Assembly: GCA_903813345.2 (NCBI GenBank)
Contig: CAIIXF020000001.1
Span: forward strand, 17,918,001 to 17,982,000
DNA length: 64,000 nucleotides
Direction: 5' to 3'
DNA from: Owenia fusiformis
Taxonomy: Eukaryota
Position numbers and translations under genes: made by a program. Numbering within the stretch: position 1 is the first letter of the stretch; the number at the start of each line of letters is the position of its first letter. Under the pieces are notes generated by a model. It was given only the letters and a program-made list of their open reading frames with translations. It searched no databases and had not been told where the DNA came from. Positions 1 through 64,000 of the stretch are shown in pieces.

Positions 1-702
1 ATTATGGTCCTACTCTCCATTGATTTATATGGTGACCTAAATACAACTCTTTCCCTCATTATCGTATACGCAATCAGGGCCAGTAGGGGCCGTTAAGAAG
101 GGACCACAATCCCTTGGGGACCATCATTTCTTTCACATCGGTCCAGAGTATTGAAACAAGACTGATATTTGATATAAACAATGCTAATACAGAATCATTA
201 CAAAGACAAATACGATAGAGAGGTTTTTAAATTGGCAATGCTTTGCACCGATATCTGTCATGAAGATTTTATACTGATACATAGTATTTATCGCTGACAT
301 CTAGCTTTTTAATCTGTACATTTAGGTGGGAATAGGTTATCCACTTGGTTGTCATGGTTGTCAGCGAAAAGGCATCCACAATGGCTTTCTCCGATTTCAG
401 ATTTTTTCCAAAATGGTCAGGAATATTATGATTCTGTGAAAAGGAAAATTTAAAAATGTATTTTACTTAATTATAATTTGAAGAGTACATTTGGTTAGGA
501 AATTCATGGTTCAATCAAGAAAAACGCAATTATGTTTGATTTGAAATCTAATCCGGCTACATAACTTTTACATAAAGGTCCATTTTACCTGTACAATTTG
601 TTTTCAATGTAGGTCAATGTAGGCATATTCAGAATTCACAATATCAAATTCAACCACCGTTTGACTATAAGTCCTGGAAAATAAAGTCCAGGACGTATCT
701 AT

Positions 703-863
703 TGTCCGTCAGTAAATATAGTCCGGGGTTATATTGTATACAATACAGAAAATATGGTCCGGTTAAGATCACGCGCCCTTGGACACCAGATCCGGAGGAC
801 CTGGTGTCCTAGGGTGTATGGTCCGACGGACCATATATCCAAGGAGACCATATTTACTCTGAC
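703..863. mobile_element. Small degenerate TIR element with TGT...ACA-like ends; a related right end lies at ~100-137
   Basis: tgtccgtcagtaaatatagtcc (~703) is an imperfect reverse complement of ggagaccatatttactctgaca (~843-863). Internal GGTCC/GGACC motifs. Same end style (ggggaccatcatttctttcaca-tcgg) at the window start. Confidence 0.35.
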
Positions 864-1624
864 ATCGGTTTGAACAGATACCAGCTTAGGATGCCATCGA
901 TTTAGAAGATAATGTAATGAAAAGGTGTGGTTCAAAACATAACTACAATTTGGTCAAAGACATCATTATTTCTAATCACTTAATCACTTATCTATATATT
1001 ATAGAGATTTAATTCATTCCCCGATTTAGATACGCTAATAAGAGAATTTATGATGTGGTGGGTTCAAATGTGGTTTAAAACCGAATATCGGTAATATTTG
1101 CAAGGTATTCATATTTTTTATTAGATTTATTTATTGAACATGATCGTATTGTGAACAAACTGATTATATTTTATCTATCTTTTTGAAGCAGCAGAACGTC
1201 ATTGGGTGCGTTCATTATATGTTAAAATATCAAACATGTAACCAATATCCTGCTGACCAAGGGGTTTAGTGTCTTCCCCACTAATCATTTTCAACCGCCA
1301 AATAGATTTTTTGTTTCGTTATGACCGTCCCTCATCCACACGCGTGATCCACAGTCAATTCTAGATCACATGGCCCCATAATCTATATATCATAATAAAA
1401 CTGATTGTATTTTGGACTCAGTGACCAAATATTGTCATGATTGCTAAGTGGGAACATCATTTTCGAAGTTATGTTCGGTATTCACCATTACCTCAATTTG
1501 CTTGATTTAAATGGCTGCTATTTGTGTTGCATGCAGAGAGACAGGTATTTATATAATCTATTAATTTGTAGCTCTCTTGATGGTTCATTAATATTCAATA
1601 CACGTTTCTTTCAAATGTCATTAA

Positions 1625-2324
1625 AGGCTCCATGTAAGGTTTGAAAATATGTTTTTATCATTCATTTACTATTTTCTTGACAATTTGTGGGATAAAAAAG
1701 TTTTTATTTCTCAAATATTCAAATTTCCCGCCATTTTCACAAATAAAAGTTGGACTTTTTTAAAATCATATTATCTTTTAACACCATTGTGAAGATTGAA
1801 CAAAAGACATACTATTCCAATAATAAGATGTTATATATTATATGTGCCACTTAAATGCTTTAGCATATTAAACAAATTCTGCACCCTAAGTGACATCATC
1901 GTGATGTCATTCTTTGCAAACATGTTATGAAAAAGCTAGTTTCTTTTCTATGTCAATCTTTGATTCTAAATATGTAAAACTTTCAAAATAAACCAATTTT
2001 ACATGTAATTGTCCAACTAGATTAAAAAGAAGAATATACGTATTATAGTATTATGTTTTAAATATTACTGTCCCATAGTTTCCTTTGACAACAAAAATCT
2101 TAAAATGCATTTTTCTCTGAACCACTTCATGCTTAAAGTTTAATTTTCTTATTAATTTTCTCTCCAAAAGACACGTGACAATGAATACTACTATTTTTGG
2201 TAGAAATTAAAAGGTCCTTCAAAATCCACTTTTTGAAATTAAAAAAAGGTTTCACATATCACATTTTGATAACATTGGGTAAGACTACAATATTAACCAA
2301 ATGGTTTAAACTTAATATATACCT
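1625..2324 (+). mobile_element. Non-autonomous DNA transposon, Kolobok-like (TTAA site), copy 1, older/degenerate
   Basis: TTAA then aggctccatgtaaggtttgaaaatat...; colinear similarity over ~700 bp to 59135-59900 (e.g. shared tttttatcattcatttactatt and ttgataacattgggtaagactacaatat). Confidence 0.65.
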
Positions 2325-2530
2325 AAGCTTAAAGATATACCCTCATTATCTATCAAATGGAATAATAGGTAAATTTTATATATTACAGGACATAAGGCGG
2401 TCCATGGTCTATTCGAGTGCATGTCATAAATCAAATTGGTACATTTGTATAATAATTTGTAAAAGCTACTGAGGTGAATCCAAGTTGGTTTATTAAATCC
2501 AAAATTGAACAAAAGTGTTCACATTAGACT

Positions 2531-2925
2531 ACAGTAAAATTGTAAATGTTTGGAACTACTTTGAATTTGAAAAATAAGCAATCAAATGACTATATTGCAA
2601 CAGTATATGAAAAAATGGAAACATATGTACAAGTTCTAACTTTTGTATATTCCAGATAGTTATGTATAATGTGCAGCAAAGCTGTGACATTTTGTCATCT
2701 AGGGAGTTCCAGCCATGTTAATTTTTCCGAAAATAACATGGCAGAGAAGCTTCAAAATATAAGAGGCCACAGATATGATAGCTAAACTACAAAATGAACT
2801 AAAATATACAAAAGTTAGGACATGCATAAGTATTTCTATTTTTACATATTCTGTTTCATTATATGGTCCTTTGATTGCTTATTTTTTGAATTCAAAATAG
2901 TTACTAACATTTAAAATTTTACTGT
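2531..2925. mobile_element. Foldback/MITE with ~120-bp imperfect inverted arms
   Basis: acagtaaaattgtaaatgtt...tttgaatttgaaaaataagcaatcaaa...ctaacttttgtatatt pairs with aatatacaaaagttag...tttgattgcttattttttgaattcaaa...aacatttaaaattttactgt. Confidence 0.7.
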
Positions 2926-3639
2926 TCATGGTACGGTATATTACACATGTAGGTATGTCATTTTGGCTTGGTGATTGATGGGGGACGTGAAAGTCGATGT
3001 GTTTATAACAGGAATATGAGTGAGCTAGGCTTAGGTCTGGAATCATTCCAGATTATGAGCCTTGGGTCAGATATTTTGTGGGACTCCTAAACAAGCTATG
3101 TGAATGACAGTGTTCTTCAAGCCAGAGATATACATTAAGATCATTAGGCTCGGGAGAGATATGTATAGTATGAGAGATCAGTATCAAATAAGGTGTATGA
3201 AATTCAAATATTCTGAGAGTCCATTGCTCAAACGGACATCAGTTGATGTGGATACTCCAAAGACACAGTTTGTTGCTGGGTCTGCTCTCGAATTTACTTG
3301 CTGCCTGACTCTAGGCTAGATATCTGCAATTTACACCAATTTCCTGTTGTCAAAACGCGTTTACATTGGTACTATTGTAAAGCTAAGACTCTTATTTATG
3401 AAATTGGTTGAAGGTGGAAATATGAAGATCGTTATATATAATATAGATACAGGAAGTAGAATACCAGTAGAACCTTCCACAGAAACACATGTTTTCTCCA
3501 GAGCCACGAGGGTCTTCTTGCAGTCACTATTTGGATACAAATTGATGCATTCGGAGAACAGATAGGGGGGATTTTAGCATCCTTAATTCCCGTATGTTAT
3601 ATAGAATGATATCCCCTAGTGATGTGGTTTAATAAGCCA

Positions 3640-4535
3640 CGGTGGCTCGCCAGAGGAATTGGTTGTTCTCTAGAAAGGTAATAGTGGTTCCTAATAGGCC
3701 CTAAGAACACCCAAGGGTTCTCCAGGGGGCCCCGGTGGTTCCCTCGAAGGTACTAGTGGTTTCCTAATATGCCCTTAGAAAACCCTAAGAGTCCCAGAGG
3801 CCCCTAGAAGGTACCAAGGGTTTCCTAATAGGCCCTTAGAAAACTCGAAAACTCCAAGGGTTCCTCAGAGTACCTTGGTTGTTCTCTAGAAGGTACTAGC
3901 GATTTCCAAATAGGCCCTTAGAAAACTCCAAGGGTTCCCCAGAGGGCCCTGGTAGCTATCTAAAAGGTACTAAGGGTTTCTAAAAGGCCCTTAGAAAACT
4001 CTTAGGGTTATTCAGGGTGCCCTGGCGGTTCTCTAGAAGGCATCAGTAGTTTCCTAGCTAATATGCCCTTAGTACACCCCAAGTGTTCCCCAGAGGGTCC
4101 TAGTAGTTATCTGGATAGTACTAAGGGTTTCTGATAGGCCCTTAGAAAACTCTAGGGGTTCCTCGGAGTGCCCTGGCGGTTCTCTATAAGGCATCGGTGA
4201 TTACCTAATAGGCCCTTAGTACACTCTAAATGTTCCGCAAAGGGTCCTGGTAGTTATCTAGGATAGTACTAAGGGTTTCCCAAGAGACCCTTAGAAAACT
4301 CTTAGGGTTCCTCAGAGGGCCCTGGTAGGTATCTAGAAGGTACTAAGGGTTTCCCAATAGGCCATCAGAAAACTCTAAGGGTTCCTTAGAGGGCTCTGGT
4401 GGTTCTGTAGAAGGTTCCGGTGGTTTTATAATAAGTGTTCCCCAGAGGGTCCTGGTAGTTATCTAGAAGGTACTAGAGGCCCTCAGAACAGCCTAATTGC
4501 CTAATTATTTCCCTGAGGGCCCTGGTGGTTATCTA
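3640..4535. repeat. GC-richer minisatellite, ~73-75-bp unit, about 11-12 diverged copies
   Basis: Recurrent aaggtactaagggtttcctaataggcccttagaaaactc...cagagggccctggtagttatctag at roughly 3675, 3747, 3808, 3889, 3964, 4037, 4114, 4187, 4262, 4337, 4411. Confidence 0.9.
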
Positions 4536-4940
4536 TCAGCCCATTGGTCCCCGAGGACATTGTGCTGGTTCAGGATGACTTCTTAATAAAATCGAGTGCA
4601 AGTATTTGAAGTTCTCCTCTGTTTTTACATCACATTTCAATAACCTTGATTCTACTTTTATTAGTATTTCTAGTATAAACGACAGGGGCATGATATTTAA
4701 ACAATGTTTCTAACATGTATTTAATTGTTGTAATCTGTGAATAATCTAGACACAATGCTGTTTTAAAACAGTACGCCCTCCCTTATGAATCAATTATTTT
4801 TTCCCGAATTGTATTATTTCACGTCTCAAATCATATTTTAAAACTTGGCATGTACTGTTTAACGAAGTTGGTTGGAATTATAAATCCATTTTCTATCTCC
4901 CATTTTGACATTTTTTATACAAGTCAAGATACAATATTAC

Positions 4941-5796
4941 CACTCCCCTCCATAAGTTTGGCAACCTTTTTCCCCATTGAACTATGTGTTAAAGCCTCTC
5001 TACGTTTGGATTTTTATTTACTTAACAGGCAATGAAATAACTTATAATATTGATGGAAACGTAACTTGACTTTATTTCCAATACCTCCAAATTTTCACAA
5101 TTTTTTCCCTCAATTACAATAGGTCGAAAATTGATGATTTTGATGAATTTTTGAAAATCGTCATTCCCATGTAATCCAATGGGAAATGGAGGGTTCGGGG
5201 CAAATCAGAAATCAGGATATCTTTCAGTAAAAGATTCAGCAAAAAATATTTTTATATAGAAAATTGAACTTTTATGAACACTAAGTGTTTAGTTTATTTG
5301 ATGAATATTAAAGTTACAGCGCTTCAAAGTCATTTTTGAAAATAATTTTTCGCCTCCTGTGTTATTTCAATGGGAGAGGTTTTTTGAAAAACAATTTTGA
5401 CTTTAAAGCCTTATAACTTTGTTGAACCTGAAGAAACATATCATTTTTTTGTTAAATAAAGTTAGCAAATTCAATTGCCTGCCTAACTCGTATTTTTTGC
5501 AAAGAATCGGATGGATGGATATTCTGTCATATGACTTGCGGCAAACCTACCATTTCACATTGGTAAACATGGGAATGTCGATTTTCAAAAATTCATCAAA
5601 TTTATCATCAATTTTCGACCTATTGTAATTGAGGAAAAAAATTGAGAAAATTTGGAGGAATTGGAATTAAAGTCAAATTACGTTTCCATCAATAGTATTT
5701 TCATCGCTGGTTAAGTAAATAAAAATTCAAAGGTAAAGAGGCTTTAACACGTAGCTCAGTGGGGGAAAAAGGTTGCCAAACTTATGGAGGGGAGTG
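4941..5796. mobile_element. Non-autonomous DNA transposon with ~230-bp TIRs, Tc1/mariner-like (TA at right flank)
   Basis: cactcccctccataagtttggcaaccttttt at 4941 and aaaaaggttgccaaacttatggaggggagtg ending 5796, followed by TA. Arms pair through ~5172 / ~5567. Confidence 0.85.
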
Positions 5797-8700
5797 TATG
5801 TGATACCTAATAATTTCAGATCACAATTTTGTTTTCTTCTCATAATATATTTTCAAAACATATTGACCTCCTTAGAAATATGTTGGGTAGGGGTGCAAAT
5901 GAAACATTTCTCCTAAAATTTGTAATTCTAGGTATTGGAAATAAATAGCATAAACACAATTTATCTAAATTAGGGTTTTGAAATTTTGCTGAATACCTTA
6001 GAAGGGTACTCCATAGAGGACGCCACTCATAGAATAACACATTTTGCCCACCTATGCAAAACGCATATTAGTACTGATTTTGAAAGTAAATAACCTATAG
6101 ATTAAGAAAATGCAAAGACAGTATTTGCATACTTCGACGCAGAACTATTTCGAATTTGTCATGAATCTGACTCTATTGCATCTGTCTGTTGTCTTCAAAG
6201 GAGACATGCGCGTGAACCTGGAGAGTTTGGTATAAATTCAAACACTGACTGCTGGGAGTTAAATGTCCAATGCAATTTATTTCTTATGACATTGTTGTTT
6301 AATTAGACTTTTCTTATTTTAGAGGATGATGTTTTTGTTAAACATTTGAATTTCACATATTTGAATTGTTGATTAAAAGTAATACTGTATATCATTCAAT
6401 TTAATATTACAATGGAGTAACGCTGTGGTGGCAGGAAGGAACAATGTTTCCGCTTGAATCTGTTCTCAATAACTCAACAAACGAGCAATTGTTGTTTTAT
6501 TATATATTTTTTATTATTAACTACAAGTATTTTTTGCATCCTAAAAATGCTATATCATTGGACTGAAGATTTAAACTTCTGAATTTTTAAAACCATTTCT
6601 TACATTTTTCGGCCAGGTTTTTCAAATATATTTTAACTGATATAATAATGTAATATCCACTCCAATTTCTAAAAGTCACTAAATTCCCCATATCGTGTCT
6701 TGATTACATTTGGTAATAATGGTTTAATGAGTATTTCATTAACATGCATACATTTTTAATTACTTTCAAAAGCCAATGTCAACTGTCGTGGATCGTTAAG
6801 AAGTTTTTACAAAATATTGTTTCATTTGCTATAGGTCTGTCAGATTCTTGGGACACTTATTCTGTATATTAATGAATTATTGAAAGCTAGTAACTAATTT
6901 ATTCTAAATGCAATAAACCATGCAATTCCCGAGTCATTCTCAATTGATTTATTTGTTTTGATATATTATGTTTTCAATAATTATTTAATAATAGTGGATT
7001 GGGACATGGTTCAATGGGCGGTTTGAAATTGCCAATTATGAATTTATGAATACAGCTTGAACAGTTCTTTAATGATGAAAAAGACAAATATCGAACAAAC
7101 CCAGTTTCAATTAGAAAAAAAGTATATACTTACCTGTTATGTGGATGTAATGTTCGATTGTCTTGAACTATGATTCGACGTGTCTTGCTCTAGTGACAGT
7201 TTTCAGAATGTTTGAGGTAATCAATTTTTCTCTCTGGCTACCTACGTTCATCCCTGGTCTACACATGTGTATTTGTGGTTTGATAATATTGCCAATTGTG
7301 CATTGTGAGTAAAACGTGTTTGTTTACAATCAACCAGGATTATGAGTATTACGCCAAATGGATAAAACAATTGTTTATCACAACATGGGCCTTTATCAAG
7401 ATGCAGGTCAAAACTCAATACAAAAATAACAAATATTCAAATGAGAATAACTCGCATAATAAAACATAAGCATTACTTAATTGTTTTTTCTGTTTCATGT
7501 AATTTTAAAATCGCAAATGATATTAAAATATAAATTATTTATAATAAAATGTAACTTCAATATTAATCCGATACGCTCTGACTGTAATTATCAAAGTATA
7601 AAGTTACCTTCGTTGAAAGTGAAAATATCCGCCATTTAACATTTGAAATTGAAATATGTGAAAAAATATATCAAATTCAAATTGGAAATGAACTAAGATA
7701 AGCAACCTTTAACATTTTCAGGAAATAAGGTTGTTACCAAAGCCTATTGATGGTTACAGCTACAGATCACGATGAATTATAAAGAATATTTTGGTTGATC
7801 GAGGATCAAAACTATAGCCACTGTTCTTTTTAATTCAAAATTGAAATTGAAATTCTTCGTTAAAATATTTGCACAAAGTTTCAAGAATAAGAAACAAAAC
7901 TGTGTTAATTGTCATTGATTGATTGAGAGTGGATGAAAATCATTTGGCTAATCTGAATGATAAAACATATCTATATAATTGATTATTCAAAATTATGTAC
8001 AGTTCAAAATTTTGATCCCGATGACTGATGACAAGACAGAGATCTGTAACGAAACTCCTAATAAAGAAAAAACACTCTGCGATAATAAGTTTTAAATTAA
8101 GGACAATACCCAGTGACATTCCAAGAATGTATTTTAATGGTAAATTAATATTTAAAATCTACCTTCCCATTGGTCATTAAATAATGAATTTAAAAGTGTA
8201 TTGCATGATCAATATTGGAGAAAATGGATGACAACTTGTAAACAATTATTAATGGTTATCCTTTTTATATAAACCGCAACAAAGAAGAACTTAAACTGGC
8301 TACTATGGTGCATTTACACAATTATGACAAAATAATGAAAAACAAATGTTCGTTACAGTTTAATGGTCTTCGTAGTCGAAAATGCAATATGAAAATTCCA
8401 TATTAAAAATACTATATCATGACTGGTGCTCTTTCCGGCTTAATTTTCTTTAATAAGAAAATATAAGATGAAATCCAAATGCTTTTGGTATATTTTAAGA
8501 CACAACTGGGAGTAACAAAACATGTAAATCGATATTAGCTGATTCCAAAATATCTCATGCCATCGTCTTGTAAATCAAAATTAAAATAGAGAGTTAAGGT
8601 AGTGTGAAAATAGGTGAAGTTTGGAATGCCAGATTTTGATTCAACCTATGCCAAGCAATAAATATTTACTGCTACATTTAGATAACAAAAATAATCGATA

Positions 8701-11700
8701 ATATACAACTAGTGCTATCATTTGAAACAACCTATGCATTTATATGACTTATTTTATATGTGTGAAATTCAAAAACGTGGGAAAAAAAGTAAAGTGAAGT
8801 GGCCAAGCAATTTTCGAATTTCATTTGAGGTTTTCGCTTTTCACTAAATTTAAATTAACGAAAGCACAGACATACATACATTAACTTAAATATTTGAACT
8901 TGAATATCCACACCATGGAATATTCATATGCTGGTGAATATCTAACTACTATTTATTTCTCGTTACATAACAATTTGTTTTAATGTAGCACGTTCGCTAA
9001 ATCCACAATCCGACATGAATTATTTTTAGGTGCATCCGTATCTAAAACGTGTAGGTCAGCATGAGACGCTACCAGACGGTTTCTAGGCGTATGTTGAGAT
9101 AAGATTAATATTCTACTGAAATAATAATCATGTCCATTTTACTCGAATGATTAAAAAACTTATAATATCGTTGACATTATACTTGTAAATCATCCTAATA
9201 GGTTCATCCGGGCACCTCCATCACCGATGCTCTATGCTTGAGACGAACAGACAAACGCTTTGAGTGGGCGTAGCTAGAAGCCTATACACCCGGGAGAAGG
9301 TAATGATAATTTAACTCTTTTTATGTATGAAATTGTTATATTAATTCTAATATAAGTGAAGTACATAGTTATGTGGTAGATTTCCATAGAAAAGTTACAT
9401 AAAATGCGTTTTGAAATTAGTGTTTCTTTATTGCGATATATATGGTCAAGTTTTTCTATATATTCATCCGCCATTTTGCTAAACGCGGCCATTTTTGTTC
9501 ACCACTCTTATTAGACCGTCGTTCTATACGATAAAAATCGTATATTTATCATTTATTTGTACATTTTTCTATTTGTTCGGAAGGAAATGATTGGATGTTT
9601 ATGAATTAATGTTATATATGGACATTGGAAACCTTATGTTCAAGTCACGGGGAGATGCAATTTAATGTCATAGCGAAGTATAAAATAGTCCCGTTCGAAC
9701 AAAGTGATATTAAGCAAACGTATTGTTTTAACGTTGCTCTTAGTGTTTCCGTATTAAACATTAATTCAAAATAATAAATATATCTCTGTTATTTCTCACA
9801 TATCTTCGCCTTGCTTGAACATCAAATAACAAATACTCCAGTTGGCCCATTCCTCTGCTTCTTTACCCCCTACTAAAGGTTATGGCGATTTTCTAGCCCA
9901 TGTATCTAAATAAATATTCACTTTTTCTTTATTTTGTGACGTGTATTTGATGGCACAACTGGTAGATAACACCTGTCATTTTGGCTGGTTGATAGCTGGG
10001 TTGCTGTCATCTTCTTCTCTTGTATTACATGCCAAAGTCTTTCGGTGCACCTCTAATGATCTAACATAGACTTCTTACTTTATCCTAATTGTGTTTTAGG
10101 AAGGTAAATATTTTTAATTCATTAACCTAATGTGACATTCCGAAATCTTCAGCATTTCTAGATTGTAACGAGAGACAAGTAATCCCACATGCGAATTAGT
10201 TGAATTGGTTTAAAATGTCTAATGTCCCCTTTTGGAATTGATCTGTAATTTGGTTGGTCGAAAGGTTAGTCTTAGTCAGCTAATTGAGAACAAGTTCATC
10301 ATGTTTTACTTTCTTTTGCATAATATAAATCTAACAGGGTTCCGATGCTGCTCAATCAGTTAATGAACCAACTTAGGATGTATTTATAATGCCACTTTTG
10401 TAATTTATTTCTTCAACTTGCATATGCTAATGCACATTTTCTTTTGTCACCCACATGTAGACCGATTGTTCTTTGTCGACTTTTGGACGACATCTTGAAG
10501 CGAACGAGGTCTCAATACAAACCAACAACGTCATACCTGTGGCGTAAAAACCTCTAGAAAGCCAAGGGACTTTATTAGAGGTAAGTCCTTTTTATTTTAA
10601 CTTATAAAGCTTTAGTATGCCAAACAAATTTCTTCAAAGATATGAGATTTAAATGTGTCTATAGTTAGTTTATTAGGATTTAATAGCACAATTGCTATTA
10701 AAATATGAAGAACATACCCCGCAATAAACGTGGTAAGTAAACGGTGATGGGGTCATCACTATACTTACATTACAGTAAAATATTCCATGTATTGATGGTA
10801 GATGATTTAAAAAACACGATCTGCGAGTTACACACGTATTTTTACACTTTGATTAAGTAAACTTCTGTTCGGCCATTTTCTATATCCTCTAGCATATGAC
10901 ATTGACTTTAAATTACTTTACAACTTTTAAATACTACATATAGTACAGATGTAGACACTGTATGTAGATTTATTGTGCGTCTGGACATCAGACAAACTAC
11001 ATTTTTATTTTTTATTCATAGCATACATTACAATGGTAAATATGGCACTGGGTCTTGCTGACCGTGAAAATCTTTAAGTAACTTTTTGTAACACTAATTC
11101 AAGTACATATATTCTCATCGAATACTCTCATTTAATTATCAATGGGAATACATTTCACTTACCTTCCCTCCATAAGTGGCAATCAACCTTTTAAACTTGT
11201 TATAAGGCGAGAAATATTGAGTATATTGTATAACAATCGATGTCTCAAGAAACAATGATTAATGTGTGGGGAAGGGGTAAAAAACACACAGGTCACACAC
11301 AGCATCGAGAAATACAGTCTAGGTTGCCATATGTTGCATGGTGATGTCTGCTGGTATATTCACTTCCTCAGCTGCCTTTGCCTCTCAGGCTCTATTCCCA
11401 GCTCTTCATATTACTTCTTTACAAGGTGAACACAATCTTAACAAACCATAGGGTATATCTGTTACTTTTACTTCATAACAATTGGGAACCCAGTTTTCCA
11501 ATCACAGTGAAATATTGTTAAAAATAGGCAGTGATTGCTAATGTGTGTACTGATTTTATACTAATACGAAATACGAGTACTATAGTAGTATGTAACACAT
11601 GTCAAAAATTGGTTATTTCATAAAAATCAGATAACTTTCTTTACCATGATAATTACAAACTTTTTACATAAGAAGTGTACAAAATGATTGCTGTAAATTA

Positions 11701-11839
11701 TCAGGTTCAGAAAATTATTCCAGGAAATTTAAACTAGTCTAAAATACGCTCTTTATAGAATATTCCCAAATATTCAGTGGATTCTGACGGAAGTTAATTC
11801 CTTGGAAATGAAAATATTGTTCATTATGCCTTAGTCAAA

Positions 11840-11988
11840 TTTGATCTACGGCAACCGTACGACAACTGAAGCTTCCCTGCAAATTTGAGAGAAATAGTAG
11901 CATAAAAATATAGGGATAAGCAGTGCGATGTAGATGTTCTATCGATTTTGTTAAGCTACGGCTACCGTACGGCAACCGTAGAGCAAAT
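11840..11988. repeat. Short imperfect inverted repeat (probable MITE remnant)
   Basis: atttgatctacggcaaccgtacgacaactgaagctt versus aagctacggctaccgtacggcaaccgtagagcaaat. Confidence 0.45.
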
Positions 11989-12789
11989 GTGTGGGGGAGG
12001 GGCTCATTTCCTCATTTTCCTCATTTTCATTTTTTAGGCCCCTAAATTAAAAAAATGGACCCACATTTGAATTTAAGGCCCATTTTTGATAATTTCGACT
12101 AAAAAGGCCAACTAATTGAGGCTCTACATTTTTTTGCCAGAAAACCCAATATATTTTGTTACTCAACCACCATATGCACATTTTGCACTTTCTGAGACAA
12201 TCATGTGTCATGTGCAACATCTTTTTGATGCAGATAAGTTGGTGCACATATATATTTTGGATATGTTATTTGGCATGGAGAGAAGATAATCAGCCATATT
12301 ATTTAACTCCGTATTTTCCACTTTCTTTTTCTGCATCAAAAAATTTCTCATAATCAATATAAATAACCACAAATATATACGTATCTATATCAGTAGGTAA
12401 ATACCAATCCTATAGGATATAGAATAGGATTTTCAAGTCATTGACGTTCCCTATCAAACTGCCTCTGATCCTTTAACTCCATGGCTTGAAAGTAAAATAT
12501 ACAAATCATACGTCACTACTTTTTATATTAATTCCCCACATTTTTTACTTTCAAAAACGTATATGATAAATGGATGATTACTAAGAAATATTCCCAACAC
12601 GATATGTTTTGTTAGATATGATAAATATTTGCTAGGATTTGTCCATCAAAAGCAAATTGCAATTGCAGTTTTCTGTTGGTCAAAACACATTAACATACCA
12701 GATTGTAAAATACGGACATTGGTGATATTTGTCAATTATTCAGTATATGAAATGATAAAAGACATGCAACATAAAATAAAGGGAATCGA

Positions 12790-13480
12790 TTTGGACAATG
12801 AACAATTTGACAATGAGATCAGTTAGTGTAAGCAAGGCATGATACGGGGATTCAATTTGGAAAGCAACATATGAGAGTTACGGGAGATCAACAAGGACAA
12901 ACGATGAGTGACACGGTGAATCATTTGGACAAGCAATAAATCTGTTGGGGAACAGGATGGACAAGTTATGAATCTGTTGGGGATCAAGTCGGACAAGCTA
13001 TGTATGTTACAGGAGATCAGCAAGGACAAACGATGTATGACACATTCAATTTGGACAAGCAATGAATATGTTTGGGATCAGGTTGGACAAGCTATGTATG
13101 TTACAGGAGATCAGCAAGGACAAACGATGTATGACACATTCAATTTGGAGAAGCAATGAATATGTTTGGGATCAGGTTGTACAAGCATTGCATATCACAG
13201 GAGATCAGCAAGAACAAGCAATGCCTGATACGGTGATTCATTTGGACAAGCAATGAATATGTTTGGGATCAGGTTGTACAAGCATTGCATATCACAGGAG
13301 ATCAGCAAGAACAAGCAATGCCTGATACGGTGATTCATTTGGACAAGCAATGAATATGGTCGGGATCAGGTTTGACAAGTAATGAATGTTACATGAGAGA
13401 AGCAAGGACAATCGATGCGTGATACGGGATAATTTGGACAAGCGAATGTGTTGAAAGAACAGCTTAGTCAACCAACGAAT
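12790..13480. repeat. Tandem repeat of 94-97-bp units, each made of three ~31-32-bp subunits
   Basis: ttggacaagcaatgaatatgtttgggatcagg unit starts near 13051, 13145, 13242, 13339. A GGACAAGC..ATG core recurs about every 31 bp. Confidence 0.9.
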
Positions 13481-16400
13481 GTTTAGTTTTAGGTTTAGAA
13501 AATGGTGGGAGAAGGGATGCTAGACATTATTTCTTTATGTATAATATCATCATTTTCTTTTTGTGTTCAGATCATAGCTTTCTTTACCTTAACAACTTTT
13601 CCCTCTTGTACCTAGATATTCAAATCAGCTTGGACAAGTAATGTCATTCTCTCGTGGTGGACGGCGAGTGGTCCATGACTTTTGAACGAGAAAACAATGT
13701 AACGGGGTAAATAACCTTTCATCAAATTTTGTGAAATATAAATGTGATTAAATGCAAAAAGTGGATTGTAGGTTTGAGATAAGAATATTTCCGTTTGTCT
13801 CAGTTGCTGTTAAGGATGAGGGTTGTATTGTACTTAAACATCATCACTGGTATCGTAAATACAAATTATCGTAAACCCATTTCCCATATAAAAGACAATA
13901 ACTTTGAATAAATGAGGGAGATATGCACAGTAAAACATGTGTATATTGAACATTTTGCCGAGAAAAAAACGTTAAGTGTTTGAACAGAGAGGGTAATTTA
14001 TACAGATGCCAGTATGTGCGGAGAAAAGGTGTCTACTAGAGACAGGTCTTCACCATTAGACAGGTTGGCTGTATCATGTAACAAGTGATCAGTTGTACAA
14101 ACGGATATTGTACACATATCAGCAGTCATATTGACAGGTGACAGTATTGGAGATGACACAATATTTCAAACCATCCTTCAATCAAAGGACTTCATTTAAA
14201 TACTCTTGGACCAAGGATGATTCCAAACAATCAATGTAATGCATAAACAGCCTCATTAGATTTCTAGAGAAAAATTTGCAACAATATTAAAAAATTAAGT
14301 GACACTAATTACACAGATATTACTTAAAAAAGTTAACTGATTTTTGTGAACCACCCCATGTCCCTGATATATGGACAAGGGTGTATATGATATCATGATT
14401 CATGCTCTGGCACTCGAGTTGGGTGAAAGTTTGGGCCAAGTGAATTTATTAGTAAGAATAAATCCTATAACAAAAAATATGTTTCCCAAAATCGATTTCG
14501 GTAAAAACATGTGATTAACCACCGTGAATTAAGAAAACCAATTAATTCCGAAGAGTTAGAGTAACTGAGATGGGTAGCAGGGATACTGTATTATTCTATA
14601 TCATGTTTACTATTGTATTATTACCGAGTGCACAGGTAGCCTGGTAGAATGTGGTCACTTTGCAATCAATGTAATTGTGAATGAATGTCATTATGAAATC
14701 AAAACCCCAAATGGAATACATAAACACGTGCATGGACAATATACCGTGCAATGACAGCAGACAATCGACACTTATTGATGAGACTTCTCAAATGAATAGT
14801 AGGAGTTCGATGTCAAATTTATAATCCTGAATAGACAATCGACTGGCATTCGTTCCACATCAACATCAAATTATGTCAGTTGTCAAACATTATCTCGTCA
14901 TAATCATATTGCACAATTTGAGATGTTTTTGTTTGTACAACTGGTATATCTTTTGGGTCAACGACTAAAGCGCGTCTTTTTAAAATCAACATAAACCTTT
15001 GAATGAGTTTATACAAAAGCATATATTTTATAAAATATAACATAACATATTTTATATACGATCTGACATCGGTAATCAACGGTAATCATGTAATGTAACC
15101 GTGATAATAGTGTACTCTCTAAGTTGCTTTTCTTTAACGAAAACAGTCTATTATGTATAGCAGGAAGCTCGATAGAGGCCTTTTAGAATTGCTTAAGAAA
15201 TGTAGGAGTAGCAGTTTTTTAGGTATGTGTTCAGGTCAATGCAACCTTTTATGCAGCGGTTGCCAAGCAATGCATTCCAGTTTCAAATGGACGAGGGAAT
15301 GATTTCTGCTCCCTAATGTTAATGATAAAATAGAGTGTTTCATTTGGTCGATAGTGTGAGGTATGAACAGTATGCACGTACTGTCAGTATTTGCGTTTTG
15401 TAACTTGAATTACAGATTATGATTGTACGACAGTGAATAGTTATACACGTCGTTTATAGAACGTTCTGTTTTAGTTGTTGCCACTTTATGATTTTATTGT
15501 GTTAAACAAATGTCCTGTATGACTATACACCATGTCCATAACGCACATTCGTTGGTCATCACAAGTGATATTCACTTTTAAAGTTGGTCCTTGGTTCATT
15601 ATTTCAAATTTATCTTTTTTTGTTTCATATTTCGTCAACTCATCATGCCATGACTACTCTATCCATATATTTCATAAAAATTACTTTTGTATGTAAAGTA
15701 TATTATGTTGTTCATGGAACTGGGTAAATTGTTGTCTTTCTTTTTATCTTCTGTCTGTTCCTACGTCCTTACACATTGTATATGTACGAAATAGTGTGTT
15801 AATCCAGTTCAAGTTAAGGAGGTAGTAAATATATGTCATTGTCATGATATATTAAGCAGATAAAAGCTATAGGACAAAATACATGATCACGACTAATTGT
15901 TATTTATTGTATTCATGAAACTCTAGAAACAACAATTTTTGCAAGGAGGCCCATATAGGATCAAATATATATATATAATGTATAATCATATCGGACTCAG
16001 GCGCCATGTTTTCAAAATTCGGCTTACCGGCCATACTTTCAGGGACAGAAATACGTGTTTTTCTGCTAAAACGAACATCTTTCTCGAATAAGCATTCTTT
16101 ATTTGATGAAAAAGATATTCGCACTCATTCGGCACGATTCGGAGAGGCGAAGCACGTAAAAACATTGACACAGTCAATGTGTGATTTCGGAAGAGCAATT
16201 ATTCAGGCGACATTATTAAAAGACGAGGATGGCAACCGATGTATGAAACTTTACTTTGGCCAGAATCAAACGTAGAAACAATCTTTTCTTCCACGTTGCA
16301 AAAACAACCGGTCAAATTAATTTATAGGTTTGTGTCATTCTTGTCTGCATACGAGCGCATTTTTATGCTGAAATCGATCGATCGTACCGAATCGTGCATA

Positions 16401-16587
16401 TTGTGTTAGAAATCTTGCGTCTTGCAGTACTGACTAAAATGAATATTACCATTTTTGTCACAAATGCATGTTTGACCCTATCTTTGTCTTAGCTCTCTGT
16501 ATGCTGTTGCGTATTGCGAACAGTATGTTCCTTTTCGTCCATTCCCTTGATGTATAGGCTCTCTTTTAGGATATTTCGGGTACTATT

Positions 16588-16917
16588 CAACTTTTGTCTG
16601 TCGGCTACCGGATTAACCTACTATTTTATGACCAACTCATTTAAAAATATGGATGGAATAGTGATAAGAATTAACTAGTCATATTTAAATGAGTTGCCAA
16701 TAAAATAATAGGTTAATCCGGTAGTCGACAGCCAAAAGTTGCATTCACGAAAACTAGCATTCGCCAATTCAATCACCGGCTGACGGTTTGACATTCCATT
16801 TTATGGCCAACTCCATAGATATGAATAGAATAGTATTAGATGCTATTTATAGTTAAATTAGTTGGCCATAAAATGGTATCTAAAATCGGCAGCCGCCAGT
16901 TGAATTCGTGAATGCTA
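16588..16917. mobile_element. Two adjacent related ~155-165-bp palindromic MITE-like hairpins
   Basis: Hairpin 1, 16588-16741: caacttttgtctgtcggctaccggattaaccta...taggttaatccggtagtcgacagccaaaagttg. Hairpin 2, 16755-16917: tagcattc...ttttatggccaact...agttggccataaaa...gaatgcta. Confidence 0.7.
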
Positions 16918-17135
16918 CAAAAGCATGAAATAAGGCAAATCCCATTCTCACGAAACTCAATGAGAACAAACTAATGGCATGGATTTATCAAAGTATACTG
17001 TAAGATTAAAACTTATTAAAAAGGTATGGGTTTACTCAAGGTGTATTCCATTCCTCAACACAAATTCACTGCAATATGTTGACATATCCTAAACAACCAA
17101 TGTACAGGGTTACTCGAAACTATGGGGTCCCCTTG

Positions 17136-17349
17136 GGCAGACATATATCAATGTCTCCATAGTATGTGTTATATATCATTTCAAAGCTTATCCAAAGCCA
17201 CATTGATTTGCCAAGTATCATGGTTCAACTCATAAGCGATAAAAAGTGACAGGCATTTCAAAACTTTCTTTGGCCAAAATATAGTAACTTTGGATGAGCT
17301 TTAAAATGATATGTTAAACATACTATGGCGACATTGGTATATATTTGCC
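17136..17349. mobile_element. Degenerate foldback/MITE
   Basis: ggcagacatatatcaatgtctccatagtatg...atcatttcaaagcttatccaaag pairs with ctttggatgagctttaaaatgat...catactatggcgacattggtatatatttgcc. Confidence 0.65.
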
Positions 17350-17826
17350 TATATATTTGCGATATACAACATGGCAAGGAACTAAGCTGAAAAAAGTAAT
17401 ACACATTAAAAGAATATGAGTTTTAAATGAAATTCATCTTACCAAATAAGAATTAGGGTCAGAACAAGCAAAAAAGAATAAAAATACTTAAATTATATTT
17501 CTTGTAAAAATATTCGAAAATAATCAATATAAGTCTTTTATATTTTTGTCTTTAACGTTAAACATGAAATGATATTACTTGTTTTTCGTGATACAACAGT
17601 TATTATAGTTATTATTTATTTATTTGTAGTGGTCAGTCTTACAATTCAATAAATATAAAACGATGAATTAAAACTTTCGAACTTACAGAAAACGTTTGTG
17701 AGCCCAGCGGGGTGTATTCGACGATATTACCCCTGCTCCGAGGTCTATATTTCTTAACGCCCGGCAATTTTCCCCGGGAAATAAGATTTCCTTCAGTTCT
17801 TGTTATTTCAGCCCTAGGTATTAACG

Positions 17827-17948
17827 GTGGTAATAAAACTGTCATTTCAGCGGGCAACAGAGTGAAATATTGGACCTTGGGCCTTCGATCCTCGGTCCAA
17901 TATTTCACTATATCGCCCTCCGAAATCAGTGACCTCGTTTTCGCCATC
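17827..17948. repeat. Palindromic repeat element with a perfect 16-bp stem
   Basis: agtgaaatattggacc (17861) ... ggtccaatatttcact (ends 17909), with imperfect extension either side. Locally GC-richer than the background. Confidence 0.6.
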
Positions 17949-19283
17949 ATGTTTCACAAACTCCGCCCTTTTAAAATGACTCGTTAATATTCATGAGCTT
18001 CATGTTACCGGTTTGGTTATTGACCAGGCCGCTTAACTATACAGAATGTAGTTTTCAGTCTTTAGTGATGAAACTGTCGGTCCAGGTCAAATTATGCCCT
18101 ATGCTATATGTATGGCTGATTGTGTTTGGCAATTTCTTTTAAGAGATAACTTTATTGTTGTAATTGTCGTCTGTAGCCACCTAGACTCTTGTTCTAGCAG
18201 ATCCTATTGAGATTTAATAGTTAAAGATGTGCATGAGGTTGGTCGTATTTTAAGTTCACTTGACAAGTTACATTTGCAATATTGAGCACATAAACATTAT
18301 TTTCTGCTTCGTTGTCTGAATAAGTATACTGCTTGCAATTGTGATTAGATACAGAACATGTGAAAGAAGGAATACTGACTATCAATTGCAATCGGTTTGA
18401 AATATGTTTTATTTATTTAAATAAAAAATCAGTACGGTAGTTTGTTTTCAAAATAGGTAGTTTATTCAATGCCTCTCAATTTTTTGGGGTTAAAACTTGA
18501 GTAACTTGGGCTATATTACCTCATCTGTGTAGTTTTGCCAAAATGAGGCACTTTTACAGTGTGGTAATTTTATCACGAGAACGTCAAACGATTGAGTGAT
18601 TTCATGAGACAAGTTTTTGTTGGTGGGTTTGCGACTCCTTTGAGTTGACTATGACTATTTGGAATACCTTGTTGTTTTCGCTATCGGAAGGATATCCAGG
18701 TACTCAAAAAGAGCAAAAAGAGCAAATTAAGCTTTATTTATTGAACGACCTTTAACAATATTCGACTTCTCAATTAGTTTACAGTGTATGTTACATATGC
18801 TTTGTAGGGGTTGTGTTAATTCTTTTTTTACATAAATGTCGTAATCTGTACTTTCTAATATGTGGTAAAACATTTATCACACATCTTTACTTGAACAGAA
18901 TATTCGTCAAGGCATGAAAAAACTTCATTTGAAAAGCAGTCCAATGATGTATTAAACATTTATAAATATACTCGTAAATGTTCGATTTTTCGTAACGTAA
19001 GAGAACCATATGCGCTTATCTTATACCTCAAGGACAGAGGCATGTTGTGATGCATTCTTACAAACATTTTTATATCGGTGATATGACATAAACAATGATA
19101 TTTATCAGGCTAGATTTATGGAATAAGTCTATAACGTATATTAAAGCATCGGAATTGAAGTTAAAGAGCTAAAAAATGCGAATATTGAATATCTGATTCA
19201 GGTATTTAAATACATATTATTTCGATATTTTCAAGTCAGTATTTGCTGTGGTCAAACTGATTATACAGATATGATAATTTATA

Positions 19284-19522
19284 TCAAGTATATCATTGTA
19301 CAATCATTTAGAATTAAATACCATTTTGTAGATTGCCAAAACTTTTCCACTGGCTATAAAATATAGTTTTTGACATGATATCCTATGGATATCACAATAA
19401 AAATGAAATAGTCAAGTATATCATTGTACAATCATTTAGAATTAAATATCATTTTGTAGATTGCCAAAACCTTTCCAATTTGACATGATATCCTACGAAT
19501 ATCACAATAAAAATGAAATAGT
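19284..19522 (+). repeat. Local direct tandem duplication (128-bp offset, second copy with an internal deletion)
   Basis: tcaagtatatcattgtacaatcatttagaattaaata...atatcacaataaaaatgaaatagt occurs at 19284 and 19412. Confidence 0.9.
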
Positions 19523-21099
19523 TTTAAAAAGGTAAATGTGTTCAACATCTCCAATATATTCTGAAGAGGGTGTGGGGTTGTCTGATACAACTAACTATCG
19601 TACATTGGCATTCTGTAGTGGTTCCTTATGGCCCAATGTTACAGGGGCCATCTATATTGCAGTAACGTATTGTTGTTACTTAATTTTTTTAAAGTTGTTT
19701 CTTAATTTCTTAATTACAAAACATTGGTCCTTGTAGAAGATTTGAAAAATAATTTAGTCATTCTTAATTTTGAATGCTCTAATTTTAAATATCAGAGGGA
19801 TAAAGTTGAATTATTTCTTCATGGAGATTCACATTTAACAAAGCCACCAATTTAAAACATCCTTTTAATAGCTCATTGCATAATTTCTCGAAAAGTGGCC
19901 GAATGTCAAGGTTTTTCTGCTATCATTTTACTTAGCTCTGAGTTCTTATTTACATTTTCTTCTTCCTGTACATATTATGCTTGTAATTGCTACAGCAAAG
20001 CCACTACATTTGTGTGTTATGTTTTTATATGTAATGTGAAATAAATTCTATGAATAAAATAAACATTGAACATCAAGAAAATGTATGCAATACTCCATAC
20101 ACCTTCAAAATCATATCAATGAGTAAAGATCCGGTCTCAGTCAACAGTACTTTCAAGGTTTATAGAATCGGTATACAATTAACCAGTTACCATCAAGAGA
20201 GGTCTAGAATTGCATGTTATAACATGGGTTTGCTTTATGCGCCTATGTTTATGATTTTGCATATTCTTGTATTCCAAAATCAATGGAATAAAAAATATTG
20301 AAGGAGAACATTTCTTTTAAATAAAAATTCCCAAGGTTTGACCTACACTGCAGCTTTTACAACCACAAAACTGAATCACTGATGATTAGCAAATAATTGA
20401 GCATAATGATGAATAAGTAGATGGATAGAGATGTAAAACTGCCAGAACATTCATAATTACATGCTCAAATATATACGGATATAATACATAACCCTAACAT
20501 GCCCTCTTTCAAGATCGGGCTTCACTGCTATAGCAGCTATAAGGAAAGCATGGGAATATAAACCCTTGGACCAAGGATACCAGCATGTGTATCCTCACTC
20601 TCACTTTGAAAAGGGGACAGACCCTGTAAAACTTAAGAAAGTTTTTCAAGGAAACGAATACACTCTTTAACCAGAATATTACCAACCGTTTTTGTAAATT
20701 ATGCGGACGAAGTAATTCCTTAGAAATGAAAAACATTGTCAATTTTTGAAGTTTACCTAATGCCACTCTGAAAAATTGAACAACATCATCTTATCAAATT
20801 TCAGAGCAAATTGATAACGAGATAATGAGGAAATCATTAATCAATTAGAAAATATTGGTGAAACTTATATTTGCATTTCCATTTCCAAGGTTACGTTATT
20901 TGATTGATTTTTTACACGACATTTTCAAAAACAGTTGGGTTAGTACGGTAGTTGATGTTTTGTTTAATTTGGAACATGATTTATAGGGCCTTGTATTGTA
21001 AAAATATTGTTCCTCTTATTTTCTAAACATTTCAAACACACTAATTGTATATCTTAAAGTTTATTTTGGCATGTACAACTCAAGAATAATACATTAAAT

Positions 21100-21720
21100 A
21101 GTTTGTTGCCAGGTGCACAGAGATACAACGTAACGCCCCATTATTAGTAACACACTGACATTATAATTTTGTATTTTCCCCATAATGTTTACACAGGTTT
21201 TGCTATTCATGTGTTGCCCTTATGCATTCTCCCCAACATCAGCAATGGAAAGGGAAACCTAAAATGCCTAAAATTTCACAGTATGATAAACTTTCCTGTT
21301 AAATAAAATGAGATATATCTATTAACGCCTTAGAATTTGTAACAGGCATAATTTTAACTTAGCTCAGCAAGTCTAATCTTTGAAAATTGTTTTTATACAA
21401 TGGATGAAGAATTTATTTGCAGACAAGTCAACATCATAAGACAAGTCAAGAAAGATTATCTAGTAAATTATTTTAGTTTATAAACAGCAAAGCTCCCGTA
21501 TTTGTGCCCTGGGGTACACCAGCCTTTAGCTGATCAGATTCTAACCATTTGAAATATCATGTTAACTTATCCTACTTTCATCAATCAACAAGAATGAGTT
21601 GGTTCAAAACGCGAATGCATTATAGTCATACCATCTCCAGACAGTAAAATGGATTGATGTGATCACAATCAAAGGCTAACGCTACATCTAAAGATATAGT
21701 ATCTATTCTATTCTCTTTTC
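21100..21720 (-). pseudogene. Decayed non-LTR retrotransposon reverse-transcriptase fragment
   Basis: Minus strand reads LKAGVPQGTNTG at ~21495-21530 (RT motif GVPQG) and, upstream of it, DVALAFDCDH at ~21655-21690 (degenerate D.SKAFD.V.H). No long ORF. Boundaries approximate. Confidence 0.55.
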
Positions 21721-21822
21721 TCAATTTCAAGCTGCGATGTTGAGTTATTTGCGCGATATATATGGATTTAATCATATTTTTTCTCATGTTCAACTTTGAG
21801 TCAATAAACTCGAATAAATAAA

Positions 21823-22432
21823 CACGCCCAGTGATCGTACAAAATGGATGGAGGGGGATTAGGCGATTTCTGCAAGAAAACTCAACAAATTTGGAAGATT
21901 TATTTTTTCAAGAGAAAATTTACAACTGGATTGAGAAATGAATAGGCGCAGTGCATGGCAAAATATGTTAGGTCATCTAGTAAACTTTTTTGAACTGATA
22001 CCCTTCTAAGATATGAGATCTATTAAAAAAGGCGCATCATCACCAACGTGCAAACGTCATGTTTTTGCTATAAATCGGGCAACAATGGTCTACACGACCT
22101 ATAATAAATAGGTATAAAGAACGTTATTATCACAATACTAATGACATTGCTCACTTTTTAAAGTTAGTTTCCATGCGTTATACAAAAAATAATCGAAATG
22201 AACTAATATTGGATGGAGGGGGGGGGGATTGGATAGATATCATATCTTAGAATGGTATCAGTTCAAAAAAATTACTAGATGACCTAACATATTTTGCCAT
22301 GCACTGTGCCTATTCATTTGGCAATCCAGTTGTAAATTTTCTCTTGAAAAAATAAATCTTCCAAATTTGTTGAGTTTTCTTGCAGAAATCGCCTAATCCC
22401 CCTCCATCCATTTTGTACGATCACCGGGCGTG
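21823..22432. mobile_element. Non-autonomous DNA transposon, ~200-bp TIRs, CAC...GTG ends, 5-bp TSD (ATAAA); Transib-like
   Basis: cacgcccagtgatcgtacaaaatggatggagggggattaggcg... and ...cgcctaatccccctccatccattttgtacgatcaccgggcgtg. ataaa lies directly on both sides. Confidence 0.85.
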
Positions 22433-25400
22433 ATAAAGCAGATCCATTATTTCAGAATTGTTCGATTTACGTACGGCTGAATTTTGTATCAAATGGCCTT
22501 TTTGAAAAACAATAATAGTTGAACCCCGATTTCTCATTCCAGCTTCACCAAACCAATATGAAACATCAAAAATCTACTATATTCACCATTCATTTAACAA
22601 TTTTTAAAGATCCCATTGAGTTAATTTGGATTTACAAGCCAGCGTTTCAATTGCCCCTCCCTTAAAGTTGATAAGGTGACTATGAGTATCAAATTTTGTT
22701 GATAAAATAAGTTCAACCTTGCAATTTTCTTTGGACTTAGGTATATCTCTCCACTGTAAACCTCGATCGTAACAGAAAATTGTGTTTATTGCATGTATAC
22801 ACTCGCTATCTTTTTTAAGTATACACTGTAGAGTCTATAATATACATGATAGCTGCACTGTTTAATTGGTAGAAAACACGCCAATACGATTAGAGTAGCA
22901 CACAATAAATTGTGGCGCAATTTGCTCTATGATTCCAAATCCCTATTTGAAAGGTGATTAAGTGTCACTTAACTAAATTTATACATAAAATTGTATATTT
23001 GTAATTGCATTCTTAAATATAGGAGAATTATGTAAACTTTCGTATTTCTATGATCGTTAGTTGATACGAGTAGAAAAGTCAAATTAATTCATAAAACATA
23101 TGTACATTTGGTGGGAAGATGTTTTTAATGTAAAGTAATATATTTATCTAAACATAGTTTTCCAAGCTTCTTACAAAATTTAGAATGATTTGCTCCACAT
23201 TTGTTTGACCACCCTGTACATTGTCTCTTACGTACTCGAAATTGCAGTTTTAGTTGAAATGAAGGTTTTAGCCTACACATTGTCAGTTATGTAAACCTAT
23301 TTTATTTGCATTCGAATTGAGCATCTTAAAAATGTAAATGTATGTTACGACCGTTAGGAGTTATCTACTCTGCAGTGGTTATCTAAATTACAGATATACC
23401 ATGTCTGTTGTCTGCTTATAGCTAATTTTAAGGCTATGCCATTAAAATTATTTGCCATTCAATATGATATGATCGTAAAGTTAACCTCATCGTGAGTACT
23501 ATGTCCCTAGGATTCATAAAACATCGGTTAAACGCATTTAATTAGACATAAATCATGTTTGTTTTTCATTTGGACTTCATTAGCATTCTTTATGTTAATG
23601 TATTTAAACTTTTGTTTAACGAAAATATGAATAACCATTATACAATCGGAATCCGGGAAACATACAGTGAATCTCATGGATACTTTCTATTATGCTATTC
23701 AGCCTCTTTCAAGCACCCTTTGCCTCGGGGGTCATACTCGTCGATTCAGGTAATTCATTCATCTTATATTTATTTGTTTTCATTGCGCTTAAAAATAATT
23801 ATTCAACCATTTAGCATATTTTATTATCGTAATGTCCACTATAGTCTACATGGTTCATTAACTGTTTATGTGTTTAAATCAATTTAGATCGTGGCAACCC
23901 TAACATATAAATCATTGACAAACATTCGAAATATATTCATTGATCGAGGTCAGAAAAGTTTTTAACAAAGTTATATAAAAGAACGCCGATCTCTGTTTTT
24001 AAGGATATTGAGTGATCTCATCCTCATGCATGGACCTTTTATTTTAGGATTCAATTGTTTTAGCATTTTCTTCCGAGTTAAAATAGCATGGGAAATAAAC
24101 GCACCTATGTTTGAATACAATTACAGACATACATTTCTGAATGTAATTTAGTAACCTACAACCTTAGAGGTTCAATTGCTCTCATATATAATGGAAATAA
24201 AACCTGGTCTGTACTTAGAACTATCGCAAGCCCTCCTAAATATGGCAAATTTAGTTATTGGGAAAAGACAGAACTGAAAGATAACCAAGAAATACGACTC
24301 AACTTTGGCCAACTTGAAAATATACTGACGCTATAAATCCCCTGGGTTAGATAGGCAAGTGATTTAATAAACGCAACGAGCACATTTTTCATCCTAATAA
24401 CTGCTTAGACTTTGGTTGCCATGTAGTCGCAATCTCTGCTAAAGGCGATAGGTCTCTGAGACCTTCCCCCAGTTCACCCAGTGCTGCTTTTATTGCTGCG
24501 CTCATTGAACGCAAAGTGAAGACGGTCGTAAATAAAAAATATATTGAAAAGTGGATAGTACTCGCACGACCTCGAATCTTGAAGCTGAAACCAACTCTAG
24601 TTTCAGGCCTGACTATTAAACTGTAACGTGAATTGGGAAGGAAGAGGGGATTGGTTGGGAGAAAACATGTGCTCATCAACCATCAATAGCAGAATTTGAT
24701 TGTATGTTTAATTGTGGTATTGGTCTTGTAGTGCAAGATCGATGGTTAATCTCGTTGCTAGGAGACACGCTTTAACGTTTTCAAAACCGGATATACTGGA
24801 TTATACATTAGATTATGCTGCCATCTTTTGGAAAATGCCATTGCTTGCATTGCGATGACGTATATGAAACATATGGCATATCAACAACGCATATCAACAA
24901 CAAAGCAAATGCCTTCAAAAGTGGACGTGGCCTTCATTCGATCGAGTACACATCTGTGATGTGGCAGACACATGATATTTCCAAATTCGAACTTAACACG
25001 CAAATCCCCATGTGCAGTCTGTATATGGTTCCAGGTTTTTTGTTAATTAATTTGAGTAATTCGTACAACATTCTTGTTCTAGTATCTCAGAAGCAAGACA
25101 ATACAGCATTTGGACGCAGTGTGCAAACATCAAAGTATTCCAATCAATTTTGCACTATCAATTCACTTAAATGTAACAGCTAAATTTACCTTAAAATGTA
25201 CTAAAATCGAAATAAACTTTCATAGATCGATATGGTACAAAGGCAACACTTATTTCAACCATTTAGTGCAACTAAACCGGAAGGATGTATGGAGGCCATT
25301 TGACTTTTGTCAGCTGCAGCAAGAAGATTCTTTCCTTCACAATGACCTTCTTGGAGTTTACTGGATCGGTATTTCCGAGTGGTGGAAAGGTTGTACACTA

Positions 25401-28400
25401 TATTTTCTGGATTCTCTGAAGTCTTGTCTTTACCCTGTAAATCGAGATTGTGTCGCATTTTATCACTTCTCATTTCACAGGGTAAATACAAAACTCAGTT
25501 TTTGCTTCAAATCAAACCATTCCCGACGGCCCCTTCACAATTTGCCATATACCTTCAGCAATATAGTTGCGGATTTGCTGCTCAACGCTCAAGATAGTCA
25601 ACTCCCACGTTAACTATTGGAATAACTTTTTTGAGCTTGAGAAGTAATTGAATAAACAGAGCACCAAATGTGTTGTCAATTGAAATATGACTTAGGTGAA
25701 TAGCTTGTCTTCCAGGTTATGATATATTGCAATATTGGTGTAGTTGACATTTTTTGTTGCCACTATGAGAGAATAAAACTTTTTAAAATTGACATAAAGA
25801 AGTTTTAAGCACTTTATAATGATCAAAAAGGGTAGCTAAGGACATAGGATGTTATGTACGACGCACTCGAGTGAACAGTTGACTATTATATATGTATTTA
25901 TTCAAGAGGTTTGAAGTGAAATCGATCCCATAAAATCCATGTTGAGAGTTTTGACTCTGGCATGCAGATTTTCACTTCCACTCGAATAAGGAACAACAAG
26001 TTTGCACTTTTAATGTTGGGTCATGCCACTTTACTCGTATAGTTCCTTTACGGATCTGCTTTATGATTACAAAAGGCTATCATTAATCTGATAAAACAAA
26101 ACATGTAATGATCCCGGAATATGATCTTGTATTTGATATGTGATTAATACTTATATCAATTCTATTCCATTTTAAACCTCAATACATATCATCTGATATC
26201 AACTATCATCGATATGAATCTTAACGCCTTGAAATTTTTCCGCAAAATCCGTTGCCATCTCACAAAACAAGTCTCTGTTGTAAATGTGATTCCGAGTAGC
26301 TCAAAGATATGCAAGAACTATTTTCTAGTGGTGTTGTATTCAGTATAAGTATCCATCCGCCAATCACCTTCAGGGAGTAACCGATGTGGTAAGTTGTACA
26401 TTTTATGATTATTTTATGAAAATATTAACCATTTTATAGTTTGACGAGGTAATTATAGATGTTGATATGTATTTAGATTCACTAGAAATTGTTTTTTAAA
26501 CATGAATTAATGAATAGATTGACAATAAAACAGCTTATATTTCCTTGTACAAAAAGTCAAGGAGGCATTTCACCGCTTGGTTAATCCCATTAACGAACCA
26601 TTGACCATTCATTATTTGCGCGTATTTATTCACGTAAACCTCCGTTTCGACGTACTATTTTAAACAATTATTTCTAAATTAAAACAATGCAATTTTGTCA
26701 AAATTTGAAAAATATTATACGATAGTAAGGAATATTCTTATAGAAGGAACTGTGATTATCGTTTACGGTGGTGTGTCAAGATGCATCGCTAAAATTCCGC
26801 TTTCAAAAAGGTTGTAACGTAACCAGCAGGAATATTTTGTATCATTTCAAGCGAAATGCTGAGCATATACCTCAGTACGTTCTATATATGATCCGTTAAA
26901 GTGTAAAGTATAAGTTGTATTTCACAACCTATATGGTTCCGTTCCTGTCCGTTCACTCCGCAATTCAAATCATCCTGGTACCGTGTATTCACATAAACTC
27001 CAGTGAAAAAGACATTGGATCTAAAGCTTATGCGTAAAGTGATTCAATACCAATGACATGTTCTTGGATAATTAAGGGGTTTCCCTCCTCCAAAGTAAAG
27101 GAGTAAAATGATAAATCAGAATGTCCTATCAAGAATTGTAGTTTATGATAGATGAAGAGCCAAAAATATAGTCATATATCACCACTTCTGTCGTCTCAAA
27201 TAATGCTTGTCCTGATCCATAACTTACTTACAAGACACTTCCATTTACAAAATGGACATATTCATTAAAGATGTACGTATCTACGTGCGTTTGGATGGTT
27301 ATTTTCCCATGTTTTATCGAAAAAATCTGTGTCAGTAATTTTAGGAACAAAAGTATAAACGTTGAATGCCCATACACACATAATGCATTATAGGCAAGTT
27401 TATCTCATAACCATTTTAAAATAGTCATACGTACTATTGTAGTGCCATGGTGATACTTGAACTATTTTTCAACACTACTTACGGTCATCATAACTATACT
27501 CTTCATGTGGCAGATGCTCAAAAAACTATAAATAACAATACATATGAATAAGTTATAAATTCTGATCACTGGAACAGTTATTCCTATTTACATGAATTTA
27601 ATCGCCGATTTATCATTTGAATTATAAATACATTCACTTTAGTTCGCTCTTTAATACAAATCAATCAACCTGTCTTTTTACTGAATAAATATTATACAAT
27701 TTTGCAGCCATAAACAGACTCATCAATATTTATAACAATAATTTGTGAGTACTAAAATTCTGTCCTGATCATATATCCGTTATTTCTATGTAGATTTAGA
27801 TGCAAATTGAATCATTCACTTACCGACGTTACATGTGATTAGTTAATCCTGTTTTACCATCCCCTAAAGGTCTACATTACGACCAATTTATGTAACAATA
27901 CAATTATGATATATTTCAAACCTGTATTATGATTCTAATGCGGCTATCACGATTTATGGTTTTTAGGTTAACATTTTGACTTTGCTGCATTTTGAATTAA
28001 ATCTTCCTCCGAATCTAAGATACTTTTCTAAATGCAAACACTAAGATGTTTTTCATTTAAATAGCTCCCAGACAAAACGGTGTTGAAACTGTATAAAACA
28101 GTAGTTTCGAGGTAAGAAACCATACATAAAAAACAAATAAAATGTCTGGACCATTCTGTCCTTGTGAGGTGTTTTGGATCGGTGCTAATTACCTCTGATA
28201 TTTCAATATAAAATAGGTAAAATATTAAATATTGTATTTTTACAATATTCATTAACTCAATATGATTATGAATATAGGAATTGGCTCCATTTTTACATCA
28301 AAAATAATTATTTCAAATTAATCATTTTTGCGTTTGATTGAGTACAGGGTGGGCTAAAAAGTAACATTGTAAAAATATTATGGAATTTGAAAAATAAATA

Positions 28401-28732
28401 ATTTATGAATGTCTAAAGATATGTTTTATTTTCATAATATTTCAGCACATGTATTTGTAAAATAATAATTTTGGTTTCGTAGACACAGTCGTTGGTTTAG
28501 AGATTGCATTTTTTACTTATAACACAGTAGTGCAATATCAGCACATTGGACAGTCAAAGGTTGCATTTGTATGAAAATAAGGAAAAACACAAAAATCTTA
28601 AATTAATATGACGTTTCATGAACACAACTATGTTATATATAGTGGGCCTCCATAATCGTGTTAATTTGATCAAACTTAATGATTCAATAACAATAAAATC
28701 CAAATTTAGAATAAGTCAAATGAACAAACATA

Positions 28733-30074
28733 CGAGGGTTGTCCCAGAAGTAATGCACTATATGCTCTAACTTTCTTTAATATTCTTCAATTCAGCTGAA
28801 ATTTTGTGTATACAACAATTGAAGTTTTATCTATTATATCCTGAAGTTTCAGCATCCAAAATTAATATTAAGTCTTAAGATGGTTGCTATAACAACATGG
28901 GGGTAGGGTTGGGCGGGGCAGGTACCAATTGTTCTTATTATGAAAAGATCTAAAGTGTTATTTTATTAATATTTCTTTCCTTTAAATGATCAAAATGTTT
29001 GGGAAATTGTTAAATTTATTCAACATGATGTTAACCAAGTACAAATAATGACATTTAGCACTGTGATGTCATAATACCACATTTCAATAGTCACGAATTC
29101 AAATACAGTCGCAGTCAAGAAATTGCAAAACTGGCTGCAATTCTCACCTGATAACAGAAGGCCTTGCGTTTGGTGACCTAATTTCATACTTCACTTGGAC
29201 TCACAGCCATGCAAAACAATGCTACCATGAAGAAAGTAGATAGAATATCAGTTATCACACGTTTCAGCATGTGATACAGGAAATATTCCACGAAAGGTAA
29301 TACTGTATCATCCACGAAAGCGAAGCTTGAGTGGTGATACATTGTTACCCGAGTGGAATATTTCCTGTATCACATAAGCTGAAACGTGTGATGACGATTT
29401 TATCACATGTCTAGGAATCTTGAAGCATTTTGATTTGGTCAGTTATGATTGTGTTCAGTACCTGGTGTACTTCTGGTAACTATTATAATTTTTGATTTCG
29501 CTTTGAAACAATATGACGTCATACCGTTGTATTCGTACTTGTTTGTGAAATATTATGACGTCATATTGTTTTCCTTAGCTAGAAGTGATATAATCAGTGA
29601 CGTCACATCGCTGCTATTGATCATCACTGGTTGCCTCTAGTAACGTGTGAGACGGCCGTGTGAGACGGGAAAACTCACACGGTAATCAACCAATCAGATT
29701 ACTTGAATTTTACAGAGCATGTGATAATGTGCAATATACATTCATTAAATCTAGGATGTGCTCATAGCAATTTAGTATCTTAAAATGTATTTTTGAGCAT
29801 ACTTCTTATAGCTACACCAAATGGTATTTGTTGATTAATTATTTCATATTTTCAATTTTTCATTCCTTTTGACTTGACTGTAAAACCTGCCCCGCCCTAC
29901 CCAAACTCAACAACTTGATTTTATCATAACATCAATATAGTTTTATCAATCAACATGAAAATTTCTAGAATGATCAAAATGTCTTTAAGGAACATTTACT
30001 GAAAATTTCATGGAAAAATATTAATTATTGATGAAGTTAGAGCATATAGTGCATTACTTTTGGGACAACCCTCG
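28733..30074. mobile_element. Non-autonomous mariner-like element (TA TSD) carrying a nested insertion
   Basis: TA|cgagggttgtcccagaagtaatgcactatatgctctaactt ... aagttagagcatatagtgcattacttttgggacaaccctcg|TA. Inner arms also pair (gggcggggcaggt ~28910 / acctgccccgccc ~29885). Confidence 0.85.
29247..29727. mobile_element. Nested double-palindrome element (hairpin 29252-29394 plus inverted repeat 29400-29727)
   Basis: ttatcacacgtttcagc-atgtgatacaggaaatattccac...gtggaatatttcctgtatcacat-aagctgaaacgtgtgat, then ttatcacatg...catgtgataa. Confidence 0.7.
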
Positions 30075-33000
30075 TATATCTACCCAAAATAGGGGAGATT
30101 TTGTTTTAAAATTTAAATCAATCTATAAGCCAATATGGTTATCCTGTATTTTAAAGTTAGATATGTAGTGTACCTTTTCTAAAAGATTGCTACTGTATAG
30201 TCGGAATATAGTATTGCATCAAGTCCCTATCCACCCCCTCATTATTCGTGTCCTTGTATTTCATTTGAAACACATCACATTCTCCAAAAAGTGAATTGGG
30301 AGACTCAGTTAGTTAGAAAATAAGAGTACAACTGGTCATTAGAAAAGAACCTCAAAATCCCCCCAAAAGAGTGATCAAATATATAAGAGGCTCAAATGAT
30401 GTAGGTCAACCTATTGATAGAAAGTGTTATGATATTTTGAATGTGACTGGGAGAAATTAGGAAGATTACGTATTATTTACTGTACAGTATATAGGTTTCA
30501 ACTATATGGTTGGTCTTGTCAAAATGCACAAAGCATAAAATACGAAGTTTGGTTGGGAACTCTGAGGGTCTGCTATATACCTCATGATCTAGGTACTGTT
30601 TAAGTGGAAACTGGAAACCCCAATATATGGCATGTAACATGAAAAGTACCTGGGGAAAATAAATTTCCATTTTCAAGTTCCTTGTGTCACATATTTCTTT
30701 TTTCGTAAAGATAAACAATAGTTTATGCTTTTGTAAATTATAATATTTCACGAAAGGGTCAAGCACTGCAAAGTATGACAAAGAGTATTTAGGATGAATA
30801 TTAGTACGAGACAACTATCCTAAAACACTTTGGCACCCAGTCGAAATGTTGAGACATGCGCAGACCTCTATTTAGCGATATTTTCATTTCAAATATGGCG
30901 GCCAATCCGATGTCTGACGACCCTTACAAAGAATCTAGGCAGTGTGCATTTTTACTTCCTGTGAAATAACAAGCGGCATTTAGTAGTTGTTTTGTGTTTT
31001 ATTATCATTCTGCATCGTAATTCTATGTGATGTGGTGTTGAAATGTCAGCAGAAATACATATCCATACGATAATCGAGTGAATCAGATAACAGATTTTTC
31101 GGAAACCCGTCTCGTGCTAAGCGTGTAAAAACTTGTATTAACATGCTCAAAAGTGTCAATGTGCACATCAATGTCAAGCTAAATCAATGTTGTGTCGAAA
31201 ACAGGTACCTGATCTACTCAAAACAGCTTGTCATTCACGTATACACACTTAGCAAACACGGCGAAATGATCTGAATCTTGGAATTTCGTTCGAGAGCTAG
31301 TAATGTTTGCTCCGGTCTTTGTCATAAGTGTTTATCAGACTTCACGCATGCTCAGAAGAAAAACCATCAACCAATAACGTTTATAAATCAATTTTGCGCA
31401 TGCGCCTTACAACGGTAAAGAAATTCGTATTTATAAACGAACCAATTTGAGATAACCTGGTATCAGTCGGAGAAATCTGACGATCTACGAAACTCACTTC
31501 AAAAAATCAAATGCGGACTGACGGCGTATTCTACTATGTTTGGATCTAAGACTTTCAGTATAGATAAAGTCTTTTATGATCTTTCGAATGAGGTAAGTCT
31601 CTAGTTCGAAAGACAATCGTATCAACTTGAACAAAAGTTGAGTTTTGACGAAAGATTTTAACATGCGCAGAAGTCCCATTTTCGTTATACCATATTGACT
31701 GCACCTTCTAAAAATACCAAAGAACAGATCAAATAAAGCAATTAGAAAAATAATCTTAAGCATTTTAGGTTACAATAAACCAACATTCAGGAATATTTTA
31801 TTACAAATCTGTATTCTCCAAAAAAATATTTTTTGATTTCACCAACAAACTAATCTACTTTATTTTTAGTTATTAATGTGGAAATAAAACTAGATTTCAT
31901 CATTGTTTTACTTCAGAAGCTAAAATGTATCCAACCAAGATAAATAATATTTCAATTTAATTAACGTGCACATTCGTTTGCTTTTAGTTGCTTAGAGTAT
32001 GAGTAATAATGTATGTTTCTTATGGGTTTTGATACAATATCCTTGTTATCAACCAGCTCGAGCTCTATATTGGACACGGCAAAAGAATGAAGACCTGAAG
32101 AGAAACTACTTAAAGGAAGATTCCTTAGGTGCCTCCTTTTGGCACCTCAAACCACTTTTGTCAAAAATAGGTTTTTATGTGACCTTTATGTTAACCTTTC
32201 TTTTTATGGCCAGATTATGAGTTATCTAAGCCTAAAATATATAGAGTTTGGAATCAGTACCTTGGGCGTTTCCTAAAGGACTCAGTTTAATTTGGGCCTA
32301 TATCACCAGGACTGTTTAAAAAGGTGATTTTAGCCAATATGTTAAAAAGCATGTTGCCTATGGAGCCGTTTCTTAATAAGAGAAATATTTCAAGAACACA
32401 CTTTTGAGGCTTTTTATTCTTTCATTTTGAAATATGCCATGTTTTATCTTATGTCAGATATCTGTCCATTATAGTTATATTCTTGTTAATGTCTGGATTT
32501 TGTGAGGTAGTCAGTAGTAAAATGATATTGTATAACGTATATTAGCTAAAATGAAACACGACGGTAAAATTGCATTTTAAAATGTAAACTTATTTTATAT
32601 TGTCAAGATTAAAACATGAAAACAAAATCTAGGGCGGAAGACGTTTCCATGTTTTGACATTCTTTATCCTAATTTCTCAATCCTAAATATGTTTAGATTC
32701 GCACTTCTTGTCATACAATTTTATTCCAAATGTATTTTACTCTTTACCATTCCTTGAGTTGATCAATATTTCGATTCACGAAATTAAATGAATGCACAAT
32801 AATAATTGAATAATTGTATAATAATAGTATTAAAACCAATATAGATAGATATCAATCATATTTCAAATGAGACATGATATCCCTTATTTTTACTTTCCAT
32901 CGATTTTGTTTATTTAGTACGTCCACACGACATCATTTCCCACCACTTTAATTTGAAACTATAATGATAATTAATGTTTTAATTAAAATAAAGAATTACC

Positions 33001-34399
33001 TGTGACTACTATTTCAAATATCAATTATAAATGAGAATAGAGTTCTTTGAATAAAAGTATGTCTTATAGAAAGAGATAACAGCTTTATTATCGGGGTTAC
33101 AATTATTGTATTCATTATATCAACATCATTGAAGAAATCAATAGATTAACAAGAGAATTGATTTTAATCTTAGTTTGATTTTTGTTAAGTCTATGTTTTT
33201 TTTAAATACGCTTTAATGTGATTTCACGTGACATTTGACTAGCAATGTATAATACATTGGAATTTGTAAGGTTACCCCAAGATATGTTGCTATCGTAAAG
33301 TGCAAGAGGCACTGTTTGCTGGAAAACACGAAAGTCCACAAAAGTTGAAAGCTAGCGATAAGAAAACTTTAACATCCGAACTGAGGTCAATTCTTGGGCG
33401 AGTAAATAAAGTAGAGAAACATCCCGAACAACTCAAATGAATGGATGTCCATGATGAACGAATTGCCACACCTTCATTTGCTAAATTGCAAATAGCTTTT
33501 TCATTCCCACGGGGATGTGATATCTTTACTACAGTACCTCATCATCCCATCTTAGTTTACTTTGTACCAGACATGCTAAAATGGGAGATGCGCATTGCTT
33601 ACTGATGTGAGGCTGAGCTTCATTACGACATATGTCACAATACTATATCCCACTATTTATTCCAGAAGCGTTCCAACAAGCAATATTGCGTCTCTAAATC
33701 CCAATCTCCTTTGAAGTTAGAATGAAACATTTTTTCTAGATTTGCAGTGAGACATAAAATGAACATTATTAAAGAACTAGAAAGAGAATGCCAAGGGGTA
33801 GTAAAAGAAGCAAACTAACTAGAATGAAAACAAGTGGCCATAAAACTAGATGATAAGAGTCGACCTTTTTAGAATACAAATTCAGTTTCAAACAAAAAAT
33901 GTAAATTGGATAGAAGGCTATTCATAGAATGCACCGAGTGACCCTAGTTTCTCACCCGAAAAAACTCGGGCTATAGGGAGAAGCAGAATGATACCCTTGA
34001 TATTCGACAATGTTGCACTAATTGCATCTACCCATGCAGATAAACTCTTCGACTTTGTCTACAGGGACGGAAGAATAGGAAAGTGCTAAAATATAGGTCA
34101 GCGAGGTTTCAGTTCTAGCAAAGTAATCGGAGTTAATTGTTGATGTGGCATCTGATTTAGTGTAGCCTCATCAGTCAAAGAAACAAATATATAAGAATTG
34201 CAAACCATAGTTCTAGACATTTGTTGTTGCTCACTGCGATATATTGTAATAAAGACCCTCTAAATTATATTTCGCAACTCAACTATGCTTCCATGATGGA
34301 GTGTGTGCATGAAGCAATATATTTCAAATTTCTATCCAATGTCGACCAAAGTATTGTCTAGTTAAATATAGAGAGCAACATTTGGCACCTTTATATTAT

Positions 34400-34930
34400 C
34401 TTCTTCTGATACAAAATACTTTTCATATGAAAAGTAAAGTATTACCATACTTTTCATCTTTCTCTTCTGATACAAAAATACTTTTCATATGAAAAGTAAA
34501 GTATGACCTTACTTTTCATCTTTTGTGATACAAAAATACTTTTCCTATGATAAGTAAAGTATTACCTTGTACTTTTCATATTTCCTGATACAAAATACTT
34601 CCCATATTAAGATTTAAGTATCACCATACTTTTCATATTTTTTCTGATGCAAAATACTTTTCATAAGAAACTAAATGTATTACCATACTTTTCATATTTT
34701 CTGATACAAAATACTTTTATATAAAATGTACCATTCTTTTCATATTTTTTGGAAACAAACTACCTTTCATATGAAAAGTAAAGTATTGCAATACTTTTCA
34801 TCTTTTTGATTCAAAATACTTAAGTACATATGAAAGTCAAAATATTAAGCTAGTTTTTCATATTTTTTTTAGTTTATTTGAAACTTAACGTATTTCCATA
34901 AGTTTTATCATACTTCATTTTAAAAGTAAA
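34400..34930. repeat. AT-rich minisatellite, ~55-62-bp unit, about 8-9 copies
   Basis: Repeated tctgatacaaaatacttttcatatgaaaagtaaagtattaccatacttttcat. The unit contains the 20-bp palindrome TACTTTTCATATGAAAAGTA. Confidence 0.9.
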
Positions 34931-36719
34931 AGAATATAATGTAAACTCTTTTGCATGCATTTTCTCACCATTGTATATCTCAGATTCGAGTTTTGAATAT
35001 TTGGCACGTTATTTTTGTTTCATAGTGACATATATTCCTACTAATTTCATCTTAAAATCATCATCAAAATGTTCTGTTGATCATTACATATTTCAATTGT
35101 ATTTTGCACTTATATCTGAGTACCTTCAATTTAATCAGTGGCTAGCCGACCATAGAGCTAACAGGCCTTTATCAAGTTCTTGGCTATTTTCTAAAAGCTT
35201 TTTAAATTAAACTGATTATATTCTTAACGAAAATGAAAGCCAAATGGTATGATAACATGAAGTAGCAAACCACTTTATCCTTCCATGTAGAATCCAGCAG
35301 ATAACTACCCCCATTAAAAATATTAATTTGATGAATATTTAATCATTTTATGCATTGTACGAAATAAAATGAGCATTATTTGGACATCATTTTACTTTCA
35401 TGCCCTACAATTGCCTATAAAGTAAATATATCACCACGTTGAACCGCTTGATTCGTTTAAGGATATTGGCCCTATACCACTTTAGAGGAATATTTTCATT
35501 AGTTTTATTCTTTTATATTAAGTGTTATGCGTTTGGTAATAGATAGTTCTTTCTTAAGGGGATGTGGACTTCATAATTCTGTAGCACAACCAGGGGTAGT
35601 TTTTGCCATGGGTCATCTTTCTATTCAAGTAAGGAAATACTCTTATTCAACTAAATAGGTTCTAATGATGGTCAATCGGTAATATTTACGGTATGTATAT
35701 CTTTCCATTTAAGACATATAACTATAGGTGATAATAGTAGTCATGGGGAAATCTGTTATTCGTAGAAATATACATATGTAACTTCTAAAAAGTACAATTA
35801 TAACCACAATATCTTTAATAAGGGGCAACGATTACTAAAGACGAATGAAAACAAATCGACACATTTCACATCAAGCATACTCTCTAAAACATATACATGT
35901 AAAGAATCTTAACATTATGTCATAATAGTGGCTTGAGTTGTTATTTGTGTCAATAAATTAGAAACGGGTGGTCGTCTCATTAATTTAAAGTTCTAATGAA
36001 TTTGGATATTTTCGCATCTTAAATCATCACTACCTCACAAATTGGATCAGATGTCTTAGTTCCTTTTGGATAATACATTAAAACAGGATGAAAGTGAGGA
36101 AACATTAGCATGCTTCTTAAGTAATTTACTTATTTATTTTTCTTTTAAATGATGCTGGTGAAACAATATTCCAATGGTCACACCATCAAACCACCACACC
36201 TGGATGAATACATCCATTATAAAATACTAGATTGAAAGTCTTTCATTTAAACTACACGTCGTTCTTCAAGGGTTGGCTCCGTAATAATTGATACTCAATT
36301 TTACGTTACAGATTCGGTTTCTTACAAAGTAAAGTGTGAAAAAACGTGTATATTAAATATTTTTCCAAATGTTAAGTGTAACATATGCAACCTTTAGTAA
36401 ACTTAATATATCATAAAATCCACAAGGGAAATATAAAGTGGGATAAAGTAATACTCGAATTGGGCCCTGTCATGCCGTATCAATGAAAAGGGCAACAGTT
36501 TTACTAAAATAGACAAAACTACAGGATGATCAATAAGTTATCAGAATTACTTTTTTTACTAAATCTTAGACAAACCAGTTTAATGCTGTAGAAAGCAACA
36601 CACATTTTGATTCTCGCGTGAGCCAGCTGATGTGACCTATTTTTGATGCTATGAGTATAAGTTTTCAATTTCAATTTATTTTTAAACATGTTATTATGAT
36701 GTCTATTTTTGTTGTGGTA

Positions 36720-36900
36720 TCGGATTGTGATCATGGAATTTGAATGGTGGGGAGGAGGTATAAGGCATTGGTTCTTTTCACGTAAGACTAAAGCTTAGGA
36801 TAGTTGGGGTTTGTTTTCCTTATGACAGGGGTACTCTTGGGTGTTTTCTTTTTCTTGCTCTAATGATGTTTTGTCTTTGGCCTATGGCACTTGTACATAT
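36720..36900 (+). repeat. Dispersed repeat fragment, second copy at ~39390-39575, weaker match near 13500
   Basis: ggattgtgat...ttgaatggtgggg...cattg.ttcttttcacgt...ggcacttgt shared between the two loci. Confidence 0.55.
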
Positions 36901-39900
36901 ATACATGTGTACATTCTAAATGTGTTTCATAATGAAGTTTTGTGATGAATGTCAGAATCGGTATAACCATTGCAAACAGCACAATATTTGTTTACCCGGG
37001 ACAGAAAAATAGTGATCAATTTAGTGATCACCCTGTATTGATATTTTACCAAACAGTTAAGTGGTGTCAGATAATTCTCTAAAATCATTTGTAAAATATT
37101 GGAATTGTCAAGAAAAACAATATCATAAATGTGTGTAATCAGGTATAATGGATATTCCTTTTCAATAATCTGGTTCCAAACCCACCGTTAGCACGCACAT
37201 TCGCATTTACATATCCATTTGATGATTGCATTTCACTCGGTCTCAAAATTACCTTACTATACAATTATTTACTTGAACCTCTGATAAAAACCAACCCTGC
37301 AAACATTTTGAGGTGAAGCGCATAAAAAAGGAAATAAACTCAATGAGAAATACTCAAAAAGCACGTAAGTTGATTTTCCTGCATGATTATACCATTGTGA
37401 TGATTATGTCAAAATAATTAATGTTAAATATTGATTAAAACGTCACTTGTAGCTAGTTCTTTACAGTTCCACGGGTCTATTTCTGAGTAATTGTCTTGAG
37501 TAATATGTACATGTAGATAGAGTTATTGGACCATGTCAAAAATTGTCTGGCCATGGTAGCACTTTGCATCTATAAATGTCATCAGAACTAATTAATATAT
37601 ATTGTCATGTTTGGCATTTAGTGGCAGTGTCTATTGTCCTTAGATCTTGCAAGATTGGATAAGATATTTATAGTAATGACATGTCACCGTTAGACAATGT
37701 ATTAATTCAGCCCATATACGACATCAGCGCAATATTTCATATGTAGTATATCATCTATGCACTGGGATCAAAGACTATGAGGCAGTATATATTTTAAGCT
37801 TGCTTATAAACATACAAATAGACCAAGTAAAATGGGCCAAATGAACGGGAAGACCACTCAGACACAAGTATGGATTTGGTTTTAGGCAGAGGACACTTTC
37901 TTCTTCAGGGGATATTATATGGTATGGACCATTTTCGGTATATATCAATGGAATTTTCAAGGGTCGTGTCTTTTCCAAAATATACATGGATGTAGCACAA
38001 TCTAAAACTCTGATTCTATCTTCGACTAGAACTAATAAAAGTAAAACCAAACACTGATGCTATTATTCGTAATGAAAATGATCTGTCTTCGTGCTGACTG
38101 CAAATGAAAAACGAGAAATGCATTAATATAATCGGTATTGATGGTTGTATTGAATTGAAGTGAATTGTCACCTGTGGTATGCATCTAAGCCATTCAATTA
38201 CTTTTGCGTATACAGGTACAGTAGTTGGGTGCATTCCATGTTTCCTGACAGAAAATAGGAAAACTGCCTCTCAATAAAAAGTTTGATTCTGCTTCTTTAA
38301 AAGAGAACTTCATCTACATCCGATATATATAATTTCAATTCCATGTTATTTTATGAACATCTAAGGCATTTTTTGTACCTGTTTTGTTTGACGGGTGTTT
38401 GTTTTGGCATTGCAAAGAAATGCATTCGTATTACTGCACTCGTCTGTAAAGTAAAAGGTATGTTCATTAGTGATCATTCATGGTGTTAAAACGTACTATA
38501 TTGGTATATACAGAGTAGTACAAAATAGTGTACGCATTTTCATTATAGTATTAATTATTCAAACTGCACGACCCATCTATTAGTTTATATTCACCTTTCA
38601 ATATTTTAGCCAGAATAAATCTGTTGAACATATTCCGTTTAGTGTCAACAATTACGTATGTGATTGGATTTCAGTTATGTCAACCAAATGATTGAATCTT
38701 ATTTATTGCAAAATGTATGCCTGCTGCAGATAAATTATATTTTGAGAAAAACTAGGCATAAACGAAAGGTATTCAGTAACTGCCAATGGACAAAAATTGA
38801 TATTAATTGATATGATATTGATACAATCTTTCAGGAATAGTTTGGAGGGGATGCTAAACATTCTTTCGTTGAGTGTCATATCCAAATTTTGCCTTTGTTT
38901 TCCATATGATGGGTTTCTCTTAAATTACCTTTTGAGCACTGTGTTCTGTAATGCTTTGTTTTCACCCTTTTCACTCTTATTTCTGTGTTTACCATACACA
39001 ACTTCCAATCGCGTATTGTACAGTTGTAAACAAATAGATCATGATCATGTATATTGTGAGAAAAATGAGTGATCACCCTGTACACCCTGTATAAGGCGCC
39101 ATTCATATTGGGGACTAAAGGGTTCTCTAACTGGTTAAAGGCACCTAGAAAGCAGAAATTCATAGGGAAAAAACTTATCCTGATATACCAACTAGAACAA
39201 AATATCTTTAAATGTTAATTTACATTATTTTAAGCTAGCAATTTTCTATCTTGTATGAGTACTTGTATCTACAACTATTTTTGAGGTTATGAGTATTGGC
39301 TGTCAATTGGCTATCAATTTCTAATTTTTTCTTCAACATGTATCGTAATGTCTTCAGTATGAATGAAATGTCCCTTGGTCTTCTGGTCTTGGATTGTGAT
39401 ATTGGTTCTTGAATGGTGGGGGAAAGGGGGTATTAGACATTGTTTCTTTTCACGTTAGATCATGGTTTTGGGCTATATGTTTTTTTTTTCTTGACTGGTA
39501 TGCACTTAGAGTTTGCTTTTTCTTGCTAAGTTCCATTACAACTTTTGGTCCTTTCCCTTTGGCACTTGTGCTTATATATTTAAGGATATATCACTATCTA
39601 CAGTGCATATCAGGAATACCATCTAGTTGTATGTCAATGGAGTTTTACATTAATATAATTGAAAATATTTGAAATCAAGAAATCAAATGACTTCTGTAAG
39701 TGTTTTCCATAGCGAATATAGGCCGATCAACACAAATGCTGCCATCTATTTGTTCGTGTATCTATCGTGCAGCTAGTAATTTCTATATATATTTATATAT
39801 ATATTAAATGGGAGAAAGCGGGACACAAATCCCAAGCTCTGAAACAGTTTTTTATGATTGCATGATTTACAGATAAACTGGAAATTTTTTTTTTCAGTAA

Positions 39901-40587
39901 GTCCAATTGGTGAATTTGTGGTTGCCAAATGTATGATAGAGGTAATGTCAATATCATAACTTGCAGATTTTAGAAGATAAACAGAAATATGATAATTGTA
40001 AACAAATGCTTTTTAGATTACACTTGGTGAAATCAATAAAATAATATATAAAAAGATGTTTTATTTTCGGATATTTGTGTAAAAAGGTGCGTAATAATAC
40101 AGTATTTCCATTCAGTATTGTAATTATTATATTATATTATGAAGGAAAAAAATATAATCAGCATAATATACTCTATTATATAGAGATTAATATAATATAA
40201 TTAGAAATAAGTGAGATCCAAATATGATGATTGCAGTTTATTTAGAATTTTTTTCTATTCTAAAAAATATTATTTTCTAGTATTTTCCAATCTAAACAAA
40301 ATATATCAAATTATATTGTATTATTTGGGTTCTTAAAATATTATACGCGATTATTCTCGCCCAACTTGATGTACAATCCATCTGGTTAATTACTTAACCA
40401 AACAAAACAAAGAATGCACAGCATGGCAGTTAATAGGATTAACCGTTCTACTGGCCTTCTCATCTCCATTACTTACAAATGTCACACATACATTTTATTT
40501 TGATTGTTCTATTTCTATTCGAAACATATTTACAAAATAAATATTTAGAAGAAATTAATAAATTTAATTTGATTTAAATTAATGTTA

Positions 40588-41800
40588 ACAATGGAGTAAA
40601 CATGTGAAGAAAAGTCATCAATTGAAAATCAAAAAATTAATTTTCCAATGAGTTAATCAATTCAATCCAAATTTTAACACAATGTTAATCATAGAAAGAG
40701 GGACACTTTAACATCAAATGAATATGAAAAACTTAATTTGATTATTATTTTTTTGTGGAAATTAGAAGAATGAGTTCTAGATATTAATCCATTAACTCTA
40801 ACAAACGGATTAGTTATCAGTGAACAAAACTCATTTCATAGAAATTGAAAAAACTTAGGGATTAAGGTATTACTTATATTGCTCTGACATTAATACATGT
40901 ATGTGAATGGTGAAAATCTGCATGATTTTGAAAGAATTGTTGGCCAAGGGGAGGGGATCGTTACTCGATAGGTACAGGCCTGTATAAAATGCGTAATGTA
41001 TTTAACAGAAAAATTGAGCAGTTCGGTGTCAAGACTATTTTTGTGGTTGGCAAAGTGAATACAGGTGGTTGATTGTGTCTCTGTAAGAGGGGGCCTTAAA
41101 TGTTGTTTGTTGTAAACTTCATGTGGCGGAGAAACAATGGAGTAAAATATGAGGAAACCCATTGATTAAAACTTAACTTTCCATTGAGTCAATCAATTAA
41201 ATCCAAATTTTAACACAATGTTAATCATAACATAAGGGGCATTATATAATCAAATAAATACGAAAAACGTAATTTTCAAATACTTTTTTTGTGGAACTTA
41301 GAACTGTTGGCTGTAGGAAATTAATCCATTGTCACTAACAAACGGATTAGTTATCAGTGTTAATCAAGCTCATATTAAAGAAATTGAGCAGTTCGGTGTC
41401 AAGACTATTTTTGTGGTTGGCAAAGTGAATACAGGTGGTTGATTGTGTCTCTGTAAGAGGGGGCCTTAAATGTTGTTTGTTGTAAACTTCATGTGGCGGA
41501 GAAACAATGGAGTAAAATATGAGGAAACCCATTGATTAAAACTTAACTTTCCATTGAGTCAATCAATTAAATCCAAATTTTAACACAATGTTAATCATAA
41601 CATAAGGGGCATTATATAATCAAATAAATACGAAAAACGTAATTTTCAAATACTTTTTTTGTGGAACTTAGAACTGTTGGCTGTAGGAAATTAATCCATT
41701 GTCACTAACAAACGGATTAGTTATCAGTGTTAATCAAGCTCATATTAAAGAAATGAAATAATTAGGGATTAACATTTTACTTATCATATTGCTCTGACAT
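40588..41800 (+). repeat. Large-unit (~540 bp) tandem repeat block including an apparently exact 370-bp duplication
   Basis: acaatggagtaaa...aaattttaacacaatgttaatcata...ttaatccatt...aacaaacggatta units. 41011-41380 is repeated at 41381-41750 (the ORF track gives the same peptide twice). Confidence 0.9.
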
Positions 41801-43379
41801 GCTGTATCACACTACTATACCTAACACCTAGAAATGCATAAGATACTTTGTTTGTCTAATTGAATTGTTTAATATATTTTTGAAAGTGCCTTACTAGCAT
41901 CTAATTTTCAACCGATAAACCATTCACAAGGAACAGACAAATAAAAACAAATACATAGTCATTACTAATAAGCCAAATGGGTTGCTCATGAACACCAAAT
42001 GCAAGGTATAGTAGTGTGTGTATGTCAATATGTTATTTACATCAGTTTGTTCTACCATGCACCAATTTGCTCAAAGCGTAATCATAATGCTTTGTCAGAT
42101 GAAACATTAGGAATAAATGTAAATTGTGCCCACTTCTTTTTTTCATTATCAAACAACTAAACATACCGAATCTCGCACCTTTTGAATATATACATTTGGA
42201 TATGGAAAACCAGTGTTTTCAGTAGGCTTGTCCAAAATTGCGTCCCTTGGACGTAATGATTTTCAAAAAATGCGTCTCCCTTCAAAAAACTGCGTCCCTT
42301 GAAAAAATGTTCCCGGGAATTCAAAAGTCACGTTTTTACACTGGATGAAATAAATTGATGAAATTTTGTACCACTGCTTTTGCTATTTATCGGTCTGAAT
42401 CAGCGTTCTTGCAAGTCTAGTATGTCATTGAATGATACAGATACCATCATAACTTATATTCTCCCATTTAAAACACCTTTTCCTTGCGAATTTCGAAACA
42501 ATTTGCTATTGATTTTGCTTTAGCATGTTTAGTTTAGGGGCAATCTGCGCGAGGTTCAACTTTTTAGTTCAGTTTCTTGCGCATATGCAGTCTCAAATAA
42601 TGATCACGTGATCACACTTGACCAATTGAAAATGGTTTGAATCAGGTCTTAAGCTACCGGCCAATCGTAGGACTCATACTGATTACTGCTCGGAAATCGA
42701 GTATTGTATAAATTTTTGTCCTATCACATGCCTCGTACTATTTCGATCAGAAATCAACTTCCGGGAAGGAAATTTCGAAAGAAAATTTTATTTCTTTTAG
42801 AAATAGAATTTTCTTCAATTATTTATTGGATTCTGACGAAATAAAGAGACTGAAGGTAAGATCTTTATCAAATCATTCATCCAAAGTTGATTGTATGAGT
42901 ATGGCTTGCACTGCGTCCACAAAACGCAATCACTTTTTATTTCCGGGTCCATGGATTTTTCATTACGTTTTTGCAATACTTGGACGGCGTTATTGAAATA
43001 GCAGGAAAACAAAGAAAGTTGTAATAAAAAGAAATGATCCAATTGTAGTAGAAACAGATGTATAACATCATGTTCTAATCTGTTGTTTATATCCCCCCTC
43101 CCGGGATATCCCCAGTTTATATCTCAGATATTATATGGATAATAGAAAACACACGAATTGTGAAATGTGAGAGAATACAAGTTCTTATTTTGTTTTAGCA
43201 TGGCTTAACACCACTTGTATCGGTTAACCTAATGGACGTTTCCTTATTTATTATCAGTGATTTGTCAGAAAAATCGGAGCAAAACATACAATATATTACA
43301 GGCTTGTAATAAGTTTTAGCCCAGGGGATCAATTTTCAAAACATACCAAGGGTTCACAATTGATAATAGGATTTTGAAA

Positions 43380-44430
43380 GAATTTTGGCAAGGGGGAGGG
43401 TGATTTACTCGAACCCAACGACCCCCCCCCCCTTCCTTGCCAAGGACCTGTATCAAATTTGTAATGTATTGATATATAGTAGTATCGTGTCATCAATGTT
43501 TTGTGTTTTTTGTGAAGTGAATAAAGGTGTTTGTGTCTGTGTGAGAGAGGGCTTTAAGTCTTATTTGTTGTAAGCTTAATTTGACAGAGAAACTTTTGAT
43601 TTAAATTGTGAGGAAACCCAATGAAGTAAAAATGTGAGGAAAGCCATTGATTAAAAATTAACTTTCCATTGAGTCAATCAATTAAATTCAAATTTTAACA
43701 CAATGTTAATTATAACATAAGGGACATTATACGATCAAATAAATATGAAAAACTAAATTTGCAAATTATTTTTCGGTTGAAATTAGAACCATCGGCTGTA
43801 GAAATTAATCCATTAACTCTAACAAACAGATTATTTATCGGTGTGAACAAAACTCAAATCATAGAAATAAAATAATTAGGGATTAAAGTTTGACTTATTA
43901 TATTGCTCTGGAATGTCAATACATGTATGTGAATGTTGAAAAACTATATGAATTTGAAAGAATCATTGGCCACGGGGAGGGGGGTCCTTAAGTATGGTTC
44001 TGTATAAAATGCGTAATGTATTAATTAATTATTGAGCAGTTCTGTGTCATGACTGTTTTTGTTGGCAAAGTGAATACAGGTGGTTGCTTGTATCTGTGTA
44101 AGAGAGGGATTTAAGAGTTATTTGCCAAAAACCTAATGTGACAGAGAAACAATGGAATAAAAATGTGAGGAAAACCAATTAATTAAAAATTCAAAAATTA
44201 ACTTTACAACGAATTAATTGATTGAATCAAAAATTTAACACAATGTTAATCATAACATAGGGACATTATACAATCAAATATATATGTAAAAACTTATTCT
44301 GCAAATTATTTTTGTGGAATTTTTTAAGAACCATCAGCTGTAGAGATTAATCCATTAACCATAACAAACGGATTAATTGTCAGTATGAATGAAACTAATT
44401 TCATAGGAATTGAATAATTAGGGATTAACG
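43380..44430 (+). repeat. Second block of the same ~530-540-bp repeat
   Basis: caatgaagtaaaaatgtgaggaaagccattgatt (~43619) and caatggaataaaatgtgaggaaaaccaatt (~44150). Shared gttggcaaagtgaatacaggtggttg with the 41-kb block. Confidence 0.85.
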
Positions 44431-46914
44431 GCTCGAAAATAAACGCGTATAATCGGTTTTTGATTGCAGATGCCAACATATTATTTGCTCCTGACAAAAA
44501 TATTATTCTATATTATATGGTATTATATGTTGTTCCCTTTAAATAATACACGAATAATATTATTAAATCAAAAATAATTCTTCAAAATACGTATTATATT
44601 TTTTTCCGCTATAATACAAAAAATAACTGCCTACTATACTGGAAAAAATATTCTCTATGATTCTCTCTTAATGCAACTTATTTTGCAGTATATTAAACAT
44701 TTTATTCTATATTATTTTTACATTTTTACCAAGTGTTAGTGTTTAAAAATGTACATTTTAATCAAAAGGTTTAATTTGGTATATAGTAAATAATTAGAAT
44801 AGAATGTGACACTTGCAAATGAATCTCGCAGTTCAGGTACACTTACATCAAACAAATAAATATGTTTAATTTTGAACATATCTATAAAATAAATCTGATG
44901 TTATCTTAAATGCATTGAAAGTACGCTATGTGTTCAGATTAATTGGAACAATACAGAAAAGTATTTTGACATATAGACTTTTCGCGGCTTTTCTTAAACC
45001 TTAAGATATATCAAACCTTACATCAGAGGAAATTATAGATTTTGACATACCAAAATATGATATTCATATTTATTATTTCAGATTTGGATTTGTTTTACCA
45101 TTCTCTATTTTATCTTGAATTACTTTTGACCCATCGTCTTTTTAGATATTATACTTTGAGGATGCTGAAGAGCGCTCACATGGATAGTTTGTAAATATTG
45201 CGAGTAATTTGATCACCCTTTCATGACATATTTTTTAGATTTTATAAACTTTTAATGTTTTTAACATTCTATAGACTACTTTAACGATATTTGAATTCTT
45301 TTTCAAAACTATTTATCCAATTTCCATACGGTCCATGCTGATTATAAACCTTAGGTTTGTTTTTAATGTCATCGTACTTTTAAATAGATTGCATTGATCC
45401 ATCTCTTGTAACTGTGATTGTTGTAGAATTCTCTCAAAATATAGTTTATAGAAAATGAGTATTGATATAAATTCAATATAATTCTCTTCAGTTCCATTGT
45501 CAAAATGCATTCGGCGAAACACAGACTCTTTCAAATTTCTCGTACATTCCCTGCTATTTTAGGTAAATGCATTGATTAATTTATACATATTTAATACACG
45601 CTGGTATACCTATATGCGTTTTCGTATATTCTATTTTTAACTTTGTGTGATCTTGAGATAGAACTTAACTATTGTTTTATAAAAAGTTGACATTTTGTGT
45701 TGGATTAATATGGTTAAGTATGACTTATAGATATGTGCTTTTTCAAATGTTGCCCCGTGTGTTTTATCTGGTCAAACACAAATAATGTATTGGTGAGTAA
45801 ACTAAGTCTACAGAAATGCCAGATTACCATGTGTATCGCGACATAAAAGTCGAAGAAATTGTTCTCTGCGATGTCGCTGTCACATTTCTTATTTTAAACA
45901 ATATTGATGGCTATCATTATATTTATAATGTTAAGTGATCTGACAAATAAAAACACTAACTCAGCTCAACATTTCTTAGCACTTGTGGTTTCATAACGCA
46001 ATGTGCTATGAGGGATCGGTCACTTGGAAATTATTTTATTTTAATACAAATAGTTAATTTTATACAATAAGTACAACACTTATAATTAGTTTTAATTGTA
46101 ACATGCCTTATTGAATTTTATTCTGGTTTTATCATTGAATATTTATTAGAAATGTATAATTGATGTCAATACCAGCATTATTGACATTGAAAATATCTCG
46201 GTTATCATATAAACTTAATGGTTCAAATTACAACGCCGGTCACGTGACAAAATGAAAAACAGAGCAAGATCAAAGCGTATTCCTCTGGTAGTCAATCGCA
46301 TCAAAACATTAAAACCGCTAACTCTATCAAATTAGGCTTGGTGTACGGCTAGCTAAGCTAGAAGTGTCTATGATACGTTGAAGTGACTATGATACGTTGA
46401 TACGAATAGTTTCTCTATTGACCGTAAGTCTTTCCAAGACATGCTGATTCATTCGAAAACAAAATGGCGACCGATCTTTTTTCTCGTCTGACCTACTGGA
46501 GAACGTTGGATTTTATTCTGGTTTTGTACAAAACAAGTTGTGCTTTTCAAACATTATTACCTCAATGGAAATGGCAGTTTATTTGATACCTGGTACCGCA
46601 TAGTGAACAAATGTTTCACTCGAAACAGGAGAATATTGAAGTAGTTCGTTTGCGGCCATATTGGGAAGTAGAAAACACGGCTAGTTTTAAGTCCCGCCTT
46701 CAAAAGTAGTTCCGACCTAAAGCAATCATGAACTATATCTTGCTTTTTAAGTGTATATACACATACTTTTTGCTTTTTCTTCAAACCAATCTACGACATA
46801 TTCTTATTTGCAACTAAATATTAAATAATAAACTCCTAAAGTGTTGTATGTTTTAATATTTCGTTAGAAAAATAGAGAAAAGTAGGATGGGTTTCCTCAT
46901 TTATTATTACTTAG

Positions 46915-47040
46915 TTGTGATTGGACGAGGATTGATGACGCGGTAATTTATTAGGTTTCATTATAGTATCTATGATTGGTTAATGTCAGGTCAAACAGTA
47001 CATTTTCAGTAATTCCAATTCCAGCAGCAGTTCTTTAGTT
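46915..47040 (+). promoter_or_regulatory. Candidate Post2 promoter region
   Basis: Two reverse CCAAT boxes (ATTGG 46920, 46975) and a CRE-like TGACGC (46936), upstream of a strong donor AAG|GTACGT at 47115. Motif-level evidence only. Confidence 0.3.
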
Positions 47041-47280
47041 TATGAAAAAAGTTGAGCATTTTCTGAATAACCATACACATGAATGCAGTTTCGTGGATAC
47101 ATATTAAGGAAAAGGTACGTTTGTCTTAAAGTTTGATAATTTCTTGATTTCTTGGTTGTGTAGCCTCGTGGGATAAACATAACCCCGTGAACTCTATAAT
47201 AAACCTCATTTATTGGCTGATGTGATAGATAGCTTGTGGCTAATGTGACTCATTTAAAGCAATGTTTCTGTAAAGTACGG

Positions 47281-47326
47281 ATGCCTACTACGGAAGCCTC
47301 AGAGATCATGGGGCTAGAGAATCAAG
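47281..47326 (+). CDS. Post2: Candidate short upstream coding exon of Post2 (MPTTEASEIMGLENQ-G)
   Basis: ATG 47281 (and in-frame ATG 47308) runs to the phase-1 donor AAG|GTAAAA at 47327. Joining it to the acceptor at 47660 (GG GAG CCA ATG) is in frame with the main exon. Confidence 0.3.
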
Positions 47327-47667
47327 GTAAAACTTTTCTTTATTAGATCTATGTGTTTGGATACTCTATGAGGTAATGTTTCTTTCAATGATTCGCATGT
47401 TAACTGCAAGGTGCGGCGTTACAACTCTAGCGATGATTGAACAGCGTAAAGTTGTGTGTATATTTTATTATGGCTAATGTTATCTCTTGTAGGACTACAC
47501 TGGTCAATAACTTTATATTGGCAGATCAAGAGGAGCGGCAATCCTCGAGTACTCTCTATCAGTGTTATTGCTTATCATTATGATCATTATGAGTGGTAAT
47601 GTTGGGTGGTTTAACATTTGCAACAACATTTATCATTTAGTTATGTCCCTGTTTTTCAGGGGAGCCA

Positions 47668-48160
47668 ATGATGGATTCCACAACCAGTATCCTAGCTCGA
47701 ACGGGACTCCAGTATTCTGCTAGTTCAGTCACAGCCGCGGGATTAGCGGCGGGGCAGGCTCAGGACACACGAAGGACTTTGTTAGCCGCTGGGGCGGCTC
47801 AGAACGGGTGGCCAGGTGCGGGGGCATACAGTGCATCAGAAAGTTCCGCTCACACACCCTGCAACTTCCCACCGTATAGTAATCTAACGGCCTCAGCCAG
47901 TGCGAATGCACACAAAGCTAGCTCCTACCCAGGAGTTCCAAGTAGCATGGACTTGATGACCAACTGCCAACAAATGCAGCTAAATACCCTGAACTCTCTT
48001 CCCCCGCGTACATTTCCCTTCTATGGAGATATGTATCAACCTGGTCACGCAGTAATGGGCGGTGGGGGTATTTTCTCAGACCTCGCCCAGACCATGCCCG
48101 CCTTACCACGTTTCGACGACAGTGGAGCCTACCTAAACGATACATCAAACACAAGCAATG
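47668..48160 (+). CDS. Post2: Posterior Hox (Post2) N-terminal coding exon; exon begins at 47660
   Basis: GC-rich ORF in an AT-rich background, Ala/Ser/Gly/Pro-rich like Hox N-termini. Preceded by the acceptor gtttttcag (ends 47659). Ends ...ACA AGC AAT G|GTACGT (phase 1), matching the phase of both homeobox exons. Confidence 0.85.
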
Positions 48161-51100
48161 GTACGTATGCTATACATCATGGTGGTCAATACCCATAAAA
48201 AGTATCAATTTACTCAACAGCACGGTTGATATTACACTAGCACATTTTTTGTAGTAGAAGTGATGGTTATTTTGACGTATTCACACTAGAGTAATTTCCT
48301 TTCCATAAAATCTCTATAAAGTTGGGGCATCACAGAGATAATTCGGTTAACGATATATTTGGAAGAAATAAAAATGATTTATGCCTTAAATGATTGACAC
48401 TTTGTTGTGTCATAGAAACTTTGTCTAAAAGATGGCGTGATATTAATTAAAGGTTGTTGTGTCATATTATAACATTCATCAATTATAATGATTGTTCCTT
48501 TTTGACGTTTATTATCTAGAAGTGATAGACCTAAATCTTTCTGATACCCATGACAGCTCTTTGAGTAATTAAGCCTTTACACTTGACCAACCCTGTTATA
48601 ATTTCAACTAATGCCTAATCGAATTCTCTGCCATTACCAGTGCAGTTGCCCCGCTAAATGACAATATGTTCAGTTACTTGCACTAGAATTGGCCTTTGTG
48701 GTAAAACACATTATCATCAGTGGATTAAGAGATAACAATAATGCAGATCGTTCTCTCAATTCAATGCCTGGTAATTTGCATCATCTCCTTCTCCAGATGA
48801 CCGTCCATTAAGACTTGTCTTAATTGGTTTAGAGATGTGATACATCTCTCAAAATCACATTTCTGTCAAATAAGTGATTCCAGTATTTCCTAAAATCAAT
48901 TTAGAACTGTAAACACGAAGTAAGAAAATGTTAGACCAAACAGTTTGGTGAAGGATTCTGAATGCGAAATGTACTTGTTGTAGATCTTTCAATTCATTTT
49001 AATCAGCAAAAATTTAAGGAATCAAATCTGTTTATAATCAAAGGGCTAAGCCGAATAATCTTCGATCATTCACATCTTTTCACAATCAGAAATTTTTATC
49101 TCTTTCCAAAGATGTTCAATGGTTAGATAAGTTTATAATACTGTGGAATCCTCAAAACTAGTATATTTTCAAAATCGGAAACTTTCAACTCCATTTGTGT
49201 TATAATCATTTCAAACGTAAGATAAAAAAGCATTTATGCAGAAAAATACTTATGATCTACATATACTATAATGAAATCAACACAAAAATACTAAACACAT
49301 AATGTACGCATATGAGGCAGTTAAAGTGAAATGAATCTATTCATATAGGATGAATCTCCAATATAATGTGTCTGTTTAATCGTGTAAAGTATTTTCACAT
49401 TGTACAGCTACACTGATCAGTTTAATATGCTTTGATGTTGAGTTCCATAAATAATTAAGTTAAATCATCTTTCTCGATTGTTTCATACTGTTAAAACAAT
49501 GTATTCCATCAGTATTGATCAAGTTGGATTGTTTATACTGACTAGATAAATCTGAAATGTTATCGTGTTAGTTATATGTTTGGGATGGTCAATGTCTTCA
49601 TTAAAACGGCTCTTTGTCTTTCCTGTGACTAATCACACTTAATAAAGGTAATACTAAATAGATGGAATAGATGCTTAATAGGTTCTTGTAAGACAAGAAC
49701 ATATGAGTCCAAAGCACACCAGGCTTGCGAATTTGCCTTATCTATGTGATACAACATAAAATACGCAAATGGAAAATCTGAGAATATAAGATATTCCAAA
49801 GGTAAACACACACACAAGGAAAACATAAACACAATGTATAGTTCAATTTTTGGGTTTATAGGCTTTGGTGACTTCATTGCTCATAAAAATGATATGAATA
49901 TTTTGGTCTCTGATTTACTGAGCTGTGGAGAATGGCATGCACTTCATCCAAGCGACTGTCACCTCCCACCTGCCCAAAGGCAGTAGAGGGGTCATATTCT
50001 CCCTTGAGAGACTTCATGCTTACACTTCAGTTGCCATGACGATGTGATCAATTACCCCAATAATCTAATGACCACACTATAAGATTATAGGTTATCCTTT
50101 GTTTGAAAAACCTTCAAATGATCGTCTTGTTCATCTTTGTTTATTTCTTTTGGACTGCGATTAAAGATATTGTCAAATAGTATATCACTAGTTATTAATA
50201 TTAAAGATTAAACAAACGTGAGAAAAATAAACAACTGTCGACGTAAATCAGTATTGTTAGTAATTATACCATTTTCCCTGTAAAATAACCGGTTGGTTGA
50301 GAGCCAGTGGGCAACGGCTGTGCGTACTTTGACAAATCAGAAAAAGCTATAACTTCACTGAAGGAGTTGTATTCTATGATTTATCGGTTTGCACCCATTT
50401 GGCATCAGATCCATGTGTTCAGGTCTATAATTATCAGAGGATAGTTCTCAACAATTACTATGCCTTTGATCTCAGTCATAAGCTGAAAATACTACGCGGC
50501 CGTTTCATAAAAACAATGGTCAAAGTCCAGCTCACTCGGAAGTAATATCATTGCATTGCTCATTTGTAATATCCTTTCTTGAATGAGAGCAGATTGGAAG
50601 TAATTGCAGTTGATAACATGCATAGAACGCATCAGTTCTCAAATCAGGATGTGTACATTCATTCATTCCCTGTGTCAGACTTTTCTCTACACAATATGCG
50701 TCAGATTTCCAGTTTTAATATGACTATTCTTTTATTTATTACTGTTTAATAGTTTACTTTTTACATGTTAAAAACATACAGAAAATAGAATCAATGTTTT
50801 GAGGGACAATAATCAATTTTCAGCCCCAAACGCCCAACATTCTATAATAGAATCTAATTGATTCGAGAGTACTCTGAAATAAATCATAAATTACATTCAT
50901 TGAGAACGGTACACAGGTTGCTGTTACGTAGATCTATTATGAACAGCCATCAAATAGCAATTCTAAACGCCGTGTTACCGCATGTATGTCTGAAATATGA
51001 TTTAAAATGATCCTGAATACGTTTTCCAAGTGGCATTACGTTGGTTATGTGATGATAATGTACAATATAGTAGGTTTTGGAGCATATGCCATATGTGTCA

Positions 51101-51217
51101 AGTCATTTAGGATGATCTATAGAATATGAAATATGGGAAAGAGATGTCAACTGAACACGTTGAACGTAAGCAGTTGGAGTTGCTGGTTCCAATTTTACCG
51201 CCACGTGTTCATCTCGT

Positions 51218-51430
51218 CAGGCCCGTAGCCAGGGGGGGAGGGGGTTCGATAGGTTCGAGCGACCCCCCCCCCCCCGGCCAAACATTCTTTTAAAATCAGC
51301 CAGTTTTTCACCATTCTGTGCACATTTTAAGTGATTTGGCCATTTTTGGACCAAGATTGTCAAAAGTGAACCCCCCCTGGAATTTTCCAAAAAGTGAACC
51401 CCCACTTGACAAATCTTGGCTACGGGCCTG
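51218..51430. mobile_element. 213-bp hAT-like MITE in the Post2 intron, 14-bp perfect TIR, 5-bp TSD CTCGT
   Basis: ctcgt|CAGGCCCGTAGCCA ... TGGCTACGGGCCTG|ctcgt. Confidence 0.85.
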
Positions 51431-52442
51431 CTCGTTGTCAATATTGCATACTGTATAGATACACCTTCTGCAATTAGGATATACCAACGACATTCCTTGA
51501 CACAATTAATGAAATACTTATTGATGTTAAGTTGAATTAGTTTGATTTTGTCAATGGCCATTTTGCCCTGTTCACATCTTTCACTAATCCGGTTGATGTC
51601 AAACAAATGAGCACTTCGTGTAAACTTTTTGATTTGTTCCTCGTGGTCTGCATCATTCAAAGGATTTGTTATGGATGGTTTTGACTAGTACATTTTGAGA
51701 AGTAAATCATAAGCAAAGGATGCATGTTATAATTCAGTGTTTTATGACTGGCTATTATAGGAACTCCATTTGCTTTATATTGGGATTTGTCATGGTTCTG
51801 TCAAATATCTTACCTGTCACATTTTACAAATGCCCATTGTCTTACATGCTTAAGTATCTTTTTATAACAAAATTCACCTAGAGTTTCACATCAAGTGAAA
51901 CATATAAATATCATAGATCATTTTGACAATGTATCTTGAGTTTTACTTCAGGTGAAACATAGATACCATAAATCATTTTTGTTACTATTCATGGCAAGTT
52001 TGTTCATCTCTATGTGTCCTCTGTGCGAATGCTTTTACGAGTAAAATGTCACATACTTGTATACTCACGTTGTTCCCAACAAACCCACCCATTGAATAAA
52101 CCCGCTATATTTCCATAAGTCATATGAGAATAAGCATATGAATTACATGTTATTGCTGTCAAGGTATTTTACCGTTTTATTTGTTCAACTGCTAATTGTT
52201 TTATCTATGGTTTTCAGTTGGCAATTATTGTCATTCCCTAAAGCTACATAGTATATATTGCGTAGGTTTGTTACCACGGTGACCTGAGACTACTTTTTTA
52301 ATTTTTAGGGTTCGACAATTCTCTCAGTATTGAAAACACTGATATGGCCACGCCAAAATTATATGATGTGTGTTGTATTTTAATGAATATCACTTAGAAA
52401 TTAGAGCTTCCATTCATGTTTTTGTGCAATGTCTCCTTGCAG

Positions 52443-52705
52443 AGCCCAGACAACGGAAGAAACGCAAGCCCTATACAAGGTACCAACTGATGGTATTAGA
52501 GAATGAGTTCATGAACAGTAGTTTCCTAACGCGCCAGAGCAGGTGGGAAATAGCCTGCAAGCTTCAACTAACAGAGCGCCAGGTGAAAGTGTGGTACCAA
52601 AACAGGAGGATGAAACGCAAAAAATTAAACGAACGAGCCAAGTCACTGACAGGCTCATCGCACGTGGGAGATACAGGGAACCCCTCAGGAGTGTTATCAG
52701 CATGA
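52443..52705 (+). CDS. Post2: Homeobox exon A: divergent Post2-type homeodomain (HD 52451-52630) plus a 24-aa tail
   Basis: Acceptor ctccttgcag ends 52442. G|AG CCC AGA gives [69 protein letters not shown]...VLSA*. Reading frame is intact. Confidence 0.85.
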
Positions 52706-52793
52706 CCAGTAAGATAGAGTCCCGCCACACCATGCTTAGCATGTCTCACTCTTGCTAACTACGTGTATTTATAGATACTTCATCCATTTTCAG

Positions 52794-53065
52794 AACCACG
52801 CCAAAGAAAAAAGCGAAAACCATACACCCGGTATCAGACAATGGTATTAGAAAATGAATTTCTGAACAATAGTTATATCACAAGGCAGAAGCGTTGGGAA
52901 ATATCGTGCAAACTGCATCTGAGTGAGAGACAGGTGAAGGTCTGGTTCCAAAACCGACGCATGAAGAGAAAGAAAATGAATGACAGAGTAAAAATGCTCG
53001 TCAAAGATGAGACAATAAATGGCGTTGGAATGAGCCATGTTGAACCAAGTCACATGCAAGTGTGA
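52794..53065 (+). CDS. Post2: Homeobox exon B: canonical Post2 homeodomain (HD 52802-52981) plus a 27-aa tail
   Basis: Branch-like CTAAC 52755-52759 and acceptor ccattttcag ending 52793. G|AA CCA CGC gives [67 protein letters not shown]...[17 protein letters not shown] and WEISCKL are Post2 signatures. Confidence 0.93.
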
Positions 53066-53890
53066 TCACGCATCAGCAGCGGGATTGTATATAAAAAGAG
53101 TCATACAAACGTGGGTGTGTACTGAATGATGGATGTGGATGAAATTAAGTGTTGATGGACTAGTATTTATAAAATACAATGTTGCAGTTGGAACCCCAAC
53201 TGAGGAGGCTTTCAGGGAAGATAGTATTATTTGCCTCAACTTAAGGCGTTCACCAACTAACCATCGCTTCTGATGTTTAGAGTGTATATATTATAACATC
53301 ATTTGCGAACCTCGGAGTCATTGAATTAAGCGGCAAGAAGCCGAGCATGGCTGGTGTACGCCATGGTATCACCACGTTGTACTTCCTTTATAGTAATAGA
53401 TCGTTTAGGTGTAGAGTCGATATCTGTATAGTAAATATTAATATATTCTATGATTAACAAGTATATGTAGAAAAAAGCATTGTTTCGTGTGGTCAACCTA
53501 TGTATTCTAAAGACTATGTTCTCCTTGTAAATCACCATTAACATTTTCATTTGTATATAGATCATTATGAATAACATTTTTAAATGTCAAACCACTGCGA
53601 AACAGATCTGATTGTAAATCAGAAAGATATTTATTTGAAAAGTTCCAACAAGTTGTATGGTATTATGAATATGTGTGCTTTATCGTAGTTTAAATGCTAA
53701 ATTACGGACGAGTTAATTGCGGGTTAAATATATTATGATATGTTTCATTGTGGGAGTTTACATAAAATCCTCATTTAGTAAACATAAACACCGCCATGGA
53801 ATATAGAATATACGCTGATTAATCATTGGGTTGATTTTTATAACTGATCCTAAAGGGATATACATCTCTCGTAAAGTCTACCAGGACTGT

Positions 53891-53896
53891 AATAAA
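53891..53896 (+). terminator. Candidate polyadenylation signal of Post2
   Basis: First AATAAA I could find downstream of the exon B stop (about 825 nt after it). None seen between exon A and exon B. Confidence 0.3.
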
Positions 53897-56800
53897 ATTC
53901 ATATTAATTTAATTGGAGGTCTCAATTTATGATGACCTTCACAACACATCAACAAGACAAATTTGCTGAAACTTATGGTGAAGTTCAACTTTATAAAAAA
54001 GCACTGAAAACTTACAGAATAAATATATGACTGAAACACCCCTAGGGGTAAATTTGATGGTGCCGTCACGTGATATCCAGCTATCGGGTTGCAATATATG
54101 TCGCCCACCCCGAGATTACGTTTATCTTATATCCTCTTTTTATAACTGGCCTAAGGATGATATACATCTACTTAAATTGCTGGAAAAACACATGGCCATA
54201 ATCAGTGTAGGAGCATGCAGCTTCTTAAATGCTAAAAGGGAGCCACCTCAAAACATGTTGATGTCCTTCGGTACTGTACTTGCAATCCTGATAGAATATA
54301 TGATTTTTAAATACAAAATGATTTGTTATGATTAAGTTAGATTTGCTCAATGCATATTATACACATGTCTCATGAAACAATAATTTAGGATGTGAAATAG
54401 CACCAGTGATCACTATTCAATACCATTGAATAATTGAATAGATGATCACTCGTATTTTTCACATTTTTATTAGGTACTTATTTTTTAGAGACACCGACAT
54501 TTGTCTTTGTTTTAAACATTGAACGGTGGAACTGCTTCCTTGTTATATAATTTGCACATTTCCTTTTTACGAGTTTTGCAATATTTTCGAATTTGTTACT
54601 GACAATTTTAATTAGTCGTTCATTCCTTATTAAACAGTTTTTGTTTCTTTCAGCAGGCTTTGGTTATTTGTTTTTACAAAATATTTAGTACTCCAGAAGT
54701 GTTAAAAGGGCCTCGAAAGTCGAATGAGCAATATCAATATGTTTTTTAAACCAGTTCTTCATTTAAGATTGTATTACCATTCTGAATTCTTATGCTAAGA
54801 ATACTTTTTTCTCGTCAGACTTTGTTTTTTCAAAGTCAAATGAGTAAAACTGTTACACAGTGTGACTGGTTCAATGATATTGCATATGGTGTAAACATAT
54901 TATTGAAGGAACATAGAATGATTTGGAGGGGAAACCTAAGAGTTTTTATTGTTGTTTAACCATCAGGTTAATATACTTTATAGTACGTATGATGGTTACA
55001 AAAATATGTTCAAATCGATGGGCGATCATTTAAATTTTTGTTTTCATTCTAACACCAACAAACAATGCCTCAGACGTAGACATTAGTTATGTATATTACG
55101 TCGATTTGGTTTAAAGTTTATATAAATCATTCTATGTTGATGCAACAGAATAATGTGGAAATGGTGCTTGAAACTGAATGGAAACAGTTTTCATATATTA
55201 TATACGTGTGTTTCATATGTTCTTTTTTGTAGACCAAGGTTTATCTTGCCAAGTTCTTAATATGTAAATCAGAGTTTTGAAAATTTAAAGACCATGTGTA
55301 AAGTTTAAAAACATGCTTCTTTATTCAAATATTTTTTTTAAGATTTCAAAGCTTACCCCGAATAAATTGAAATGAAAAAGCAAATTTGGCCCTTTTTTCA
55401 CAAAACCTCAAACACCCATCTGGTTCAATATAAACACTATTAACATTTTAATTTTATATTCACTTTTATAAGACTTTTACAGTTTTAACTTTACACTGGG
55501 TCTTTAGAAATTATATGTTGGTATAAACAAAACATGATTGTGTACAACAAAATCTATGTTTGGTCTGTATGTATATTAGCATTTTAGTTTAGACAATAAC
55601 ATTTCCTGACAATGCCAAAAATGCAATCGCAGATATGAATAGCGCCATGTGTGTCGATAAACTCAACTGTGCAATTATATATAAACAGGGGTTTGTAGCA
55701 TAGTATAAGTAATATGAAGTAAATGATTATGTAAATTATGAAAACAGATGTTGTGTTGACTTTGATATGTGAGGGTTAGGGTTAGACCTATAATCAATAT
55801 GGGCACATCGTAATTCCATTTCCATTTTTGATCTTTCAGAGTATTCCTTTTAAAATATTATTTTGTCGTGAAGTCTTTTTCTTTTTTATTGATTTCCTTC
55901 ACATTATTCCTTTCCTCAAACAAAATGACGGATTTGCCGCAACATCTTGTAAAACAATTACGCAAGTAAATGTAACTCTAACTCCAAGATTAGACACAAG
56001 GGACCAGTTGCCTGTCGCAAAATTACTTAAAGATATATTTGATATATGATTCTCACTCTATATTTTCTCGTCAACGTGACTCAACGATGATCCCCAAAGA
56101 ATGGATTTCAGCAACTTAACAAAAGTTATGTTCCAGGAACTATGAAACAAACATTCTCAAAATGTCAAACCTCTGAAAACTTACTTTCTCAAATGGCTAC
56201 ACGAGAAATTTCAAAATCCACAACATGAATGCCTGCAATTTTAAAAGGAATAAACCCGCTTATTTGTTGAGGAATATTGTTCTAAATTTTAATTTTTCAG
56301 AAAATGGGGTTATACCAAAGTCTTTTCATTGCAAGTTACATATTTATAAATATTCTTTAATTTGGGATGGTTCTAAGTATAACTTTTTTCTTTGGCTTTC
56401 ACTTGATATTACCGGCAAGTTCTAGAGTTATTAGATTAAGCATAATTCATGCCTCAATTTTATGTCTTCACTATTCAATTGATATGTAGTGTCAATTTAA
56501 AACAAAACTGGCAATGGCTTATTTGACCTTGATACTTGAGTTTTGATTTTTGACTCCCATATGGTTGAACTCCCGCTGACACCAGCATGCATCTTGCTTG
56601 ACCGAATTCTATATTTTCATATCTGAAAATTACATCTGACTGACATTTTTTAAATGGTTAGTCGTTTTTATGTTACTCACATGCCCTGGTTTTCTGATTT
56701 GCTCGTTTATAGGTCATTTGGCCATTATTCATGGACCGCAATTTGAATCTCAACTTGAAGTTTAAGAAAAAGCGGCCATTTTACATTTTGGAGAATATTT

Positions 56801-57606
56801 TTTGTCAAGTTATAGTTCAATGCTCATAATTCATCGAAGCCTATAAAAAACCATAACTCCTGATGAAAGCCATTTATTATTTTCTTGGTTTGCATACATT
56901 AGCAATATACCAGCGTTTTAATATCTATTTTTATTGTTTAATGAAAAAACAATGTTGTATAACATTTACTGTGCCTAATGAAAATAAAACAAAATGAATG
57001 GTGAAAGTGAACTATGGCGATAGTCATTTCTCTAATCCAAAGTTGATGAACGACGCTACATCACCAACGTTACAGAGAGAGAAAAATGATTGTATTAAAG
57101 AATACATTCATTAAACGATTCAGTTTTATTATCTCTCTAAGATTTACAGGATGATTTCTATGCAAAGTTTATCAATCATCCTAAGTTATGAGCTTGCACT
57201 GATTAGTCATCTTGCCGCTTGATTATCTATTCATATTCCATAATATTACGTTCTTTTATCTTCTTTGTCAATGAAGTGTAATTGTAAATGTCGATATTTA
57301 TTGCGGCATTGTTACCGGTCACTACAAATGAGCAGCGCCCCCGTTAATAGCTTATCGTTAAGGCAGGATCGGATCTAGCAACGATAAATAGTAGTAGTAA
57401 CAATCATTGTTTCACTTTAAGATTATTTTGGGCTTATTTTATTCCTTGTCATGTATTTTTTCTAAAAATCACCAAAGTGTATACATTTTTTGAAAAAAAT
57501 AACGATTTTTTATAATTTGGAAAATTAAATACTTTTCCCCATTTTTGAACTTTGAAACATAAACAACTTCAACGTTATGACAAACGTGGATAGTAAGGAA
57601 TGTATT

Positions 57607-57859
57607 CACTGTTCCACAAATAGATACTTTGACGGGGTCAATGTAACAAAATGGATGAACTTCCTGGTTACGATTTTTTTGTTTTCTCGATTTAAACCTA
57701 CTTATAAGTCAAGCTGCAGATTATATCTTGGCACAAAGCTAGAAAATATAGTCTAGTTTTAATAAGTTTAAATCGAGAGAACAAAAAATCTCGTATCCAG
57801 GAAGTTCATCCATTTTGTTACATTGACGTTCCGTCAAAGTAACTAGTTGTGGAACAGTG
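57607..57859. mobile_element. 253-bp MITE, ~95-bp TIRs, CACTG...CAGTG ends, 5-bp TSD GTATT; Transib-like
   Basis: gtatt|cactgttccacaaatagatactttgacgg..tcaatgtaacaaaatggatgaacttcctgg ... ccaggaagttcatccattttgttacattgac..ccgtcaaagtaactagttgtggaacagtg|gtatt. Confidence 0.85.
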
Positions 57860-57978
57860 GTATTGCTAGGTAATATGTACACATTCCTTGCATTAATCAC
57901 TCCTTATAGAACTGATTCTGCCTCTAGAACCGTATCAGTATACTATACTTTACATGTACTAATACGTATATGGTATAT

Positions 57979-58528
57979 CAGGGTGAGCCAATAAAGGTGA
58001 CCAAAACAAATGATAACAACTCAGTCATCCAGCATGTGTTTACCTTAAATGATCATTGTTCAATGTTCTTTCATTTTAAAAAGTTCCACTGATCTTTTCC
58101 AAATAGTCATGATTGTGTGGCCATTTTACAAAACGTGCATGTGCCAAAATCACCCAATATGAACCCCTAGAATTTCATCTCTGGGGCTATTCAAAGAAAA
58201 TGTCTACACTAACAACCCTAGGTGCATCTGAGAGTTGAAATAATAGCCTGGAAGGAAAGAGAGCTATTACACTAATCTCATTCTGTGAGTGTGAAGTCGG
58301 AACAACATAACCCGATGCGTCCTAGTTGCCTCCAGAGTAGAGTCCAGAGACGAGACCAGCATTTTGAGCATGTTTTGTAAAATGGCCACAAAATCGTATC
58401 CATTTAGAATAGACCAATGACATGAAAGAACATTGAACAAGGTTCAATTGTGCCAAATATGACGCCAAACCCATGCTGGATGACTGAGTTATGAACTTTT
58501 GTTTGGGTTACTTTTTTTACTCACTCTG
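57979..58528 (+). mobile_element. Internally deleted Tc1/mariner-family element with a relic of the transposase C-terminus
   Basis: TIRs cagggtgagcc...aactcagtcatccagcatg / catgctggatgactgagtt...tcactctg|TA. With two 1-nt frameshifts the interior (~58150-58380) reads SPNMNPLEFHLWGY.KENVYTNNP ... QHFEHVL*, matching the SPDLNP..F.LWG.LK and HFEH motifs. Confidence 0.8.
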
Positions 58529-59134
58529 TAGGATCAGGCTTTGGACTTTCTGTGTGAATTAGAGCCTTAAAACATACATCATTCTCACATTTGACCTTTG
58601 ATATGACCTTGTAAATGTTGCTAGGGAAGTTGATACAAGACTCAATGGAACTGTAGACGGAGTCAGGTGCTTACGATAGGAACAGAAAATGCGACAGAAA
58701 CATCGGGAAAATAGATCATCAACCAAATACTATAACAAGGCATACTTGATGTTTTTGGGTCCAATGCCTATCTGTCATCACAATGGCAGGCCTGTCGTTT
58801 ACACTTTACAGGGCCACACCCTGAATGTAACATACCTACTAGAACCTTTAGACAGTTCAGATTGGGGTGTGGATGCCCGTCACATAGACACATATTTCCA
58901 TGGACGCATTTACTAAACATTTCCGCCAACAAGCTGATGTGATGACGTATATATGGTGTGAACTAATATATTATATATATGATAACTACCCCAGCATGTT
59001 TCCAACATCTACTTTTTTGTTTTATAGCTCTTTTATGATCTTGATCGAAGTACTAAATGGGCATGCCATTTGTTCTTTCGCATTATTTTATAATCTATTA
59101 TGCTTAAAAATATAGTGGTCTAAAGATTGCTTAA

Positions 59135-59900
59135 AGTCCCCGTCTAAAGTTTGAAAATATATTTTTATCATTCATTTACTATTTGTCAGGACTTAAAAAG
59201 TGATTTTAGAGATTTTTGAACAAAAATTTTTTTTTGAAATTTCTTAATCATCAAATATTTCTTAATGCATTTCAAAAAAGATTATCTTTTTAACACCAAT
59301 GCAAATGTTGAACAAAGGACACACTATTTCAATAATAAAATGCCATATTTAATGGGCCACTTCAATGTTTTAGCATATCAAAAATATTTTGAAACATTAG
59401 TGATGTCACTAAGGTACCAAAAACTTTTTGAAAAAAATTGAAATTTTTTTTTCAATGTCAATCTTTTCTAAATATGTTAGACTTTCATAAAAAACCAATG
59501 TTGATTGTCTAACCAGGTTAAAAGGAAGAATAAATTATGTTTTAGATATCATTGTACCATTGGTTTCTATGAGAACTAAAATTTTGAAATGCATTTTTCT
59601 CAGAACCATTTTCATGCACTGATAAGTTCATTTCTCGCTTATTTATGAACTGATTTTCTTAATTTTTTCGGCAAAAAACACGGGAGGATGAATGCTATGC
59701 ATTGGTATGAATTGTGGCTAATTAGAAGATATGAGTGACCTCTCAAAGTTGGTTTTAAATAAATTCACAAATTTTGGAACAAAAAGTCTATCAAAAACCA
59801 CTTTTTGAAATTTAAAAAAAAAGTTTCACATATCACACTTTGATAACATTGGGTAAGACTACAATATAAGCCAAAGTGGTTTAAACTTTATATGGGGCCT
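59135..59900 (+). mobile_element. Non-autonomous Kolobok-like element (TTAA TSD), copy 2
   Basis: TTAA|agtccccgtctaaagttt ... aaactttatatggggcct|TTAA. Homologous to 1625-2324. Confidence 0.75.
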
Positions 59901-60181
59901 TTAAGGTGCAGTGGTACTTGGCAGGAAATGACAAAACAGGAAGTGACAAAAAATGTGGCACTTTTAGATATTTTTTTAACAAAGATAACAGAGTTCTGTT
60001 TTGACCTCCAGTCAATTCAAATAGTTCCACATATCATTTACAGGACCAGGATCACAATGTCCCTGGTCAGAATGACCCTAAACATGATAAAATAACTTTT
60101 TCAGCCCGTTGAAAATGTGACTGAATAATAGATAAAAGTAGCCCCTCTGGAAAGGTCACTGAACAGAATCTTTTGAATTTT

Positions 60182-62023
60182 AAAGCGAGCTATCAACGGA
60201 AATAACAGCCTTAAAAAATACAGCCGCGCCAGGCCTTGATGGGTTCAAGGCTGATATAATAAAATCTGTTGGTGCTTATCTCGTCAGGCCACTACTATAT
60301 ATCTTCAATCTCTCACTATCAACTGGAACATTTCCCAATCAATTAAAAGTAGGAAAAGTCACACCAATTTTCAAAAAGGGAGATACTCAGCTCTTTTCAA
60401 ATTACAGGCCCATTTCAGTGTTATCCGTATTTTCAAAATTACTCGAGAGATGCGTACACTCTCGCCTTGTAAGCTTTCTAAACAAATTTGAAATACTTTA
60501 TAAAAACCAATTTGGTTTCCAGAAGAAAAAGTCTACATACATGCCACTTCTAGCTTTTATTGAAAAGATAAGATGTGCAAATGAAAGCAAAATTCCTTCA
60601 CTAGGGATATCATTAGACTTCTCAAAAGCATTTGACACTATTGATCATAATATATTATTAGATAAACTCTCACACTACGGAATGCGCGGTGTTACCCTTT
60701 CCTGGTTTCAAAGTTACTTAACTCAACGTCTTCAGACTGTTATTTCTAATGGCTGTAAATCGAAACAAACCTCATTATCTCATGGTGTCCCTCAAGGTTC
60801 AGTGCTTGGTCCTATTTTATTTCTTCTTTACATAAATGACATCTACAAATCCTCTGATTTCTTTGAATTCATACTATTTGCTGATGATACCAATCTCTTG
60901 GCCTCTCACAAAGATTTACCCACTCTATTTGACACCGCAAATGAAGAACTTTCAAAGCTCAGTGACTGGATCAATGCCAATAAACTTTCTTTAAACATTG
61001 ACAAAACTAAATGGATTCTCTTTGGACCAGGTAAAACTTCTAACAATCATTTTCTCAAAATAAATGACACCAAACTCAAGCAAGACATCACTATATCTTT
61101 CTTAGGAATAGCTATTGATGCCAATTTAACTTTCAAAGAGCATATCAAAAACTTAGAAAAAAAGATTTCTCAGTGCATTGGGGTCTTGTATGGAGTCCAT
61201 AATCTTTTAACAAAAAGTGCTTTGCTCAGTATATACTACTCTCTTATTCACTCTCAACTCAATTACTGCAATATTATTTGGGGTAACAACTACAAATCTT
61301 ATCTTAATAAAATTCACATGATTCAAAAACGATTTGTTCGCATTGTTTTAGGAAAAAAATACCTTGATCATACAGCTCCATTATTCAAAGAACTTAATCT
61401 TCTGAATATATATGATATAAATAAGCTGAATACAGCAATTTTCATGTACCAAGTAAAAGATGGTGACCAAATACTAAATTCTCTACTCGATACAAATTTC
61501 CAAATAAACTGTGATACACATAGTTATAATACCCGCCAATGTGACAACTTCCATATTGAACATGCGAACAAATTTTCCATAAAACGGAATGGGCCTTCAC
61601 TATGGAATTCTCTTAAAAATTCCACAAAAATGTCAAAATCTATAACCTCCTTTAAAAAGGCCTACAAATCTGACCTCTTGTCAAGCTACTTATAAAAAGT
61701 CTTATTAAACATCTTTATTTACTATCCACGCATTGTATATTACAATAGTCATGGCACATCATTTAAACACAACGTACATACATGCTTAGTATATGCATTG
61801 TACTATGTTATATCATGTAAATACTTGTATATATGAAACTCATATACCTATATACCCTTGTAAACTAGTTAGACTATATATATATATTTTTTATATTTGC
61901 TAGTGATACTTTTTTTTTGATACTTGACATTATACTTTTATATGCCATTTGGTGTCAGTATTAGTCATGTATTATTATTGTATATACATTTTTTCTAAAT
62001 AAATAAATAAAAATAAAAATAAA
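60182..62023 (+). mobile_element. 5'-truncated non-LTR retrotransposon (CR1/L2 group) with (TAAA)n tail
   Basis: RT ORF, then a ~330-nt 3' UTR ending taaataaataaataaaaataaaaataaa. Probable short TSD aatttt. Confidence 0.9.
60184..61695 (+). CDS. LINE ORF2 fragment: reverse transcriptase and C-terminal domain, 503 codons without a stop, no native start
   Basis: Motifs APGLDG, PIFKKG..NYRPIS, LDFSKAFD, HGVPQGSVLGP, FADD, FLG, HSYNTR. The frame is open 234 nt upstream of the track's GTG start. Endonuclease domain absent. Confidence 0.92.
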   Translation, partial: SELSTEITALKNTAAPGLDGFKADIIKSVGAYLVRPLLYIFNLSLSTGTFPNQLKVGKVTPIFKKGDTQLFSNYRPISVLSVFSKLLERCVHSRLVSFLNKFEILYKNQFGFQKKKSTYMPLLAFIEKIRCANESKIPSLGISLDFSKAFDTIDHNILLDKLSHYGMRGVTLSWFQSYLTQRLQTVISNGCKSKQTSLSHGVPQGSVLGPILFLLYINDIYKSSDFFEFILFADDTNLLASHKDLPTLFDTANEELSKLSDWINANKLSLNIDKTKWILFGPGKTSNNHFLKINDTKLKQDITISFLGIAIDANLTFKEHIKNLEKKISQCIGVLYGVHNLLTKSALLSIYYSLIHSQLNYCNIIWGNNYKSYLNKIHMIQKRFVRIVLGKKYLDHTAPLFKELNLLNIYDINKLNTAIFMYQVKDGDQILNSLLDTNFQINCDTHSYNTRQCDNFHIEHANKFSIKRNGPSLWNSLKNSTKMSKSITSFKKAYKSDLLSSYL

Positions 62024-64000
62024 TTTTTCAGAAAATGTACCCAATATATTGTTCTAACTGATACAATCTTCGAAATTTTAGAAAATTGACTGAAACAAAA
62101 ATGGCGGTCATAAAAAGGAAAATAGATCGCCTCTTAATTCAGCTTATTCAGTTTTTTCCTTTTTCTACGAATGATATCACATTTTCAAAGATTGTATTAT
62201 TTAGAGCCATATATTGGGCACATTTTCAGAAAAATTCAAAAGATTCTGTTCAGTGACCTTTCCTAAGCTTCTACTTTTAGCTATTTTTCAGTCACATTTT
62301 CAGAGGGCTGAAAAAAATTTATTTCATCATGTCTAGGGTCATTCTGACCATGTACATTGTGATCCTTGTCCTGTAAATGATATGTGGAACTATTTGAATT
62401 GACTGGATGTCAAAACAGAACTCTGTTATCTTTGTTAAAAAAATATCTAAAAGTGCCACATTTTTTGTCACTTCCTGTTTTTGTCATTTCCTGTTAAGTG
62501 GGTGTATGTGTTTGAAAAGAGTTTTTTTATCACTATTTTATGTTATAAAGGAGTTTCATTCATTTGTTTATAACGAATTTCACCGACTGATCATTCCTCA
62601 AAAAGGTGTTTTGTGCTAGATGAGAAGACTCAAGATGCAAGACGATAACGACAACGTCATGGTGACAAATTGCATGTCAATATTTTTTCATTCGAATTAT
62701 AAAGGGTCAGTCAGCAATTCTGATCCACTCCGAAATCGCTTCATAATGATCCGTCCTTTCGATAGACTGATTTTCATATATAAATACGCAATTGATCACG
62801 TAACAAGTGAATTTTGTTTGCATTTTACAAATTAAAAAACATTTCAAGGTGGTTCATGATCAGGGCAGAGACTGCGAGCCTTACTTATTCCCCGTACACA
62901 GGGCTCCAAGTATCCACTTTTTTCCAGTTCCAGAACATGATATCTAGATCAGAGTCTTGAGTTTGCCCTTGTTGAACAAAGAAATAAGAGCGCTTGGATC
63001 ACTTTTCTATCTGAGGGATTTTGTTGGATCGGTTTGTTACTTTTAAGGTTATAGCACACAATTCTTGATCGGGATTGTCGTTTAAAGGGAATTGTTTTTT
63101 TTTTCAGACTTTTGCTGTACAACTGAATACGTTTGCCTTATCACCATTTTCATTCAACTGCTTCGATATATAGACTCATATGTCGGCAGAGTGTACCTGG
63201 ACCCATGCGATAAACCAAGTCCTAAGTTAGATTTTGTAGAGGTGTCTGAGTAGATGGCTATAGTAATCAATGTCCGTTATAAAACCTGACGTTTGTCTGT
63301 GATCTATTGACATTTGACATTTTAAAAGAATGCTAATAGCGAATTGTAATTTCTAATAACGGTACATTTGCATGAGTTTCTGCCATCTTACATTGGTACT
63401 GTGATTGTCCCAGAGCTCCCGCCTTATAACAATAACTATACTCATTGTACTTGATAACCCTGATCAGTCTGTGAAATACATGTATTCTTATTGAATATAT
63501 CATTTTTAGCTTTCCTAATTGTCCCATAACTCAAATAAAACGAGATTATACTCGGCGTAACATCCGGGTGGATATACTGTTGCAGCTATTCATACTGCAG
63601 TACACGTAATTGACGAGGACTATGGTGACCTTTGACAATCAAGGGAATTAAGAGGACAGTTAAGGACCCCGATTGCTGATTCAAAAAACATATTATGAAA
63701 ATACATCATGCCAAATGAAGTGGTTCCCCTTGTTTAGCAGCTGACATTGTTTATATGTGATCGTCCTCTCTGACCGATCGTAAACCATCACTAGCTCGAA
63801 TAACACAAGTTTGTATTGTTTTGTACGCAGTTACTTTCCCTGCTTCAGTGTCTATGTTCGAGTCCTCTTGACAACCCATTCTATATGTGAAGTACCTCAG
63901 ATCCAAGTAAACTGTTTATTGATTCTAGACAATGACATTTACCTTGCAATTAATATAAACAATAAAAACTTTAATTAAACCTGGGACTATTTAACTTTGG

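Follow-up and report, generated by a model that had tools for sequence, protein, structure and literature searches.

Two tandem homeobox exons behind one N-terminal exon in an annelid-type Post2 Hox locus: a candidate case of homeodomain exchange by alternative splicing

Introduction

Can one Hox locus place two different homeodomains behind the same N-terminus? This question is raised by a window of 64 kb (the whole stretch of DNA that was analysed, to whose first letter all positions refer), in which the original prediction had described a Post2 gene with two tandem homeobox exons and had proposed that these are exchanged by alternative splicing. Several Hox isoforms are known, such as the Ubx micro-exon forms of Drosophila, the m and r forms of Abd-B and the homeodomain-less forms. 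The locus described here would resemble these cases in that several proteins are obtained from one Hox locus by splicing or by the use of promoters. To our knowledge, however, the known Hox isoforms share one homeodomain or lack one, and none exchanges its homeodomain for a second.

Structure of the locus

The locus consists of one Post2 N-terminal exon followed by two complete Post2 homeobox exons, here called A and B. The window sequence was re-read and translated, and the anatomy and coordinates that had been predicted were found to be correct. The features are as follows:

47660 to 48160, + strand: Post2 N-terminal coding exon (exon 1), from sequence, translation, homologue alignment and profile search
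48161 to 52442, + strand: intron of 4282 nt, from sequence
52443 to 52708, + strand: homeobox exon A, 266 nt if the donor at 52708/52709 is used, from sequence, Pfam and alignment
52709 to 52793, + strand: putative 85-nt intron between exons A and B, its use being suggested by the sequence
52794 to 53065, + strand: homeobox exon B, coding part, from sequence, Pfam and alignment

The coding sequence of exon 1 starts with the ATG at 47668 and extends to 48160 (493 nt, translated as 164 codons plus one nucleotide), and an acceptor-like tgtttttcag ends at 47659, just 5' of this ATG. The exon closes in phase 1 on the donor 48160/GTACGT, which was placed at the 98.8th percentile among GT sites by a crude donor matrix, the same matrix being used for all donor scores given here. 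Towards the end of the following intron, a branch-point-like TTCAT is found at 52413–52417, with its A 26 nt before the AG of acceptor A, and a pyrimidine-rich tract comes next.

Exon A is preceded by ctccttgcag and opens with the split codon G/AG followed by CCC; its coding part (52443–52705, 263 nt, with the stop TGA at 52703–52705) specifies a divergent Post2 homeodomain and a tail of 26 amino acids. Exon B is preceded by ccattttcag and opens with the split codon G/AA followed by CCA, giving the same first residues as exon A; its coding part of 272 nt ends on the TGA at 53063–53065 and specifies a canonical Post2 homeodomain and a tail of 29 amino acids. It was thus confirmed in the sequence that both exons begin at the same codon position after a phase-1 CAG acceptor and that each has its own tail and stop, as had been claimed. 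The two starts lie 351 nt apart, and the spacer from the exon A stop to exon B measures 88 nt. By upstream pyrimidine content, acceptor A stands at the 82nd percentile of AG sites and acceptor B at the 91st. The predicted products have the lengths originally given for them, 251 amino acids via exon A and 254 via exon B, and share residues 1–165, the conserved NGW motif included.

A donor that was missing from the original prediction, CCA/GTAAGA at 52708/52709, is located 3 nt past the exon A stop. Among the 3497 GT sites that the same strand of the window contains, its score stands at the 96.5th percentile; 121 donors as good occur in the 64 kb, so that about 0.02 would be expected by chance in any 10-nt stretch and about 0.17 in an 88-nt spacer. 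The putative 85-nt intron is delimited by this GTAAGA donor and the CAG acceptor of exon B, and it contains a pyrimidine tract and a branch-point-like CTAAC whose A (52758) precedes the AG by 35 nt. Neither AATAAA nor ATTAAA is present in the 88-nt spacer, and the next poly(A) signals 3' of the exon B stop are AATAAA at 53891 and 54018, to one of which the 3' UTR of exon B probably extends. Inside exon A, a cryptic donor CAG/GTGGGA at 52543 has the highest crude score within 52443–53400; it was created by the A-specific K30S codon, and its phase is incompatible with the acceptor of exon B. Exons A and B are adjacent, homologous, similar in length, in the same phase and each provided with splice signals, and they are in this sense tandemly duplicated exons.

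Identity of the gene

The Pfam homeodomain profile PF00046 matches exon A with 72.2 bits and exon B with 77.9 bits (cut-off 22.9), in both cases over profile positions 1–57, and the two exons agree at 55 of 78 residues (71%, E 2e-43). Searches of the window with tblastn returned exactly two homeoboxes and one N-terminal exon, and no homeobox other than A and B in the 64 kb. The nearest solved structures are those of Abd-B (5zjq, E 6.9e-20), Hox-C9 and Hox-A9. Related proteins were recognized in 72 of 73 candidates for exon A and in 227 of 232 for exon B, the best 120 of the latter being listed; for exon A, and for exon B among the matches listed, these relatives are posterior Hox homeodomains. 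Among the matches listed, the best named ones are Post2 of Platynereis dumerilii and posterior Hox fragments of Capitella, Lamellibrachia and Helobdella, with mollusc relatives such as that of Octopus ranking below those of annelids. The best match to exon B among them reaches 90% over 81% of its length, and none of them shares its tail.

In a tree of 41 homeodomain rows (70-column alignment, with Post1 and other Hox outgroups left out), both A and B fall within the annelid-type group with a support of 95/95; the tree leaves open 28 of its 38 inner branches and the entire order within the annelid-type group, including whether A and B are sisters. Exon 1 aligns with the part preceding the homeodomain in P0009, which is named Platynereis Post2 at its source, and with a further N-terminal fragment, P0004 (41% identity), and the motifs FPFYGDMYQP and FSDL..IPRFD are common to exon 1 and these proteins. 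On the basis of the homeodomain relatives, the tree, the alignment of exon 1 and the nearest structures, the gene can be assigned to Post2, a posterior, Abd-B-like Hox gene, of an annelid-like lophotrochozoan.

Age of the duplication and selection on exon A

Over the 68 ungapped codons of A and B, identity amounts to 52/68 (76%) at first, 60/68 (88%) at second and 25/68 (37%) at third codon positions; it is 82% for first and second positions combined, and 2 of 11 four-fold sites are identical. Nei–Gojobori estimates (NG86) give a dN of 0.14–0.17 with dS beyond saturation, and the ML omega is 0.006–0.023. Since the synonymous sites are saturated, the duplication of the homeobox exon is ancient. 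Had one copy lost its coding role at the time of the duplication, its replacement sites would be as scrambled as its silent ones, and this was not observed; saturated silent sites, together with conserved first and second positions and conservative replacements mostly at variable sites, show that exon A was kept as a coding exon.

The two exons were further compared with 47 orthologues that have a complete homeodomain, over 59 positions (homeodomain, HD, 2–60). Exon B keeps the canonical form of the homeodomain core and shows just two departures from the orthologue consensus, one at the variable position 21 and the other being L59M. Exon A shows ten departures, six of them at the 12 of 59 positions that are variable (hypergeometric P 0.003), and five of its residues (T13L, Y25F, I26L, K30S and F49Y) are absent from all 47 orthologues. 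The 11 differences between A and B have a mean BLOSUM62 score of +1.27, compared with a mean of −0.26 when non-synonymous changes were drawn at random in simulations (P 0.0013). Of 20000 neutral simulations in which the number of replacements was kept equal, 12266 acquired a stop. In the flank that follows the homeodomain, exon A has the ancestral LNERAKSL found in annelid orthologues, and exon B reads MNDRVKML. A and B are therefore each the more conservative copy in a different segment, which would suit two functional exons better than one functional and one decaying exon. Both copies show the signature of long-standing purifying selection. It was also found that exon A evolves faster, as judged from its terminal branch in the tree (0.43, where that of B is 0.15 and the median is 0.023), and this could reflect relaxed constraint.

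These data bear on a different reading, namely that exon A is a recently silenced relic of the old duplication and that only the form joining exon 1 to B is made. Such a relic would account for the long branch of exon A, for the five substitutions at positions invariant in the 47 orthologues (Y25F and F49Y among them) and for the cryptic donor inside the exon, and it agrees with the finding of no relative with an A-type exon among 72 related proteins and 80 Post2 loci and of zero exon A reads in three RNA runs (X12–X14), where exon 1 and exon B had zero reads too. However, exon A is open over 87 codons in AT-rich DNA, its replacements are of a conservative kind and cluster on variable sites, it keeps the ancestral flank that B has lost, and a functional-looking acceptor 5' of B would compete in every transcript unless it were regulated. 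Stops, frameshifts and neutral-looking substitutions, the marks of a pseudo-exon, were looked for in exon A and none was found; its frame is open and free of indels relative to B over 68 codons, with a raised rate. The facts fit only a very recent loss of use, and we consider this reading fairly unlikely.

Source of the N-terminus of exon A

Within its open frame, which starts at 52367, exon A has no in-frame ATG upstream, and its translation must therefore begin in a coding exon further upstream with a phase-1 end. When a profile of four Post2 N-termini was run, with all filters off, on the 3031 open stretches that the six frames of the window contain, it matched only 47641–48195 (E 2e-93), the next match having an E of 7.4, so that no second Post2 N-terminal exon was detected in the 64 kb. 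The earlier statement that a second such exon is not evident holds for the 64 kb by this profile as well as by tblastn. As A and B both need a phase-1 exon and a single one is visible, both would be reached from 48160 by alternative splicing, barring a first exon that cannot be recognized as such. The absence of an ATG in the frame of exon A, the conservation of both homeobox exons and the single phase-1 exon in view thus support the proposal that the two depend on one upstream exon.

It may still be asked whether exon A is part of another transcript, separate or overlapping, that has a first exon of its own, either a short and unrecognizable coding exon in the 4.3-kb intron or one beyond the window, in which case the locus would hold two nested genes. 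The r form of Abd-B is made from an internal promoter, and for exon A any upstream exon would suffice that provides an ATG and a phase-1 donor. Since N-terminal regions diverge fast (exon 1 is just 41% identical to its nearest relative), a short or strongly diverged exon would escape both tblastn and the profile search. On the other hand, neither the 47.6 kb upstream nor the 11 kb downstream yielded a second Post2 N-terminal exon, the best non-self profile match being the one with an E of 7.4, and the 351-nt period and identical phase of A and B fit a simple tandem exon duplication. A separate first exon is hence regarded as quite unlikely.

Authenticity of the tandem pair

An independent short-read contig of 2407 nt, from run X1, spans 51478–53885 and includes both exons. 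It differs from the window by 20 substitutions and 1 gap (0.8% differences), which indicates another haplotype or individual; 14 of the 20 substitutions lie at 51519–52401 and 6 within 52402–53885. Reads of X1 cover each of the 30 bins, also those in introns, and X1 is therefore DNA. The idea that the pair is an assembly artefact, from collapsed or expanded haplotypes or a chimeric join, is extremely improbable: nothing specific speaks for it apart from a suspicious repeat elsewhere in the assembly (the perfect 370-bp tandem duplication at 41011–41754), A and B differ at 29% of residues with saturated synonymous sites and are thus not allelic copies, and the 2407-nt contig covers both exons, so that the mis-assembly which the original prediction had named as a possible refutation was not found.

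Splicing model and RNA data

We think it reasonably likely that both homeobox exons are used alternatively from the one N-terminal exon, most likely by a cassette-exon mechanism. The homeobox exon was duplicated in tandem long ago, and both copies were kept as coding. According to this model, both rely on the one N-terminal exon located 4.3 kb upstream, since A and B begin in phase 1 without a start codon of their own. The form produced would then follow from a choice between two acceptors 351 nt apart. If acceptor A were used, the 266-nt cassette exon would be included, and the mRNA exon 1–A–B, with exon B as 3' UTR, would encode the protein of 251 amino acids; if exon A were skipped, exon 1 would be joined to B directly, yielding the canonical Post2 of 254 amino acids. 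Retention of the 85-nt intron would give the same protein as its removal. A stop as near to the last exon junction as that of exon A, which would lie 3 nt before it, should not trigger nonsense-mediated decay under the 50-nt rule, and such decay would not be expected here. Exon A is modelled as a cassette rather than a terminal exon on account of the lack of a poly(A) signal in the spacer and the donor 3 nt past the stop.

Three other arrangements were considered and set aside. An alternative terminal exon was rejected as the main model, the sole ATTAAA near exon A (52624) being inside its coding part and the spacer having no signal. An in-frame isoform with two homeodomains was likewise rejected, since none of the better donors inside exon A (52543, 52583, 52664 and 52709) is in phase 1 as acceptor B requires. 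As to RNA pairing as the means of exon choice, the complementarities found were all short and AT-rich; a stretch of exon B at 52970–52983, for instance, is complementary (12–13 nt, 85–92%) to the pyrimidine tracts at 52411–52423 and 52780–52791, in front of exons A and B. They are too weak for interpretation and may be due to chance.

Reads of the three RNA runs, which carry the same species label and of which about 6–12% of the reads were sampled, were mapped over 44500–56500. Zero depth was obtained on exon 1, A and B, from which it follows that the gene is not detectably expressed in these samples and that the runs do not bear on splicing. Within 44500–56500, reads were found only at the repeat 51218–51403, at 44500–44900 and, in the case of a few X13 reads, at 53723–54524. 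In other annelids, Post2 is reported to be expressed in the posterior growth zone, the tail of the late larva or juvenile and the hindgut (PMC7854359, PMC8482071).

The X13 reads at 53723–54524 have a depth of 0.5–1.0, with the first mate on the minus strand, and span the AATAAA signals at 53891 and 54018 and the sequence just beyond. They could represent the Post2 3' UTR or an unrelated transcript.

Predicted differences between the two isoforms

The two homeodomains differ at 11 of 59 positions (HD 2–60), which are spread over helix 1, the loop and helix 2 (13, 21, 23, 25, 26, 30, 35, 39 and 41) and include positions 49 and 59, and the C-terminal tails differ throughout. The N-terminal arm (HD 2–9) and helix 3 are the same in A and B except for F49Y. 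The description of the exons as "swappable DNA-binding domains" is accordingly overstated. R5, V47, Q50, N51 and M54, which we take to be the base-contacting residues, are unchanged between A and B, while Y25, altered to F in A, is presumably a phosphate contact. Since the base-contacting residues are unchanged, the isoforms would probably differ in affinity, partner contacts or tail-dependent activity and not in core DNA specificity. A different core specificity of A and B appears unlikely, and altered backbone contacts (through Y25F), partner surfaces or tail function are more plausible.

Occurrence elsewhere and comparison with known systems

The signature residues of exon A were found in none of the 72 related proteins. 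A further survey covered 80 Post2-bearing contigs from metagenome collections, which total 305 kb, probably come from few species and provide at least 500 nt upstream of the homeobox in 54 cases, downstream in 70 and on both sides in 44; in none of the 80 was the A signature, a homeobox closer to A than to B or a second complete homeobox observed. Close relatives are absent from both the protein and the locus collections. The survey goes no further than to show that the tandem homeobox pair is not a general feature of Post2.

Two of these contigs, L079 (5001–5722) and L080 (515–1207), have a Post2 homeobox split by an intron of about 400–460 nt near homeodomain position 45–46, which is a lineage-specific gain in other species. 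In P0076, an open frame of 67 aa on a 1891-nt ENA contig of another species, half of a Post2 homeobox, the first, is present twice, in tandem and in frame; either part of the exon was duplicated there or the assembly may be at fault.

Several Post2 genes are present in leeches and earthworms, and two different proteins of Helobdella robusta (P0040 and P0094) are among the exon B matches listed. The locus studied here resembles these clitellate duplications as a lineage-specific expansion of the Post2 repertoire in annelids; in clitellates, however, every copy is a gene by itself and has an N-terminal exon of its own, and here the homeobox exon alone is doubled, behind a single N-terminal exon.

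The original prediction had known of no such description for Post2, and a search of the full-text literature (supplements and subscription journals lay outside it) found no Hox gene of any kind described with alternative homeobox exons. The novelty that had been claimed for the exchange stands for Hox genes in this search; exchange of homeodomain sequence by alternative exons as such is known outside them, from unc-62 of Caenorhabditis elegans and Meis of Capitella. In unc-62 (Meis/Homothorax), the N-terminal part of the homeodomain is encoded in two alternative versions, by exons 7a and 7b, for which distinct tissue expression and function were reported (PMC3585033). As in the present case, two exons of one gene thus provide alternative versions of a homeodomain. 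Unlike Post2, unc-62 is a TALE-class Hox cofactor, its two exons are internal and carry the N-terminal part of the homeodomain alone, and the downstream exons are common to both forms, whereas the Post2 duplication, known here from sequence alone, extends over the complete homeodomain and takes in the C-terminal tail and the stop codon as well. In Meis of Capitella teleta, exon 9 was reported to be tandemly duplicated and mutually exclusive, the two versions differing by 5 residues (PMC3140891). This is, like the present gene, an annelid homeobox gene with a tandemly duplicated exon, which is there alternatively used; in contrast to this TALE-class gene with its 5 differing residues, Post2 is an ANTP-class Hox gene in which 23 of 78 residues differ and silent sites are saturated.

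Implications

In the standard view, new Hox functions arise from the duplication of whole genes or from changes outside the homeodomain. Two selected alternative homeodomains behind a shared N-terminus would represent a third route. We lean slightly towards the interpretation that Hox output is diversified here by duplication of an exon and not of a gene, with regulated exon choice giving two paralogue-like Post2 proteins that differ in their homeodomain surfaces and tails. If this is true, the two forms could serve different tissues or stages, and exchange of the homeodomain by splicing would be known from a Hox locus for the first time; confirmation by RNA would mean that a known mechanism, tandem exon duplication with alternative splicing, is for the first time seen applied to a Hox homeodomain.

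The locus would also offer a natural experiment, in that the two forms have promoter, N-terminus and cofactor motif in common and are set apart by 11 homeodomain positions and the tail. It would allow the contribution of homeodomain residues that do not contact bases, and of the C-terminal tail, to Hox specificity to be tested in vivo. For annotation, it is relevant that gene predictors report one form or a truncated model, and similar cases may hence be hidden in other genomes.

Other features of the window

Several other long open reading frames (23552–25613, 53997–54335 and others) were considered as genes and discarded, as they have no Pfam match and a composition that looks non-coding. 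A retroelement is located downstream of Post2, as seen from the following feature:

60184 to 61695, + strand: open frame of 503 aa with a reverse-transcriptase domain (RVT_1, E 2.2e-32)

The Post2 intron contains a high-copy short repeat at about 51218–51403, where the X1 word depth rises to hundreds to thousands, compared with about 16–23 nearby. Hundreds of reads of runs X12–X14 match this repeat in part and continue into unlike sequence, and it looks like a SINE- or MITE-like element transcribed from many loci.

Two further duplications are located upstream of exon 1. The one at 41011–41754 is perfect (period 370 nt, 2.0 copies, 100% identical) and is either very recent or an assembly artefact. 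At 43528–44428, three collinear direct-repeat blocks with a spacing of about 540–557 nt are 79–83% identical and represent a tandem duplication of greater age, with a unit of about 550 nt.
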